From a virus (lineage: Duplodnaviria; Heunggongvirae; Uroviricota; Caudoviricetes): a stretch of 64,000 nucleotides of DNA. Positions within the stretch are counted from its first letter, which is position 1, and every line of letters begins with the position of its first letter. The stretch is from the IMG/VR virus record IMGVR_UViG_3300045988_134250. One strand, 5' to 3'. Position numbers and translations under genes: made by a program. Below, piece by piece: positions 1-64,000 of the stretch. The notes beneath the pieces are model-generated. The model did not search any database. It was not told the origin of the DNA and worked only from the letters and a program-made list of their open reading frames with translations.

Positions 1-6
1 CTGTCG

Positions 7-198
7 GTGATTAACCCGGAATCGCTGGTGATCAAACAGGGCTTTGCTGAACCGTCGCTGAAAGATGCGGTTGCGGGTAAAGCATTCCAGTTTGAGCGTG
101 AAGGTTACTTCTGCCTCGATAGCCGCCATTCTACGGCGGAAAAACCGGTATTTAACCGCACCGTTGGGCTGCGTGATACCTGGGCGAAGTTAGGTTAA
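7..198 (+). CDS. glnS: 3' terminal fragment of a glutaminyl-tRNA synthetase-like gene (5' end outside window)
   Basis: 63-aa in-frame tail ...[32 protein letters not shown] matches, from memory, the C-terminal region of enterobacterial GlnS; TAA at 196-198 followed by hairpin terminator. Confidence 0.5.
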
Positions 199-220
199 TA
201 GGTATTTCGCCACATAAAAA

Positions 221-249
221 AGTAAACGCCGCTACTGCGGCGTTTTTTA
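221..249. terminator. Bidirectional rho-independent terminator between convergent glnS fragment and methyltransferase gene
   Basis: Stem aacgccgc(225-232)/gcggcgtt(237-244), loop tact, A-run upstream and T-run 243-248 downstream. Confidence 0.6.
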
Positions 250-2607
250 CTTCATTATTGCAATTATATCGTTAGCAACTACACGTGTTGACGCCTTGCA
301 GGAAACCGACCGTCTGGCTGCCATATGATGTACTTTAAACCCGTTTCCTTCATATAGTTCACGGATGTTTGGCGCACCACTATTTGTTATCACTACCTTA
401 GCGCCGCGCTGGTGGGCTTCCACCAATAGAGATACCAGCCGTTTCTGTTCGTCGAAACGGAAGCTATTTCCTGAATAACTGGTAAACCCTTCTGTATCCG
501 GCAGCGGTTCATACGGCGGATCGCAAAAAATCACATCGCCTTCACCAGCCGCCTCGATGACGCCAGCAAAGTCACCTGATACAAAGGACGTGTTTTTGAG
601 TACGTCATCAGCCAAAAATGCCTCCATCTCTGCATGTGGGAAGTAGGGCGCTTTGTATTTGCCATACCCCACGTTGAACTCGCCATTTTGGTTGTACCGC
701 GTTACGCCATTAAAACAGTGCCGATTAAGGTACAAAAAGGCGGCAGCATGATGTAGCTGGTCATACTTTCCTCTGTTAAATGCCTCACGCACTTCGAGGT
801 AAGCGTCAGCGTTGTTGTAATTTTGGAAAAAACTATATGACAGCGTGACGAGCGAATGTCCTTCTCGCTGCAATGTCTGATAGAAGTTAATCAGGTCACC
901 GTTAATATCATTAAGCAGGTTGTGGCGAAATCCTGCATTCGTAAATACAGAACCGCCACCAACGAACGGTTCTATTAACCGCTTGCCGTGTGGTAGATGC
1001 TCAAGCACTGTAGGCAACTCTGAGAATTTACCGCCTACCCATTTGAAGATCGGACGCTCATATTCATCCGGAGTCCGGAGTTTTCTTGTGTAGGTAATGG
1101 TATTTATTGTTTTTGGCTGTTTAGCTTCCACAGTCGCAAGAATGCGACACCCAATCCATTGCATAACAGGAACTGCCATGCTGTTGCCAATCGCTTTGTA
1201 ACGCGGCCCGTCAGCAGCGAGCATCGCGGCTTCTTCTTCGCTTAAATCTGGATAGTGATTGCGAAGGTATGCCAGTTCATCTGAGGAAATTGTTTTACGC
1301 TTTTCCGTAGGGATCAACGTATGCCCATCAGGAAAACCTTGCAGCCTTTCACATTCGACAGGGGTAAGACGGCGGACAGCTACTTCTGCGTTTCTTACTT
1401 CATAGCAAACGGCTGTTGGATTTTGAGCCATTAGAGATGGTGAAGTATTCTTAGTTGCAGCATGTTGTGTACCGCTCATACGCTCAGGAAAAGCTAATGT
1501 AACAAGATGCTCATGGCTTTCTTGCTCACGTGCCCGCAATGTACCATGCCCTTCTGACCAAAAACCTGCTCCTGTGCTGCTAAAAACGGTAAGGTCAGTG
1601 GCATCTTTAAAATCTCTTGCCTTTACTGTCGATGCGGTTTCATCGTCAATATATTCCCCAAATGCTGCCATCCTGAAAGCGTTTACGGCTTTCGTCGATT
1701 TCATACCGGGTGGAATGTCAGCGTGTAGGCATGGATTTAGGCTTTCGCCACTGATTGCAGCGCCATTTGCAATAATGGCGGAAGCGATTTCCTTCTTTTT
1801 TCGGCTCGGCGCAATATCCCGGCGCACGCCTTCGAACTCAAAAAGTATCGTTGCGGGATCGAGGTCTGTTCGAGCACTTGCGACAACAAACACGCGTCGG
1901 CGTCGTTGTGCCACTCCGAAGTATTGGGCATCAAGGATTCTCCAGGCCACTTTTCGCTGCGGTCCATAAATACAACCACACTGCGGCCACTTTGGAGCAT
2001 GGCAACTGGTTTTGACATCCCACCGCCAGAACGCGTTACTTTTTCGTGATTCAGGTCGAGCACCTGGTTCGAATGGCGCATCTTCTCCAGCCAATCCGGC
2101 AAGGAAACATCCGAAGGCGTTATCTGCCGATGACAAGACTCCTGGGACATTTTCCCAGACGATAACGGCTGGTTTGAGAAATGACTCAGCCCGTTTGTCG
2201 TCAATTGCATTTGCAAGCTCCACATACTTTAAAGTTAGCGCGCCACGCTCATCATCAAGCCCACCACGTAATCCAGCGATACTGAATGCCTGACAAGGTG
2301 TTCCCCCGACGAGCACATCAGGGGATTCGATTTCCCCAGCCAGGACTTTTTTGGCAAGTTTTGTCATATCGCCAAGGTTGGCGATATGGGGCCAGCGGTG
2401 CGCAAGAACGGCAGATGGAAAAGGCTCGATTTCAGCAAACCACGCCGGACGCATACCCAACGGTTCCCAGGCAATGCTCGCTGCTTCAATTCCACTGCAA
2501 ACTGAACCATATCTAAGGTTAACGTTCTGCTTCACCGCCAATGGCCTCCACCAGCGCGTTAAACAGTGCAGATAATTCGCCCGTAAAGAGCACGAAATCA
2601 GCATCAA
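247..2607 (-). CDS. dmt: Bifunctional DNA methyltransferase: N-terminal C5-cytosine MTase domain fused to C-terminal Dam-type N6-adenine MTase domain
   Basis: 786-aa ORF; C5-MTase motifs [22 protein letters not shown] (PCQ), [21 protein letters not shown] in N-terminal two thirds; Dam motifs [20 protein letters not shown] in C-terminal third. Track start 2607 is TTG and overlaps the upstream gene; real start probably ATG 2604 or GTG 2535. Confidence 0.8.
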
Positions 2608-3424
2608 ATCGTTGTGCTACATCCTCCCGGTCGATATCGTCGTTCTGGTCATAGAGATCATCACAGAATGTCAGGGCTTTGATACTCATATCATCGTTGA
2701 CTCTGAACGACGCGCGGTCCATCCAGTTAATTGCAACGGTCGTAGCTACTTTCCCCGCCTCAATGTGAGACATAATCTCGTCGGACTGTAGATCAACTTT
2801 GTTGCAGCGAACGGCACCACCATTATCGAGCAGACCCTTTAATGTGGCGTCTTCACCTGCTGTAAATCCGGCAGGGAAGCCGTTTTTAAACCACTCGGTC
2901 ATTGTAATTTCCAGCGGTTCGCGTGGTGTGAATGGAATGACAGGCAGGCTGCCGAGCGATTTTCGCAATAAAGCCAGCTGGTCCTCTGCCTTTTTGGCGC
3001 TGCTTGCCTCAACGAATACCAGATGGTTGCTGCGGTCGATCAGGATTTTGGCGAGTGATTTTCTCGTGAAAGCACGAGGAAGAAGAGAGTGAAGCACTTC
3101 ATCCTTCAGCGAATCTTTTTCGGTCTTCTTCAGCTTTCTGTCTTGCTCTTCTTCAAGTGTCAGGATTTTTTTCTGTAACTCTTCTTTGAGCACTTGAGAA
3201 GGTAGGATTTTTTCCTCTCGTTTATGCTGTATCAGAAGAAAACCCTGGTATTCATGGGTGAGGTTGTCACCAAGAACGGAGGTCCAACCAGCTTTAGCCA
3301 TATCCTGAGAACCGCATGGGGTAAACACAAACTTGCTAAGGGCTGCATTTACTTCTGCAGTATCCCAGCTAACTTCGCGTGAAAGACGATAGATGAAGAT
3401 ATTTTTGAAAGCGACTGATCTCAT
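2519..3424 (-). CDS. rdgC: RdgC-like recombination-associated protein
   Basis: 301 aa, length and N-terminus (...[11 protein letters not shown]...) resemble E. coli RdgC (303 aa, MLWFKNLMVYRL... as recalled); P1 carries an rdgC homolog (hrdC) next to dmt; ATG at 3424 with RBS ggtgag. Confidence 0.7.
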
Positions 3425-3430
3425 GTCTCA

Positions 3431-3475
3431 CCATTTGTGTTAGAAAATACATATTAATTATCTAACACAAATGGG
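3431..3475. promoter_or_regulatory. 45-bp palindrome containing two inverted copies of the TTTTCTAACA motif (candidate double operator) abutting the rdgC-like RBS
   Basis: ccatttgtgttagaaaatac atat taattatctaacacaaatgg; arms are reverse complements with one mismatch. Confidence 0.5.
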
Positions 3476-3483
3476 TGCATTTT

Positions 3484-4137
3484 CTATCCTTTCTTGAAAT
3501 CGAAGTTGCCAGCAGTGGCCTGAAAGGTTCCTCCTGCCTTGAAAGCTATGTCTCCGTTAGCGGTGACAGCAATATTTTCCCCTTTAACATTGATGTTGTT
3601 GGTTGATTTGACGTTAACACTCCCTCCTGCATTCACGATTACATCAGCCGGACCAATGATATATATCTGCCCGGACTCATTCATGCCAATCCTTGAGCCT
3701 GCTGCCGTATTGGCAATTTCATAGCCGCCACCAGCAGTTCGTACTTCAAGAATATTGTTGCGGTGAATAACGAAGTCTTTCGTTGCTGAGATTTGGGGGC
3801 GGGGAGGTGCTCCATCTACTTCCGGCGGCGTCCAGCCGTTGCCTTTGCCAGATGCTTCTGGTGCAACGTTTGGAATTCCTCCCGGTGCATCCTGAGCGGC
3901 ACCAACTATCATTGGGCGTCTGGTGTCTATTCGACCGTTAACATCTAAATAAGGAAACTCTACCCAGACCAGGTCACCTTTGACTGTGGGTACAAAAGCG
4001 TTTCCGATGGGTAACAGGTATTCCGCCCAGGGTAGATCGTCATCAGGAACGCCATTCCAGTCAGGTAAAACACGGACTTGAGCACGCATAAGCCCTGCCG
4101 GGTGCACAGTTCCAACAATTTGCGCTCTACGCTTCAT
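3484..4137 (-). CDS. Hypothetical protein with Gly-rich beta-strand repeats (function unknown)
   Basis: 217-aa ORF, 4-nt overlap with upstream ORF (coupling), same operon as rdgC-like/dmt. Confidence 0.5.
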   Translation of the reverse strand: MKRRAQIVGTVHPAGLMRAQVRVLPDWNGVPDDDLPWAEYLLPIGNAFVPTVKGDLVWVEFPYLDVNGRIDTRRPMIVGAAQDAPGGIPNVAPEASGKGNGWTPPEVDGAPPRPQISATKDFVIHRNNILEVRTAGGGYEIANTAAGSRIGMNESGQIYIIGPADVIVNAGGSVNVKSTNNINVKGENIAVTANGDIAFKAGGTFQATAGNFDFKKG

Positions 4138-5114
4138 TTGTTCGGCACTCCCAATATCATTCGTGTTGTGTAGCCTACGCGGTCTTCAAAGTGCGCAACA
4201 TTTTTTACTATCAGCTTACGGGGCATTGATTCATCAATGCGGTTTTCCTGGTCATAGCGGTATACGATAATCTCTATCACCATCCCCGGTTTTATATCAG
4301 GATTGCCTGCGACTTCTATATCCATTTTGGGGACGAGAGACAGCTGCATATTACGAAGAGTTTCCATATCAGAGTCGGATATATAACGCACTGGGAGTGA
4401 GCTATCGCCATATTCGACGTAGCCATCGGTCATGGAATACCCAACAAAACGATATTGATTCTTTGCTGTTGTCGCATGTTCCTGTTGGAGTAGGCGCATT
4501 TTGGACAAAGTGTATTCTGCTTTAGGGTTATTCCCCTCGTAGGTAAATGATGGCGTTTGCTTCATCAGATCAGCCAGGGTGTAAAAGTTAAATTCCCCCC
4601 GGCATACCCAACATAATGCACCTTTGTCTCGCGCTATCTCCGAAAGCATTTTTGACGGTTTGTCACCGGCATTCAGATGATATGTAACTGCGCGTTTTAG
4701 CACGCTGCTGGTAATTTTAAGCTTGCCGGAATATGCCTTGAATATAGCGTCTGGTGTTTTGTTGGTATGTAAATTTGTGCGCGGGGAGGGGATCTTAAAC
4801 CTGCGCACGTCTTCACTGACAGCAATAACGGTAACAACATCACCAGCCAGCATTGCAGACGTAACAAAGAAATCTGTTTTAAAAGTGCCTGCATTACCGT
4901 TTGGATCGCCCATTTCAGCCACCAGCGATGCACCGTATTTGGCTTTCCAGTCATCAATTACGGTGCCGGTAGCGTCATGAATTTCCAGTTTTAGCAAAGG
5001 GGCTTTGAGGCTGGTTTTTTCTACATATACTGCGGTAAAAATCCAGTCTCGTGGCACTTTGTTATCGTTAATGAGCACTGACTGTAGAAAATATTGTTGT
5101 AACTCCTGGGCCAC
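4134..5114 (-). CDS. Hypothetical protein
   Basis: 326-aa ORF, co-directional and tightly packed with neighbours; no recognisable motif. Confidence 0.5.
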   Translation of the reverse strand: MAQELQQYFLQSVLINDNKVPRDWIFTAVYVEKTSLKAPLLKLEIHDATGTVIDDWKAKYGASLVAEMGDPNGNAGTFKTDFFVTSAMLAGDVVTVIAVSEDVRRFKIPSPRTNLHTNKTPDAIFKAYSGKLKITSSVLKRAVTYHLNAGDKPSKMLSEIARDKGALCWVCRGEFNFYTLADLMKQTPSFTYEGNNPKAEYTLSKMRLLQQEHATTAKNQYRFVGYSMTDGYVEYGDSSLPVRYISDSDMETLRNMQLSLVPKMDIEVAGNPDIKPGMVIEIIVYRYDQENRIDESMPRKLIVKNVAHFEDRVGYTTRMILGVPNK

Positions 5115-5117
5115 TTA

Positions 5118-5885
5118 TCACCCCATAGATATCGAGGTTTCGGTAATAATACGTTTTGCGTCCAACTCCCATGCTGTGATCACGTCTGCAATCACACTTA
5201 TCGGCGCTTGTGTGGCATAAATACGCTCTTCTCCAATTGGTGCTGAAACATCCGTAAAGCCGACTTCTTTGGCATCCTGTATCGAGCAAATCAGCGGGAC
5301 CGGGACACGAACAAGGTGAGTGGTTGCTTCAAATTGTGTACCTGTCATCAGGCGAAGCCGTGCGCCCAGCGAATTACACATCAGACTCATGGTCGCTTTA
5401 TCAGTTGCCATTAACGTAACGTCATACGTCAGAATGGCCTGGGTGTATTCCAGTTCTGCTAAAGGCATTCCGGTATCCGGTTCGCAAAAACTGGCTACTT
5501 TTTTGCGGTCAATCTGCTGATCATCGTTGATATAATTGATATCCATATTGCGTGAGATATTGACCAGGGGGAGAGCATCCCGGTTAATGTTCTGGTTTTC
5601 AGGTTTTCTCCCTTGCCCGGCATTTGCGCGACGAACTGCTTTAAGAAACTCGATCGCATTGTCGAAACGGGCCACATAGACACGCTCTGCTGGTGGACGA
5701 TTCAGGAATGACGCAAAGCGTTTTTCTTCCGGCGCGGGGGCCACCAGTAAGATATCAGAAAAAATGTTGCTGATTAGCGTCGCAAACGCGTTATCCACGT
5801 TTTCAAAGCCCGTGGTCTGGAATTTTCCTGTGCGTGAGGTTTGCCATTCACCTGTTCGCGCCAGGAGGGTTTTATTTGAAGTCAT
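5118..5885 (-). CDS. Hypothetical protein
   Basis: 255-aa ORF, 4-nt gap/overlap spacing in the same operon. Confidence 0.5.
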   Translation of the reverse strand: MTSNKTLLARTGEWQTSRTGKFQTTGFENVDNAFATLISNIFSDILLVAPAPEEKRFASFLNRPPAERVYVARFDNAIEFLKAVRRANAGQGRKPENQNINRDALPLVNISRNMDINYINDDQQIDRKKVASFCEPDTGMPLAELEYTQAILTYDVTLMATDKATMSLMCNSLGARLRLMTGTQFEATTHLVRVPVPLICSIQDAKEVGFTDVSAPIGEERIYATQAPISVIADVITAWELDAKRIITETSISMG

Positions 5886-6685
5886 TCGATCACTCCGTTT
5901 TGAGTCGTATCAAAATTCCTGGCAGGTATGCAGTAGTAAAGCGAACCAACATGCTGTGTGCCGTAGCTAAAAATACGGTGCACGTACCACCAGCGGCGCG
6001 CTACGCCGTTTACCATCTCTTCATTCCATTCAAGAATTGAGCCGACGGGGACGTTATTTGCTGCAATACGCAGAATCAGAACATCATCGGTTAAGCCATC
6101 CTGCTCACCGTCTGCGTCAATCGCATGGAAAGAGTCACGCCCGTCAGGGTTATCCAGCACATAAACGATTTCAGGTTCCTGGTAAGTCAGTTCGCGTTGG
6201 TTGTTATCCAGTTCGGTGAATGACTCTTCTCCTGTTTCGTCGCTGACTACCCCATATGTGCCAACATCTGGTCGATATAAGAGAGCCTGAAACGCGTCTG
6301 GGCTGGATTCAATAATCAGCATCCAGTCTGCGCGGATTTGGTCGTTAAAGGCTTTATGCCCGTTATAGCGTGCTTTTAACTGTGGAGTCGGTTCTCTGCC
6401 AGCCAGGGAAGATGGAAGTATGGCTATATCTGATTCGCCAGCATCCGGAGTAAGGCCACCGTTGCTATCAGCAAAATTATCATGGCTATCAGCTTTGGCG
6501 GCGGGTTGCTCTTCCAGAATGCTGAATGAATCCGAACCGGTATTGCCATGTTCCGGCGCGCCTCCTGCATTCGCTTCAATCGGCGCTGGCGTTTCTCTCT
6601 GCGTGCTGTCATGTTCTGACTCCTTACTTGCCAGGTTTGCATCGTCAGCAAACCATTCGTCAAAACGGCCCATAAGCATCCTCAA
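5882..6685 (-). CDS. Hypothetical acidic protein
   Basis: 267-aa ORF, D/E-rich N-terminal half, first gene of the leftward operon ending at dmt. Confidence 0.5.
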   Translation of the reverse strand: MRMLMGRFDEWFADDANLASKESEHDSTQRETPAPIEANAGGAPEHGNTGSDSFSILEEQPAAKADSHDNFADSNGGLTPDAGESDIAILPSSLAGREPTPQLKARYNGHKAFNDQIRADWMLIIESSPDAFQALLYRPDVGTYGVVSDETGEESFTELDNNQRELTYQEPEIVYVLDNPDGRDSFHAIDADGEQDGLTDDVLILRIAANNVPVGSILEWNEEMVNGVARRWWYVHRIFSYGTQHVGSLYYCIPARNFDTTQNGVIE

Positions 6686-6835
6686 AGGTCGATCTGTCAG
6701 GTATCGAAAGGAAGATTTTCTGGAGATTGTGATTTTGGATGAAGGAGGGGGAATTCATAAAATGCACTTGCGCACAGTGCAACGGTGCGCTATAGTTATG
6801 GCATTCGGTAATCATCACGGAGGATCAAATGACTA

Positions 6836-7138
6836 ATGACCAAAAAAATTAACATAAAGGATTTCAGGGATGCGTGGCTTGATGATTTTTTTGAATTTTC
6901 AACACCACATAGAAAGATACCTCCTGATATTCATATGACATTGTCACGGAAGTTGGACATTATCAATGCCGCAACTACCTGTAAGGATTTAAGATCACCA
7001 CCAGGTAATCGGTATGAGGAACTGTCAGGGAAGCTAAATGGCTATTCATCAGTAAGGGTGAATAAGCAATATAGGTTAATTTTTAGGTGGGTTAACGGAA
7101 AGGCCGAGGACTTGTATCTCGACCCTCACAAATACTAA
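6836..7138 (+). CDS. higB: HigB-type toxin (plasmid maintenance system killer protein family)
   Basis: 100 aa; pattern F.D.WLDDFF...IP......L..L..L..A.....L..P.G.R.E.L.G.L.G..S.RVN..YRLIFRW.....ED..L..H typical of COG3549 killer proteins; RBS ggagga 10 nt upstream of ATG 6836. Confidence 0.7.
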   Translation: MTKKINIKDFRDAWLDDFFEFSTPHRKIPPDIHMTLSRKLDIINAATTCKDLRSPPGNRYEELSGKLNGYSSVRVNKQYRLIFRWVNGKAEDLYLDPHKY

Positions 7139-7208
7139 AACAGATACCCGGTTACGGACCGGGTTCTGACCAGAGTCCACTTAATACGCACGCTAGTAAG
7201 GGCAAAAA

Positions 7209-7547
7209 ATGAAACAGGCAACCAGAAAACCGACGACCGTAGGTGATATCCTGCTGTACGAATACCTGGAGCCGTTAGAGCTGAAGATCAACGAGTTAGC
7301 AGAAATACTTCATGTTCATCGTAACACCGTAAGTGCTCTTGTTAATAATAATCGTAAGCTAACGATGGATATGGCATATCGCCTGGCAAAAGCATTCGAT
7401 ACTTCTGTAGATTTTTGGATTAATCTTCAGACCGCAGTAGACCTGTGGGAAGTCGAAAATGATATGCGCGTTCAGGAAGAGTTAAGTCGTATCAATACTG
7501 CTGAAAAATTTATTTCTCAGCGGAACCTGAATAAAAAAGCAGCCTGA
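7209..7547 (+). CDS. higA: HigA-type antitoxin (XRE-family HTH, VapI-like)
   Basis: 112 aa; TVGDILLYEYLEPLELKINELAEILHVHRNTVSALVNNNRKLTMDMAYRLAKAFDTSVDFWINLQ matches the HigA/VapI HTH pattern; directly downstream of higB. Confidence 0.7.
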   Translation: MKQATRKPTTVGDILLYEYLEPLELKINELAEILHVHRNTVSALVNNNRKLTMDMAYRLAKAFDTSVDFWINLQTAVDLWEVENDMRVQEELSRINTAEKFISQRNLNKKAA

Positions 7548-7567
7548 TATAGTAAAACACATACAAA

Positions 7568-7597
7568 AAGCCCACTTAGCAAGTGGGCTTTCCTTTG
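7568..7597 (+). terminator. Hairpin terminator-like element after higA
   Basis: aagcccactt-agc-aagtgggctt stem-loop followed by tcctttg; ends 7 nt before next ATG (7604). Confidence 0.4.
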
Positions 7598-7603
7598 TAA
7601 TTA

Positions 7604-7963
7604 ATGAACATTAAACCTATCCGTACAGAACAAGATTATGAGGCCGCACTGCGTGCGGTCGAACCGATGTTCGATAACGAACCGGAAATGAATACTCCGG
7701 AAGGTGATTTCTTTGAGGTTATGTGTCTTCTCATTGAGGAGTACGAGAAAAAACATTACCCAATTGAGCCACCATCACCTATTGAGGCCATTAAATTCCG
7801 TATGGAACTGCAAGGACTGACCGTGAAGGATCTGGAACCGGCAATTGGTAAGTCAAACCGTGTTTACGAAGTGCTTAATGGGACACGAAATTTGACGTTA
7901 CCTATGATTCGTCGTTTACATGCCCAGTTTGGTATTCCACTGGAAAGCCTGGTTGGCGTTTGA
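7604..7963 (+). CDS. Second HigA-family antitoxin-like protein (C-terminal HTH), no adjacent cognate toxin
   Basis: 119 aa; C-terminal LTVKDLEPAIGKSNRVYEVLNGTRNLTLPMIRRLHAQFGIPLESL resembles E. coli K-12 HigA C-terminal HTH (...KLTLEHAKKLATRFGI... as recalled). Confidence 0.55.
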   Translation: MNIKPIRTEQDYEAALRAVEPMFDNEPEMNTPEGDFFEVMCLLIEEYEKKHYPIEPPSPIEAIKFRMELQGLTVKDLEPAIGKSNRVYEVLNGTRNLTLPMIRRLHAQFGIPLESLVGV

Positions 7964-7968
7964 GTTTT

Positions 7969-7994
7969 GCGGTCTGGATGACCGCTGTTTTTAT
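7969..7994 (+). terminator. Rho-independent terminator
   Basis: gcggtc-tggat-gaccgc hairpin followed by tgtttttat. Confidence 0.55.
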
Positions 7995-8026
7995 AAAAAA
8001 TAGATACTAGAAATTTGGTAGCATAT

Positions 8027-8806
8027 ATGAGTACAGATTCATCAGTAAAGAAGACATCTGAATCAGATAAAGAAAATGAGTCCGTTGTTGATTCCGTCAA
8101 GAATACAATGGAATATGTTATAAAAGATAAAGTATTTAATAAGCTTTTTGCATATATTTTTATATCTTTTCTGGTTGTTAACTGGAGAGATATATTAATT
8201 TTGTTCAAATCAAAAGAAGATGTTCTATATACTCTGTCAATAGTTTTTACCGGTGAAAAAATACAATTTCTTGATGGCGAGATTTTACCTCCTTGGTTTG
8301 CCCACTTTTTCTTGCCGTTTTTCTATGGTGTGATTGCGTCGATTGTGGCACCAGTAATTACACTTGCGGTATCTTGCATTACAACTAAGGTGTACTATAA
8401 AATAAAAATTTTGGACAATAAAACAGACGAAAACGAGAAAGAGAAATTAGCAAAAAGAGCCAAGAAAAGAGCTGAGCGTGAAATAGAGGCTAGCTATAGC
8501 CAACAAAAGCTGGATGAAAGAAAAAAAGAACTGGAAGACATTTTAAACAAAATAGAAGATGAAAAAGAAAAATATGATAAAATGAAAGAAAGGTTTGATG
8601 ATGCCATAACGCTTACATATAAAAATATTCACATTTTGCCTACTCTGTATGAGAATAGGAAATGTAAAATTGAAACTCCGCAGGATTTATATGATTTTAT
8701 TGCAGCAATAAAGAAAACATCATTCTATAGTACTGATTTTAATGAATTGTTCTCTGATATTTCTCGATTGTATTCTGAAATGCAAACTGATTTATCAGAA
8801 AAGTGA
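8027..8806 (+). CDS. AT-rich membrane protein with two predicted TM helices and a long charged coiled coil (function unknown)
   Basis: ORF-track 8015..8806 (TTG); first ATG at 8027. Hydrophobic stretches LFAYIFISFLVVNW and FFLPFFYGVIASIVAPVITLAVSCI, then KE-rich heptad region; markedly lower GC than flanks. Confidence 0.55.
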   Translation: MSTDSSVKKTSESDKENESVVDSVKNTMEYVIKDKVFNKLFAYIFISFLVVNWRDILILFKSKEDVLYTLSIVFTGEKIQFLDGEILPPWFAHFFLPFFYGVIASIVAPVITLAVSCITTKVYYKIKILDNKTDENEKEKLAKRAKKRAEREIEASYSQQKLDERKKELEDILNKIEDEKEKYDKMKERFDDAITLTYKNIHILPTLYENRKCKIETPQDLYDFIAAIKKTSFYSTDFNELFSDISRLYSEMQTDLSEK

Positions 8807-8841
8807 AAGCCTGGCATAGACCACCAGGCTATATGTGTGGT

Positions 8842-10035
8842 TTATGCTTTTTTTACATACGCCATAAACATTTTTTCAGCATGTTCTTGTGGCGTTCCTG
8901 CCATGACAAGCGCATCAATAAACGCCTGCTTCTTCAGTGCGAACTGATCGGCCAGGCGTTGCTGAAGCTCCTTGTTTTTCTGTTTCTCACGTTGCAACGC
9001 CGCTTCTTTTGCTGCCGCCCGTTTTTTCTGTGCGTCTGACAACTTTCTGGCCTTGGTCAGTTGGTCACGTAGCTTGTCAATCTTGCCGTTGTCCTTTGCC
9101 AGTTTTGTGCTTAAAGCGGCCTGGCGCTTCTGATAGAGTCTCCATTCTCGCTTGGCAGCGTCAACGTTCGTTTTACTGCTACGATTGCGATTAAACTCCT
9201 TCTCGTCTTCTTTTGAGAAGTGTTTGGTTGTACGGCGGCGATCGTCACCAAATGCAATTTGCGTTGCAGCCTTTTGTAGTGCACGAGCAATACTCATTTG
9301 CCAACTTGCGGACTGTAACCGCGTCATTGAGTGGATCACGTGTTTACAGGCGACGCCTTGTAGCTTAGGGTTACGAACTTTTGGATAGGCGTATTCTTTT
9401 GGCGGGGCCAGGGCAAAGTTACCCGCAGTAGCGATGTAACGATACCAGTATTGATGACGACCACAGTCACAATCGAAAGACACTCGCCCGGCGCACAGTG
9501 ATTTAGTGATTTTGAGAGCTGATTTATCGTCTTCTGCGATGTCATCGACCATCTGATCCCATTCTTCAAAGCGTATCCGGACGATATGGTGCTGGTGGAC
9601 GGATATATCCGATGCTTCTACGCGGATATTAATCACGTTGTGGCGAAGAGATACGGGGGTAGCTCTTTTGATACCAGATCCGTCATCCACGGCGTTATTT
9701 GCACGCTTAATATCGATTGCCTGGCTGGATGCCACCAGCTGGGCGTATGTGATGCCAGCCGTCTTGCTGTCATATTTTTCGCGTGTTTTACTCCGTAGCT
9801 TTTCGAAACCTTTCAGGTCGTCTCGCGTGAAGAACGTGCCGCCTTTTTTCTTCCCTAACTTGAGAATATCTTCGGCGGATTTGTTCCTCAGTCTACCTGG
9901 CGTCAGCGTCCGGTGAGCTTGTCGGCGCTTACGGGTTTGTTCTTTCCTGATAAGCTCGAATATACGCGTGAAGTCCTTAGAGGACAGACCGTCAGTGATA
10001 TAGCGCCCGTCCTGGTTTTTCAGGAAATCAGGCAT
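8842..10035 (-). CDS. SWIM-type zinc-finger protein with lysine-rich coiled-coil C-terminus
   Basis: 397 aa; CxC-x(n)-CxH arrangement FDCDCGRHQ...GVACKHVIH; C-terminal K/R/E/Q-rich tail. Confidence 0.5.
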   Translation of the reverse strand: MPDFLKNQDGRYITDGLSSKDFTRIFELIRKEQTRKRRQAHRTLTPGRLRNKSAEDILKLGKKKGGTFFTRDDLKGFEKLRSKTREKYDSKTAGITYAQLVASSQAIDIKRANNAVDDGSGIKRATPVSLRHNVINIRVEASDISVHQHHIVRIRFEEWDQMVDDIAEDDKSALKITKSLCAGRVSFDCDCGRHQYWYRYIATAGNFALAPPKEYAYPKVRNPKLQGVACKHVIHSMTRLQSASWQMSIARALQKAATQIAFGDDRRRTTKHFSKEDEKEFNRNRSSKTNVDAAKREWRLYQKRQAALSTKLAKDNGKIDKLRDQLTKARKLSDAQKKRAAAKEAALQREKQKNKELQQRLADQFALKKQAFIDALVMAGTPQEHAEKMFMAYVKKA

Positions 10036-10357
10036 TTTCTATCTCCGGTTCCGCGCTTGCGTAATCACGGATCTTGTTCCTCAGCCATGCCACATCAGGA
10101 AGAGTTAACGTGGTCCCTGCGGGCATTTCTTCCATTTCTGACTCATGGCCCACCAGCACCCGGAATACCCAGCGCAAATCTGCATTGCCATACGCCCGGT
10201 AGGCTGCAAGGTCTGAACGATATACTTCATCAATCTTTATCGTGTACTGGAAATTATCAGAGTGATACTCCGATACCCGCTTAATCATTTCCTGGTGAAA
10301 CAGCGCACGAAAAATATCGTCTTCAATGTACCTGTCGTCGAGTCTGCTATAGCCCAT
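10028..10357 (-). CDS. Hypothetical protein
   Basis: 109-aa ORF overlapping the start of the downstream ORF by 8 nt (coupled). Confidence 0.45.
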   Translation of the reverse strand: MGYSRLDDRYIEDDIFRALFHQEMIKRVSEYHSDNFQYTIKIDEVYRSDLAAYRAYGNADLRWVFRVLVGHESEMEEMPAGTTLTLPDVAWLRNKIRDYASAEPEIENA

Positions 10358-10550
10358 AACAAAGCCTCTCAGTCATAACCTGGGGGAAACTGTATGCAGG
10401 GTGTGAAATGTGAGAAACAGACAGGCCACCAGTTCAGGGGGATGTGGTTCATAAATCCCCTCACTGGTGACAAGTGACTTTCATTAATCTTTGTGCGGGG
10501 GCCAGCTTCATTTGCTGGCATTAGATTAAAAATTAAACGGAGTGAATGAC

Positions 10551-10685
10551 ATGGATGTTATATTCGAATTATTAATGCTAATTGATCTGTTTATGAACGC
10601 TTCATTGACCACTCAAATACTCGCGTCAATATTTTTGTTACTCTTCTACCTGGTATTGAGGGAGTTAACAAAGCTACTAATGTGA
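10551..10685 (+). CDS. Small hydrophobic peptide (44 aa), candidate membrane toxin-like ORF
   Basis: ATG 10551 preceded by RBS ggagtg; translation MDVIFELLMLIDLFMNASLTTQILASIFLLLFYLVLRELTKLLM; below the 60-aa cutoff of the ORF track. Confidence 0.3.
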   Translation: MDVIFELLMLIDLFMNASLTTQILASIFLLLFYLVLRELTKLLM

Positions 10686-11339
10686 TCAAAGTATCACGGT
10701 ATCTTCATCAACTTCTTTCCCAGTCAGCGACTTTGGCTGGGAGGTGCCTGCTTTAACTTTTTCATGCCCAATAATGGACAGGAACGAAGCGAGTATGCCT
10801 GTTTTTTGCTCTTTCTCGACTGTACCGGTCATCTGCTCTACGTAATCCGCACTGGCAACATTGTGGTATACGGTCGCGTAGCAACACAGGATCATCAAAA
10901 TATGTTCCGGCCTAATATCCTGCCAGTTCACCCGGTAAACTTCTTCTCCGTTACCGTTGTATTCGGTGTCAACGATGGAGTCGGGAATTTCGAAAGCACC
11001 TTTATTGTTTTGCGGCAGGGATAATAGCTTCTGGAGTTTTAGCTCTCTGTATCTTTCCATCCCTACGATGATCGCAGCTCTGCCGTCGGCATGACGTGTC
11101 TTGAGTGTTACCTGGCTTGCTCCGGTGCCAGCGGAGATCGTTGGCGTAATTTCGTCTACCAGCACCTTAAATTTGCTTTTCCGCAGGGCTGCTATAGCTG
11201 GAGGAATCTTTTGCTTTTGTTCCAATGCTGACGCGGGAAGGGGTTTTACTTCGTTAATCACGAGAGCACCGTCTTTCAGTATTGCAGTGAGCATTTGCGG
11301 TTTGCTGGTGGTCAGGCTGAATATTGCTATCTTCTCCAT
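10686..11339 (-). CDS. Hypothetical protein
   Basis: ORF-track 10686..11381 (GTG); in-frame ATG at 11339 has strong RBS ggaggaagg, giving 217 aa starting MEKIAIFSL. Confidence 0.5.
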   Translation of the reverse strand: MEKIAIFSLTTSKPQMLTAILKDGALVINEVKPLPASALEQKQKIPPAIAALRKSKFKVLVDEITPTISAGTGASQVTLKTRHADGRAAIIVGMERYRELKLQKLLSLPQNNKGAFEIPDSIVDTEYNGNGEEVYRVNWQDIRPEHILMILCCYATVYHNVASADYVEQMTGTVEKEQKTGILASFLSIIGHEKVKAGTSQPKSLTGKEVDEDTVIL

Positions 11340-11607
11340 TGTCCTTCCTCCACGGATGACGGATACAAAAAAAGGCCGCACATGGCGGCCTGCTTTGGCG
11401 TTATGACTCCCTACCGCGCTTCGGCTGAAAGTTAATCGTCAAAAGAACCTTCAACGGGAGCCGTTAGCGCGATGGATTATGTGCAGTTTGTGATTTCCAA
11501 AATAGTGTCAACCACTTTTTGTGGATTTTATTTTTTGACCGAAATTTGGCCTAAATCATGTTGATGTAGTTGATTGTTTTTGTAACATAAAACTTCATTT
11601 TGTTTAC

Positions 11608-12231
11608 ATGAAGGACGGTGTAGTGAAGTTAAGGGTTTTAGGGACCGCGCTCGCGGCTATGTTGGGATGCGTATCTGTTAATACAGCCAATGCAACTGCG
11701 TTACCTGCACAATTCAGGGCAGGGCAGCAGGTTATGAATAACGCTGGTGGGGATCATTCACAAGCGGCAATTATGGACTTTTGCAAGAGAGAGGGCATTC
11801 CATTACGGCCTGTTGGAACTCAGTTTATTGGTAAAACTGACTTTTGCGTTTTTGCATATACAGCATATCTGACGGACAAAGCTATAACAAAAACAGGTTA
11901 TTCAACCAAAGATACTCTTTCCAGATTAAGTCAGGGATGGCAGCAATTCGAAGTGTATCGCCAGCAAGGATTAGGTGAGTTATTACAACCACTTTTTATG
12001 CTTGCGCTGGTGCCCGAGGGGCAGCAATTTTTGGTTAAAAAGGGAATGCTTCGCCAAAGTGATATTGCCGGGTTCGATAGCATGATGGCTTATGAGCGCA
12101 AACTAACCGAGCAGCGAAATAAAAAACCATCTGCTTCATGTGTGCAAAGTAAAACAGCAGAATACAGTGCAGTAGCCGGGCCTTTAGCCAAACAAATGGC
12201 AGAGCAATGGTGTAAAAAATACGGGCAATAA
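11608..12231 (+). CDS. Secreted/periplasmic protein of unknown function
   Basis: 207 aa; N-terminal signal peptide ...LGTALAAMLGCVSVNTANA with AXA site. Confidence 0.5.
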   Translation: MKDGVVKLRVLGTALAAMLGCVSVNTANATALPAQFRAGQQVMNNAGGDHSQAAIMDFCKREGIPLRPVGTQFIGKTDFCVFAYTAYLTDKAITKTGYSTKDTLSRLSQGWQQFEVYRQQGLGELLQPLFMLALVPEGQQFLVKKGMLRQSDIAGFDSMMAYERKLTEQRNKKPSASCVQSKTAEYSAVAGPLAKQMAEQWCKKYGQ

Positions 12232-12251
12232 GTTACGCAGCGGAGGCAGAA

Positions 12252-12644
12252 TTGAAAAGATTGGCTATTGCTTTACTGGCGTCTTTCCCTTTGATCGCGA
12301 GCGCCGGAAATTTACAAGTTAAGTGCGGTAGGTTTGATATAAAAATCTATCCAGATGCCATATTTCTGAATGGGAATAAGGTTGATAACGCACACCGAAA
12401 AACTGAATCTGACGTAATGAGCTATGTGTTCCAGGAGTATGCGGAGATGGGGGGAACTTACACGCTGTACTCGCTGGATGTTCCTTCTCGCGGTGATATG
12501 ACATTATCCCATCAATGGCAGAACGCCGATGGCGAAGCTCTGCGCGAGGTTAAAACAGAAAAATGTGGCACTTTCCATTCTTTTAAAGGGAAAGCGCCAA
12601 ATGTTAAATCTGTGCTTGAAAAACAGCGCGCAGGTGAGCTTTAA
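12252..12644 (+). CDS. Secreted protein of unknown function
   Basis: 130 aa; signal peptide MKRLAIALLASFPLIASA. Confidence 0.5.
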   Translation: MKRLAIALLASFPLIASAGNLQVKCGRFDIKIYPDAIFLNGNKVDNAHRKTESDVMSYVFQEYAEMGGTYTLYSLDVPSRGDMTLSHQWQNADGEALREVKTEKCGTFHSFKGKAPNVKSVLEKQRAGEL

Positions 12645-12952
12645 ACACCTTTAACCACGGAGATGCCGTTCCCTGCACGATAGCGGCGGGGAACGGAATT
12701 CTCCATCAGGTCACGAATTACTCCCGCCTCATGTAGTTCCTCTGTTTCCCAGTATCTGTTTGTCACCAGATCGAGGCTGGCTATGACCTTGTGCCGGTCA
12801 TTAGGCATAGCCAATTTTTCTGCTATAACCATCAGTGAAAACTCTTCATCCAGTAGGATTTGATACCAGACTTTTGACAGTTCCAACTCTCTAATGAGGG
12901 TGAAGCGCCGCTCAAGTGTGGCGGCAGAATAAGTGAAATCTATTTTTTTCAT
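12641..12952 (-). CDS. Hypothetical protein
   Basis: 103-aa ORF downstream of ant-like gene. Confidence 0.4.
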   Translation of the reverse strand: MKKIDFTYSAATLERRFTLIRELELSKVWYQILLDEEFSLMVIAEKLAMPNDRHKVIASLDLVTNRYWETEELHEAGVIRDLMENSVPRRYRAGNGISVVKGV

Positions 12953-13011
12953 CGTGCGGATAATCCGATTATTTGGCAGTTAAATCCCCGGCGTCGCCGG
13001 GGATGCAGCAT

Positions 13012-13953
13012 TTAACTAACAATCCAGTCCATAGCAATAACATCCTCTGGAGCTAAATCAATAGCATGGATTTTCCCGTCACGGATGGTGCGCCAGTGCT
13101 TTCGTGATCCACCTTCGGGCCACACCCATATACCTTCAGGCCAGGAAGAACGACGACACACTGTTGCGTATCCAGTCCTGATCTTCTCTCTGGCGGTATG
13201 TAGTGACAGATTATCCTTTGGGCTTTCAGGCACAGGATGGTGGATTGCCTGAAACATCCCCATCTTTGGATGATACCAGCGTTTATTGCGTGGTTCTGCC
13301 TCCGACATCACCTGCTTAAAGGCTTTCCGGAAGGGGGCAAGGGCCACAATGGAGCGTCGCGCAAGCAAGCCATCGGGGGTCAAAAACTCATGTGTATCGG
13401 TGGGAATCCGGTAAGCGTTGACAAGGTTACGGCATTTGGCTTCAGTCAGGCCACATTTCGCCGCCAGCTGGCGGTAGCCAATGTAGCCTTCCGGCATATT
13501 GCCTTTCTTGATTTGCTCAACGGTTTCAGCGACCCTGGACACTTGTGCCGATACCTCGGCTACCTGGGCATTTACGGCGTTGATCCGGCGTTCATGCTCA
13601 AGATGCATTTGCGCCATTTCAGCCAGGATTTCGGCTTTTGATTTTAACTGTACCCGGGCATTCTCCAGTTCGCGCCAGCGGTCCACCAGCCGGGCGGTAA
13701 ATTCGGGAGAGAGCTGCGCGACGACGACAATACTATCGCGCTTGCCTTGTTCGCCTTCGAAGAAATAGGCTTTTGTGTATTTATTAGGGCTAAGTGATTG
13801 ATTATTCTCAACTGTAGCCAATGGCGTATGTTGGATAACTCCTTTAGCAACAAGTCTTTCGATGCTGCGTTTAACATCAGAGTGACGACTTCCCACCAGT
13901 TCCGCGATCTCAATACTGGTCATTGTCGCTTTTTGAGAGATGGACAGATTCAT
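13012..13953 (-). CDS. ant: Antirepressor-like protein with Rha-type N-terminal domain
   Basis: 313 aa; N-terminal MTSIEIAELVGSRHSDVKRSIERL (Rha/phage regulatory HTH); start overlaps stop of icd-like ORF by 1 nt. Confidence 0.6.
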   Translation of the reverse strand: MNLSISQKATMTSIEIAELVGSRHSDVKRSIERLVAKGVIQHTPLATVENNQSLSPNKYTKAYFFEGEQGKRDSIVVVAQLSPEFTARLVDRWRELENARVQLKSKAEILAEMAQMHLEHERRINAVNAQVAEVSAQVSRVAETVEQIKKGNMPEGYIGYRQLAAKCGLTEAKCRNLVNAYRIPTDTHEFLTPDGLLARRSIVALAPFRKAFKQVMSEAEPRNKRWYHPKMGMFQAIHHPVPESPKDNLSLHTAREKIRTGYATVCRRSSWPEGIWVWPEGGSRKHWRTIRDGKIHAIDLAPEDVIAMDWIVS

Positions 13954-14168
13954 CAGTGCACCTCCACGCAGTTCATCGGCAGATTCCAGTAATTGAGGAT
14001 CTCCATCGCATCAAGAGTGAAGCGAGCAGCAAAAATGCAGGGTTCTTCGGGAAGGTATGAGCGCGCCTCTGCTTCGGTAGCAGCCATGACGCAGATATAC
14101 AGGTGTTTTTGGCAGGAATAGAAACGCCAGATAAATTCAGAATGAGTTGGGGTAGGGATAGTAGCCAT
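13953..14168 (-). CDS. icd: Icd-like small protein
   Basis: 71 aa; RBS aaggagg; conserved EFIWRF.S.QK...AATE.EARS shared with second copy at 53664-53888; coupled to ant. Confidence 0.5.
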   Translation of the reverse strand: MATIPTPTHSEFIWRFYSCQKHLYICVMAATEAEARSYLPEEPCIFAARFTLDAMEILNYWNLPMNCVEVH

Positions 14169-14480
14169 ATTGGCAGCCTCCTTTGACTAAGTTAAGGAGC
14201 TACCGCGTGAGGTTCCAATCTCAATGGCGGTAGCACTGACTGGGTTGGAACTACCGGCGTCAAAGGGAACCGGCCTGCCTTTCGGCAGCCCAGCCAGCAC
14301 TACCATTGATCTCTGAGCTAAACGCTAAGTATGGCTGTGCGATGGCATGACACAAAAAAAGACGCGTTCGGCGTCTGTGTCGCCTTTGACATTATCCGGG
14401 GTTCCAATCCCGGCACCCGTTTTTCTAAGGTGCCGTAGAAATATACCCCACGATAATGCCAGGGCGCAACAGTCAGTATT
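14169..14480 (-). ncRNA. Structured leader / candidate c4-like regulatory RNA region upstream of icd-ant
   Basis: Minus-strand RNA has element CCUUUGAC (plus 14259-14267) complementary to the icd SD region GUCAAAGGAGG (plus 14177-14187), several stem-loops, and an internal terminator. Confidence 0.3.
14354..14375 (-). terminator. Rho-independent terminator within the immI-like leader
   Basis: gacgc-gttcg-gcgtc hairpin (14361-14375) followed on the minus strand by a 7-U run (A-run 14354-14360 on plus). Confidence 0.5.
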
Positions 14481-14648
14481 TTATGCTTTGGCGGATTTCT
14501 TCCTGACTTGCTTGCAGGCGTAGGCCATTGCTTTAGCTTTCACTTCATCCAGCTTCCCGGTGATCACTTCTTTTCCGAGAGTGACAAACCAGTCATAGCA
14601 ACCGCCAGTAATGTTCTTGATTTGAAAGTTGAGGTAGCGAACAGTCAT
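14481..14648 (-). CDS. Small ORF (55 aa) in the immI-like leader
   Basis: ATG 14648 with RBS gggggtg; MTVRYLNFQIKNITGGCYDWFVTLGKEVITGKLDEVKAKAMAYACKQVRKKSAKA; not in ORF track (<60 aa). Confidence 0.3.
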   Translation of the reverse strand: MTVRYLNFQIKNITGGCYDWFVTLGKEVITGKLDEVKAKAMAYACKQVRKKSAKA

Positions 14649-14969
14649 TTTGACACCCCCGGCGCGAGCAAAGAATGCAGATTATCGCGTGAGTGGTGGA
14701 AGACGAGTGATGGGAAAAGACTGTAGTTGTTCATAGTGTTGTGACTCCTTGCTTTCGGAGCCGCCATCGACTGTTCCACGGTCTGGTGGCGGCGCAATAA
14801 AGGCTGGAACACCGTGAGTCAACGGGGGCTTTTCAGCCACCTATATTGCACCGCCATAGGTATGGCGGAGGCAATAATACGAAAAACTAAACAGTTTGTC
14901 TCAAAAAGTTGACCGGTGTGCCAATCGGTAGTGAATGTACATCGGAGAGTTTTTCAATTCAACTTAAAA

Positions 14970-14979
14970 TGTTAGAAAA
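14970..14979 (-). promoter_or_regulatory. TTTTCTAACA motif copy (candidate C1-type operator)
   Basis: plus tgttagaaaa; upstream of the immI-like module 1 leader on the minus strand. Confidence 0.45.
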
Positions 14980-15558
14980 CTAATTTATCAACTCAATCGC
15001 CATCTGATACAACGTCATTTCATCGGCATTGTGCCGCATGAAATCTGCTTTTCCGCCTATTTTTCCGTCAGCATGAACAGGGACCAGCCAGGGATATTGT
15101 TCTCTGACCTCGGCTGGCGCTGCGTACTGGTGGTGCCATTTACACAAAGGGAGGACATATTTATGCGCGTTCTCTGCCGTTCTCCCGAAGATATGGTGCA
15201 GGGATACCACTGGGCTATGTTGCCCGTGAATATGGCAGGCAATGCAGGGGAGAGCACCGATAGCGGTCTGTATCCGGCGTTCATCGGCTGTGAGTGATCT
15301 GCCTTTCAGGCCGCGTGACGTGCGTGTTTTTTTGGACGGAGCGGATACAGCTTTATCTTTTCTCCGCTGTTCATATTGCTTTGCTTTTTCAATTTTCTTT
15401 TGCCGATATTCAGGCGATGCGGCTTTTTCTCTCGCTCGCTGCTGCTGGCGTTGAGCTTGTTGAAGGCGCTTTGCCCTTTGTTCCTCTCGCCAGGCCGGGT
15501 CAGCCAATTTTTGCATGGCTTTTTGTCTCTGTTTCTCCCAATAACTCTGTTTCTGCAT
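14980..15558 (-). CDS. ref: Ref-like HNH nuclease with basic N-terminal domain
   Basis: 192 aa; K/R/Q-rich N-terminus, ADPAWREEQ, then Cys/His motif LPCIACHIHG...SLHHIFG...PLCKWHH, as in P1 Ref as recalled. Confidence 0.5.
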   Translation of the reverse strand: MQKQSYWEKQRQKAMQKLADPAWREEQRAKRLQQAQRQQQRAREKAASPEYRQKKIEKAKQYEQRRKDKAVSAPSKKTRTSRGLKGRSLTADERRIQTAIGALPCIACHIHGQHSPVVSLHHIFGRTAENAHKYVLPLCKWHHQYAAPAEVREQYPWLVPVHADGKIGGKADFMRHNADEMTLYQMAIELIN

Positions 15559-15626
15559 GATGGCAGTCTCTTACTTTTCAACGATTTTTCTATGATTGAT
15601 CAAAATGGTTAGATATTCAAAATTGA

Positions 15627-15636
15627 TTTTCTAACA
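15627..15636 (+). promoter_or_regulatory. TTTTCTAACA motif copy at head of the long rightward operon
   Basis: gattttctaacacaaaac followed by -10-like taatat and RBS ggagga. Confidence 0.45.
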
Positions 15637-15675
15637 CAAAACATTAATATCATTCCTGATAACTGTTTGGAGGAC

Positions 15676-15831
15676 ATGATGCTTATAGCTTTAAGTGCGA
15701 TCCACCAGCCATCTGTGAATGAGATTGGCCTGTTCTATGTGTTGTTTTTCGGGGCGTTGGCGCTACTTGAGCTTGGTATTGAGCTTTTCGCAGTGCTTAT
15801 GTTTTGCGTCACGATTCTGGGGAAATTTTGA
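15676..15831 (+). CDS. Small hydrophobic protein (51 aa), translationally coupled to next gene
   Basis: ATG 15676 after RBS tggaggac; MMLIALSAIHQPSVNEIGLFYVLFFGALALLELGIELFAVLMFCVTILGKF; stop TGA overlaps next ATG (TGATG). Confidence 0.4.
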   Translation: MMLIALSAIHQPSVNEIGLFYVLFFGALALLELGIELFAVLMFCVTILGKF

Positions 15832-16442
15832 TGGTGAAACGTGTTTTGAAAATTTACATCGCGGGGCCGATGACTGGTTATCCAGATTACAACCGTGCGG
15901 CGTTTAATGCGAAAGCGAGCGAGTTGATGGCTGAAGGGCATATCGTTCTGAATCCAGCTATGTTACCTGGTGGCCTTTGTCAGAGTGAATACATGGATAT
16001 TTGCCTGGCAATGGTGCGTTCTGCTGATGCGATCTACTTGCTCAATCGATGGGAAGAATCGGTTGGTGCTCGCGCAGAGCACGCGCTGGCTGAAAAGCTG
16101 GGGCTGACTGTAATTTATGAGTCACCAACCAACATTGAATGCCAGGTTGCTCCGCATATTTACCGGGAACTGGTCAATGCACTGCGTGATATCGCTGCTG
16201 TATATCACGGCACAGAACAGCTTCGTGAGCGTTTAGCCCATACCATTTCCTATTACCTGTCTTTATCTCATGAGCACAAGCTCCGCCAGAAGGTAATGAT
16301 CAAATTTATCATGAGGTTATCGAAATCCCTGGCAAACGCCGATCCAAAGAATCCATTACCGAAAGAGGCAATGAATTACCTGAAGTCCTGCAACGTTGTT
16401 TCTGAAGATGGCGTTCTTTTGGTTAGAAGGAGTTCTGCGTGA
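15831..16442 (+). CDS. DUF4406-like protein (nucleoside 2-deoxyribosyltransferase-like fold)
   Basis: Starts MVKRVLKIYIAGPMTGYPDYNRAAFNAKASEL, pattern typical of DUF4406 as recalled; track start 15804 is upstream non-ATG. Confidence 0.5.
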   Translation: MVKRVLKIYIAGPMTGYPDYNRAAFNAKASELMAEGHIVLNPAMLPGGLCQSEYMDICLAMVRSADAIYLLNRWEESVGARAEHALAEKLGLTVIYESPTNIECQVAPHIYRELVNALRDIAAVYHGTEQLRERLAHTISYYLSLSHEHKLRQKVMIKFIMRLSKSLANADPKNPLPKEAMNYLKSCNVVSEDGVLLVRRSSA

Positions 16443-16756
16443 GCTGGCGGGGATGGGGAAGGGCAGAAATCATGATACTCCGCCAGTGCGCCGGAACTAT
16501 GACGGTCGAGAGTATTGGGAAGCTGATCGGTCGTACCGGTGATGCCGTCAGGACTAAAGCGCGGGAGTTGGGGATCAGCATGATTCTGAAAGGAGACTTT
16601 CATCCGTCAGCCAAATTCCGGCAGAGCGATATAGAACTGGCGCGGCAGCTTCATCAGTGTGGTGTTCCCCGCCGTGAGATCGCGGAAAAACTCGAAATGC
16701 CCCTGGGCATGATTAATCAGTACGTTTATTTCGAAAGGAGAGTACATGAAGTCTGA
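16439..16756 (+). CDS. Small DNA-binding-like protein
   Basis: 105-aa ORF with two HTH-like segments (IGKLIGRTGDAVRTKARELG; CGVPRREIAEKLEM). Confidence 0.45.
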   Translation: MSWRGWGRAEIMILRQCAGTMTVESIGKLIGRTGDAVRTKARELGISMILKGDFHPSAKFRQSDIELARQLHQCGVPRREIAEKLEMPLGMINQYVYFERRVHEV

Positions 16757-17249
16757 AGGTTTAACGCCAGCACAACTGGCAGAGCGTAACGCTGAGTATG
16801 TAACGGAAATTTCCCGACTTGAGAAAGCGTGTGCTGCGCTGGCGGCGGAGAATGCGAGACTGAATGCGATATGTGAGGATCGCCGCACGTTCATTATGAA
16901 TGGCGTGCAGCTTGGCTTTATCAAGGTGCCAACAGTGGAAATAGATCCAGCTCTCGAAACAATTCGTCTCGCCCTATCACCACAAAAAACCACTCCTGCG
17001 ACCGACACTTTCCTGGATGAAGTGAAGACTGAAGCACGCAAGGAGGGCGCTTACTTTGTGGCGAACAGGATGCTGGCTGCTTGGGAAGCTGGTTTTATTG
17101 ATGATACTGCGAAGAACGCCGCGGATATTGCCCGGATGATTCTTACCTCTACTGAGTTTATGGCTAATGCGCGGGAAGGCGATTTTGACCGCTCATTCTC
17201 TGATGGCGTTCTCGAAGATATCGCCGAACAGCTTAGAAAAGGAAGGTAA
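16746..17249 (+). CDS. Coiled-coil protein, member of a paralogous family
   Basis: 167 aa; shares AALAAEN coiled-coil segment and C-terminal ...EGAYFVANRMLAAWEAGFIDD with 21017..21739. Confidence 0.5.
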   Translation: MKSEGLTPAQLAERNAEYVTEISRLEKACAALAAENARLNAICEDRRTFIMNGVQLGFIKVPTVEIDPALETIRLALSPQKTTPATDTFLDEVKTEARKEGAYFVANRMLAAWEAGFIDDTAKNAADIARMILTSTEFMANAREGDFDRSFSDGVLEDIAEQLRKGR

Positions 17250-17252
17250 ACA

Positions 17253-17501
17253 GTGAGTAATACCGCACGACTACAGCTTGGTTTTTCACCGCTATCAAAA
17301 ACCATCGTGTTGGCAAAAATGCGTGACTTAGGGGATGGAACAAAACGTCGTGTTGGCAATGATCGCGGTCGTGATGTAACCAACGAGGCCGCTCAACTCC
17401 TCTGGCATCTGGTCATGGCAGAAGGCGGTGAAATTAATTGGGAGCTGGATGATGGTTCTCGCATGGTATTGAAGGCAGAAAAGCAGGAACCACCACAGTG
17501 A
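17253..17501 (+). CDS. Hypothetical protein
   Basis: 82-aa ORF in tightly packed rightward array. Confidence 0.4.
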   Translation: MSNTARLQLGFSPLSKTIVLAKMRDLGDGTKRRVGNDRGRDVTNEAAQLLWHLVMAEGGEINWELDDGSRMVLKAEKQEPPQ

Positions 17502-17773
17502 ATATCGACACCACGATAACGCTCGATACGGCCCTAAATACCGGTCTGGCACTTCTTGGTTGGCTTTACATCATGTCCCGTACCTGGCGATGGCTGGGTT
17601 CCATTTTCCTAAAAGAGTGGAAAAAACGGCGCAAACAGGAACTACGCCAGAAGGCATTAGAAGCGTTCTATGACGCATTTGAACTTAGCCGCATTGAACC
17701 AGGCACAACAGCCAGAATAGCGACAAAAGGCGACCTGATGATAGTGATGTTCAGACAGGAGAAAACCAAATGA
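17498..17773 (+). CDS. Hypothetical protein with N-terminal hydrophobic segment
   Basis: 91-aa ORF, 4-nt overlaps on both sides. Confidence 0.4.
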   Translation: MNIDTTITLDTALNTGLALLGWLYIMSRTWRWLGSIFLKEWKKRRKQELRQKALEAFYDAFELSRIEPGTTARIATKGDLMIVMFRQEKTK

Positions 17774-17994
17774 CAGAACAGACGATGACAAATCGCGAAC
17801 TTGTTGATGCCGCGATTGAACTTGCTGGCGATTTTTATTCCATGATGGGGTACACGCATCGCCCAGGCTTCAAATATTGGGAGTCTCCGCACCCGCAAGA
17901 GCAACGGGTATTTCAAATGGCCTGCCGCGCTTTTGAAGTTATTCGCGGTTCTGATGTGATGGACGCGGTTGCTGATTTGGAGGATGAAGAGTGA
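17770..17994 (+). CDS. Hypothetical protein
   Basis: 74-aa ORF, 4-nt overlaps. Confidence 0.4.
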   Translation: MTEQTMTNRELVDAAIELAGDFYSMMGYTHRPGFKYWESPHPQEQRVFQMACRAFEVIRGSDVMDAVADLEDEE

Positions 17995-18302
17995 ACACAA
18001 TTAAAGAAATGCCGGTAGAACGTGATGAATATGGCTGCTGGACACATCCGGAGTATGAGAAGTTTTGCGCAGGTCGTGAATATATTTCCACTGAGGAATT
18101 TGACGCCTGGATGAAGGAAAATAATCTTCAGTGGACTATTCGCAGTATGGATGAAGATGATTTTGATCTGGACGCAGCTGGTCCCGATATTGCCGCCTGG
18201 GAACCGGAGCGACCAGAGGGTGAAGGCTGGTTTGTTGGCTCTATTCATGACACTGAAGATGGTCCGGTTTGTATCTGGCTGCGTGAGAAGGTTGCCGCAT
18301 GA
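17991..18302 (+). CDS. Hypothetical protein
   Basis: 103-aa acidic ORF, 4-nt overlaps. Confidence 0.4.
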
Positions 18303-18991
18303 CCCAGGCTCTGCATGAAGTGAATTTATATAGCCGTATTGATGGTTCTGGCTATAGAAACATATGGGTTGTTGGTGATCTGCATGGTTGCTACACCAGA
18401 CTGATGTCCGAACTCCATCGTGTGGATTTTGACCCGGCGCAGGATTTACTGATATCGGTTGGCGACCTTATCGATCGCGGTACTGAAAATGTCGAATGTC
18501 TGGAACTATTGCAGATGCCCTGGTTCAGGGCAGTAATGGGGAACCATGAGCGGTTGATGCTTGATGCGTTAAGTCCTGATGGCAACGTGAATAACTGGCT
18601 AATGAATGGCGGACAATGGTTCTTCATGCTGGACACTGATCAGGAAATATTAGCCAAGGCGCTGGTGGAGCTGGTAAAGCGTCTGCCATATATCATTGAG
18701 TTGAACACCGGGCATGAAACTATCGTTATAGCCCATGCCGACTATCCAGGTGGAGAGTACCAGTTCGGTAAGGATGTGTCGCTTTTTGATGTTGTCTGGT
18801 CGCGCAGTCGCGTCGGTGATTCGATAGATGGCATTGGTGGAGAAATCACAGGCGCAGATCGCTTTATCTTTGGGCACACACCGGTACGAAGACCAAAAGC
18901 ATACTGGAATCAGCACTACATAGACACGGGCGCGGTTTTTAGCGGAAATCTGACGCTAATGCAGGTGAAGGGAGGGCAGCTTAAAGTCTGA
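18299..18991 (+). CDS. ppp: Ser/Thr protein phosphatase (lambda PPase family)
   Basis: 230 aa; metallophosphatase motifs GDLHG, GDLIDRG, GNHE, and later GH; P1 encodes a homologous phosphatase. Confidence 0.75.
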
Positions 18992-19037
18992 TCAAATCAT
19001 TTACGCACTCAAAATTACGTTAGAACATTGATTTTAG

Positions 19038-19047
19038 TTTTCTAACA
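19038..19047 (+). promoter_or_regulatory. TTTTCTAACA motif copy
   Basis: gttttctaacatatt 43 bp upstream of ATG 19090; degenerate copy cgttagaaca at 19018-19027. Confidence 0.4.
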
Positions 19048-19089
19048 TATTATTTTACCGATCGGAACAAAACAGAGTCGGTATGCATT

Positions 19090-20085
19090 ATGAGTGCAAT
19101 AATCACCCCATATGTCGTAAATGAAACTGGTGTGGCTGTCTTTCCTGTAGATAAGCCCACCAGCAATTACATCGGCGCAGGACGCCGTTTTCTTATATCC
19201 CCATTGCCGCGTGAACAGGCTGAAAACACCCCTGATGGTGTCGTTGACCTGAATTATTCACTGGTTGCCAACCAGTCACTGGCACCCTTTTTTCAAAGTG
19301 AGCGCGTATTTAACGCGTTAGGTGGTGAGGATTCTCTCGTTCACTGGGTTAGCACCAACATTCACGATTGCCAGGTGCATGATAAGCGCGATTGCAGCCA
19401 CCAGCTAACCACCCATTTCTATAACGGTTCTGCCGTTCGCCTGTGCTGGAAGCATGATGCGGAATACATGATGAAGGGATACGGCAAGCTGGAAGACCAA
19501 CTGTCACTGAATCGCGCCAACTGGATTATGAACTGGGCTGCCAGCGAGTTAAAACTTCCGCCAGATCGCGATCTGAGCATGGTTGAACTCACCTTTTGGG
19601 CCATTCGCCGGAATCTTAAAGACGAACTGCCTGATGAAGCTGGTCGCATTGCATTTTGTCAGCCAAAAACTGAAATCCCTACCGGCACTCTGAAAGAGTC
19701 GGATATTACTTGGGAGCATAGTACCCGCGAGCTGGTGGATATTTCCGCAGAGCAGATCGTCAATCTGTCCGTCGATGAAGATTCTGGCCTCCTATATATG
19801 CGCCGTCCAAAAACCTTACTCGGAAAAAGCCCGGCTTATCTCCGGTTTGTGGTGTCTCGCCCGTGTGTAGGCTGCGGCGGCAAGGTTAATCACCCATTCA
19901 TGTACCGCGCCCGCTCGTTAAACGAACACGACCGCTGGACTGTTCCTCTTTGCGATGACTGCGCCAGAAGCGCAGAAAACGATGTCCGGGCATGGGAAAA
20001 AGCACATGGCATACGCCTTTACGTAGCCGCTAACCAGCTTTTCGACTTCGCCATTGAGCGCGGAGTGATCACGTTCAATAACTGA
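19090..20085 (+). CDS. Hypothetical protein with C-terminal Cys/His zinc-binding (HNH-like) motif
   Basis: 331 aa; C-terminal RPCVGCGGKVNHPF...HDRWTVPLCDDCARS. Confidence 0.45.
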   Translation: MSAIITPYVVNETGVAVFPVDKPTSNYIGAGRRFLISPLPREQAENTPDGVVDLNYSLVANQSLAPFFQSERVFNALGGEDSLVHWVSTNIHDCQVHDKRDCSHQLTTHFYNGSAVRLCWKHDAEYMMKGYGKLEDQLSLNRANWIMNWAASELKLPPDRDLSMVELTFWAIRRNLKDELPDEAGRIAFCQPKTEIPTGTLKESDITWEHSTRELVDISAEQIVNLSVDEDSGLLYMRRPKTLLGKSPAYLRFVVSRPCVGCGGKVNHPFMYRARSLNEHDRWTVPLCDDCARSAENDVRAWEKAHGIRLYVAANQLFDFAIERGVITFNN

Positions 20086-20098
20086 TGGGAGCAATGCA

Positions 20099-20392
20099 AT
20101 GAGTCAAGGTAATGGTGACGGAGCTGCAAAGTGCAGAATCTCCACTTGTTTGATTAATGACAAAAAAATAGAACCGTGCGCGGCGTTGGCACAATCTCTG
20201 GAGCAGGATGCTGAATACACGACGCGGAAAGGTCTGCTGAAATACAAAATCTATAACCATGAATTAATTCATTCACAAGACCTGATCATGCTGCGGTCTG
20301 GTGAATTTTCTAAATCGCCTATTCGAGTTTCATTTTGCCCATTCTGTGGTGAAAGTCTGAAAACGTGGGAAGCGGAGGCAACCAGTGAATAA
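20099..20392 (+). CDS. Hypothetical protein
   Basis: 97-aa ORF; CxxC...CxxC pattern (CRISTCL...CPFCG). Confidence 0.4.
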   Translation: MSQGNGDGAAKCRISTCLINDKKIEPCAALAQSLEQDAEYTTRKGLLKYKIYNHELIHSQDLIMLRSGEFSKSPIRVSFCPFCGESLKTWEAEATSE

Positions 20393-21029
20393 CCGCTTTT
20401 ACATGATGTGCTTGCGTGAAACTGTGGGTAATAACGCCTCATTCCATTGCCATAACGGCAATGGTTACAGTTCTGATATCGATCGCGCTCATATTTACAC
20501 GCTGGAAGAAGCCCAAAAAGCCTGGAATTGTGGGCGAGATATCGATCAGCCTGTTTGTGCCGATAGTGTGGATGCAATGGCTGTGTGGCACGTTGATTGC
20601 CAGTACATCCCTACAGAAAGCCTGATTGAGTCAGATTGCACTGAGTATGTGGCCTACAAAAAAGGTAGCTGGAACGGCAACGATGTTTACTGGCTTCAAC
20701 ACGGTGGATTGCCAACAGATGACTTCAGTAAAGCGACCATCTTTAGCTTCGCCAACAAAAACGAACCAGGAATAGTTTGGTTGCCATTTTCCATTGCTGA
20801 TGCAGCAAAGCGCCGGACGTTCAATATCAATAACTTTAACCGCAGAACAATGGTTCAGGGCGCAGGTTTGGTCATGCCTGACTGGTTGAAAGAGCAGAAC
20901 AGAAGAAAGAAGTCGCGAAGCGGGAAGGTGCGTTGGAATTGTCCGCATTGCGGAAAAATAACCTGGCAGTACAGCCCATATGATTTTGAAGGCTGTCGTG
21001 ATTACAACTGTGAAGGATGGCGAGAATGA
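20385..21029 (+). CDS. Hypothetical protein with C-terminal zinc-ribbon-like motif
   Basis: 214 aa; NCPHCGK...GCRDYNCEGW. Confidence 0.45.
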   Translation: MNNRFYMMCLRETVGNNASFHCHNGNGYSSDIDRAHIYTLEEAQKAWNCGRDIDQPVCADSVDAMAVWHVDCQYIPTESLIESDCTEYVAYKKGSWNGNDVYWLQHGGLPTDDFSKATIFSFANKNEPGIVWLPFSIADAAKRRTFNINNFNRRTMVQGAGLVMPDWLKEQNRRKKSRSGKVRWNCPHCGKITWQYSPYDFEGCRDYNCEGWRE

Positions 21030-21739
21030 CAATTGACTATCAGGTACTGCGTGAGGCGGCAGAAAAGGCAACACCAGACGAATGGGTCGCATTTATTTCG
21101 ACGGATACTGGTACTTATGCGGTGCACACGCCCGGTGATGAACGATGTGAAGACGTTATCAAATGGACCGGCTTTGATGGACAGAAAAATGCAGAGAACA
21201 ACGCTCGTTATGTTGCCGCGTTCAACCCAAAGGTTGCACTGGAGCTTCTTGGTGAAATTAAGCGCCTGGAGGACACAAATATTGATGCTATGTGTCGAAT
21301 TGCAGAGCTTGAGACTAATCTCGCGGCGCTGGCGGCGGAGAATGAACTGGCTCGTAAGGCAGTTCAGGCATTCTGCGATGTTGTTGGCGACAACACCGAG
21401 GTTATCGCTGAGGAGGTTGGGCGAGATGGCGTTCTGGTTATTTTGGAGGCCATGAAGGCAACAGGAAATATGCCAGCCACCGATGCTTTTCTGGCTGAAA
21501 TTCGTGCGGAAGCACGCAACGAGGGAGTTAACTATACCGCCAGCCGTCTTGCTGCTGCGTTCAATCACGGATTTATCAATAAGTCTTTGCGTGAAGTTTT
21601 CGACGTTACACGCATGATTTTGTCAGCGAAAGAAGAGTTGGCTAATGAAGCGCATCCGATTGATGGCCTGTCTGGTGAATATGCGGAGAAATCCCTTGAA
21701 GAATGGGCGGAACAGATTCGCAAAGGAGCTGACAAGTGA
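21017..21739 (+). CDS. Coiled-coil protein, paralogous family member
   Basis: 240 aa; N-terminal MTIDYQVLREAAEKATPDEW parallels 22675 gene; AALAAEN segment shared with 16746 and 22143 genes. Confidence 0.5.
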   Translation: MARMTIDYQVLREAAEKATPDEWVAFISTDTGTYAVHTPGDERCEDVIKWTGFDGQKNAENNARYVAAFNPKVALELLGEIKRLEDTNIDAMCRIAELETNLAALAAENELARKAVQAFCDVVGDNTEVIAEEVGRDGVLVILEAMKATGNMPATDAFLAEIRAEARNEGVNYTASRLAAAFNHGFINKSLREVFDVTRMILSAKEELANEAHPIDGLSGEYAEKSLEEWAEQIRKGADK

Positions 21740-22146
21740 AGAAGATGATTTTTATCGCGGCATTGTTGGTGAATATCCAACAAGTGCATGCTTCAGCAGC
21801 TATTGTAGCCTCTACCGCCGCGACTACGGCTGCTGTAGCTGCTGCGAACTCTGCGAATATCGCAAACCAACAGGCACAGCGTGCTGCTAATGCATCAGCC
21901 AGCGTTCACTCAATCACCATTAAGAGCAGTAAGCAAAATCTGGGATTCATAACGTGCGGCACGCGTTCTAATGAAGCTGTAGGTTCACTTGGATGTACGG
22001 TATATGGGGGTAGTGAGAATAGAGAAATTCCATGGAAAACGTGGCCCGGATACGTTCTTGGCTCGAAGCTCCCGGCCAGTTATGAAGTAAACGCCGTATC
22101 GTTTGATCACTATAACGGCGTGGCAACGGTCTATTTTGCATATTGA
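21736..22146 (+). CDS. Secreted protein of unknown function
   Basis: 136 aa; signal peptide MKKMIFIAALLVNIQQVHA. Confidence 0.5.
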   Translation: MKKMIFIAALLVNIQQVHASAAIVASTAATTAAVAAANSANIANQQAQRAANASASVHSITIKSSKQNLGFITCGTRSNEAVGSLGCTVYGGSENREIPWKTWPGYVLGSKLPASYEVNAVSFDHYNGVATVYFAY

Positions 22147-22688
22147 GGCTCCGCATGAAATTCTCCAAATTTTCTGAGTTGGTGAATCGTATTTTGTTGA
22201 ATCGTATTTTGTCCAACAACCACAGCCATCGTCGCGATATGGATGTAACGATCGTTGTTCATTCGCCTGGCAGCATTGGTTCAACACCCTCAGTTGAGGT
22301 TCAGTCAATTCACGCTGGTTTTGATTGGGATTCCGGGAAAGTGCTGATTTTCCCAGCACAGCCACTGACCACTCTAACACCAGAACAGATTACTGATATT
22401 ACTGATAGTGTGCGCAAAGGTCAGTCCTGGCACGCATATCAGGAATACAAGAAGCATAAAGAGCAGTTGGAAAAATTATCGATTGAACTTGATACCGCAA
22501 AACAGCGCATTGCAGAGCTGGAGAGCAATCGCGCGGCGCTGGCGGCGGAGCATGGTATTCAGATTGCAATAAATGAACTGCTTGCTCTGGCCCCGCGTCT
22601 GGATAAACGAGCGGTGGATGCACTCTCTGTGGCTGTGGAGCACCTGTGTAAACTGATTAAGAAGGAGGCAGTCAGTGAGCAAAATTAA
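22143..22688 (+). CDS. Coiled-coil protein, paralogous family member
   Basis: 181 aa; RIAELESNRAALAAEH segment. Confidence 0.45.
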   Translation: MRLRMKFSKFSELVNRILLNRILSNNHSHRRDMDVTIVVHSPGSIGSTPSVEVQSIHAGFDWDSGKVLIFPAQPLTTLTPEQITDITDSVRKGQSWHAYQEYKKHKEQLEKLSIELDTAKQRIAELESNRAALAAEHGIQIAINELLALAPRLDKRAVDALSVAVEHLCKLIKKEAVSEQN

Positions 22689-23313
22689 TTACCAGGCACT
22701 GCGTGAGGCGGCAGAGAAAGCAACGTGGGGAGACTGGGACTCATATAAACCACACCGTGGCGCACGTGGTTATAAGGTCCGACTAAGTGGTCAGGCCATT
22801 GCGCAACACGTTCTGAAAAACAACGCTGAATTTATTGCTGCCTTTAATCCAAAGGTTGCTTTGGCATTACTGGATGAACTGGAAAGAAACCAGCAATACA
22901 TCAAATCTCGCGACCAGGAGAACGAGGATATTGCGCTTACGGTAGGGAAGCTGCTAATCGAAAACGGCCGGCTTGTTGCCGATACGCTACGCCACTTAGC
23001 TGATAACGAAATCGACTCTGATTATTTTGCTATCACCTCAACGAATGAGAACGGTACTGAAATTGATCATGAGATGGCTATTACCGATTACGCACTGCAA
23101 GCTGCCGGAACTGTAGACGAATTGGTTGCGGCGTTGGAATCCGCAGAGAAGCGCATTGCAGAACTGGAAGCACGGGAAATATCGCTCCCAGAACGTAGCA
23201 GCATGCTTCATCGAACAGATTTTCACGAGGATTACCAAACGGTAATGGCATACAAAGTTTCTGAAGTCATCGATGCAATCCGCGCTACTGGCATTCGCAT
23301 CAAAGGAGAGTGA
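22675..23313 (+). CDS. Hypothetical protein, paralogous family member
   Basis: 212 aa; N-terminal MSKINYQALREAAEKATWGDW. Confidence 0.45.
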   Translation: MSKINYQALREAAEKATWGDWDSYKPHRGARGYKVRLSGQAIAQHVLKNNAEFIAAFNPKVALALLDELERNQQYIKSRDQENEDIALTVGKLLIENGRLVADTLRHLADNEIDSDYFAITSTNENGTEIDHEMAITDYALQAAGTVDELVAALESAEKRIAELEAREISLPERSSMLHRTDFHEDYQTVMAYKVSEVIDAIRATGIRIKGE

Positions 23314-23314
23314 G

Positions 23315-23725
23315 ATGAACGCTATAACCAAAGAACGTATCAAATTATTCATTAAAAATCCGCTTGATAACGGACTTACTCGTGGCGAACAAATGGAACT
23401 GGCACGAATTGCTCTGGCATCGCTGGAAGCAGAGGCAGTTATGTTCTGTATATCAGGACAAAATGTAGATTCAGAAGAACATGTATCAACCAGCAAAGCG
23501 GTTGTTGATGCCTGGGTTGAAGAATGGAATCAGGTTGACGGAAGTCCTGGCGAACCACTGTACAAAACTATGCCACTCTACTATCACGCTGCCTTGCCAG
23601 CGCCGGTAGTGCCGGATGAAATGTATTGGCAGGATGCGCCAGTTGAAGGCAGCAGCAAAGCGGCTGCATACGCTACAGGCTGGAACGCCTGCCGCGCCGC
23701 TATGCTTCATGGGAAAGGAGAGTGA
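23315..23725 (+). CDS. Hypothetical protein, N-terminal paralog of 24001 gene
   Basis: ATG 23315 with RBS aaaggagag (track gave 23273); MNAITKERIKLFIKNPLDNGLTRGEQMELARIALASLEA. Confidence 0.5.
   Translation: MNAITKERIKLFIKNPLDNGLTRGEQMELARIALASLEAEAVMFCISGQNVDSEEHVSTSKAVVDAWVEEWNQVDGSPGEPLYKTMPLYYHAALPAPVVPDEMYWQDAPVEGSSKAAAYATGWNACRAAMLHGKGE
23327..23433 (+). repeat. ~105-bp direct repeat, copy A
   Basis: accaaagaacgtat-aaattattcattaaaaatccgcttga...ctggcatcgctggaagcaga, about 90% identical to 24013-24119. Confidence 0.7.
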
Positions 23726-23726
23726 T

Positions 23727-23990
23727 ATGGCAACTTTAACAAAAAAAGAACGGGCATGGTTGAACGAATTACAGGACGTTCTTGATCGCTGCCCATCACC
23801 GAAAAAAATTGGTTTTTACACCATTGGCGATAAAAGCATTTACCTGTATGACCTGCGCCGCATGGATGAAATCATGGAGACTCTTGATAATCGTTCGTCG
23901 ATGGATTGGTGTGTTGCTGTTCATGATATGAATGCAGGGTTTGATGAAAAGATTTTGTTCCCCTCATCAGTTGAAAGCACTGCGGGTTAA
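23727..23990 (+). CDS. Hypothetical protein
   Basis: ATG 23727 with RBS ggaaaggag (track 23616 start is inside previous gene); MATLTKKERAWLNELQ... Confidence 0.45.
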   Translation: MATLTKKERAWLNELQDVLDRCPSPKKIGFYTIGDKSIYLYDLRRMDEIMETLDNRSSMDWCVAVHDMNAGFDEKILFPSSVESTAG

Positions 23991-24000
23991 GGAGTAACAC

Positions 24001-25521
24001 ATGACCACTATTACCAAAGAACGTATTGAATTGTTCATTAAAAATCCGCTTGAAAACGGGCTTACCCGTGGTGAACAAATGGAACTGGCACGGATTGCGC
24101 TGGCATCGCTGGAAGCAGATCCAGTTAAACGAGTTAACTCAGATCAGATGCGCCGAGTCTGCTTAGAAGCTAATCGCCATTTAGATAAATATGACGCGAT
24201 GGCGAAAGAGGTAAATAAGTTGCTTGGACGCATCGCCCCGCCAGCGCCGGTAGTGCCGGAAGAAGCAACTCCGGAAAACGTAGAAATGCTCTCTGGCTAT
24301 GTTTCCACGTACAAATTAACCGATAGCGAGCGCGATATTGCTGCCGAAATATGGAACGCCTGCCGCACCGCCATGCTTCAGTCCGGAAACTTTCGGGAAA
24401 GCAAGAATTCGTCAACCAATAATTTTCGGGAAATCGCGGAAACGTCAACCAACTATCCGGTAATTCCTAGTGAGGTGTTGTCAGCAATCCTGAAGTTTGC
24501 CAGAGTTCGTGCCGATTTCGATGATTTTGACGGTGACAGGCGAGGTATCGGTGATTGTCTGGATGAGGCCGAGCAAGAGCTTATCGTTACCATTAACAAA
24601 TATGCCAGTCAGTTGGCAGCAGAACCGATAGCGACTAATGACGTTCGAGAGCAAACAGCCGTTCCGCCAATACAGGCTGATGTCGCGCAAGCAATTGAAA
24701 ATCTCAAGCAGAAGTTAGTGGAATGCAATCGCTATAACTACTGCGCAGATGCAGTTAAAGGCGTAGAGGATGCCAGCCGCGTCTTGGCACTCCAAAATCA
24801 AAATATGTCAGCACCGGTAACGCCGGAGGCCATTGAAAACGCAATTGAATATATCCGCAGTATCGCTTTTCACATCGATGAAGACGATTACCACGGCAAG
24901 CATATTGCGTATTTCATGCGACAAGCATTGGCCTGGCTGGAAGGGCATTCATGCAGCGACGACAGGCTGGGTAAGGCCGACAATCAACCCGCATCTGGTA
25001 ACCAGTCTGCCGAATCCAATCGCGGTAATGAGTGGACCGGCAATCCTGATATTGATAACGCCATCATCATGCTCGACCGCATAGATACGGCGGAAAGTTG
25101 CGATGATGACCGTATTGAGGCCGTTAAGGCTGTGTTGCGTAGACTGGCAGGCAACTATCCGGATATTCCGGATAGTTCGGTGCCAGCGCCAGGAAAGGGC
25201 GTCACCGGTGAACGTATCCGCATTAAGCCGCATGTTTATCGCGAACTGGTTAACCGTCTCCACGATACAGCGATCAAGTGTGCTGGCACCCAGCAATTAC
25301 GAGAAAGAATTAGCCGTGTTTTGGGCGACGTTATTACACCAGATCATCATAAACAAGCCGAGAAAAGTGGCCTGGAAAGGTGTCGCCTTGAGGCGGCATT
25401 AAACATTAAGCCGGGGCATACGCTTGGCATTATTGATGCACTATTGGTTCATAAGATGGCCAGGGCTTTATTGCCGCTGGTGGCTGAAAAGCATGAGGTG
25501 GACCATGCCAACGAAAGCTGA
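24001..25521 (+). CDS. Hypothetical protein (506 aa), N-terminal paralog of 23315 gene
   Basis: MTTITKERIELFIKNPLENGLTRGEQMELARIALASLEA; also shares PAPVVP and WNACR.AML segments. Confidence 0.5.
   Translation: MTTITKERIELFIKNPLENGLTRGEQMELARIALASLEADPVKRVNSDQMRRVCLEANRHLDKYDAMAKEVNKLLGRIAPPAPVVPEEATPENVEMLSGYVSTYKLTDSERDIAAEIWNACRTAMLQSGNFRESKNSSTNNFREIAETSTNYPVIPSEVLSAILKFARVRADFDDFDGDRRGIGDCLDEAEQELIVTINKYASQLAAEPIATNDVREQTAVPPIQADVAQAIENLKQKLVECNRYNYCADAVKGVEDASRVLALQNQNMSAPVTPEAIENAIEYIRSIAFHIDEDDYHGKHIAYFMRQALAWLEGHSCSDDRLGKADNQPASGNQSAESNRGNEWTGNPDIDNAIIMLDRIDTAESCDDDRIEAVKAVLRRLAGNYPDIPDSSVPAPGKGVTGERIRIKPHVYRELVNRLHDTAIKCAGTQQLRERISRVLGDVITPDHHKQAEKSGLERCRLEAALNIKPGHTLGIIDALLVHKMARALLPLVAEKHEVDHANES
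24013..24119 (+). repeat. ~105-bp direct repeat, copy B
   Basis: Near-identical to 23327-23433. Confidence 0.7.
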
Positions 25522-25789
25522 ATTACAGGTGCGCGTAGATGAGCTTGAAAAAGAGAACGCGAGCCTCAAAAAAATGCTGTCGCGGGCGGAAAGGGAATTA
25601 TCAGGCAAATTATTGCCAGAAGAACTGCCACCAGCAGATATACCTGATCGAGTGTCCTGGTGGATGAAGTATTTCCGTGCACCGTGGGAGGCGTTTTGGT
25701 GCTACGACCATCGCAGATGGTGTGATGAGCTTGATAGCAGTTTCCCCTATTTTGCAGAAGGGAACTCTTGCCCTGAATGTAGGCGTTAA
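25505..25789 (+). CDS. Small Cys-rich protein, paralog of next gene
   Basis: ATG 25505 (track 25424); WEAFWCYDHRRWCDELDSSFPYFAEGNSCPECRR. Confidence 0.45.
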   Translation: MPTKAELQVRVDELEKENASLKKMLSRAERELSGKLLPEELPPADIPDRVSWWMKYFRAPWEAFWCYDHRRWCDELDSSFPYFAEGNSCPECRR

Positions 25790-26094
25790 TGATGACCGGC
25801 GAGCTTTATTTTAAAATGGCACGGGAGCGGCGTGTGCATCTGGATCGGATATTTCATCTCCAGAAGAGAGTAGAAGAACTGGAACGTCGTCTGAACTGTT
25901 ATCCTGTTGATATGGTGTCTGCAATACCGCCGATTCCAATAGAAATGCAGATCCGCCTATGGATGGAAGAATATGGAATGCCGTGGGAGATATTTTTCTG
26001 CTTCGACCATAAACAGTGGGTAGATGAGCTGGATAATAGTTTCCCATATTTCACAGAGAACACATGCCCAGTATGCAGGAAGAACGGAATATGA
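25789..26094 (+). CDS. Small Cys-rich protein, paralog of previous gene
   Basis: 101 aa; WEIFFCFDHKQWVDELDNSFPYFTENTCPVCRK; TAATG start overlap. Confidence 0.45.
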   Translation: MMTGELYFKMARERRVHLDRIFHLQKRVEELERRLNCYPVDMVSAIPPIPIEMQIRLWMEEYGMPWEIFFCFDHKQWVDELDNSFPYFTENTCPVCRKNGI

Positions 26095-26615
26095 CAAAAT
26101 TTGGAAAGCTGGAAGCTCATTTGCTAACTCGCAACTACCGCCATGATATACACCCATATAGACAGTGGATCGATGAAAGCGAAGGAGTAGTTACATTCCC
26201 TCTCTACAGGTTTGATGGGATGTTGGCTGGGTATCAGACATATAGACCAGGTGCACCTAAGCAGCATAGCAATCCGAAGATGGCCCGGTATTTCACGCGA
26301 TCACACGGCAGACAGTTACTTTGGGGAACCTATCTTCCTTTAAAAGATGGCCCAATATGGATAACTGAGTCTATTTTTAAGAGCGCAGCTGTACACAACG
26401 CGGGCGGCAATTCGTGGGCGCTGTTAGGTTCAACTTTCTCCGCAGGATTACGCCGTCAACTTGCGATGCTGCCGTATGACTTTCGCGTAATAGGTGACAA
26501 TGATGCGGCTGGTGAATCACTTGTGAAGTCTTTCGGAAAAGGTTTTGTGGCCCCGGATCTTGACGAGCTACAACCACATGAAGTGTCTCATTTGATTTTT
26601 AGCCATAGCCAATAA
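26091..26615 (+). CDS. Hypothetical protein
   Basis: ATG 26091 with RBS aggaag (track 26064); contains VIGDNDAAG (Toprim-like DxD?). Confidence 0.4.
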   Translation: MTKFGKLEAHLLTRNYRHDIHPYRQWIDESEGVVTFPLYRFDGMLAGYQTYRPGAPKQHSNPKMARYFTRSHGRQLLWGTYLPLKDGPIWITESIFKSAAVHNAGGNSWALLGSTFSAGLRRQLAMLPYDFRVIGDNDAAGESLVKSFGKGFVAPDLDELQPHEVSHLIFSHSQ

Positions 26616-26823
26616 GCATCTCTCCCCTTTGAGGTCACAATTAGTGGCCTTAAACAATGTGTTTTCTACCTCGATTTAGCCTTTATTATCGTTTTGCATT
26701 TCTCTAATCCGGGCAACGAGGTTACGCTGATTCGTTGGTGATGAATAGTAGCAAAGCGCACAAAATCATCTGCGGTGGTTGATGTACGTAACGCGTTTGC
26801 ACCAAATGTGTCTCTTTAATGTA

Positions 26824-26843
26824 TACTGTATAAATGAACAGTA
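26824..26843 (+). promoter_or_regulatory. LexA box (SOS operator)
   Basis: tactgtataaatgaacagta matches CTGT-N8-ACAG; 20 bp upstream of humD ATG. Confidence 0.75.
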
Positions 26844-26862
26844 TTATTGAGGTGAAAACGCT

Positions 26863-27252
26863 ATGGGCTTCCCTTCTCCTGCGGCGGACTATGTTGAAAG
26901 CCGAATTTCTCTTGATCAGCAACTAATCAGGCATCCATCAGCGACATACTTCATGCGGGCGGCAGACAGCCATCACCGTGAGGGAATATTGCAGGGTGCT
27001 TTGCTGGTGGTTGATTCTTCGCTTACTCCAGTTGATGGTTCGCTGCTTGTGTGCGCTATGGAGGGAGAATATCGCGTAAAAAGATACCGGAAGTATCCGC
27101 GCCAGCACCTGGAGGATTTAAGCACCGGGAAGAAAGAGGCGTTACCAGTAGATGACGATGGTTACACGGGTAGTAATGCTGTTTTTGGTGTGATCACCCA
27201 CATTATCAATGACGCCAGGGGCGGTGAATTTGATGATAGTCCTGCTATATGA
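26863..27252 (+). CDS. humD: UmuD'-like protein (pre-processed UmuD homolog)
   Basis: 129 aa; begins MGFPSPAADYVESRISLDQQLIRHPSATYF, aligning with E. coli UmuD from Gly25 (the RecA-mediated cleavage product). Confidence 0.75.
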   Translation: MGFPSPAADYVESRISLDQQLIRHPSATYFMRAADSHHREGILQGALLVVDSSLTPVDGSLLVCAMEGEYRVKRYRKYPRQHLEDLSTGKKEALPVDDDGYTGSNAVFGVITHIINDARGGEFDDSPAI

Positions 27253-27386
27253 TTTGTTTTCAGAGAAACCATAGAGAGGCATGACTGGATCTATATCGCC
27301 CTGGCCATTTAAATGATTCCTCCCATTAGACGCGGTTACTCACTTGAAGATAAGATGAGGTTATAATTCTCTTTTTAGGTACGCGA

Positions 27387-27809
27387 ATGAGTTCGTCTGC
27401 TTTTGTCACTGTTGTCACTGGAGTAAGCGTTTTTGTCCTAGGTCGACTCATCATCAAGGGGGTTGAGTCTTACATTTCATTCAAGGAACAGTTGGGGGAA
27501 ATATCGCATCTGTTATTGTCTAACCAAGCAAAGCTATCGAATCCCCGCTCTGACTTAAAACAAGAAATCATCCATGATTTGAAAGATGCGGCAGCACAGT
27601 TACGGGTGAAGTACGAACTATTACCTTTCTATATCAAAATGTTACACATCGGTTTTCGCCTTGTTCCATCAGAAACTGAAATTCGTAAAGCGGCGCAAGA
27701 ATTGAATCTGATAGCCTCGATACATGATGGTAAAACCGGAGAGCTGCCATATGAGCACATAGCCAAGATTGGATTACTGCTCAGAATTCCAACCACTTAT
27801 TCTGCTTAA
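27387..27809 (+). CDS. Hypothetical protein with N-terminal TM helix
   Basis: 140 aa; AFVTVVTGVSVFVLGRLII hydrophobic segment; lies between humD and phd. Confidence 0.45.
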   Translation: MSSSAFVTVVTGVSVFVLGRLIIKGVESYISFKEQLGEISHLLLSNQAKLSNPRSDLKQEIIHDLKDAAAQLRVKYELLPFYIKMLHIGFRLVPSETEIRKAAQELNLIASIHDGKTGELPYEHIAKIGLLLRIPTTYSA

Positions 27810-27917
27810 TCCCAGCAATTGCAAGACTGCATCTCGAGGATTTAAGGCACCAAGAAGTGGTATTCAGCATCATTAAAACCTATAATTGCGTACACATAAC
27901 GAGCACACGAGGTGTTT

Positions 27918-28139
27918 ATGCAATCCATTAACTTCCGTACCGCGCGCGGCAACCTTTCTGAAGTGCTCAACAATGTTGAAGCCGGGGAAGAGGTTGAAAT
28001 CACCCGCAGAGGCCGTGAGCCAGCAGTAATTGTCAGCAAGGCTACTTTTGAAGCCTACAAAAAAGCGGCGCTGGATGCCGAATTTGCATCCCTGTTTGAC
28101 ACCCTGGACTCCACCAACAAGGAACTGGTTAACCGATAA
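27918..28139 (+). CDS. phd: Phd antitoxin
   Basis: [73 protein letters not shown] matches P1 Phd as recalled; ATG 27918 (track GTG 27912). Confidence 0.85.
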
Positions 28140-28519
28140 TGAGGCATATATCACCGGAAGAACTTATTGCGCTTCATGATGCGAATATAAGCCGCTACGG
28201 CGGCCTGCCGGGAATGTCAGATCCGGGTAGGGCAGAGGCCATTATCGGGAGAGTTCAGGCCAGAGTTGCCTACGAAGAGATCACCGACCTTTTCGAAGTC
28301 TCCGCCACCTACCTGGTGGCTACGGCGAGAGGGCATATATTCAATGATGCCAATAAGCGTACCGCGCTAAACAGTGCGCTGCTATTTCTACGCCGTAACG
28401 GTATACAGGTATATGATGATCCCGTGCTGGTGGAGCTTGCAGTGGGGGCTGCAACTGGTGAAATCCCCGTATCTTCAGTAGCGAAAAAACTACGTGAACT
28501 ATATGGTTCCAATATTTGA
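28139..28519 (+). CDS. doc: Doc toxin (Fic-fold kinase)
   Basis: 126 aa, [25 protein letters not shown]...[11 protein letters not shown]; TAATG overlap with phd. Confidence 0.85.
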
Positions 28520-28520
28520 A

Positions 28521-28552
28521 AAGAAGCCCGCTCAACCAGGCGGGCTTCTTAC
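28521..28552. terminator. Bidirectional hairpin terminator between doc and convergent terminase paralog
   Basis: gaagcccgc-tcaaccag-gcgggcttc stem-loop (28523-28548). Confidence 0.5.
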
Positions 28553-28554
28553 TA

Positions 28555-29649
28555 TCACTCAATGATTTTTTCTGCTGTCAGCCAGCTAATTTCTTGCCTG
28601 TCTTTCGGCGGTTTTAGCATGTGGGCGTATTCAGCGACATTCTCCCACGGAATTGTTTTTGCCCACTCAACGATAGCATTGTGATCTGCAGTGAAGAGTG
28701 GAATGGTGTGCGATTTCAACCATTCTAATGTCGTGACGCCATGTTTTTTGGCGTGGTGCTGCGCATGATGCCGGGCTATCACTCGTAATGGTATTGTCCA
28801 TTCACTACCATCAGGCATCGAAAAGCGCATTGTCTTCGGCATATCTGATTCAAGAACAGCCTCCCTAATACCAGGGAACTCACCAAGAATCATACGACGA
28901 TAGTCATCACTATTTCGCCCGCCATACCTTTCGGCAAAATGATCAAGATATTCTTGGGTAATAAATGGTGAATCCTCCGCACTCAGCTTAATGGCTTTAT
29001 ATACACCACTCGGATTATCTTCAGCTAAAGCACGTCCATGATGTGAATCATAAAAAAAGCCTATTTCCTCTGGTGACGGAATTGAAGTGAGCAATATGCG
29101 TGAATCACCACTAGTCATGCTTGCCCACACAATGCTGTATGCCCGATCGCTGATATGTGCGGAATCCACAATAATGAATAAAAGATGGTCGGCGTAGTGA
29201 CCTGCAATGCTATCTTCATAGTTAAGGCGGAAGTTACAAAAGCACATTCCCCAAAATTCATTGAACATCAGACCGCTATCACCGACCTTAAAATACTCAA
29301 TGATAAAAGGTTGTTTTTTCAGCAATGCCTCCCAACATTGCCACACATATGCAACAATTCCTCTTTTGCAAACATTTGATTTTGGATAAACAATTACTGT
29401 CCGGGAATCAGGATACATAATCGTATAAAGGGTACTAATAACAGCAAGCACTTGCGGTCGTCCGATCCCATACGGAGTGGTGACAGTAGCTTTTGCATTA
29501 TTGGGCTGTATAGCTTCAACAATTTGTTGTTGCTGGTGGCTTAAATCAATATCAAACAATTCTTTTGCTGCCAGTACCCAATTGTCTTTATATTTCTCCA
29601 CCAGCGACAGCCAGCGCGGATCTTTATAAATATTGCTCTTAGTCGCCAT
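28555..29649 (-). CDS. Terminase large-subunit paralog: ATPase-like domain with degenerate Walker A/B, lacking the C-terminal nuclease domain
   Basis: Track ORF 28555..29940 overlaps upstream gene; ATG 29649 gives ~364 aa (MATKSNIYKDPRWLS...). Aligns by eye to PacB-like 34738..36246 over ~330 aa (DPRW, HQQQQI, FFYDSHH, DNP.G, YGGR, LG.FP) but Walker A is TTPYGIGRPQ and Walker B is IIVDSAH. Confidence 0.6.
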   Translation of the reverse strand: MATKSNIYKDPRWLSLVEKYKDNWVLAAKELFDIDLSHQQQQIVEAIQPNNAKATVTTPYGIGRPQVLAVISTLYTIMYPDSRTVIVYPKSNVCKRGIVAYVWQCWEALLKKQPFIIEYFKVGDSGLMFNEFWGMCFCNFRLNYEDSIAGHYADHLLFIIVDSAHISDRAYSIVWASMTSGDSRILLTSIPSPEEIGFFYDSHHGRALAEDNPSGVYKAIKLSAEDSPFITQEYLDHFAERYGGRNSDDYRRMILGEFPGIREAVLESDMPKTMRFSMPDGSEWTIPLRVIARHHAQHHAKKHGVTTLEWLKSHTIPLFTADHNAIVEWAKTIPWENVAEYAHMLKPPKDRQEISWLTAEKIIE

Positions 29650-30406
29650 CTGCCACTTCCTTAACTTCTTCTTTGGCCTGTTCTGCAATCGCCGCACGGC
29701 ATTTCGCCCTGGCTGTAGCGATTGCTTCAGCTCGCACATCGTCTGGAATCGTTGACGTGATATACATATCCAGTTCTTCGGCACGGAATACTGTTTGGTC
29801 CAGATATTCGCGTAGCATCCAGGTAAATTCGAAATCACACGCGATAATCTCTGCGCTACCTTCTGCACCATTTGGGAAATGAATAAATGCCTGTTTAGCC
29901 AAACCGATAACACGACATGCGGTTGCCAAAACAGCGACAACTAGGTTTACATTTTCACACGCTACGGGCTGGTTAACGCCGGAGATTACTCCATTTAACT
30001 GTCGGTTATATGGAAGGTAGTTTGAGATGCGTTCTACGCGCCATGTGCCAGTCAGGCTGCCATTTTTAAATATAATTGGTGTAACGGATAGCCCAAGCTC
30101 GCGTATAAGTCGTTGCGCTATAGCAGGATCATTAAACAGGTCTAATGCTACACATTCGAAAGACTGCGCAAGGGCAAACAGTTCTTCCAGAGAGTAGTCT
30201 TTGCCCCTGGCGGTGATGTAACGACGAACGCCGCTGTCTGCATCACTCCATATAGCTACGCCATGCTCTTCATTCAGCTCTTCATTAAAGCCGAGATACG
30301 TCATGATAGTGCGTTCAATCGTGTCAAACGGCAGTGACATGTCGGCGTTAACAGCCACCAGCAGGCCATTACGCAAGCGGTATTGAATTGTTTTAGTGCT
30401 TTCCAT
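29639..30406 (-). CDS. Hypothetical protein
   Basis: 255-aa ORF immediately upstream of and overlapping the terminase paralog start. Confidence 0.5.
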   Translation of the reverse strand: MESTKTIQYRLRNGLLVAVNADMSLPFDTIERTIMTYLGFNEELNEEHGVAIWSDADSGVRRYITARGKDYSLEELFALAQSFECVALDLFNDPAIAQRLIRELGLSVTPIIFKNGSLTGTWRVERISNYLPYNRQLNGVISGVNQPVACENVNLVVAVLATACRVIGLAKQAFIHFPNGAEGSAEIIACDFEFTWMLREYLDQTVFRAEELDMYITSTIPDDVRAEAIATARAKCRAAIAEQAKEEVKEVADGD

Positions 30407-30412
30407 GTCAAA

Positions 30413-30853
30413 TCACTCCACAACAAACCAGTCACAGGCCAGCAGGTCGCCAACTGAAGGCACCCACGGAACAACTACACCTTGTGCATTTTTTAAGGCG
30501 AAATAAGCACCATACGGAACGAGGTCGCCGGGGAAATATCCCTTAATGGCTTCCATTCGTGCCGGGTACTGTCCTTCAGGAACCAGCCAGCAGAATTGGT
30601 TTTCGCCGTTCCACCCGCGTCGAGCAACTTTCTTGCCTTCCTTCAGCCACATCAGCGCGTCTGAAAAGTCGGCTGCTTCAAGGTCGATTTCTTCTTGCTG
30701 GGTGGTGATGCCACCAGCAGAAATAGTTACGCTCCCGGTAAGATTAATCATCACGCCGTTGTCATCCGTAATGATGACCGTGGTTCCATTTTTTTTGTGA
30801 GCTTTGTATTTGGGACGGAACTTAAAAAGCTCTTTCGTTGCCATGTTATTCAT
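30413..30853 (-). CDS. DUF2829-like domain protein (Tad2-like fold candidate)
   Basis: 146 aa; C-terminal FSDALMWLKEGKKVARRGWNG...VPWVPSVGDLLACDWFVVE resembles the DUF2829 signature as recalled. Confidence 0.45.
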   Translation of the reverse strand: MNNMATKELFKFRPKYKAHKKNGTTVIITDDNGVMINLTGSVTISAGGITTQQEEIDLEAADFSDALMWLKEGKKVARRGWNGENQFCWLVPEGQYPARMEAIKGYFPGDLVPYGAYFALKNAQGVVVPWVPSVGDLLACDWFVVE

Positions 30854-30867
30854 AGTCTTTTCTCTGC

Positions 30868-31362
30868 TTATAACTTTTCGTACTGAAGCGGTGAACGCTT
30901 AATTTCAAAGTGGCCTTCCGATGTGCTACCAAAGCCACCAGCACCACGCTCCGTTTCGTTGAGTTCCTCAACCTCGACTAGTGAGACTTGTTCAACACGC
31001 TCAAAAATTCCTTGCATGACAGCCATTCCAGGCTTGAGACAAACGCCTTCCCCGCCGGGATCAGTAATCAGTTTTGCCATGATTTCGCCGCGATAATCGG
31101 AGTCGATAATTCCTACGCAGTTAGCCAGGCGAGTATGTTTTTTGCAGCCCAATCCTGATCGCGGATAGAGTTTCAGACACCAGCCGGGCGGGATCTCCAT
31201 AGCCAGTCCGGTATACACCCACCAGCTTGAGGAAATTGCACCATTGCTATCGACGCATGGTTTTATTTCAACAGCCTCAAAATCCATCGCCGCCGATCCG
31301 GAGGTGGCATAAGCTGGAAGTTTTGCTGCCGGATGTAGGCGTTTCACTTTTACGTAAATCAT
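30868..31362 (-). CDS. dut: dUTPase-like protein
   Basis: 164 aa; LPAYATSGSAAMDF, GIIDSDYRGEI, RGAGGFGSTS motifs. Confidence 0.6.
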   Translation of the reverse strand: MIYVKVKRLHPAAKLPAYATSGSAAMDFEAVEIKPCVDSNGAISSSWWVYTGLAMEIPPGWCLKLYPRSGLGCKKHTRLANCVGIIDSDYRGEIMAKLITDPGGEGVCLKPGMAVMQGIFERVEQVSLVEVEELNETERGAGGFGSTSEGHFEIKRSPLQYEKL

Positions 31363-31841
31363 TGTTTTTTAGCTCTCTGCGTGAAGGTGTAAACCCGACG
31401 TTTGATATGTGGAACGGTAGGAACAGGAAGACAGGAACTTTCAATAACTCCTTGCTCATCCAGCGATCGCACCGCCCGCAAGAACTGCGACGTGTCGCCG
31501 CCAAACTGGCGGGCATAGGTGCTGCCGTTATGAAGTATTTGAGCTATTACCCGAGTTTTTGTCTGGCTGTCACGATATGCGAATAGCCGCACGGCCTCTT
31601 CTGGCGCAATCGCTAACTGATAGCCTTTCCCGGCACGGTGTCGAATGAATCCATGCGCCAGTAGGTTTTTGAGTTCGTTACGAGTGCGAACAGATCCGTA
31701 ACCCAGGAAGTGTGGATTGATAACGACTGGCTTAAACCATTCCGTAGGTGCTTTAGCTAATAGAGCTAACAGCTTCCCGGATAATTCTGGATAGGAAGAC
31801 GGGTAACAATTCAGAGATGGGTAATAAGTTTTCACCGACAC
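31359..31841 (-). CDS. Hypothetical protein
   Basis: 160-aa ORF, 4-nt overlap with dut-like gene. Confidence 0.45.
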   Translation of the reverse strand: MSVKTYYPSLNCYPSSYPELSGKLLALLAKAPTEWFKPVVINPHFLGYGSVRTRNELKNLLAHGFIRHRAGKGYQLAIAPEEAVRLFAYRDSQTKTRVIAQILHNGSTYARQFGGDTSQFLRAVRSLDEQGVIESSCLPVPTVPHIKRRVYTFTQRAKKQ

Positions 31842-32176
31842 CCCCTTGCAGGATATCGACCGGCATTAGTATCCGGTGCAATAAAGCCGGTAGTGGGGCG
31901 AGTGAAAGCGAGATTAATCTTCTCGACCATAGTGCGATAATTTTCCTGATAGTGGGCCAGGAGTTTTTCGGCGGCAATGATGGTTACTTTCCGGACGTAG
32001 CTTTCTGCTTCCTCCAGATTTCGCCAGTTTTTTTCGAGGGTAAACACAGGGACGGCCTCAAGCCCGGTCATGATGCCGAACACAACGACAGCATGACTGT
32101 TCTTAACACCAGCGGCGAAGGTTACGGTGTAACCATCCACCTTGAAGCGTCTTGATTCCGTGATTTGACTCTGCAA
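31832..32176 (-). CDS. Hypothetical protein
   Basis: 114 aa, TTG start with RBS aggagg; first gene after dre. Confidence 0.4.
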   Translation of the reverse strand: MQSQITESRRFKVDGYTVTFAAGVKNSHAVVVFGIMTGLEAVPVFTLEKNWRNLEEAESYVRKVTIIAAEKLLAHYQENYRTMVEKINLAFTRPTTGFIAPDTNAGRYPARGCR

Positions 32177-32234
32177 AGCACCCTCCTAAATAGGCGAGGG
32201 TACTTTACAGCAAAGGCGTTAATCTAAAAAGATG

Positions 32235-32244
32235 TGTTAGAAAT
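32235..32244 (-). promoter_or_regulatory. TTTTCTAACA motif copy
   Basis: plus gatgtgttagaaattt, between dre stop and next gene start. Confidence 0.45.
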
Positions 32245-32249
32245 TTAAT

Positions 32250-33278
32250 TTACGAATCCATCAGGCGGCTATTAGCCCCCACAGACACGCCGCCACGGCG
32301 AAGATACCGCATAAGTGTTTCCGGTTTCTTCCAGGTTCCTTCCTGCATGATCTCCACCATAGACACCTGCTTTTCAGCCATATCAATAGCGGCCCCGACG
32401 CGTGCACTATGCCCGGTCCACGTCCGGTATCTTCCTTTGTTTGGCGTAGCATCTCTTTTATTCAGCAACACCCAGGCGTCGCTGAATATTTTCTCCATTG
32501 CAGGTGCAGTAAGGGGCGTTGTCGTGATCCTGGCCTTATTGCTACGGTGTATCGGCGGGAACAGCACTGCGTCAGGATGTTCGCGAAGCCCGGAAACATC
32601 CAGCCAGTCATTCAGCACAGCGGTAGTGCGACGGGAAAGCACCTTATCAAGCCCGGCGGCGGTCGTTATTGTCTTCGTGTGTGAAATATGTAGCGTGACA
32701 GTGTCACCTGTTTGATCCAGATCTCCTACACGAATACGCGAGATTTCCGACATACGCATCAGCGTATTGTATGCAACAAAGAGAAAAGCCCGGTTGCGCA
32801 GGTCCACCAGCCGTTCTGACCTGGACAACAGGACGTCGAGCAGTTTCAGATCGTCCCACCGAAGCGGTATAGCCTGGCCTGTTCGTTCGCCTTTTTCAGT
32901 TGCCGCTTCGCGCCGGATGCGCCGCATAGCCAGAGAAACACTTTTATCATCCGAAAGTGGCGGAAGGCCACAATGCGAAAGCAGCATATTCAGCATGGCG
33001 TAGTGCTTATCAATGGTGGTCGAAGCCAGATCGGCATCATGCAGCTGAAGAAAATACTCGCGGGCCATTTCTGGTGAGATCGGAAACCAGGCAAGCTGGC
33101 GAGCGTGACACCAGCGCGCCCATGAATGAAACACCAACCGGAGGTCGCGCAGAGTATTCGGCGCATAAGCCCCCTGGTCATTCATGAACCGCATAAAGTT
33201 TTCTGCGGCCTCCTGGTACTCTTTGCCAATGTTGCGCAGAAAACCACCGGAGCTGCCAGAGATAATTAATTCACTCAT
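32250..33278 (-). CDS. dre: Cre-family tyrosine recombinase (Dre)
   Basis: 342 aa; Cre-like segments WFPISPE, LNMLLSHCGLPPLSDDKSVSLAMRRIRRE, IRVGDLD, WTGHSARVGAAIDMA, EIMQEGTWK; sequence as recalled matches D6 Dre; rox site 150 bp upstream. Confidence 0.85.
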   Translation of the reverse strand: MSELIISGSSGGFLRNIGKEYQEAAENFMRFMNDQGAYAPNTLRDLRLVFHSWARWCHARQLAWFPISPEMAREYFLQLHDADLASTTIDKHYAMLNMLLSHCGLPPLSDDKSVSLAMRRIRREAATEKGERTGQAIPLRWDDLKLLDVLLSRSERLVDLRNRAFLFVAYNTLMRMSEISRIRVGDLDQTGDTVTLHISHTKTITTAAGLDKVLSRRTTAVLNDWLDVSGLREHPDAVLFPPIHRSNKARITTTPLTAPAMEKIFSDAWVLLNKRDATPNKGRYRTWTGHSARVGAAIDMAEKQVSMVEIMQEGTWKKPETLMRYLRRGGVSVGANSRLMDS

Positions 33279-33430
33279 GAAACTATTTAACCTCTATATA
33301 CAGATAACGCTACGCGAAAAATATAAAAATGACAGGGTAGCTATAAGTTAATTTTCAAGATTCAAGCCTTTGATTCGAGGCGCGTATTTTCAGTGATGTC
33401 AATACTGATCATCTACCCATAATTATAGCC

Positions 33431-33462
33431 TAACTTTAAATAATGCCAATTATTTAAAGTTA
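33431..33462. other. rox recombination site (Dre target)
   Basis: taactttaaataat-gcca-attatttaaagtta: 14-bp inverted repeats around 4-bp spacer, identical to rox as recalled. Confidence 0.85.
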
Positions 33463-33644
33463 TAAAATGGCGATTTTTTTTAATCCATCACAGATTGATT
33501 CTGACCAGTAACACGTTGCCTTCATGGTCTTTAATTTGCGAAGCGTGGTTTATACAGTTGGTTTTCTAAATTTGATGACAAAAAATCACAGTTCGATCCT
33601 TTACTCACTCTGTTATTCGACATAAATTTGTCATAGTAATTTTA

Positions 33645-33654
33645 TGTTAGAAAA
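33645..33654 (-). promoter_or_regulatory. TTTTCTAACA motif copy just upstream of candidate repressor gene
   Basis: plus ttttatgttagaaaactaaat, 18 bp before ATG 33673. Confidence 0.45.
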
Positions 33655-33672
33655 CTAAATCGAGTAGGAATA

Positions 33673-34710
33673 ATGAGTAAGAAGTCGATCGAGAAAGAGT
33701 ACAAACGGTTCCTGCAAACCGCTGAACGGTGGAAAGAGCTGGTGGTCGCAAACTCTGTTTTCCATGATACCAGTTATGCTGGCGAGGAATTCCGCCATGT
33801 TGCATTAACGCATGACCAAAACATATTAGAAGAAGCTGAAAAATGTCTTGCTGAATGGAAAGCCTTCGTTGACATGTGCCGCGATGCCGACGGCAAAGCG
33901 TCGAACATTGTTGAGTCTGTATATTCTCCGATCCCATTCATCATTGAGGACACCAATCAAAGCACGCATGTTGTTGTGCAAAGCGCTACAACAACACGTA
34001 CATTTACACGTGAACAATTGCTCAAAAAATACGACAAAATCATAAAGAAAAGCCTGAAAAATAGGGTTTTTTCTCAAATCGTAGGTGCTCTTGAAGAAGA
34101 ACAGCGCTTCTTTGAAGCTGAGCCTGAAGGCGAGATCTACCGGGCGCGTAAAGAGGCATATACAGATGTTGTGCTGACAACAAACATCGAAGGCAGCAAT
34201 GCCCTTTCTCGCTTTAGAGTTGGCGCACATGGCGCATTGGTTTTCGCAAGACTACCGAAGACAACGATCCCCGTTGTCAATAATGTTGGTGAGCGCCGGA
34301 GCATTACAATTTATTCTGGCGTCGAATCGGTACCTTGCAGCCTTCTCGGCGATTTTAACTTATATCGTGTTCGTGACCTGGAAAAACACCAGCCAAGCTA
34401 CGTTGCGAAGTCGTACATCTTAAGGAACATCGATATTCGCAATGAAAGCCTTAAGCAGAAATCCGCTAAGATGCTGGAGGATGCCGATCCGGCTATTCGC
34501 CATATCATTGAGCGTAAGATACGTACATCACGTGAAGCAATGGCAAGGCTGGATAAAATGGATCTGGAATTGTTAGACGTAATGATGGCCTCTGGAGACG
34601 ACCTGACCGGCATAAAACTGAATGAAGCTCGTAAAAAATACGGCAAAGCAATCGAAGAACGTTACGGATACACATTCCCCCAAACGCAGTACGCCGCGAA
34701 GCTCTGGTAA
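33673..34710 (+). CDS. Candidate C1-type immunity repressor (positional inference only)
   Basis: 345-aa ORF between rox/dre and pacB, the position of c1 in P1-family phages; operator-like motif at its 5' end; no motif-level confirmation. Confidence 0.3.
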   Translation: MSKKSIEKEYKRFLQTAERWKELVVANSVFHDTSYAGEEFRHVALTHDQNILEEAEKCLAEWKAFVDMCRDADGKASNIVESVYSPIPFIIEDTNQSTHVVVQSATTTRTFTREQLLKKYDKIIKKSLKNRVFSQIVGALEEEQRFFEAEPEGEIYRARKEAYTDVVLTTNIEGSNALSRFRVGAHGALVFARLPKTTIPVVNNVGERRSITIYSGVESVPCSLLGDFNLYRVRDLEKHQPSYVAKSYILRNIDIRNESLKQKSAKMLEDADPAIRHIIERKIRTSREAMARLDKMDLELLDVMMASGDDLTGIKLNEARKKYGKAIEERYGYTFPQTQYAAKLW

Positions 34711-34737
34711 TCACAACCGGCCCCGCATCGCGGGGCT

Positions 34738-36246
34738 TTATATATCCAGATCCGGCATTTCGATATCCGCCAGAACCTGATCTCGGAAAGTTGCCATTTC
34801 GGCACCAATATCTTCATTAGCAGGCACATAGTCCACCAGCATAGTGAAGCAGTAGGTATCCCATCGGTCAGGCGATTTGATGTTTAGCTTTTGCCGCATG
34901 TGCTCTTTGCGCATCATCGCCATTTTCCCTTCTTCATTCAGTAAAAAGGGGATTTTTGACGCTTGCTCTGCCGTTTTAGGGTCACTGTCTATCCGCATAC
35001 GCCCTGACTTTATGGCATCTCGCGCCATAATATTTGCGTAGGCACGCTGATTAACAAATCGCTCCCTGTCTTTGTTCGCAAACATGGGTTTTCCCCACCG
35101 AATACGTACCGGGTTCGCACCACGACGCACCAACTGCGCACACGTATCAGAACCAAAACCATCAGCATCAACCGCGATTGTTATATTCGGGTATTTTTCC
35201 GGCGTACATTCGTTATATATGAAGTCAGCAAAGGCCAATGGGTCCATAGTGCCAGGCATCTCCATTACCTTAAAGTTAACAACGCGCCGCTTATCCCTGT
35301 GACCTGATACCTTGCAGATGTTGAGGACCGACTTATCTCGCCCATTACCAACGTCAGCCGTTGCCACCCATCCCCAGTTTTTCTCCAACAACACCTTGCG
35401 GCGAGCAGAGCGATCGCATTCATCACGACCAAGCAAATAGCCGTTAATTTCTCGTGGGAACTGACCAAGCACCTTGACCATGTACTCAATAGAATCGCGC
35501 CCACCATATTCCAGAAGCTTCTCCTTGATGAATTGTGGTGTGACGAACGGTGATTCTTCCGAGTTAAGAACAATTGCTGTCCAGATCCCTTTCGGGTTGT
35601 CTGGGGTTTTTGCTCGAGAATGGTGCGAATCGTAGAAATAACCACTTGGCCTTGTTGGCTGGGATAGCATCAACATCCGGTTATCTTCTTCAGTAAGAGC
35701 ACCGGTCATTACGCCGATCGCCTTATCAGATATACCAGATGCTTCATCCAGAATTAGAAGCAAATGTGCCGCGTGTTCCCCCGCCAGCGCTTCTTCGTTG
35801 CCGAGTCGATAACCTTTGCAGAGAACTTCCCAAATCCCCTTACGGGAGCGCTCATAAAACATGGTGTCAGAGAGGACAAAATAGGTCTGCAACCACCCAT
35901 GACGCTTAACTGCATTCGCCCAATACTGTTTAACGTATTTGAATACGCCTGTTTTTACCTGGCCTATCTTGTTAGCAACAATGATGACACGGGCATCGGG
36001 GAACAGGATCATAAAAATCAACAGCAACATCGCGGTAAGGGACGACTTCCCCGTTCCGTGTCCGGACGTGACGGTCGTCCTACTCCCCGTTTCCTGCACT
36101 GACTGAATGATCTGCTGCTGCTGGTGGGAGGGGAACATCCCAAAAATATCGACTACAGCCTGGGTAAAGTTGTAGCGGTATTTGATTACCATATCGCGCC
36201 AGCGTGGATCGCTGGTGACGCATTTAATCTTGCGCCCGCCAGCCAT
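34738..36246 (-). CDS. pacB: Terminase large subunit (PacB-like)
   Basis: 502 aa; Walker A TSGHGTGKSS, Walker B LLLILDEAS; start overlaps pacA stop. Confidence 0.8.
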   Translation of the reverse strand: MAGGRKIKCVTSDPRWRDMVIKYRYNFTQAVVDIFGMFPSHQQQQIIQSVQETGSRTTVTSGHGTGKSSLTAMLLLIFMILFPDARVIIVANKIGQVKTGVFKYVKQYWANAVKRHGWLQTYFVLSDTMFYERSRKGIWEVLCKGYRLGNEEALAGEHAAHLLLILDEASGISDKAIGVMTGALTEEDNRMLMLSQPTRPSGYFYDSHHSRAKTPDNPKGIWTAIVLNSEESPFVTPQFIKEKLLEYGGRDSIEYMVKVLGQFPREINGYLLGRDECDRSARRKVLLEKNWGWVATADVGNGRDKSVLNICKVSGHRDKRRVVNFKVMEMPGTMDPLAFADFIYNECTPEKYPNITIAVDADGFGSDTCAQLVRRGANPVRIRWGKPMFANKDRERFVNQRAYANIMARDAIKSGRMRIDSDPKTAEQASKIPFLLNEEGKMAMMRKEHMRQKLNIKSPDRWDTYCFTMLVDYVPANEDIGAEMATFRDQVLADIEMPDLDI

Positions 36247-37610
36247 TAATCATCCTCCGGCGGTTCTATCGCGATATCATCATCTCCGGCGTCATACCCT
36301 GCATCAGATGCATCATAATCACCGTAAATTTCAGCCGTTGCCGAAGGGTCAATATCCAGCTCTTCGTCGTTGGCCTCGAATTCTCCAGCTTTACGCTCGC
36401 CATTGCGGTCGTAATCTCCGCACCCCAATTCTTCAACAATGGTTGCCACATCCGCCCGGCGCTCTGCCAGCCATTGCGGATGGTTAGCCTGAAGCGTTGC
36501 AAACTCCCTTGCCTCTTTGTCCAGCTGTTCATCATCAACATCATTGACGTCAGAAACAGGTGGTTCGAGAAGAGTGATAGCTTTCGCCGCGCGCGCCGCG
36601 AGGATAGCCGGGACGCTGACACCCTGGCGCTCGATGTATTCAGCAACACCGATATCATCCAGTTCCTCGCGCTCACGCATACGTATAGCGGCGGCGATAA
36701 CTCTGGCTGCGCGTGCGTCAGCGCCAATGCGATATTCAATCTCTTTGCCACGCTGTTCGGCCTGTAGGCGTGCTAATTCGAGTTTTTCTCTGGCCTCAGC
36801 CTCTTTGAATGCTTGCTGGCGAGCGCTCTGACGAAGCTTTTCATCCCCCTGTCGCAGCTTTTGTTCGGACTGATATATAGCTGCCAACCTACTGATAAAA
36901 TCATTCATGTAGTAGGCCGCGTCACTGATTAGACCGAGAAGGCGCTGCCCAGGGTGCATTCCTTCTGGCTCTTTATCGCCCAAGGCGTCTATTTCCGCCT
37001 GTAGACGTTCGGCCTCCTGATCAACAATGCTTTGATACTGAAGTGCGCGCTCTTGCGCCATTTGAATTGCTAACCGCAGGTGTTCTTCTGCGCCGTTCTT
37101 CATCATATCGCGAGCCACATTCGTAGTTGGCAATGTGGCACGCTGCACAGCACCGTCAGGGATCATTGCAGAAGATCCCTCAATTTTTGGGGCGTTTTTA
37201 TCTTCTTCGGGGATCATTTTCGCCATTTTTTCGCGCAATGATCTCCTGACAGATTCTTTTATCTCATTGTTATTATTTGAATTATTTTCATGATCCGAAG
37301 TTTTCTTTCTCGGCATACTTCGGAAAGAACCTGCGCCCTGCGAATTGTCAATTTCTGTAAATTTTGTTTTTTCTGCACCCTCTTCCAGCTTTTTTGTTGC
37401 TCTTCCCGCCCGTTTTTTTTCAGGTGATTTGGTGCTTTTTTTTGTTGTCTTTACCTGCGACCGCACCTCATTTTTTTTCATATTGAGATGCTTTCTGGCT
37501 GTATTGAAGCTAAGGCCATGCTCCTCACAGTATTCCTTTACAGTGATCCCTTTTTCTTCACGCAACGCTATAAAGCGGGCGCGGTGCTCCTCCCAATTAA
37601 CCAGACTCAT
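36246..37610 (-). CDS. pacA: Terminase small/pac-recognition subunit (PacA-like)
   Basis: 454 aa; N-terminal HTH ITVKEYCEEHGLSFNTARKHL, central coiled coil, acidic C-terminus; coupled to pacB; GATC cluster inside 5' third. Confidence 0.65.
   Translation of the reverse strand: MSLVNWEEHRARFIALREEKGITVKEYCEEHGLSFNTARKHLNMKKNEVRSQVKTTKKSTKSPEKKRAGRATKKLEEGAEKTKFTEIDNSQGAGSFRSMPRKKTSDHENNSNNNNEIKESVRRSLREKMAKMIPEEDKNAPKIEGSSAMIPDGAVQRATLPTTNVARDMMKNGAEEHLRLAIQMAQERALQYQSIVDQEAERLQAEIDALGDKEPEGMHPGQRLLGLISDAAYYMNDFISRLAAIYQSEQKLRQGDEKLRQSARQQAFKEAEAREKLELARLQAEQRGKEIEYRIGADARAARVIAAAIRMREREELDDIGVAEYIERQGVSVPAILAARAAKAITLLEPPVSDVNDVDDEQLDKEAREFATLQANHPQWLAERRADVATIVEELGCGDYDRNGERKAGEFEANDEELDIDPSATAEIYGDYDASDAGYDAGDDDIAIEPPEDD
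37155..37300. other. Candidate pac site (cluster of Dam GATC hexamers inside pacA)
   Basis: Five GATC in ~135 bp (37161, 37174, 37212, 37240, 37292), four within TGATC; P1 pac lies within pacA and consists of clustered TGATCA/G elements. Confidence 0.45.
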
Positions 37611-37999
37611 AAAGCAACACCACGCTTTTTAACGGCGGCATTCCACAGCTTATTCGCCATGTCCACCAGCTCTCGTTGCTCTTTTCGCGCCTGTTCGACT
37701 GATTTCCTGCTACAGTTTTTAACCAGTAAACTGCCATATTCAGGGGTTCGCCCACGCACCTTGAACTGATATCCGTTCAGGCCATGCAACCAGTATTTTC
37801 GTGGGTAAACACGATCATCAAGCTCACAGATTGCCCTGCTTGAACGAACAAAATGACGAATGATGTTAGTTACACTTACTCGTGAAACATGGAGATGAGG
37901 GTATTTTTCTTTGGCGAGAGTGGTAATTTCAGTGACTGTCAGATAGCAGTCAGCCCTGATCATGATATCCGCAATTTCTGCGCTGCTGATTTGTTCCAT
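37607..37999 (-). CDS. Candidate late-promoter activator (Lpa-like; positional)
   Basis: 130-aa ORF directly upstream of and coupled to pacA; operator-like motif 80 bp upstream. Confidence 0.35.
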   Translation of the reverse strand: MEQISSAEIADIMIRADCYLTVTEITTLAKEKYPHLHVSRVSVTNIIRHFVRSSRAICELDDRVYPRKYWLHGLNGYQFKVRGRTPEYGSLLVKNCSRKSVEQARKEQRELVDMANKLWNAAVKKRGVAL

Positions 38000-38077
38000 T
38001 AATCCCCCGGGCAGGAAATGACCGAGGGGATGATAATGAGAATGTTAAAACTGTATAGACTGGTAAAAAGATGAATA

Positions 38078-38087
38078 TGTTAGAAAA
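38078..38087 (-). promoter_or_regulatory. TTTTCTAACA motif copy
   Basis: plus atatgttagaaaattaat; degenerate neighbour atatctaatgct 38096-38109. Confidence 0.45.
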
Positions 38088-38107
38088 TTAATACTAAATA
38101 TCTAATG

Positions 38108-38500
38108 CTACCAGCGAGACAAACGAACAACATGTTTCACTTTTGCGATCCACTGTCCGCGATAACTATTGATTACGGCCTGTGCCAGCTTCAAATTGGC
38201 TTCAAAATCAGCCTTACTACCATCAGACTCCACCAGCATTCCTCCATCTATTTCTGGTAAACATAGATAATCCTGCTCAACCTGCAGCGGCATTGATGGC
38301 TCTCTGAATGGGGTTACTTGCTCTGCTTTCCAGCGAAATCTAACCCTTATCCCCCTGGTGGTCATTACTAGATAGCCTGTTATAGTGCTTTTATGGCCCA
38401 CATCAGTACGCGTGGCATTGCATGACTCGATCTTACAGTTAGCGATAGACCACTCCATATTGGTGGCCTGTTGAGTGCTTAATTTGGTAGTCCCGTACAT
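38108..38500 (-). CDS. Hypothetical protein
   Basis: 130-aa ORF coupled (1-nt overlap) to upstream gene. Confidence 0.45.
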   Translation of the reverse strand: MYGTTKLSTQQATNMEWSIANCKIESCNATRTDVGHKSTITGYLVMTTRGIRVRFRWKAEQVTPFREPSMPLQVEQDYLCLPEIDGGMLVESDGSKADFEANLKLAQAVINSYRGQWIAKVKHVVRLSRW

Positions 38501-39075
38501 CAGAAAGCCTCCCAGTCAGTCGCGATAATATCCACACCAGTTGCAAACCAGTCTGTCTGCGCCTGTAAATCCCCATTCATCATTACCAGGCGAGGCATCA
38601 CCATCACATCGCACCCTTCCACAATATCGAATGCCTCTTCCGGCAAGAATTCGAAGAGCTTTTCTTTGCTGCCAATACTGCCACGGAACATCGATATATA
38701 GCTCCCTTTGGGCCATGATGTCCGCCGGGCATCAAGCCCTTTCATCATCCAGTAAAAAGCCGAGGAAAAAGGGATATTCTTTTTGCCAATGATTACATTA
38801 TTCGCTTCTGTGTATTTCAGGAACTTAACTAACCTTACCATTGACTCGGATAACGCAACGTATGGCTCATGATTGATTGCTGACACGCTTACACCGTGCA
38901 ATCCAACGCTTACCACTGTCATATCGCCGCTCTGTGCGGTTTCGATATTGACGCCTTTGCGAACTAATGAGGCGTAAATTTCCTCTCGCTTTTGGGTCCA
39001 GCGTTCACGCTTCCCTATGAAGTCACTCAAAATGAGATCTTCTTCTGTATATGCGTTATCGTTCGCCATTAACAT
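38500..39075 (-). CDS. Hypothetical protein with C-terminal DUF2829-like segment
   Basis: 191 aa; FSSAFYWMMKGLDARRTSWPKGSYI...DIIATDWEAF. Confidence 0.4.
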   Translation of the reverse strand: MLMANDNAYTEEDLILSDFIGKRERWTQKREEIYASLVRKGVNIETAQSGDMTVVSVGLHGVSVSAINHEPYVALSESMVRLVKFLKYTEANNVIIGKKNIPFSSAFYWMMKGLDARRTSWPKGSYISMFRGSIGSKEKLFEFLPEEAFDIVEGCDVMVMPRLVMMNGDLQAQTDWFATGVDIIATDWEAF

Positions 39076-39527
39076 AACGTTTCCTTTTTTACACGCGCGA
39101 CTATCCCCCGGAAGTACCGGTAGTGATGTCGTAACTTCGTATTAATTAAGGGGTACAGCCTGAGCGGCTATATGATGAATTGAAAGGAGTTGTGGCGGTG
39201 GTGCCTCCACCTGCCAGGTTAGCCACTCCTGGCGACGTCACTTATCAGAACGTAGTGAATGAAAATGGCTTCGTCACGAGCGCATAGCCGCAATTACCAC
39301 AACGGAAACGGCGCTCACGCTAATTAAACGCCTTTTCCTGTTGTGCGCCGTGCTCTTCCGGCTGTCACACCGAATCGCCAGGATGGTGAATCCGCAGTCC
39401 GACGCTATGAACGGGGCTTGCACATTCCGGCTACCTGGTGTGCCCATGCAGTGTTAGTAAAAGGTACCTAACAGCTACACCAGACCGCTAACGACGCATG
39501 TGCCATACGCCGTGTTACAACCAAATG

Positions 39528-39603
39528 TGGTGGCCCCTACCGGACTTGAACCGGTGACCGTGCGATTATGAGTCGCCCGCTCTAACCACTGAGCTAAAGG
39601 GCC
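39528..39603 (-). tRNA. tRNA-Ile2 (anticodon CAU, ileX-like)
   Basis: GGCCCTTTAGCTCAGTGGTTAGAGCGGGCGACTCATAATCGCACGGTCACCGGTTCAAGTCCGGTAGGGGCCACCA; near-identical to E. coli ileX as recalled; encoded CCA. Confidence 0.8.
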
Positions 39604-40032
39604 AGATTACTGTTAATTACGCTTACGCTTTTTGCCAGAACCGCGTAAGGCTTTTGCCGCTTGCTCTACCCCGTATGCAACCACCAGCAGAAACAATAAT
39701 GTCCACTCCGGGTTTTTATCGGCAAACGCCCAAAAATCCATCACTTGCAGCCACCTTTTAAGACAAAACGCCATTGCTGTTAGGTTGCGGTGCCGGGCGC
39801 CTCCCGGTGACGTTAACCAGTTAACAATTAACGCCGGATCACTTATGGATTCTCGTTACGCCAGTAAAAAGACCACCTTTACTGTTTTAACTGTTCCGCG
39901 TGCGCTTAGCCGCATTCACCGCAATGGTAAGAGCATTTGGCTGACTGGGCGGCGATGACGCCTGTACGCATTTGGTGATCCGGTTCTGCTTCCGGCATTC
40001 GCTTAATTAGCCAAATACCCTTAATGTTGCAC

Positions 40033-40119
40033 TGGCGGAGAGTAATGGAATCGAACCATCATCGCTTGCGCAATGGGACGGTTTTCAAGACCGCTTGAGC
40101 ACCATGCTCCCTACTCTCC
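40033..40119 (-). tRNA. tRNA-Ser (anticodon UGA), type II
   Basis: Acceptor GGAGAGT/ACTCTCC, anticodon arm CGGTCTTGAAAACCG identical to E. coli serT, long variable arm, T-loop TTCGATT, CCA end. Confidence 0.7.
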
Positions 40120-40491
40120 CGTTATTGTGGCGACCGGTGCTGATCTCCGGCTTGCGGTTATTTCAGACTCTCACGGGCGTTTAATTGCCCCGCCGAACAG
40201 CTCTTTTCCGCAATAGCTGCAATGTCTTTCGCGCATCAGCCTGCGCATTCACCACAATGTTGAGAACACTGGTTGTCACGCTGCAACGCAACATTTATTC
40301 GTAGATTGGGATATGACCCCGTTACGCCAGTGTTCTCAACGTTGTAGTGCCGGTTACGGTTCCGGCCAGACCTCTTCCTCAACGGGGTGTTCTCCATACG
40401 GACTACCGTTTATTGGTCGTTCCTGCGGTTTATGTTGTGAAGCCAGATGCTTATCTTCTGGTTGCTTCAAAGAGCTGCACTTCATCACAAC

Positions 40492-40565
40492 GGTAAGAGC
40501 ATTTATGGCTCGCATCGCGGGAAAAAGCCCACGGTAGAGAGTCGAACTCTACAAATGCTCTTACC
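40492..40565. repeat. 13-bp perfect inverted repeat enclosing a tRNA 3'-half-like element
   Basis: ggtaagagcattt (40492-40504) / aaatgctcttacc (40553-40565); on the minus strand the loop reads GTAGAG-TTCGACT-CTCTAC-CGTGGGC-TTTTT (T-arm plus acceptor-like 7-mer plus U-run); related copy at 39926-39938. Confidence 0.5.
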
Positions 40566-40573
40566 TGTTGTGT

Positions 40574-40649
40574 TGGTGCCGGTTAACGGGATCGAACCGC
40601 TGACCATTCGCTTACAAAGCGACTGCTCTACCAACTGAGCTAAACCGGC
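40574..40649 (-). tRNA. tRNA-Thr (anticodon UGU)
   Basis: GCCGGTTTAGCTCAGTTGGTAGAGCAGTCGCTTTGTAAGCGAATGGTCAGCGGTTCGATCCCGTTAACCGGCACCA. Confidence 0.8.
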
Positions 40650-40653
40650 AATT

Positions 40654-40740
40654 TGGTGGGGAGTGATGGAGTCGAACCACCCGAGTCGCAATGACAGTAG
40701 ATTTACAGTCTACCCCGCTACCCCTACGGACTAACTCCCC
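40654..40740 (-). tRNA. tRNA-Tyr (anticodon GUA), type II
   Basis: Acceptor GGGGAGT/ACTCCCC; anticodon arm GTAGACTGTAAATCTAC (E. coli tyrT: CAGACTGTAAATCTG); long variable arm; TTCGACT T-loop; CCA. Confidence 0.75.
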
Positions 40741-40745
40741 TAAAT

Positions 40746-40820
40746 TGGCGATGGTGGGTGGATTCGAACCACCGACCAGTTGGTTAACAGCCAACTGCTC
40801 TACCGCTGAGCTACACCATC
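40746..40820 (-). tRNA. tRNA-Asn (anticodon GUU)
   Basis: GATGGTGTAGCTCAGCGGTAGAGCAGTTGGCTGTTAACCAACTGGTCGGTGGTTCGAATCCACCCACCATCGCCA. Confidence 0.8.
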
Positions 40821-41888
40821 ACTTGCCGGGTACGTCTCCGGCGAGGGCTTCCACCTCCGTATGCTTTTCGGCGCACCGCGCCCTGGCTGCAATTCGGTAA
40901 CAGGGGATGCACAACCCTGGCTTCCAGCGTGATTAGCGCCTTCAGCATGACGGGATATACCCGTTACAAGAAGTTCTCCCAGGATGCCATTAAGCAATGG
41001 CTGTTACGCGGGAAGGACGCAACAGGTAAGGGCGCTGACCAGAAAGACCTGACCCTTCTCATTCATCTGGTTAATCACACCAGCGCCCTTGCCTGTTATG
41101 CCTCCCCGTTCCCTAATACACAGACGGGGACACTCTGCGGTCGATTTTTTTGACGGGGGACGACTCATACCCCGTGGCGTCTGGCTTCTTAGCCCGCTAC
41201 CATCATCAGATCATCGTTTGCATTTACTTTAATGGTCAGTTTCTAAACCGCCGCAAAGTCGCTAACCATGACGAAAACCCTAAAAAAGCCCACCCGAAGA
41301 TGGGCAAATACGCTACATCTCACACAAGAAAGAAGCCGACTGCCTGAGCTGGATTCACTTTCAAATGCCCGCTGAAAGGGATCACAAGTCGGCTTCTTTC
41401 TTGATGCGGCACTCTCTCCGCCCGTCACCGCTCTGTCTCGGTTGTCGCGTTTGCCACGCCAGCCGTAACGAGGTTTAAAGTCTTTACACGTTTCCATCAC
41501 TCGACTGCCGTCTGTGGCTGTTCGTTGCAGCGGGGGTGCCTCCCCCTGGGGATATCCCCGGCCTTACCCCATTCTTTCAAGACACAATGCAAGGCCACAT
41601 CCGCATAGGTGCATTACCGCAACATTAAGGAGACTCAGGGCAAAAGGTAACCGCCACAAAAATCCCTATGCCTCCTTAATGTTGAAGATGTGCATTGATG
41701 ATTAGATGCAGCATGTACCGTTACTCTCTGCCGGACCATCATCAATGAACACCTTAAAAAGACCTTCCGTGGCTCAACATGTATTGTCGTTTACTCCGCA
41801 AAGTGCTCTCTCTGAAACCACTTTCCGCACTAAACCTGCTGAACTTTGGCCTGCACGGTGCCAAAGCGTGCTCTTGCATTACTATACA

Positions 41889-41898
41889 TTTCTAACAC
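41889..41898 (+). promoter_or_regulatory. TTTTCTAACA-family motif copy
   Basis: catttctaacacttt in the ORF-poor region. Confidence 0.35.
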
Positions 41899-42044
41899 TT
41901 TAATTTGTTAAATGCTGGTGGGCGAACAATAACCAATAAGTGACTATCAAGCCCAGCAAGCGAAACGTGGGTACCGCCCACCAGCAAGGAAAATTCTATG
42001 TTAAGTTATCTTCACAATCAATACATTCGAATTGTGATTTTAGA

Positions 42045-42054
42045 TTTCTAACAC
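42045..42054 (+). promoter_or_regulatory. TTTTCTAACA-family motif copy
   Basis: agatttctaacacatt immediately 3' of the 402-aa gene stop. Confidence 0.35.
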
Positions 42055-42055
42055 A

Positions 42056-43264
42056 TTATTTCCCATAAAGATCTTCTACACCCCCATTCTTCTTATCCCA
42101 TTCGTTCGCCCATACCCGGCAAGCGTCAATGATTTCCTGACGACGATCTCCTTGCATGAACGGGATGCTTTCATGGAAACAGCTTGGAATGCAGGCCACA
42201 CTGAATACAGTATCAAACTCCGTCTGCTTGATTGCCTCCAGCGTCTCCGGACGCATTTTTAATTCATCGATTGGCGCATCCTTAGAGTCCATAATCCGGC
42301 GATATAAGCGCGGAAAATCCGTCTCCAGATACGCCATAATTTTATCTGCGAGACATTCGTCTATGTCGGTATTCCAGTCCTTTTCGAAGCCCGGCAGGCG
42401 ATAGTAAAGCGGCGTTCCCCATACCGATGGGATCACATCCATCGTTAACAGGCGATTGGTTCTGATTTGTTGATGGTAATTAGCCGTCAGCAGTGCTTCG
42501 CCACGCTGCCCAGTTTCCGCAACCAGGCCGTGCGGATACTCATGGATGTAGGCAATGGCATCCCTTCCATCATACATAAGTGGAAATGTCTCTGGTCTTT
42601 GTCCCATGCCACAAGCACGGTTCAGATCGTGACCAAGCTGTGAGCACTCTCGCTTTAATGTTTCGATAATGCTCTGCGCTGTAGCCAACTTTTTACGCAG
42701 TGTGACGCCTTCGCCTTGATAATCAATGCATTGCTGATTGAGCTTGGTTAAACGCTCTTTTAGTTCCCGGCGCTCTCTTTTCAGCGTGCGGTTATCCTTC
42801 TCCGCAACATCCAGCCGCTTTGTCAGGCTTGGCGGATAGTCTTTTTTGTAACGGTTCAAATCGGCTTCGGCAGATTTACGCAGTGTATTTGCCTGTTCAA
42901 GACGCGCTTCCAGATTGCCGATCTCATTACGCATATTCGCGGCAAATTGATTAACTGCATCACCCAGGCTTTCAACTGTCGCTGATACGCCTGTGACTTG
43001 TGAAAAACGGATCAAGCCATCATTAACTGCTTGTTGGTATTCCTCAAACTGATCCACCAGCTTATTGTAATCAACTGCCCCATCATCAAGCAGCTTGTTG
43101 ATTTCCGCCACCAGGTTATCTGTAGTGGCAATGACACTCTCGTGCAGTCGCTTTGACAGGTCATCACCCGGATTCCGTTTCTGTATAAGAGCGATTTGTG
43201 TGCGCAGCGTTTCAATTGCTGTCGAGATAATTTCCAGATTAGAAGTATCAGTGTGTTGACTCAT
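42056..43264 (-). CDS. Hypothetical protein: N-terminal coiled coil plus C-terminal globular domain
   Basis: 402-aa ORF, ATG 43264; operator-like motif 30 bp upstream; no recognisable catalytic motif. Confidence 0.55.
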   Translation of the reverse strand: MSQHTDTSNLEIISTAIETLRTQIALIQKRNPGDDLSKRLHESVIATTDNLVAEINKLLDDGAVDYNKLVDQFEEYQQAVNDGLIRFSQVTGVSATVESLGDAVNQFAANMRNEIGNLEARLEQANTLRKSAEADLNRYKKDYPPSLTKRLDVAEKDNRTLKRERRELKERLTKLNQQCIDYQGEGVTLRKKLATAQSIIETLKRECSQLGHDLNRACGMGQRPETFPLMYDGRDAIAYIHEYPHGLVAETGQRGEALLTANYHQQIRTNRLLTMDVIPSVWGTPLYYRLPGFEKDWNTDIDECLADKIMAYLETDFPRLYRRIMDSKDAPIDELKMRPETLEAIKQTEFDTVFSVACIPSCFHESIPFMQGDRRQEIIDACRVWANEWDKKNGGVEDLYGK

Positions 43265-43292
43265 TGCTATTCCCGTTACTTTGTTAAATTAT

Positions 43293-43302
43293 TTTTCTAA
43301 CA
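43293..43302 (+). promoter_or_regulatory. TTTTCTAACA motif copy
   Basis: atttttctaacatatt between 43264 gene start and upstream gene stop. Confidence 0.45.
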
Positions 43303-43377
43303 TATTTTATTAGTTTGATGACAGTATCGAAAGATGCAATAAACAAAAAACCCGCTAATTGGCGGGTTTTTATGCAA

Positions 43378-43692
43378 TTACTGTGTTGCAGCCTGATAAA
43401 TAAGATACGCGATAAATACAGGTACGATGGCCCATTGCAGCAATGAAAGTAGCCTCATTACTGTTATTGGGGTAACTCCATCCACGTATTGTTTCTCTGA
43501 CATTTTCCCGAACCAACTAACCGACAACAGTGCCGAGTTTTCCCCCAATTCCAGCTCTCTGAGAGCTTCACGGATTAACGGCGCTGTCACAGCCTTAACC
43601 GGTGTGCTCAACGTGATACTCCGCGTCCTCCCCGCATCGTCAGCGAACGCCAGACTCACATAATATTTTTTGCTCAATGTACAAACTCCCAA
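43378..43692 (-). CDS. Small membrane-anchored protein
   Basis: 104 aa; C-terminal hydrophobic helix LLSLLQWAIVPVFIAYLIY. Confidence 0.45.
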   Translation of the reverse strand: MGVCTLSKKYYVSLAFADDAGRTRSITLSTPVKAVTAPLIREALRELELGENSALLSVSWFGKMSEKQYVDGVTPITVMRLLSLLQWAIVPVFIAYLIYQAATQ

Positions 43693-43874
43693 TCATCAGC
43701 GCTTGCACTTTCCGGGGTTATGTGAACCTTATCGCCAGTAACAATATTGCGAGCTTCAAAACTTCCATTGATACGTTTCGAGATCTCAATACATAGAGCC
43801 TGCTGCCATGAGCGACGACGAGCGATAGCATTAGTTCCTGCAGGGATAAGTTCTGCCACGTTAAGTAACCGCAA
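43674..43874 (-). CDS. Hypothetical small protein
   Basis: 66-aa ORF overlapping downstream gene by 19 nt. Confidence 0.35.
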   Translation of the reverse strand: MRLLNVAELIPAGTNAIARRRSWQQALCIEISKRINGSFEARNIVTGDKVHITPESASADDWEFVH

Positions 43875-43888
43875 AACGATTTCTCCGT

Positions 43889-44383
43889 TTAATCAAGACA
43901 AACATACTCCGTGATAGCTTTTATGGCTTCAGCGGCACTGCGCGCCTCAAAGCAGTAGTAACCGGCTTCTGTGAGGCGAGTCATCCAGACGAGTTGTTCG
44001 GGAGTCAGGCGATTTCTCCCATGTTTCATCTCAATGCGCATTCCGTGGTATCCCCCACAAGCAAGGTCTATAGAAAGATCGGGATATCCCTTCTTTTGGC
44101 CCTCTGCCACCATTTTTATTGCCGTCCTTATGCCTCGCAGGCCACCGTTTGGAGTGGCGTGAGTATGCTCATACACATAACGCATATTGCGATACATCCA
44201 GTCCAGGACGCGAACCTGCTCGTAATGCTCATGGTTCCTTTTGATTAGATCTGGGTTTTTCTCCAGTTCTCTAAGAGCTGCGGCATGTGGGGATGTTTCA
44301 GAATATTCACTACGACGCCTTCTCTTTCGCGCTATTTTTCTAACACACCCATTGATAGTAAATATGCGAAATAATAACAACAA
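43889..44383 (-). CDS. VRR-NUC domain nuclease (PD-(D/E)xK family)
   Basis: 164 aa (TTG start, uncertain); ...YEQVRVLDWMYRN...GYPDLSIDLACGGYHGMRIEMK...LTPEQLVWM fits VRR-NUC; an operator-like motif lies inside codons ~12-17. Confidence 0.55.
   Translation of the reverse strand: MLLLFRIFTINGCVRKIARKRRRRSEYSETSPHAAALRELEKNPDLIKRNHEHYEQVRVLDWMYRNMRYVYEHTHATPNGGLRGIRTAIKMVAEGQKKGYPDLSIDLACGGYHGMRIEMKHGRNRLTPEQLVWMTRLTEAGYYCFEARSAAEAIKAITEYVCLD
44336..44345 (+). promoter_or_regulatory. TTTTCTAACA motif copy
   Basis: tatttttctaacacaccc. Confidence 0.4.
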
Positions 44384-44519
44384 CGTTAGATTTGTAAAAC
44401 AAGAGAGATACTACTCAAGGATGGTCTATATGCAACAGGTCGGATTTGCTTTTAGAGTAAAGAGTGACCTTAATCAACAAGGAGGGTAAATCGCATGGCA
44501 TTTACCCAACCTGTTATTT

Positions 44520-44780
44520 TTAAAGGGTTATTTTATCCTGTTCGGATAATTCTTTGATTGTCTTGTCGATTGCGATCAACCAACCTTCATAGGTTAAATC
44601 ATCAACAAGTTCTACCAACTTATCATCGGTGTGAGGAAAGTATATCCAGCTCCAGTTCGCAGGGTTTTCTGCTTTTCGCAGCGTAAAAACCTTCTTGTAT
44701 CGGTGGAACTCAAGGATATACCCCTTCGATATGGAATATTCCTTTAGGTCTTCGACCGTAAACCTACGATTCTTTCGCAT
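44520..44780 (-). CDS. Hypothetical protein
   Basis: 86-aa ORF. Confidence 0.4.
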   Translation of the reverse strand: MRKNRRFTVEDLKEYSISKGYILEFHRYKKVFTLRKAENPANWSWIYFPHTDDKLVELVDDLTYEGWLIAIDKTIKELSEQDKITL

Positions 44781-44782
44781 GG

Positions 44783-45217
44783 CTACCCCATAATTCGATA
44801 TTTCTCTATAGACTCGTCGTAACTTGTGTACACGTATGGCTCTGTATCATCGGCATAAGGTGCGACTTCCAGAGCATGAACAGGATTGTATACCGCGTCA
44901 TTTTCCAGGCGATCGCTCGAATACAGATGCCCAGCCAAAACCGTAAGCGCCGGGCGACTCATTTTGTAGATCTCTGCCACATCACTATCTACAACTTGTC
45001 CAAATGATATGTCGCCGCGCTCCAGCAATAACGTTTTAAGCGCAGGCCACCACGGCCCATAAAGGTGATAAAGCTGTGGATCTCGTTTCAGCCTTTCCAC
45101 CATGCCATTCAGATATGCATCCAGAAACGCCTCTTCACTCCTGCCATTGAGCGCCTGCGGCAAAATGTCCTCAAGGTAGGATTCCGTCGGTTTTACAGTG
45201 TCAATTAATGTCGTCAT
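44783..45217 (-). CDS. Hypothetical protein
   Basis: 144-aa ORF immediately upstream of the DarB-like gene. Confidence 0.45.
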   Translation of the reverse strand: MTTLIDTVKPTESYLEDILPQALNGRSEEAFLDAYLNGMVERLKRDPQLYHLYGPWWPALKTLLLERGDISFGQVVDSDVAEIYKMSRPALTVLAGHLYSSDRLENDAVYNPVHALEVAPYADDTEPYVYTSYDESIEKYRIMG

Positions 45218-45253
45218 TCAAATTCGGCCCCAGTTGGGGCCGCTCCTTATCTG

Positions 45254-48200
45254 TTAGGCCGCATCGGCGATTATTTTACGCAGTTCATCTACCGAGTAAC
45301 GCGTAGATACCATCCATGCAGGACGGTCAAAGTTCACATCAGCAACCGGGTTTGCTTCAAAATTCCAGAAACGTCCGCCAATCTTCTTAATCGCGTCTTT
45401 GGCGTTCCGTATTGTCGAGGAACCTGGTTGGTCGGCAATGAGATAAACCGCGCCAACGTCCTCGCTGACGCTCCACCAGCGCCCGCGAACACGCGCCTTA
45501 GCGCGAATCGGCTTATCATTAACCACAATGATATAGTCATCATTCGCCGCTTCATCAGCTCTGGCTTCAGCCACTGCCGCCTGCTCTTCTCTTTTGCTTT
45601 CAGCCTGCTCAAGCCTTTCCGCGATCTCTGATTCAGTGGCCCCGCCGTTTTTCAGCGATACATAGTCCTGCCACGTTGCCGATTTGAGCGTATCCGGCAA
45701 CTCATTCACATAGTCGCCGTCTTTCAACTCACGGGCGCGGCGGGTAGCCATTTCTACCAGGCGATTAACAGAAACAGCATCAGCAAAATCGTCCTTACTA
45801 ATGTGTTTTTCATCAAATGCATTGATGACAGCCCCCACCTTAATCCACTGTGCTGCCGGTGATTCCAGGGGGTTATCAGCCTGAACAATGGCGAGTTTCG
45901 CTCCATCTACCCCATTATTCGCCAGCTGTTCCAATGCCGCCCATCCATCTGCATCACTGAGTGATTTATATTGCTCAAACAATGCATCGCGCCAGGCCAC
46001 CAGCGCAGAACGTGTTTTTTCGATCTTCGCCTTAATTTTCGCGATCTTGACCTGATTAAACATCCGTTCAATATCATCGATATTGCTAAAGGCTTTCATC
46101 CTGCCCTGGAATAAACGGTATGCCAGCACGGTCCTCCAGAATGATTCCAGACCTTCTCCGGACGGTTTGCGGAACAAGCTAAGAATATCTTCAGAAGTGA
46201 CTTTATTAAGCGAACGACCTGACAGACCACGCCCAGCCATCCAGTTTTCGAACTCATGGGCAACATCATCCATCGTTGCCTGTGCGCCCCATGCCTGCAT
46301 TCCCTGGGTGTAATCATACCCATACAATGCCTGGAGGAATCCCTCGCCGTCCACGATATTCAGCGGGTTATCACTGGCTTGTATTTTTGCCACTTCACGC
46401 TTCAGCGCCTCGTCGTTGCCATCAGGATATATCCATCGCTCAGGTGCTATATCCGATGCTCGCCCGATTTTTTGGCCTATCACGCCATCATAGGCCGATG
46501 ACAGCGCGATCTGACCATCATCTGTGCGATATGCCCAGTATTTAATAGCTGACCCACCGCCCCATGCATTACCAGGTTTACCAGCAATAACATTCATTAC
46601 CCCATTGCGAATAGCATCATAGAACTGATCGCGAGTAAGTATTGTTGATAGCTGGTGGCACTGAACACCACGCGCAGCCGTTGCGCGCGATTCAGCTACC
46701 CCCTCTTCAAAAGTTACCGCTTCAATCACAGAGTCAAACGGCAATGTAACGATTGACCCCGGTGCTCGAGCGTAACGACTTGCTCTATCCAGCCAGGCGA
46801 TACGGCAGAGGTATTGTGCTTTTTCACCGTCAATTTTTTCCACCCGGACAATCGCTGTTGTTTCGCGATCATCAATGACTGCACGGTAATAACTACCTTT
46901 ATGCAACAGGATATTCTTGTCAGTGCGCATATATTCCTGTGGGTTCTGAATAACATCGATACTGATATCCAGCACACCAGACTTAATAGCGCGCTCCACA
47001 TCACCACGAGAGCGTTTCATTATGGTATCCGCGTCTTTTGCCCTGGTGATCGCAAACCGCAGCACCCGCGCACGTTTTCTGTAGCTACTCAACTGCTCAA
47101 GCGCGTATTTTTGCCCATTCCTGTTCGTACCCGCTTTTATCAGGTCGTCAAGATTGCGCTGGTAATACTCTATCTGTTCCATCGCGCTTTTCAGTTCTGT
47201 CTCCATCATGCCGATATCTTTTCCGGCGGCGTTTGCCGCTTTCAGGTAGATATCGAGAGCATTGTTGGCCTCGCGCTGTGCTTTCAGTTTCAGACGTTCT
47301 TCACGCTCTTGCGCCTGGCGAGCCATGATTGCGCGGCGTTCTTCCGGGTTTGCCGCCAGCATAATGGCGCGTTCATCAGCATCATCCGCATCACCATTGG
47401 CGATCTCTGACATGTCGGATGTCATCACCATCTTGATCCAGTCTTTCTTACGTTTCAGCGTATCCAGACGGAAGTCGTCGAATGTGCCTTTGCCACAATA
47501 GTAGTGAACATTGACCTTTTCTTGCGGTGAACCTACGCGCGCACCGCGCCCATTTCGTTGGTCGATACTGGCTGGTGTCCAGGGTAGTGTCAGGTGGTGG
47601 ATATCGGTTGTCCCGATGTGCAGGTTAATACCTACTTCAGCCTTCTTGTTACAGATTATGATGCGCGTGCGACCTTCGTTATAGTCGGCGGCAATACCTT
47701 CCATGCCCTCAAGGCCAGCATCATTTTTAGCGGAGAGATAATCCTCATATTGGGCAAGTTTGCTGTAGTAGGTTTCCCATGCCCCTTCTTTGTATTCACC
47801 GTTTTTGTTTGGAGTAGGTTCGGTCGGCTTATTCACCTTCTTCAGCTTGATGCCACCAGCCTGGCTAACTGTCGTCGCATTGATAATGCCAATCTCCTGC
47901 TCCGGCATTTGCAGTGCACTGGCGATAATACGGCGCAGCTTCTGGTGCTGGGCTTTTTCATCAATAAAGACGATCTGCTTACCGTTCTTCAGACCTTCAC
48001 GAAGATTTTCGATCAGCGCGGCATACTTCGGCGGGATGGGGTGCGACACCTGCTGCATATCAATGCCGGCAGCCGCAATGGCCTTCAGTATTTCAGCTTC
48101 CAGTTCAATGCTGGCACGTATTTCAACATGCGTCGGATGTTCACTAAAAGCGGTCTTCACTACCTTGCTGGTACGCGTACTGACCAGCCCGCCAGCGCCG

Positions 48201-51200
48201 TCTTCCTCGGCCTCATCAACATCATCTGCCACTTTACCGCCAGCTACTTTTGGCAAGGCATCAGCAATAGCTTTTACCTGGTCTGCAAGCTCAACGGGGA
48301 ACTGGAATGTAATCGCACTGGCATACAGATCCGGGTCTATAGCAACCTTATCCATGTCACGGATGATGGAGAAGATGAAATCATCCGGTTTGTCGTTAGT
48401 GATATGCCCGTTTTCATCGACTGTCAGCTCATCATTGCGACTTAACTCCTGAGCACGCTTACGAAGCTCTTCATAAGCAGTCTCCTGCTCCCCTGTCATC
48501 GGGATCTGCAAGGTGTTCTCGATGATGTCGGGAATTTTAACCGTCGCTCCGACATCTGCAGCAGTCTTCAGAGTGGTCCAACGATGGAAAATACCACGCA
48601 GGCCGTCAAGGTTCTGGAAGCCCACCAGCCCCTGCTTCTCTTCCACTTCCCCGGAAATTTTCTGGACCTGAACTGTGGCTGTTTTGCCAAACACACGAAC
48701 GAAATCATCAGGCGTAATGATGCCCATACGCATCCACTCTTCCTGCGGAATGACAGTAGACAGCATGTTGAAGGCATCAATCGGACTGTTCACCAGCGGT
48801 GTTGCCGTCAGCATGACTACACCACGCCCGTTGTTGCGTTTCATCATGTACGCAGCTTTTACAGCCATGTCGCGGGCCATCTTGGATACTGCCGGGTTAG
48901 GCAAATATGCCAGTTGTCCCGCTTCACGCCCGGCATTAAAGGAGTTGCGGTAGTTATGCCCCTCGTCGGCAATCACGCTATCGAAGTTCATATCCTCAAA
49001 GTAAGGGATATTCTGCTTCTTCGTTGTACCGGTATTCGCGGCCTGATCCTTAATCTTGTTCTTCTTCTGCGCATCACGGTGTTTACCGGACGCCAGGTCA
49101 AGACGCCCCATTTCCACAGCATTAAAGACAGCTTGCTGTGAGTTCTCCTCGATGGTTTTTTCTCGTAGCGGGATAGACGCGAATTGTTCTTTTGTCATGA
49201 TGACCGTTCGCCAATTTGACGACGGGATCATGTTCATACGCTGAACGATAACGGCGCTGGAGGACTCTTTCACAACATTTCTGGTAAGAGGCTGCCCGTT
49301 ACTGTCGAGGCGTGGTTCGCCATTTTCATCAAGCACCGGCGCGGTCAGAATATTTCCGCTGTCATCACGAACTTCATCCAAACCGATAAACATCATATTG
49401 GCGAAGGCATCAGCACTGTAGAAACTCTGTGCCTCGTGATACCAGTTCTGATAAACCGCCTTCGGAACAACAATACACGTGCGTTTAGTGCGACCTGTTT
49501 CGAAGTTATACGCCTCAAGCGCAAGCGCGGTCGTGGTTTTACCCAGCCCGGTACCAAATCCCATGATGCCACGCCCATCTTCTGACAAGCGCCGAACTTC
49601 TTCATTCTGATAAGTCAGAGGAATGCGCTTTCCACTAATCCCTTCCAGGCCAAGCGGTGCGTCAGAATGTGTGAACGGAATGAAACCATTGAATGCGTCG
49701 TTATAGTCACGGGCTATCTGATCCGCCTGCGGGTGGGTGCGTAACCAGTCGTTAAAGCTAACTTCCAGTTGAGCAATTTTATCCAGGTACTCGTTAGCGT
49801 TCTGCCCACGCGGTTTAACACCGTTCAGGTAGTTTTCTAACTGGTTCAGGAAGCCGTCTTTATTGTTGGCCTTCTTGAACTCATTCCCGTTTTTGCCGTT
49901 TACGGTTCGTAGCTGATAGCCGGTAAATACCCCGTCCTTACCTTCGTAATCGTCCGGAGATACCAGAATGCCATCGACGACCTTCAGATCAGGTTCAGTG
50001 TACTTAAACTCGTCATAGCCCTGCTCTGCCAGGAACTCTTTTATCAAGCGGCGATCCAGCCAGCGGGCATTCAGATTAACGGTGACTTTATTTAGTGGCG
50101 TGAAAATGCGTTTCTCTTCGATTTTCGCCAACTGACGCTCAAAGTTCGCTTTCTGCTCACCTGTTGACGCATCACGCCAGCCCACCAGCAGTGCTGTTTT
50201 GGTTGCAACATCGCCGCTGGTGGCGCGGTCCATCGGCAGCAGACAGCCATACCCATCAATAGCGATATCATCAAATTTCGCCAGGTATTCAAGGACCGCG
50301 TCGTCGTCCTCTGGCAGTTCACCAGCAAACGCCTCACGAAAGTCGCCCAGCGTTATAGGATTAAGGGCTACATCACTAAAAAGATGTGCTATCACTTGTT
50401 CAGGACGCGTAAAGTCAATACCGGCAGCACCATCCGTTACATCAAGTCGCCCTGCCAGAAGGTCAGAAGTGGAACCATCCTGTTTCACATTGCCAGTGAA
50501 CGTCATCCAGTTTTTAGCGCCAGCTTCAGCAAGCCCATTCAGCTTAATCGCGTGCGGTGGTCCATACTTCGCAACTTCTGCTGCCGCCAAGCGGGATGCA
50601 TCTGCCAGTTTGTCATCAACGTTCACCCCCAGGTTACGCAAATCAAGTGCCTTGTTGATCAACTGACCTATCAGTGCACCGCGCATAACGCGCTCCCTGT
50701 CTTTTTCTCGCTGCTTGCCAGCAAAGCGAATCATTGCTGCCACTTCATCACTGACAACCGATGGATAGTCGGACGCGATCGCCGATATCTGGTCCCATGA
50801 CAAAGCCAGAATCCCGTTTGTTGACTGGAACGCGATCTGCAGATCGCCAAACGTCGAAACACCATATCGACTTACATCAAGCGCGGAGGATTTGGTTGTC
50901 GTGTCCTGAACCCATTTCAGACCATCAAACTCATGCCAGATACCGCCTACAAGGCGTTTATCGCCCACTTTCGCGCCCTGCCATGCCTGAGTAGTTACGC
51001 CGAGCAAATCCCAATTGATGCGACTATCAAAGCGACGAGATAGCGCGGTTTTCATCGACTCATTGGATACACGACCGTCTTTTTTCACCACTAGGGTATT
51101 GCGGAAGCTGGTACGTTCCATGTCGCCGTAAACAAATCGCTTCCCTTCGGTTGTAAACCATTTCCCTTTGAGGAAGGTAACCCAAAGGACGTTTGCCGAT

Positions 51201-52090
51201 TTGAGCGTCGAATCATCCGTATCGGGGATCATCTCCAGGAAGGCTTCCGGGTGTTTACGCAATACCCATACGTCCACCACGGTATCTGTACCTGATTCAC
51301 TGAACGTACCGGAAGGCATACGATGCGCGCCCAAAAATTCCGCTTTACGGCTGACTTTATCGCGCAATTTTTTGTATTTCGTACCATCAGTCATGCCATT
51401 CGGCACCACCAATACGATAAGCCCACCAGGTTTAACCTTGTCGATCGTGCGCAGCACAAAGTAATTGCCAACGTTCTTCTCGTTTGCATATGCCGGATCA
51501 AGCCCTGCAACGCCGGAACGGCCTTCGCCAAACGGTACGTTACCAACAGCGTGGTCATACATTGCGTCTTTCGCCGCCAGAGCCTCAAACGCCCCAATGT
51601 TCACATCGTCTTCCGGGTGCAACAGCTGGTTGATTCGACCGGAGATCGGAGACAGCTCGGCGCTGGTCATTATCATTCCCTGCCGTTTTGTCTCCTGGAA
51701 AATACCCGTGCCAGCTGATGGTTCCAGTACGTGACCGCCATCAATACCGTAGTCAGCAAACAGCTCCCATATACCTTCAGCCATAAACTGTGGCGTGTAG
51801 TATTCGTATTGGCTGCCCTCACCATCTGTCAGGCCGCCTTCACCGGTATACCCAGCAAGAATCTGACGTTGTTCGTCAGTTAATTTCGCCCCATCGAAGC
51901 CGGGCGGAAGGGAATTAAGAAGATTTACTGCGGCATTGTTTGCTGCCCGGCGTGTTTTCTGAATACTGACGCCATCGGCTTTCCTGACGCCAAAGGTCGC
52001 AACAGCACGTAATTTATGCAACCGACTAACAATTTCAATCAGTTCGCCTAAGCTGGAGGCTTCACTGATTGAATGAAGTAGTTTGTCCAA
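45254..52090 (-). CDS. darB: DarB-like giant antirestriction protein: N6-adenine methyltransferase fused to SF2 helicase
   Basis: 2278 aa (P1 DarB ~2255 aa as recalled); N-terminal MTase motifs VLEPSAGTGIF and NVPFG; helicase Walker A GTGLGKTT and DEGHNYRN box. Confidence 0.75.
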   Translation of the reverse strand: MDKLLHSISEASSLGELIEIVSRLHKLRAVATFGVRKADGVSIQKTRRAANNAAVNLLNSLPPGFDGAKLTDEQRQILAGYTGEGGLTDGEGSQYEYYTPQFMAEGIWELFADYGIDGGHVLEPSAGTGIFQETKRQGMIMTSAELSPISGRINQLLHPEDDVNIGAFEALAAKDAMYDHAVGNVPFGEGRSGVAGLDPAYANEKNVGNYFVLRTIDKVKPGGLIVLVVPNGMTDGTKYKKLRDKVSRKAEFLGAHRMPSGTFSESGTDTVVDVWVLRKHPEAFLEMIPDTDDSTLKSANVLWVTFLKGKWFTTEGKRFVYGDMERTSFRNTLVVKKDGRVSNESMKTALSRRFDSRINWDLLGVTTQAWQGAKVGDKRLVGGIWHEFDGLKWVQDTTTKSSALDVSRYGVSTFGDLQIAFQSTNGILALSWDQISAIASDYPSVVSDEVAAMIRFAGKQREKDRERVMRGALIGQLINKALDLRNLGVNVDDKLADASRLAAAEVAKYGPPHAIKLNGLAEAGAKNWMTFTGNVKQDGSTSDLLAGRLDVTDGAAGIDFTRPEQVIAHLFSDVALNPITLGDFREAFAGELPEDDDAVLEYLAKFDDIAIDGYGCLLPMDRATSGDVATKTALLVGWRDASTGEQKANFERQLAKIEEKRIFTPLNKVTVNLNARWLDRRLIKEFLAEQGYDEFKYTEPDLKVVDGILVSPDDYEGKDGVFTGYQLRTVNGKNGNEFKKANNKDGFLNQLENYLNGVKPRGQNANEYLDKIAQLEVSFNDWLRTHPQADQIARDYNDAFNGFIPFTHSDAPLGLEGISGKRIPLTYQNEEVRRLSEDGRGIMGFGTGLGKTTTALALEAYNFETGRTKRTCIVVPKAVYQNWYHEAQSFYSADAFANMMFIGLDEVRDDSGNILTAPVLDENGEPRLDSNGQPLTRNVVKESSSAVIVQRMNMIPSSNWRTVIMTKEQFASIPLREKTIEENSQQAVFNAVEMGRLDLASGKHRDAQKKNKIKDQAANTGTTKKQNIPYFEDMNFDSVIADEGHNYRNSFNAGREAGQLAYLPNPAVSKMARDMAVKAAYMMKRNNGRGVVMLTATPLVNSPIDAFNMLSTVIPQEEWMRMGIITPDDFVRVFGKTATVQVQKISGEVEEKQGLVGFQNLDGLRGIFHRWTTLKTAADVGATVKIPDIIENTLQIPMTGEQETAYEELRKRAQELSRNDELTVDENGHITNDKPDDFIFSIIRDMDKVAIDPDLYASAITFQFPVELADQVKAIADALPKVAGGKVADDVDEAEEDGAGGLVSTRTSKVVKTAFSEHPTHVEIRASIELEAEILKAIAAAGIDMQQVSHPIPPKYAALIENLREGLKNGKQIVFIDEKAQHQKLRRIIASALQMPEQEIGIINATTVSQAGGIKLKKVNKPTEPTPNKNGEYKEGAWETYYSKLAQYEDYLSAKNDAGLEGMEGIAADYNEGRTRIIICNKKAEVGINLHIGTTDIHHLTLPWTPASIDQRNGRGARVGSPQEKVNVHYYCGKGTFDDFRLDTLKRKKDWIKMVMTSDMSEIANGDADDADERAIMLAANPEERRAIMARQAQEREERLKLKAQREANNALDIYLKAANAAGKDIGMMETELKSAMEQIEYYQRNLDDLIKAGTNRNGQKYALEQLSSYRKRARVLRFAITRAKDADTIMKRSRGDVERAIKSGVLDISIDVIQNPQEYMRTDKNILLHKGSYYRAVIDDRETTAIVRVEKIDGEKAQYLCRIAWLDRASRYARAPGSIVTLPFDSVIEAVTFEEGVAESRATAARGVQCHQLSTILTRDQFYDAIRNGVMNVIAGKPGNAWGGGSAIKYWAYRTDDGQIALSSAYDGVIGQKIGRASDIAPERWIYPDGNDEALKREVAKIQASDNPLNIVDGEGFLQALYGYDYTQGMQAWGAQATMDDVAHEFENWMAGRGLSGRSLNKVTSEDILSLFRKPSGEGLESFWRTVLAYRLFQGRMKAFSNIDDIERMFNQVKIAKIKAKIEKTRSALVAWRDALFEQYKSLSDADGWAALEQLANNGVDGAKLAIVQADNPLESPAAQWIKVGAVINAFDEKHISKDDFADAVSVNRLVEMATRRARELKDGDYVNELPDTLKSATWQDYVSLKNGGATESEIAERLEQAESKREEQAAVAEARADEAANDDYIIVVNDKPIRAKARVRGRWWSVSEDVGAVYLIADQPGSSTIRNAKDAIKKIGGRFWNFEANPVADVNFDRPAWMVSTRYSVDELRKIIADAA

Positions 52091-52241
52091 AGGATTTCCC
52101 CCTCTAAACCGTAAAAAATTCCGCTATGCGGTACGGTTGAGAGGGTATGGAGAATGTTATTTTCAGGGGGACGATACTACCGTCAAAATCACATACTCCC
52201 CATAGTTTGCCTACTTATTAACCCATGACCGGGAGAAAAAT

Positions 52242-52727
52242 ATGGCAAACATTGAACCTCGCTGGCTAATTGAAGCCCGTAAGCACATTGGCTTGACTGA
52301 AATAAAAGGCGCTAAACACAACCCTGAAATCGTTCAGTTCTGGCGCGACATCAAGCGCGGCGGAATTAAAGACGATGAAACGCCGTGGTGCGCAGCATTT
52401 GTCGGTGCAATGCTGGAACGTGTAGGCATTCGCTCAACAAGATTTGAGTCGGCAAAATCCTATCTGGATTGGGGCGAGAAATTAGATACACCGGCATACG
52501 GATGTATCGTTGTATTTACCCGCGTAGGCGGTGGGCACGTAGGCTTCGTTGTCGGACGCCGCGCCAATGGCGATCTGCTTGTCCTGGGTGGGAACCAGGG
52601 GGATGCGGTTAATATTCGCGCATTCCCAACATCAAGAGTGTCTGGCTATCGCTGGCCTGCTGGCGAACCACGCAATACCGCCCTGTTACCAGTCGGAGAC
52701 GCAGCAACCTCAACTAATGAGGCATGA
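52242..52727 (+). CDS. CHAP/NlpC-P60-like putative peptidoglycan hydrolase
   Basis: 161 aa; conserved Cys (ETPWCAAFV) and His (GGGHVGFVVG) in papain-like arrangement; divergent from darB. Confidence 0.45.
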   Translation: MANIEPRWLIEARKHIGLTEIKGAKHNPEIVQFWRDIKRGGIKDDETPWCAAFVGAMLERVGIRSTRFESAKSYLDWGEKLDTPAYGCIVVFTRVGGGHVGFVVGRRANGDLLVLGGNQGDAVNIRAFPTSRVSGYRWPAGEPRNTALLPVGDAATSTNEA

Positions 52728-52759
52728 AAAAAGCCCCGGCCAGGCCGGGGCATCACGCT

Positions 52760-52957
52760 TCAAGTCACGATCCAATCATTACCGACTATATCAGCCGTCG
52801 ATAAATCAACTTCCCGGATCTGGAGTCCATTAATACAAAACCATCCGGTAGTAGAGTAATTATCAGGCCAGGCCCATACACCAACACTCCATGCTTTACG
52901 GCGGCACACTTCAGCCTGTCCTTCCCTGATTTTTTTTACCGCCTGCATGATGTCCAT
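52760..52957 (-). CDS. Ant C-terminal-domain homolog as separate coupled ORF
   Basis: 65 aa from ATG 52957 (TGATG overlap with upstream stop); CRRKAWSVGVWAWPDN...IVGNDWIVT parallels Ant-1 C-terminus CRRSSWPEGIWVWPEG...VIAMDWIVS. Confidence 0.5.
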   Translation of the reverse strand: MDIMQAVKKIREGQAEVCRRKAWSVGVWAWPDNYSTTGWFCINGLQIREVDLSTADIVGNDWIVT

Positions 52958-53664
52958 CACTCACCTCCCCAACCGATCACCTGGAATTGCCCCATTTTGG
53001 GGTGATACCAGCGTTTTCCTCGGTGTTCAGCCTCCGACATCATCCGGTTAAAAGCATTCATGAAGGGAGATAAGGCCACGATGGAACGACGCGACAATAC
53101 CCCCTCTGGAGTCAAAAACTCATGTGTATCGGTGGGAATCCGGTAAGCGTTGACAAGGTTTCGGCATTTGGCTTCAGTCAGGCCGCATTTCGCCGCCAAC
53201 TGGCGGTAGCCAATGTAGCCTTCCGGAATATTGCCTTTCTTTATTTGCTCGACGGTTTCAGCGACCTGGCTAACCTTTGACTCAACAGCATGAATCAGCT
53301 TTTGCTGCTGAACTGCATTCGCAGCCATTGCAGCGATCATCTCTATTTCGGTCAACGGCTGGCGTACTTGTTCTTCCAGTTCGCGCCAGCGGTCCACCAG
53401 CCGGGCGGTGAATTCGGGAGAGAGCTGCGCGACGACAATGATGCTGTCTCGTTTGCCTTGCTCGCCTTCGAAGACGTAAGCCTCAACGCCACGACGCAAT
53501 CCTAAGTTATTGATTTTTTCGAAAACAGCCATTGGCGGTTTTCGGATAATGCTTCGAGCAACCATACGCTCAATACTACGTTTAACGTCAGAGTGTTGGC
53601 TTCCCACCAGCTCCGCAATCTCAATGCTGGTCATTGATAGTTTTTCGAGAATGCAGATACCCAT
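52957..53664 (-). CDS. ant: Antirepressor-like protein (Rha-type N-terminal domain), copy 2, lacking fused C-terminal domain
   Basis: 235 aa; MTSIEIAELVGSQHSDVKRSIERM...; C-terminal region near-identical to Ant-1 residues ~190-260. Confidence 0.6.
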   Translation of the reverse strand: MGICILEKLSMTSIEIAELVGSQHSDVKRSIERMVARSIIRKPPMAVFEKINNLGLRRGVEAYVFEGEQGKRDSIIVVAQLSPEFTARLVDRWRELEEQVRQPLTEIEMIAAMAANAVQQQKLIHAVESKVSQVAETVEQIKKGNIPEGYIGYRQLAAKCGLTEAKCRNLVNAYRIPTDTHEFLTPEGVLSRRSIVALSPFMNAFNRMMSEAEHRGKRWYHPKMGQFQVIGWGGE

Positions 53665-53888
53665 CAGTGAGCCTCCGCAATGCCGGGATTGGTAATATTG
53701 CGATACCAGGGATTAGTGTTTGGTTGTGGGGAAGTAGAGAAACGACCAGTAAGAACACCATGCTGATCAGGGATCAGAGAACGGGCTTCTTTTTCGGTTG
53801 CGGCAATTGCGAAGTGATCGCAGCGTTTTTGCAGGGAGTGGAAACGCCAGATGAATTCTGGACGTGAGCAAGGATTGGCATTAACCAT
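53664..53888 (-). CDS. icd: Icd-like small protein, copy 2
   Basis: 74 aa; EFIWRFHSLQK...AATEKEARS; coupled to ant. Confidence 0.5.
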   Translation of the reverse strand: MVNANPCSRPEFIWRFHSLQKRCDHFAIAATEKEARSLIPDQHGVLTGRFSTSPQPNTNPWYRNITNPGIAEAH

Positions 53889-54230
53889 AGTTACGGCCTC
53901 ACTAACAGGTTTAACAACCTGCCACCCGCTGTCAAACAGGTGGCAGGACGTGACAGGGTTGACAGACTGGCGTTAGTGAAACCAGCAGGCCGAAGCCTCC
54001 CCATCACGCCCCACCATAATTCGGGCGTAACGCGGTTTACGGACACAAAAATACCGCAATATCGGAAATCTGCGGTTGTCCGCACTAACATTCAGGCTGT
54101 CAAACCCGGTCGCAGAATTTGCTACGACGGCATGAATATAAGCCTGAAAACATGGAAGATCAACTAAAAATTTCAGCAATGGATGACTTCAGTCGATGAT
54201 GCAGATCATACATTCCGTTTTAGAAACAGC
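53889..54230 (-). ncRNA. Structured leader / candidate c4-like regulatory RNA region, copy 2
   Basis: Minus-strand RNA has UCACUAAC (plus 53972-53979) complementary to SD region GUUAGUGAGG (plus 53897-53906) plus 9-bp stem cctgccacc/ggtggcagg (53918-53947). Confidence 0.3.
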
Positions 54231-54237
54231 AAATTAA

Positions 54238-54247
54238 TTTTCTAACA
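54238..54247 (+). promoter_or_regulatory. TTTTCTAACA motif copy
   Basis: aattaattttctaacataaat; degenerate copy ttttagaaac at 54217-54226. Confidence 0.45.
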
Positions 54248-54301
54248 TAAATAATCGGCCGAGCATTTTCCGATCATTGGGATGTTTTGTAGACACACAG
54301 G

Positions 54302-55264
54302 TCATCCCCTAAATCCCGCAGGGATTGACCAATCCTCACGGTCAAATTCAGACCGATAGCCACGCTGTTTCATCAGGTCAAAGGCTTCACCAATGGTTGC
54401 ACACCCCTGGGAGCCAGAATAATCCATTGAGAAATCTAGGGCACTGGATTGTTTAGGCTTATTCACTGCGGTAGCGGCACTACGTATCCATGCAAATTTT
54501 TTTGCCAGATTTTCAGCGGTACGATACAGAGCCTGCCGTTTTGCGTGCCCCTCGTCTGAACGACGCTTTGCAGCTCTCGCTTTTGCCGCCGCCAGGCAGT
54601 GGTTGGTATGTTCTTCCCTGATTACTGGTTTTTTATCCAGTACCCCGTTATCCGTTTGAGAACTATCTGCAGGTGAAGCCTTTGGCTGAACCGCGCATGA
54701 TCTTTCTCTTCTTTTGGCTATAGAGTGACTCTTATTTTCTATTGGCTGTTCATTTTGAACATGGGGGGACTTGTTCAATTTGAACAGGGGGTTCCCAGTT
54801 TCAAAAAAATAACGAACCTTTGAAATCAACTGCTTAACCAGTTTTGTGGCGTTGGCAAATTTGATGCCCTGCTTACCCCCTATCTCCATTGCTACATGAA
54901 TGAAGTGGAGAAATTGTGTCGTAAACCGATATACGTTACACACCTGGGCATTGTTATTCGCTACCTGATGTTGCTTAACAAGCATTCCGCACTTCGTCGC
55001 TTCAGCAAATGCCCGGCGCACAGTAGAAATACTGCGTCCTGTAATCTCGGACATATCAGCATATGAGCGACGGATCATGTATTCATCGGTAGACCCTGCC
55101 AGGTTGGCGAACTCGGCAATAATGGCGCTATGTGAAGGGGAAAGAAGACCGCTATGACGAGCAAAAAAACTCAACTGATGACCTTTGATTTTTTTGTGGT
55201 ATTCAGTGTTGTTTTTATACTCAGAAGTGTTGAAAGTTACTGAAACTGAATTTAAAATACTCAC
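54302..55264 (-). CDS. HTH-containing protein, candidate RepL-like replication/regulatory protein
   Basis: 320 aa; N-terminal region ...SYADMSEITGRSISTVRRAFAEATKCGMLVKQ...VCNVYRF; operator-like motif upstream. Confidence 0.35.
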   Translation of the reverse strand: MSILNSVSVTFNTSEYKNNTEYHKKIKGHQLSFFARHSGLLSPSHSAIIAEFANLAGSTDEYMIRRSYADMSEITGRSISTVRRAFAEATKCGMLVKQHQVANNNAQVCNVYRFTTQFLHFIHVAMEIGGKQGIKFANATKLVKQLISKVRYFFETGNPLFKLNKSPHVQNEQPIENKSHSIAKRRERSCAVQPKASPADSSQTDNGVLDKKPVIREEHTNHCLAAAKARAAKRRSDEGHAKRQALYRTAENLAKKFAWIRSAATAVNKPKQSSALDFSMDYSGSQGCATIGEAFDLMKQRGYRSEFDREDWSIPAGFRG

Positions 55265-55437
55265 CAGATAGTTCCGTGAAAAAATCTATCTACCGTATAA
55301 ATCTATGGCAGTGGATTTATACACCCAAAAAGCCGCTGAGAAGCGGCTTTTGCTTTTTTGGCAGTCGCTACCGGAGCAGTGACCGCGATCCTACTCGATC
55401 CCATCCACCAGGATCAACAGTGTATATAAATACACTA

Positions 55438-55447
55438 TGTTAGAAAT
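55438..55447 (-). promoter_or_regulatory. TTTTCTAACA motif copy
   Basis: plus ctatgttagaaatttaac. Confidence 0.45.
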
Positions 55448-55464
55448 TTAACTTAACAAGGCGA

Positions 55465-56463
55465 TTACCCCCTTCTGGAAACGAAGAGTAACGGGGTAGT
55501 GTTTTTGTTCTCCTTCGGTGATAACTCTGGTTCTTTCTTGCCTGATACCGGTAAGCCATAAGTAGCATTTGCCCCAAGAGATTCAAGCATCGCAGCCACT
55601 ATGCGGGCATCATCTTCAGACTGCATACGGCAGAGCGCCCGGCGCTGTTCTGCGCTGATAAAAACAGGCATTTCCTGGATAGCTTCACGCAAAATCCGGC
55701 GGTATTGCTTTGCATTTTCCCCCTGGCTTTCCATCATCGCTGTTTGAGCGCGCAGCTTATCTCGAAGCTGTATGTTTTCCACTTCAAGGAGCATCAATTC
55801 TGATTCCAGGGCTTCACGATGTGCAGATTCGAGCATGGCTTGCTGATTTTTCATTGCTGAAAAGTGGTGAACCAGATCCGTAGCAGCGTTATCGGTAAAA
55901 CCTTGTTCGATAAGTGCTGCATGAATAGCCGCATCGCGCTCTTCTGCTGATTCAAGCATCAGGCTTTTCTTGTCGAGGCTGATATAGTTAGGCACAGTTA
56001 CGTAATCAAAGCCGTGGAAAGACTTTACCAGGGATACCGATGAATCTGGACCAGATGTAGCCCACGACCAACCACCAGCACCAGAATTAATCATGCCCTG
56101 AACAATACGCCCGGTGTCTGTATCCAGTATTTCCTGCGTATGAGTAACAATGCCGTTGTCGTCAATCGAAATGTCGATAGTCCTGTTTGACGGCACGTTC
56201 TCCAATACAACAGGCTTCCCATCTACCATCACAACAGAGACTTCCGGCAAGTTCAGGCTTTTCGTTTTGTTATAGTGCATCGCCCGGCGACCATGACCGT
56301 AATAACCATACATCTCACCCAGCGCGATACGCTCTTTTGTTTCTGGCGAGTTGAATGTGTCTCGTACCGACTGAATGACGTAATTTCGGTTGTTCTGCGG
56401 TGTGTGTTTGCGGATTTTCTCTACCAGGGAGAAGCGATCCGTAACAGTATTCAGTGATTGCAT
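55465..56463 (-). CDS. Candidate head maturation protease/scaffold-like protein
   Basis: 332 aa; follows portal-like gene; C-terminal coiled coil; assignment by gene order only. Confidence 0.35.
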   Translation of the reverse strand: MQSLNTVTDRFSLVEKIRKHTPQNNRNYVIQSVRDTFNSPETKERIALGEMYGYYGHGRRAMHYNKTKSLNLPEVSVVMVDGKPVVLENVPSNRTIDISIDDNGIVTHTQEILDTDTGRIVQGMINSGAGGWSWATSGPDSSVSLVKSFHGFDYVTVPNYISLDKKSLMLESAEERDAAIHAALIEQGFTDNAATDLVHHFSAMKNQQAMLESAHREALESELMLLEVENIQLRDKLRAQTAMMESQGENAKQYRRILREAIQEMPVFISAEQRRALCRMQSEDDARIVAAMLESLGANATYGLPVSGKKEPELSPKENKNTTPLLFVSRRG

Positions 56464-56476
56464 TATTTCCCTCCGG

Positions 56477-58159
56477 TTAATTGCTCATCACAAATTTTGC
56501 AAAGTTTATTAACTGTTCTGGCGTCCAGTTTTCCGGATCGTCACCGGACGACAACGGCGCGGATTCGTACATACCATGCTCGTTGTTTTGCTCTGATTCA
56601 TTCGCCTTAAACTCTTTGATCATGGTGTTGAGAGTGTCATCGTCGATGTGCAACTGCTCAGTGAACAGATAACGCATAAACGCGTCGCTACCAGCCAGTT
56701 TCGGGTTGTTCTGGATCTGGTCCATAATTTGGGAGATGACAGCAACAAAGTTGGCGCGTGCATCCAGTTCTCGGTTTTCCTCTTCCTGGATAGCTGTGTT
56801 CATTGAGTTGAATTGCACGTCATAAGGGCGGTTTGTTTCGGTGTAAACCTTGCCGTATTTATAAGCGAGGTGAATGTCCAGAAGCCGATAAATAGTTCGC
56901 TGGGCGGCCTGTCTGATCCAGTTCGCACGCAATGCAGCCTGGATAGCAGTTTGCTGCCAGCCGCCTTCTCCAAGCCCTCCGCTCATCTGATCAGCCCAGC
57001 CAAGCATTGTTGCGTCAATGCCGAGGCTTGCAGCAAGCTGCCGGAGGTGAAACATAACGTCTTCGATACCACTGATATCTGCGGGTATGGATTGCGTATC
57101 AATGGTGATGCCGTTCTTCCCGTCTCCCATAACAGGTATCAGATGGTTAAGCACAGTCGGAATAGCGTTGGCATTAATCGACCTTTGCGCCACCAGGTCA
57201 CTATGACGCTTCAATGCCTGGCTGACGCCACGCGTATAGTTCGCCGCATTAACCGGGTCCAGTGTGTTCGTCGTAAGAGCAATCAGGCGGTCAATTTTGG
57301 CTGCATTATTTCGCGTTGATTTCAGCGCGGCGAGCGAAGCACATAAATTAAGGTAAGGTTCATAGCTGTATTCCAGGAATGAAGTTCCGTAATTCTGCGT
57401 CTCCATTAACGGCTTATCAGCCTGATCACTTAACAGTGAGTACCCTTTTGTGCCGTAGCTAACCGGAATAACTTTATGCTGTGGCGTCCAATAGGGATTT
57501 TTCATGGAAACCAGATTCCACGGTTCGGTTATTACTCTGCGCAAACTATGCGTATCCAGAATGTAATCACCACTGAAACCTACCAGCTGGCTACCACGAT
57601 AAAACTCCTGGACGAAGTGTGGCAGAGTGTAATAACTGGACTCAATGCCTGTTATCCCCCTGCCCTGTTCAGCATAAGGTCGGACATAAGACACCCCAAA
57701 GATCGCCATAATCATGGCCCATGAAGGAAGTCCGTCATTAATCATCGTCCCCAAATCAGCGGTTAACTCTTCACATCTACTTACTGCCTCGGCATCGGAA
57801 CCATCCTTTGGCGAAAGGATGAATGCTTGTCCGGTTTTTTTTGAAGGCGCAAGCGCATGTGCAATGTGAATATTTAAAGCCGTCGAGATAGTCGGGCTTT
57901 TAGCCATCGTTTCCAGGATGTTGTACTTTTGCAGGCGGTCGCCGGGCAGTTCTGCCGAAATTGATACTGTATCTGCCGCGCTTGTCATGCCATCGCTATT
58001 GCCACCCAGTATCCCCGGACGTAAAGCGGACAGACCAGAACGCGCAACGACACTATGACCGCTCGTAAAAACGACCGGATCGGCAGGCGTGACATCGCCA
58101 CTGTTGAAGGCTTTCTTCAATGCCGACAGAAAGCCTTTGTTTTTGTCTTTCGTTGCCAT
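56477..58159 (-). CDS. Candidate portal protein
   Basis: 560-aa ORF, size and position (upstream of protease-like gene) fit a portal; no motif confirmation. Confidence 0.35.
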   Translation of the reverse strand: MATKDKNKGFLSALKKAFNSGDVTPADPVVFTSGHSVVARSGLSALRPGILGGNSDGMTSAADTVSISAELPGDRLQKYNILETMAKSPTISTALNIHIAHALAPSKKTGQAFILSPKDGSDAEAVSRCEELTADLGTMINDGLPSWAMIMAIFGVSYVRPYAEQGRGITGIESSYYTLPHFVQEFYRGSQLVGFSGDYILDTHSLRRVITEPWNLVSMKNPYWTPQHKVIPVSYGTKGYSLLSDQADKPLMETQNYGTSFLEYSYEPYLNLCASLAALKSTRNNAAKIDRLIALTTNTLDPVNAANYTRGVSQALKRHSDLVAQRSINANAIPTVLNHLIPVMGDGKNGITIDTQSIPADISGIEDVMFHLRQLAASLGIDATMLGWADQMSGGLGEGGWQQTAIQAALRANWIRQAAQRTIYRLLDIHLAYKYGKVYTETNRPYDVQFNSMNTAIQEEENRELDARANFVAVISQIMDQIQNNPKLAGSDAFMRYLFTEQLHIDDDTLNTMIKEFKANESEQNNEHGMYESAPLSSGDDPENWTPEQLINFAKFVMSN

Positions 58160-58291
58160 GAGTCACCGCGAAATGTTTTCAGTTTGCGGCAGCATAATCA
58201 GTATGTGATTTTTGATGATGGATCTTTTCAACTAGAAATATTGGCTGGCCCCTCTCGTAACAAAGTGAAGAATAAAACTTGAATATGCACA

Positions 58292-58645
58292 TTGTGCGCA
58301 TTAAGATTGAAAAAGTTGACCACTTTGCTGCGGAGAAATCCCATGAAAAGCTCTTTAATTAATTCCAAATTACACCAACTTGCTATCAAAAATCGAGTTC
58401 CTGCATGGTCGGTTTACATGCATATCAGCCGCGCATGTCTGAGCAATGAAAACATTTACAATCTGCAAATTCTAAGCCGGGAAGGCAGGACTTTGTTTAG
58501 CGTTGCAGAGGATTCCTATAAGGCCTGGGATATGCTGGATGACGCGTTAAGCCAATACGCGCAAACAGAAGAATGCCAAAAAGAATGGGCCAGGTACTGT
58601 GATGAAGGGATGCCATGCTGCGGTCTATTCGGCGCAGCTCTGTGA
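58292..58645 (+). CDS. Hypothetical protein
   Basis: 117-aa ORF (start probably internal at MKSSLINS), upstream of HTH gene. Confidence 0.35.
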   Translation: MCALRLKKLTTLLRRNPMKSSLINSKLHQLAIKNRVPAWSVYMHISRACLSNENIYNLQILSREGRTLFSVAEDSYKAWDMLDDALSQYAQTEECQKEWARYCDEGMPCCGLFGAAL

Positions 58646-58657
58646 ATCGATTCAACG

Positions 58658-58921
58658 ATGATATACTTCGTTGCGAATCACAGCATTGGCAAAGGGCATA
58701 TTGTGAAACAACTCCCACCAAACACCCCGGAAACTATAATTGAAATCCGCCAGCGAATGGGGCTAACGCAAACGGAGTTAGCCCACAAAATGGGGTATCA
58801 ACTCCGGGCTTGGCAATTCAAAGAAGATAGAAATAAACCGAGACGCCTTATGGCTGGTGAATTTGAGTACCTGTTATTGCTTGCTGGAGAGCATCCTGAA
58901 TTTATTCTTACACCACGCTAA
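58658..58921 (+). CDS. XRE-family HTH regulator
   Basis: 87 aa; IRQRMGLTQTELAHKMGYQLRAWQ. Confidence 0.5.
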   Translation: MIYFVANHSIGKGHIVKQLPPNTPETIIEIRQRMGLTQTELAHKMGYQLRAWQFKEDRNKPRRLMAGEFEYLLLLAGEHPEFILTPR

Positions 58922-58955
58922 AAAAACCCGCCTGACGGCGGGATTATCAATCATA

Positions 58956-59249
58956 TCAATTCACATCAATGTCTTGATATGATTCGCCAGTATCGTCTTC
59001 GTCGTCAGGATCTCCTTCCACCTCTGGCCACTCAACCTCCCAGCCAACAGTTTCCAGGCTCCGCAGAACAAACACCCCATCGGCATGAATGGTATTCACG
59101 ATCCCCATTGCGGAATTTGTGTTGATAAAGCGTAAATCTTGCGCAATATTTTCTTCCGAAATATCGCCTTCAAATATACGCAATGTGCCGTCATCAGAGC
59201 ATTCAACAATCCCTCTAATCCCAGCGGGACTCACAATGCTATACTTCAT
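58956..59249 (-). CDS. Hypothetical acidic protein
   Basis: 97 aa, D/E-rich C-terminus; overlaps upstream gene by 11 nt. Confidence 0.4.
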   Translation of the reverse strand: MKYSIVSPAGIRGIVECSDDGTLRIFEGDISEENIAQDLRFINTNSAMGIVNTIHADGVFVLRSLETVGWEVEWPEVEGDPDDEDDTGESYQDIDVN

Positions 59250-62200
59250 TTTGCAACTCCTTCATACATCCCAAGAAAAATTCCAGCACGCCGTCATTGT
59301 TTAATACAGAGTTAGTCGCCTGCTCCGGATCGGCATACATCTGCAAGGCCATAGAAAAAATCTCAGTCGCCCTGCAATTGCTTAATGCAGGTGGCTTTGA
59401 TATAAATCTGCCGCTGACAGAACTTACCGTATTTTCCATATAAATTTTAGACATATATCCATGACTTAGGTCGGTTCGCACCAAATACTCAGCACTGCCA
59501 CGGCTACCAATATTATGATAAGAAACTTTACCGTTAGTTTTTGATTTAATGAAGGCTTTGGCCCTCTCCAATAGATGGGGATTTGAATGTTCTATATGGT
59601 GACCTATTTCATGCCATAATACACGCTCGTGATCACTATTAGCATCAATTGTTATATTCCCATTTCGACTTGCAAAAGCACGAACATTGTTCTTGTGGTT
59701 AATATTTTTTAATGTAGATAAAGTCCCTCCTGAAATAATATAGGCTTTTTCAATCGTCTCGCGAATACTGTATGCTTTACGGGAGAAAGTTTCATTATCG
59801 TGACCACTTAACTGCTCTGCTTCATCAGAAATAGCAATCCCACGACTCCATTCCTTAGACTGGTCATGTGACACATTTGACGATTCAAGAATCATGTCAA
59901 ATGCGGCTCTGACTTTTTTATGTACTACATTTTCAAGCGCATTAGGATAGGCTTTTTGTCCACGTGTTAATGAAGCTATTTCATATAGTTCTGCTTGCAA
60001 GTCTTCCGGTATGTCCAGATTAAAAACAAGCATTTTTTTCAGATCATATCCAATCCCATGATCATTCTGGTGCAAAACCTCAGCAAGGTAGTCAGTGAGT
60101 TTTTCCTTATTTGACCTAACTTTATTGATTTGTTCTATAGTAAAGTCAACACGCTCCTTGATTCCGTAATATGAGGAATGCTCTGCTAATTCCACTATCT
60201 CCTTAAGCCTGACAAGTGTCTCAATATACGCATCAGCGATCTCCTCTGCCGTTAGTTCAGAGCTAACTCCGACACTGGCTGTTATTTTCCTACCAGCCGC
60301 CATAATATCGTCGATATTATGCAAGCTCTTTTTGAATAACTTCAAAGTATTTTGGATTATGCACACCATCTCTTCTGCGCTTCCAGCTTTATTCATTTCC
60401 TTTCTAAATCTTAAAGCTGTTTTCTCTGCAATAGACGCTGGAGATTTTAAATAGTTACCTAACCAAACAAGACAACCATTGCGCAATTCATCAATACTAA
60501 AGTCATCAGGAATATGTTTTGCTGCATTATGTAAAACACGTATAAATTGTTCAGCGGGCACGCCTTCTTCTGATATGTTGCAAAACGTTTCAATATCACA
60601 ATCAATATTTCTTTCATCTGCGAGCGAAGGAGCTTCATCTCCTTTTTCAATCGCGTCACGCAGTGCGTTAGCATAAAAATTGCTGCGTTGATAAGACAAT
60701 AACATCGTTGTTAACACAGCGTCGCTGTATCCATAACGTTTAGCCCACTCCTTAATCTCATTAACGGTGACATTGCGAATATAAAAACCAAGTTCCAAAA
60801 ATACATTGCGCTTTATTTTTTTTGCGGACTCCTTAATTTTTTCTGACACCTTCACGATTCGGATCAAGTCCTCCACGCTGGTCGCATCAGCAATTAGCTT
60901 TGAAATGTATGGTTCGACCTCTCCTGAAACCGATTCAAACATGGCGAAATTAAGCCCTTTACCTTCGCCATACTCAGCCTCAATTTCATCAGAAACGGCA
61001 GATAAAATGCTACGCAGATCGACATCTCCGCCGCCGAACATATCGCCTAACGCTTGTTGCTGGTGAATAAGTTCATCGTTAATTTTTTGCGCCAGTTTCT
61101 TGAAAGCTGCCCCCATTCGCTTAGCGCTTCGGTTGTTGGCAACAATAAACAGAGCAAGCGCTTCTGCTTCCGGAGTGCTATCTCCAAACAATCCACGCTG
61201 TGCGATCACCTCTTCTACTGCCTGACCGTTATCTTTTGCTTCACGAACAAGGTTAATTGCTTCCTGTAGCGCGGCAATAGCCTGTTTATCCAGACCATTC
61301 AATTGCTCTATACCGTCTACCAGTCCGGTTACCGTGTCATGGTGAACATCACCTGAAAGCGACTGCATTTGCGCAAAATCGCTGGCTGCCGTATTTAATG
61401 CGGTAAGAATGTTACGCATTTCCGGATCTGGCTCTTCCGCCACCAGCCGAACAAGCCTTTCATCCTTGTACGCTTTGGCAAAAATTGCATTCTGGATGCG
61501 GTCGATAAGTTGTTTCGTTGGACGCCCATCGGCAGTAAGCAAACCTGCCGTCGCCGTATCACCTATTTCGCGCAAAAACGCACGAATAAACGCATCATTG
61601 GACCGCGCCAGTAGATTTCCATCATCTGAAGGATTAAATAGCGCCATGACGCTCTCAGTGAGAAATTGCGCATCCGCATACGCTTTTTCACTTGCAGCCA
61701 TCTCTTGCAGATCGCTGATGTTTGAATCGCGGGCAAATTGTGCGCGGTCTACATCTGTGAGTCTTTCTCGCACCAATACGGGCATAGACATTTGTGAAAT
61801 GTCGTCAGGATTCAGACCAAACTCTTTTGCATGATCGATCAGGTACTGGCGATATTCATCCGCCTGCCCTTGCTCATAGGCACGCCAGATACCCATGCTC
61901 CTTCCGTTGCCGGATTCAACAACGTTGTCCGGACCAACTATCGGCGCTCCGTGGCTGCTCATGCCGGAATCCGTTAATTGTGCCGGGCGTAAATTGGAGG
62001 CAATACGGTTAACCTGGAGTTTGCTTGATAGCCGTGTACGGTCACGTGGCTGGAGTTCTTCCGGGAAGGCCGGATTAATCGTACCGTCAAGGTTGTTCGA
62101 AATGATCAGACTGCTGGCATCAACGACCTTAAAAGCCGTCTTTACCTCTGCCCCTTTACTGGTGACTACGTAACTACTGCGCCCCTGGCGTGTTTCTCGC

Positions 62201-62280
62201 CTCTCTAATGAAGAAACCAGCGCAATAACACTGTTAATGTCTGCTGCTTCGGATAGCGCGGAAGTAACTGACTTGTTCAA
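59239..62280 (-). CDS. Large virion-associated-type protein with C-terminal HExxH zinc-metallopeptidase motif (DdrB-like by size and context)
   Basis: 1013 aa; HEIGHH near C-terminus; in operon with small and mid-size upstream genes, resembling the P1 dar/ddr operon layout. Confidence 0.45.
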   Translation of the reverse strand: MNKSVTSALSEAADINSVIALVSSLERRETRQGRSSYVVTSKGAEVKTAFKVVDASSLIISNNLDGTINPAFPEELQPRDRTRLSSKLQVNRIASNLRPAQLTDSGMSSHGAPIVGPDNVVESGNGRSMGIWRAYEQGQADEYRQYLIDHAKEFGLNPDDISQMSMPVLVRERLTDVDRAQFARDSNISDLQEMAASEKAYADAQFLTESVMALFNPSDDGNLLARSNDAFIRAFLREIGDTATAGLLTADGRPTKQLIDRIQNAIFAKAYKDERLVRLVAEEPDPEMRNILTALNTAASDFAQMQSLSGDVHHDTVTGLVDGIEQLNGLDKQAIAALQEAINLVREAKDNGQAVEEVIAQRGLFGDSTPEAEALALFIVANNRSAKRMGAAFKKLAQKINDELIHQQQALGDMFGGGDVDLRSILSAVSDEIEAEYGEGKGLNFAMFESVSGEVEPYISKLIADATSVEDLIRIVKVSEKIKESAKKIKRNVFLELGFYIRNVTVNEIKEWAKRYGYSDAVLTTMLLSYQRSNFYANALRDAIEKGDEAPSLADERNIDCDIETFCNISEEGVPAEQFIRVLHNAAKHIPDDFSIDELRNGCLVWLGNYLKSPASIAEKTALRFRKEMNKAGSAEEMVCIIQNTLKLFKKSLHNIDDIMAAGRKITASVGVSSELTAEEIADAYIETLVRLKEIVELAEHSSYYGIKERVDFTIEQINKVRSNKEKLTDYLAEVLHQNDHGIGYDLKKMLVFNLDIPEDLQAELYEIASLTRGQKAYPNALENVVHKKVRAAFDMILESSNVSHDQSKEWSRGIAISDEAEQLSGHDNETFSRKAYSIRETIEKAYIISGGTLSTLKNINHKNNVRAFASRNGNITIDANSDHERVLWHEIGHHIEHSNPHLLERAKAFIKSKTNGKVSYHNIGSRGSAEYLVRTDLSHGYMSKIYMENTVSSVSGRFISKPPALSNCRATEIFSMALQMYADPEQATNSVLNNDGVLEFFLGCMKELQNEV

Positions 62281-62373
62281 AATACACTCCCCTTACATAG
62301 AAAGCAGGAAGTGTAAAAAGTGTGTGATTTATGGACTTACAGGAAAGTGAAAGGGGCATTTCAGCCCCTTTGA

Positions 62374-62742
62374 TTACCCTGCATAACCGTTGGCTTTCAC
62401 CCAGCTTATGGTCTGCTCTTTTGCCTGTTCCAACGTAAGGAACTCGCCAACATAGTTTGAGATCCCACGCAGCGCATCAATAAATTCCATTTGTGTGGAC
62501 TTTGTGAACACACCGCCCAGGAAGTCAGTCACTATCTTAGGAACTTCATCTACAACAGGATCAGTCTGTTGTTGCGGTTCCGCTGCCGGTTGCGCGGCAG
62601 TCCCCAAGCCCAATTTCAGCATCACATCAACAATCTGCTTACCAATGGTGACGCGTTGCAATACTGGCGCCGTTTTCTGCGCCTGCATTAGATCTGATAG
62701 CTCTTTACCTAATTTCAGGCGGTCTAAAACAGAGATGGTCAT
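62374..62742 (-). CDS. Hypothetical protein (DdrA-like by position)
   Basis: 122-aa ORF between the 407-aa and 1013-aa genes. Confidence 0.4.
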   Translation of the reverse strand: MTISVLDRLKLGKELSDLMQAQKTAPVLQRVTIGKQIVDVMLKLGLGTAAQPAAEPQQQTDPVVDEVPKIVTDFLGGVFTKSTQMEFIDALRGISNYVGEFLTLEQAKEQTISWVKANGYAG

Positions 62743-63965
62743 TAAGCACCTCCCTGCTGAATTTCAGCCAGAATGTTGATCAGGTAGTCAACTGCTGCAC
62801 CAACAGTGGCTTCGTTCTCGTCGTATCGACCTGCGCTGATTAGAGCGTTTGCTGCTTCCTGCACATGATCAAGTTCAGCACTGATGACCGTCAGATCGCG
62901 GGATGTAAACTGCTCCGGCACGGATTTCAGGTACTCCAGTGCTTTATCTGCCTCCTGATCAGCTTCACTTGCTGATTCACCAGCTTCTTCTGGCTCCGGC
63001 TCCTGTTCTGGTGCTGGTTGTGGTTGTGATTCCGGCTCAACCACATGCTCTGTTTTTACTTCGCTTGAATGATTTTGAAGGGCGTTATACACGTCCATAA
63101 TGAAAAGGTTCTCCCCATCACCAAGTGGATACGCCACGTTTGGAAACGCTTTGCGGAAAAGAATTTTCACTTGCGCCTTGAATGTTTTCAGGTCACTGCC
63201 AAACAGGTCTACATAGCCATCAATATGTTTCGACATGCTGGACACAACCAATTGGCCTGCAAAATCTTTCAGCTCATCTTCATCAGGAAGATAGAGCAAC
63301 TCGTACTGGCTGACTTCTTCATCTGTCAGTTTACGGTCATACGTAATGATACCGTGACGAGCATATTCGTAATACTGATCAGCCTGGTCAGGACGATCAA
63401 GCACGGCTTTATTTCCATCCGGCACAGCACCAACACCAGCCGGGCGAGATTGAAGTGCATAGTGGTATTTACCTACATCCTGGCTCTCTGGTTGTGATAC
63501 TGGGTTCGTCTCGGGGTCTGTCTGTGGTGGTTCGGGGTCTTCCTGCTGGCCTGGTAACACATCAACTTTATATTTATCTGCGTTATGCTCTCGGTAGGCT
63601 TTAAGTAATTTGGTTGCAGCATCTGCCAAACTGCCTCCTTTGACAGCACTGGCATCAATACTGAATTTACCTTCAGGTGCTACTATCGTAACGAAATTGT
63701 CACTGCCGGACGTGATATAATTAACTTCAGCGCCATTATCCAGCACTGTTTTTCCGTCAATGGCAAGATTATGTTTTACATGTCGCAGCTGGTCACTAAA
63801 CGCTCGTTCCTTCGTTTTTTCACCTTTAGCAGACAACAATTTATCGCGTTTTTCTTGTAATTCCTCGTTGATGGCTTTCTGGGCATCAAGTTTTTTTTGC
63901 ATCTCCGTAAGAGCAGCACGCTTTTCAGTCAGCCCACGTTGCGCAACGTCCACCTGATCAATCAT
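62742..63965 (-). CDS. Hypothetical protein (DarA-like by position); 5' end may extend beyond window
   Basis: 407 aa from ATG 63965; reading frame stays open upstream to the window edge. Confidence 0.4.
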   Translation of the reverse strand: MIDQVDVAQRGLTEKRAALTEMQKKLDAQKAINEELQEKRDKLLSAKGEKTKERAFSDQLRHVKHNLAIDGKTVLDNGAEVNYITSGSDNFVTIVAPEGKFSIDASAVKGGSLADAATKLLKAYREHNADKYKVDVLPGQQEDPEPPQTDPETNPVSQPESQDVGKYHYALQSRPAGVGAVPDGNKAVLDRPDQADQYYEYARHGIITYDRKLTDEEVSQYELLYLPDEDELKDFAGQLVVSSMSKHIDGYVDLFGSDLKTFKAQVKILFRKAFPNVAYPLGDGENLFIMDVYNALQNHSSEVKTEHVVEPESQPQPAPEQEPEPEEAGESASEADQEADKALEYLKSVPEQFTSRDLTVISAELDHVQEAANALISAGRYDENEATVGAAVDYLINILAEIQQGGA

Positions 63966-64000
63966 TATTGACCGTTCTTCTGCCAGTTTATCTGCTTCAT

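Follow-up and report, generated by a model that had tools for sequence, protein, structure and literature searches.

A probable D6-lineage counterpart of the P1 immI operon, ending in a separate ORF with a predicted Tad2 fold

The operon at 52733-54248 (minus strand) of the 64 000-nucleotide stretch of viral DNA analysed here (the window) is, with a probability of roughly 80%, the D6-lineage version of the immI (secondary immunity) operon of phage P1, carried on a D6-like phage-plasmid. E. coli plasmid pB2C_96 and the window are 100% identical and, judged by its sequence, the element is a phage D6-like P1-type phage-plasmid of E. coli. In the immI switch of P1, a small antisense RNA, c4, blocks translation of a cell-division inhibitor and of a putative antirepressor. 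Because this P1/P7 mechanism has been textbook knowledge since ~1990, and because the double arrangement described below is already annotated in D6, the operon adds little as an immI-type switch. What is new is the assignment of a predicted Tad2 fold to its last ORF and the finding that its c4 allele is identical to that of P1.

Organization of the operon

Two units consisting of c4, icd and a gene labelled 'ant' had been reported in the first-pass annotation of the window, and both are indeed there. The operon under study (module 2) has the following features:

52733-54248, minus strand: module 2 as a whole (promoter, a1/b1, c4, a2/b2, icd, 235-aa gene, 65-aa ORF, terminator)
54233-54248, minus strand: operator-like 16-mer ATGTTAGAAAATTAAT, a putative D6-type C1 operator; its position matches P1 Op51
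54135-54163, minus strand: sigma-70-like promoter TTGATC-17-TATATT, in alignment with promoter P1c4 (P51b) of P1
54083-54103, minus strand: a1 (TTGACAG, 54097-54103) and b1 (TGTTAGTG, 54083-54090), upstream copies of the c4 targets
53939-54015, minus strand: c4 antisense RNA, 77 nt, with loops b' UCACUAACG (53971-53979) and a' CUGUCAA (53959-53965)
53929-53935, minus strand: a2 TTGACAG, within the loop of a 9-bp stem (53918-53947)
53899-53907, minus strand: b2 UGUUAGUGA, complementary to b' UCACUAACG and overlapping the icd Shine-Dalgarno GAGG
53664-53888, minus strand: icd-like gene, 74 aa (NCBIfam phage_ICD_like, 38.4 bits, cut-off 25; phrog_1426, E 2.6e-38)
52957-53664, minus strand: Rha/Roi-family gene, 235 aa, whose start overlaps the icd stop (TGATG)
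52760-52957, minus strand: 65-aa ORF (ORF65), ATG at 52957 and stop at 52760, predicted Tad2-fold (DUF2829-like)
52725-52751, minus strand: intrinsic terminator, 8 G-C pairs then T6, which ends the operon

Rfam models place the RNA elements: C4 (RF01695) matches at 53936-54021 (68.8 bits, E 2.8e-11; both modules of the window score above its gathering threshold of 45 bits) and c4-a1b1 (RF03163) at 54089-54141 (55.2 bits, E 3.3e-11). Together with isrK, which is found in module 1, all of these families exceed their gathering thresholds and occur in the order expected. The complementary leader pair and the 9-bp stem that had been pointed out previously are present: CCUGCCACC (53939-53947) pairs with GGUGGCAGG (53918-53926), the 5' arm of the stem being the 3' end of the c4 RNA. 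The stem is perfect only in the window's allele, a central mismatch being found in P1 and D6. The whole leader is strongly structured in its MFE fold (z -5.7), from which no particular alternative conformation is argued. The Icd protein is 56% identical to P1 Icd, and the terminator is common to the operon and to a convergent CHAP/TIGR02594 hydrolase gene. Copies of the operator-like 16-mer with up to three mismatches number 13 in the window, against ~1 expected by chance, and one of them lies directly upstream of a weak C1 homologue (33691-34467); we regard the 16-mer as a putative operator.

The gene downstream of icd had been called 'Ant', a label that does not hold in the sense of P1: its product belongs to the Rha/Roi family, and homology to P1 Ant1/2 or KilA was rejected since neither P1 Ant1 nor KilA, used as tblastn queries, had a match in the window at E <= 1e-3. 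The two Rha-type proteins of the window score 30.6 (the 235-aa protein) and 32.7 bits against Pfam Phage_pRha (PF09669), both above the cut-off of 29.9 by a small margin. The 235-aa protein also matches phrog_63 ('anti-repressor Ant', E 1.2e-46). None of the NCBIfam models gives it a name. From its position and annotation only (phrog_63 and the GenBank note of D6), it may be termed a putative antirepressor.

By homology to P1 and to Gifsy-1 IsrK, the operon could be controlled as follows. A constitutive sigma-70 promoter behind the C1-type operator would transcribe a leader containing a1/b1, c4 and a2/b2, out of which c4 would be processed (by RNase P, on the example of P1 only). Both c4 loops would then pair with a2 and b2, occluding the icd ribosome-binding site, and the upstream a1/b1 copies could serve as a built-in decoy for c4. 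As icd, the Rha/Roi gene and the 65-aa gene are joined by TGATG overlaps, their products would be made only once c4 control is overcome. There is an experimental precedent in the homologous isrK-orf45-anrP unit, where the downstream gene depends on the upstream ORF being translated, by way of an overlapping stop/start (PMC4825925).

Loop and target specificity in the two modules

The other unit of the window, module 1, comprises:

14355-14433, minus strand: isrK-like leader with a1 (TTGGAAC, 14401-14407) and b1 (GTCAAAGG, 14383-14390)
14223-14310, minus strand: c4 RNA with loops b' CCUUUGAC (14259-14266) and a' GUUCCAA (14245-14251)
14212-14218 and 14180-14187, minus strand: downstream targets a2 and b2, respectively
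13953-14168, minus strand: icd
13012-13953, minus strand: fused gene for a Rha and Tad2-like-domain protein, 313 aa, matched by phrog_63 to its end

Its leader matches Rfam isrK (RF01394) with 61.3 bits and has its own terminator-like hairpin and T-run (14360-14376); C4 scores 77.1 bits in this module. The fused 313-aa ORF was found as previously described (minus strand). Its product has a middle domain (residues ~105-235) that corresponds to phrog_6610 and a C-terminal part (residues 252-312) that matches phrog_7385; the structure model of the entire protein is poor (mean pLDDT 58.9). The two modules had been considered largely identical at the protein level, which is overstated: identity is 68% between the Rha-type proteins, only 39% between the Icd proteins and 40% between the C-terminal domain and ORF65. 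At the DNA level, the Rha genes of modules 1 and 2 show two nearly identical blocks in a 50-70% identical background. Module 2, described earlier as the 'second' one, is the canonical P1-type module, with a c4 100% identical to P1 c4.

The proposal that the modules have different antisense/target pairs agrees both with predicted duplex energies (-8.8 to -17.6 kcal/mol for cognate duplexes versus -1.6 to -7.0 kcal/mol for cross duplexes) and with covariation. In all of the 49 modules compared (from phages, plasmids and IMG/VR), a1 equals a2 and the complement of a', and b1 equals b2 and the complement of b'; this three-way loop/target agreement spans six specificity classes among module-2-type sequences and four among those of module-1-type. 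In the module-2-type, pairing with the c4 loops is seen in 99-100% of cells versus 25-51% in slid controls: the downstream targets are 99% paired (8/16 pairs compensatory; slid controls 30-51%) and a1/b1 100% paired (8/15 compensatory). The module-1-type is 100% paired as well, 4 of the 15 pairs being compensatory. Having different antisense/target pairs, the two leaders should therefore respond to different c4 RNAs. The loop/target sets of modules 1 and 2 are predicted not to cross-pair, and that of module 2 appears to have exactly the P1 specificity. Loops of c4 and the three copies of their targets amount to a small combinatorial code: the P1-type locus has 2 a and 4 b alleles, the second locus 2 of each. 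Because the plasmid carries exactly the P1 allele, immI cross-immunity is predicted with P1 and not with D6.

It had also been suggested that two antirepressor modules in one phage are unusual. The opposite was found: no D6-like element examined lacked either module, and 441 PLSDB plasmids, many of them P1-like, carry a module-1-type unit. A genome with two modules is the rule among D6-like elements and frequent among P1-like plasmids, and the literature already mentions a D6-like plasmid with a second c4/icd region (PMC6799933).

The split and ORF65

As originally noted, the 235-aa ORF is followed by a separate 65-aa ORF through a TGATG overlap (52955-52959), in which the TGA of the former and the ATG of the latter have one A in common; a strong Shine-Dalgarno, GGAGGTGA, lies 5 nt upstream of the ORF65 ATG. 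The fused form in module 1, the disruption of the module 1 gene by another frameshift in 4 IMG/VR contigs and an A8 run within ORF65 (52930-52937) all raise the question of a sequencing or assembly error, or of a recent inactivating frameshift that turned a fused ant into a pseudogene. However, the junction, GGAGG(T/C)GAGTGATGG, and the ORF lengths are the same in D6, in 15 of 16 IMG/VR contigs and in 5 other, independent plasmids, whose hosts are E. coli, Salmonella and E. marmotae, at 91-100% identity; what separates modules 1 and 2 at the junction is no single-base slip but an indel of 17 nt together with a rewritten linker; the junction has a well-placed Shine-Dalgarno and the TGATG overlap; and PHROGs keeps a separate 65-residue family for ORF65. 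An error at the split is excluded by the shared arrangement, and error and pseudogene taken together are extremely improbable. The split is conserved in D6 and in plasmids from six countries, and module 2 is covered to at least 80% in 109 PLSDB records; it is native and not for 'repair'. Programmed frameshifting to yield a fusion protein was also rejected: the ORF65 frame is closed by a stop two codons upstream of the ATG, so that no frameshift fusion is available.

The predicted fold of ORF65 is that of Tad2 (an N-terminal helix and then an antiparallel sheet), a very confident prediction from a shallow alignment. Against Pfam Tad2-like (PF11195), ORF65 scores 15.1 bits, below the threshold of 25, and the module 1 C-terminal domain has no match to this model; P0127, which scores 37.4 bits and is a genuine Pfam Tad2-like protein, provides a transitive sequence bridge from ORF65 to Tad2. 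A profile search of PDB sequences gave sub-threshold matches only, with Tad2 proteins first (E 0.07-0.18). Nothing was found in NCBIfam, a word-indexed protein search retrieved close relatives only and an exhaustive HMMER search retrieved 8 proteins in all. In our reading, ORF65 is an autonomous, separately translated protein with the predicted Tad2 fold, not a broken piece of Ant. Its role would be that of a small sponge-type accessory protein that oligomerises, binds a ligand and is made together with the putative antirepressor.

At the positions of the principal ligand contacts of SPO1 Tad2 (W25, N26, W73, S76, T78 and D79), ORF65 has W, S, V, S, A and D, i.e. three of the six are kept (W25, S76 and D79) and N26, W73 and T78 are replaced; the module 1 domain has W, P, I, A, E and D. 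This partial retention of gcADPR-contact residues has also been weighed in favour of another role, in which ORF65 would be no sponge but a non-covalent subunit of the Rha protein (oligomerisation or regulatory), the two-chain equivalent of the module 1 fusion and loosely analogous to the P1 Ant1/Ant2 complex. Consistent with such a role, the paralogous Rha protein of module 1 carries this domain as a covalent fusion, natural recombinants join the module 2 N-terminus to the fused C-terminus, and Tad2 proteins are obligate homotetramers. We nevertheless consider it less likely than not, as distant ORF65 homologues are stand-alone genes on other phage-plasmid contigs, not near any Rha gene, and the pockets of the Tad2 family vary widely yet still bind signals (PMC12393519).

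The sponge-type reading also has to be set against decay. Among close relatives, pN/pS of ORF65 is ~0.84, hence purifying selection has been weak of late, and in the first seven sequences all but one of the 11 variable codons (10 of 11) differ non-synonymously, as might be seen in a functionless remnant kept only because the Rha gene and the shared terminator flank it. A high pN/pS is, however, also typical of anti-defence genes. Moreover, ORF65 is intact in 22/22 relatives, its core residues are common to the 40%-identical module 1 domain and to remote homologues, and the fold is predicted very confidently despite the shallow alignment; a decaying remnant is thus quite improbable.

To the more specific proposal that the Tad2-fold domain, free or Rha-fused, binds a host immune signalling nucleotide and acts, under c4 (immI) control, as a sponge of the anti-Thoeris, anti-Pycsar or anti-CBASS type, we give a small chance. 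If true, the fused form would tie an antirepressor-like regulator physically to the sensing or sequestration of a defence signal and so connect host immune signalling with the lysis-lysogeny switch. A literature search for Tad2-Rha or Tad2-antirepressor fusions returned nothing relevant. The Tad2-fold gene that ends the operon and the fused domain of module 1 provide an anti-defence lead that is cheap to test and concerns a widespread phage-plasmid family of E. coli and Salmonella.

Comparison with known systems

With the P1/P7 immI operon, module 2 has in common a 77-nt c4 that is 100% identical to mature P1 c4, an exactly identical stretch of 181 nt and the same a1, b1, a2 and b2 sites; promoter, targets and icd start align with experimentally annotated P1 features, and there is further agreement in the promoter position, in icd, in the coupling by stop/start overlap and in the presence upstream of a repressor-operator-like site. 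It differs from P1 in that the gene after icd is of the Rha/Roi type and not an Ant1/2 homologue, that an extra Tad2-fold ORF follows the Rha gene, that kilA is absent, that repL lies upstream of the module instead of downstream and that the operator motif is ATGTTAGAAAAyTAAT in place of the P1 C1 operator. Phage D6 (MF356679; orf17-orf18-orf19 and orf82-orf83) and D6-like plasmids, e.g. pYU39_89, have both modules with the same order and lengths of genes, at DNA identities of 94% and 90%. The b element of D6 module 2 is ACTTAC, whereas the window has the P1-type GTTAGT, and D6 module 1 differs from its counterpart in both a and b.

Module 1 resembles isrK-orf45-anrP of Gifsy-1 (Salmonella) in having a small RNA, an upstream ORF, an antirepressor-like gene and overlapping stop/start coupling, and its leader, a match to Rfam isrK, contains a terminator of its own; the short IsrK of Gifsy-1 was shown to activate translation in trans, and the module 1 leader may be released as an sRNA. 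Rha of P22 and Roi of HK022 and HK97 have the N-terminal Phage_pRha domain in common with the module proteins (~79% DNA identity over this domain for roi of HK629 and Stx phages), but here the genes sit in an immI-type operon and the module 1 protein has an extra C-terminal domain. Finally, in comparison with the Tad2 (DUF2829) immune-signal sponges (SPO1 gp34.65, ModTad2 and AcrIIA7/HgmTad2), ORF65 is shorter (65 aa versus 73-104) and would be under c4 antisense control, and the module 1 domain is fused to a Rha DNA-binding protein.

Gene order and setting of the two modules

Both module regions are matched over their full length by phage D6 (MF356679; 94% and 90% DNA identity) and at 100% identity by the E. 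coli plasmid pB2C_96 (NZ_CP035876.1), and these matches identify the window, by sequence, as a D6-like, P1-type phage-plasmid. A darB-like ORF of 2278 aa is present, pro and repL homologues adjoin module 2, and four tRNA genes are clustered at 39531-40820 (-). An operator-like 16-mer, ATGTTAGAAAAyTAAT, was found 13 times (versus ~1 copy expected by chance), upstream of a weak C1 homologue (33691-34467), repL, module 2 and ref, as well as ~160 bp upstream of small ORFs preceding module 1; these sites are probably D6-type C1 operators.

Features of the two modules and operator-like sites
13012-13953 (-), single 313-aa ORF, module 1
13953-14168 (-), icd, module 1
52760-52957 (-), 65-aa ORF (ORF65; ATG at 52957, stop at 52760), module 2, from the ORF listing
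52957-53664 (-), 235-aa ORF, module 2, from the ORF listing
53664-53888 (-), icd, module 2, from the ORF listing
53939-54015 (-), c4 RNA, 77 nt, mature P1 c4 without any change
54135-54163 (-), promoter TTGATC-17-TATATT, aligned with the P1c4/P51b promoter of P1
3437, 3453, 11573, 14969, 15622, 19017, 19033, 32234, 33644, 38077, 43288, 54233, 55437, operator-like 16-mers (ATGTTAGAAAAyTAAT)

As described in the first-pass annotation, module 2 is a second icd-ant unit in which a 235-aa frame is followed, via TGATG, by ORF65. The fusion reported for module 1 was also found: the N-terminal part of its 313-aa ORF aligns with the 235-aa product and the C-terminal part with the 65-aa product. Both module 2 gene junctions are TGATG with a one-base overlap, and GGAGGTGA precedes the second (235-aa ORF/ORF65). 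A strong intrinsic terminator lies downstream of ORF65; taken with the promoter, a and b sites and c4, all aligned with P1, it gives the predicted transcription unit the order promoter, a1/b1 (upstream targets of the c4 loops), c4, a2/b2 (downstream targets), icd, Rha gene, ORF65, terminator. A CHAP/TIGR02594 peptidoglycan-hydrolase gene (52242-52727, +) is convergent with module 2, and a G+C-rich terminator hairpin (52733-52751) is common to both.

The modules had been called largely identical at the protein level, which was overstated (68% identity for the Rha-type proteins, 39% for Icd and 40% for the small domain). In pairwise comparison, DNA identity is 50-70% overall, except in two blocks within the Rha gene (~90-97% per 30-nt window).

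Both 'Ant' products are Rha-type proteins, with an N-terminal Phage_pRha domain just above the Pfam threshold, a strong match to phrog_63 ('anti-repressor Ant') and ~79% DNA identity between their N-terminal domain and roi of HK629 and Stx phages. P1 Ant1 and KilA, used as tblastn queries, had no match in the window and no NCBIfam model names either protein; their putative antirepressor function is therefore drawn from position and annotation only. Residues ~20-63 of the 235-aa protein (53475-53605) are hypervariable among plasmids while the rest of the gene is nearly identical, a pattern suggestive of exchanged cassettes or of diversifying selection acting at a recognition surface.

The split gene and the 65-aa ORF

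Comparison across genomes indicates that the split is the native arrangement. The three genes are annotated in D6 too, at unchanged lengths (orf19, orf18 and orf17). Gene lengths are also unchanged in pB2C_96 and five further plasmids (hosts E. coli, S. Typhimurium and E. marmotae; isolates from Vietnam, the USA, Russia, Mexico, Switzerland and the UK), whose junction sequence is conserved except for one synonymous T/C variant in the Shine-Dalgarno. At least 80% of module 2 is covered by 109 PLSDB records, 15 of 16 IMG/VR loci of module 2 type have the 65-codon ORF behind an unchanged junction, and ORF65 is intact in 22/22 copies examined. A single-base slip is ruled out: what separates the junction from that of module 1 is an indel of 17 nt together with a linker of unrelated sequence. 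Read-through or frameshifting to a fusion protein is likewise ruled out, since a stop in the ORF65 frame lies two codons ahead of its ATG.

In PHROGs a separate 65-position family is matched end to end by ORF65, and the C-terminal end of phrog_63 is reached only by the fused module 1 protein. Natural recombinants of the two Rha-type paralogues (P0110) have the module 2 N-terminus joined to the fused module 1 C-terminus. The module 1 gene is broken in four IMG/VR contigs by a different, clearly disruptive frameshift, which recurs to give overlapping 212-aa and 120-aa ORFs (L050, L052-L054; e.g. L053 2256-3198). Within ORF65 an A8 homopolymer (52930-52937, -; codons V-K-K-I) could promote slippage; close to it, two database variants (P0003, P0126) carry a frameshift.

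ORF65 scores 15.1 bits against Pfam Tad2-like, below the cut-off of 25. When PDB was searched by profile, Tad2 proteins took the top ranks, all sub-threshold. Eight proteins were returned when 1.8 billion representatives were searched exhaustively with HMMER, one of them (P0127) a bona fide Tad2-like protein (37.4 bits). Residues reported to contact gcADPR in SPO1 Tad2 include W25, N26, W73, S76, T78 and D79 (bioRxiv 10.1101/2023.05.01.538930); at these positions ORF65 keeps W25, S76 and D79 but not N26, W73 or T78, and the fused module 1 domain retains fewer. Because Tad2 relatives bind quite different signals (PMC12393519), this partly kept pocket is evidence neither for nor against sponge activity. 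The domain is autonomous, its distant homologues standing alone as genes on other contigs (~90 kb) of phage-plasmids; pN/pS is ~0.84, pointing to weak recent constraint. ORF65 may be an independent sponge, a subunit bound non-covalently to the Rha protein, or a decaying remnant, the last being the least likely of the three.

Pairing of the c4 loops with their targets

Rfam C4 (RF01695) was matched in both modules, with c4-a1b1 (RF03163) upstream of it in module 2 and isrK (RF01394) in module 1, all above gathering score (E values about 1e-10 to 1e-13). The complementary pair and 9-bp stem noted in the module 2 leader are both present. In related plasmids PGAP calls a 39-aa 'ash family protein' exactly over the module 1 C4 RNA (14187-14306, -), which is very probably an RNA gene wrongly annotated as coding.

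Among nine sequences of the P1-type locus, nearly all positions are invariant save the a and b sites, which covary. The c4 loops pair with a2/b2 in 99.1% of cells (8 of 16 pairs with compensatory double changes), versus only 30-51% when partners were slid by 1-3 columns, and with a1/b1 in 100%. At the module-1-type locus 100% of cells are paired, with compensatory changes in 4/15 pairs, and each of the four possible combinations of a and b is seen. A wider regex scan, with variable positions left free, found 49 modules in phages, plasmids and IMG/VR; in every one (49/49) a1 = a2 = complement of a' and b1 = b2 = complement of b', and the specificity classes number six for the P1-type locus and four for the module-1-type locus. 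Predicted loop-target duplexes range from -8.8 to -17.6 kcal/mol for cognate pairs; cross pairs reach only -1.6 to -7.0 kcal/mol. Covariation, concordance and duplex energies thus lend good support to the earlier proposal that the two modules would respond to different antisense RNAs (predicted orthogonality). By analogy with P1 and the homologous Gifsy-1 unit isrK-orf45-anrP, for which coupling via overlapping stop/start was demonstrated (PMC4825925), c4 would be processed and would occlude the RBS, and the downstream genes would be coupled to icd translation.

Relation to known immI-type systems

Overall, the first-pass observations on the sequence stood, and their interpretation is supported in part only. 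Two independently controlled antirepressors in one phage had been considered unusual, but both modules are present in every D6-like element examined, and in the D6 GenBank record the two icd genes and the two putative antirepressors are already annotated. For a D6-like plasmid, a further c4/icd region has also been mentioned in print (PMC6799933). The double arrangement is therefore not very unusual. A c4-icd unit of the module 1 type was found in 441 PLSDB plasmids. Many P1-like plasmids, and the phages RCS47 and JL22, have it in the interval from pacB to c1, with a P1-Ant-like (KilAC) gene behind it. There it is extra to the canonical immI (L005, RCS47 100905-106319; also loci L018 and L019). 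In the phage collection the module 1 query did not match P1 itself.

Module 2 is 93% identical to P1 immI from within icd to upstream of a1, its c4 being enclosed in a 181-nt exact match, and it coincides with the experimentally annotated P1c4/P51b promoter, a1 and b1, c4 loops and a2 of P1; b2 over the icd Shine-Dalgarno is also at the same position. Its specificity class is that of P1 (a GA, b GTTAGT), whereas D6 module 2 has b ACTTAC; module 1 has a GA/b TC and D6 module 1 AG/CA. What is new is modest: a predicted Tad2 fold for ORF65 and the fused module 1 domain, a P1-identical c4 allele within a D6 backbone, and a tidy combinatorial code of c4 specificities. The window modules are a new allele of the known immI-type system.
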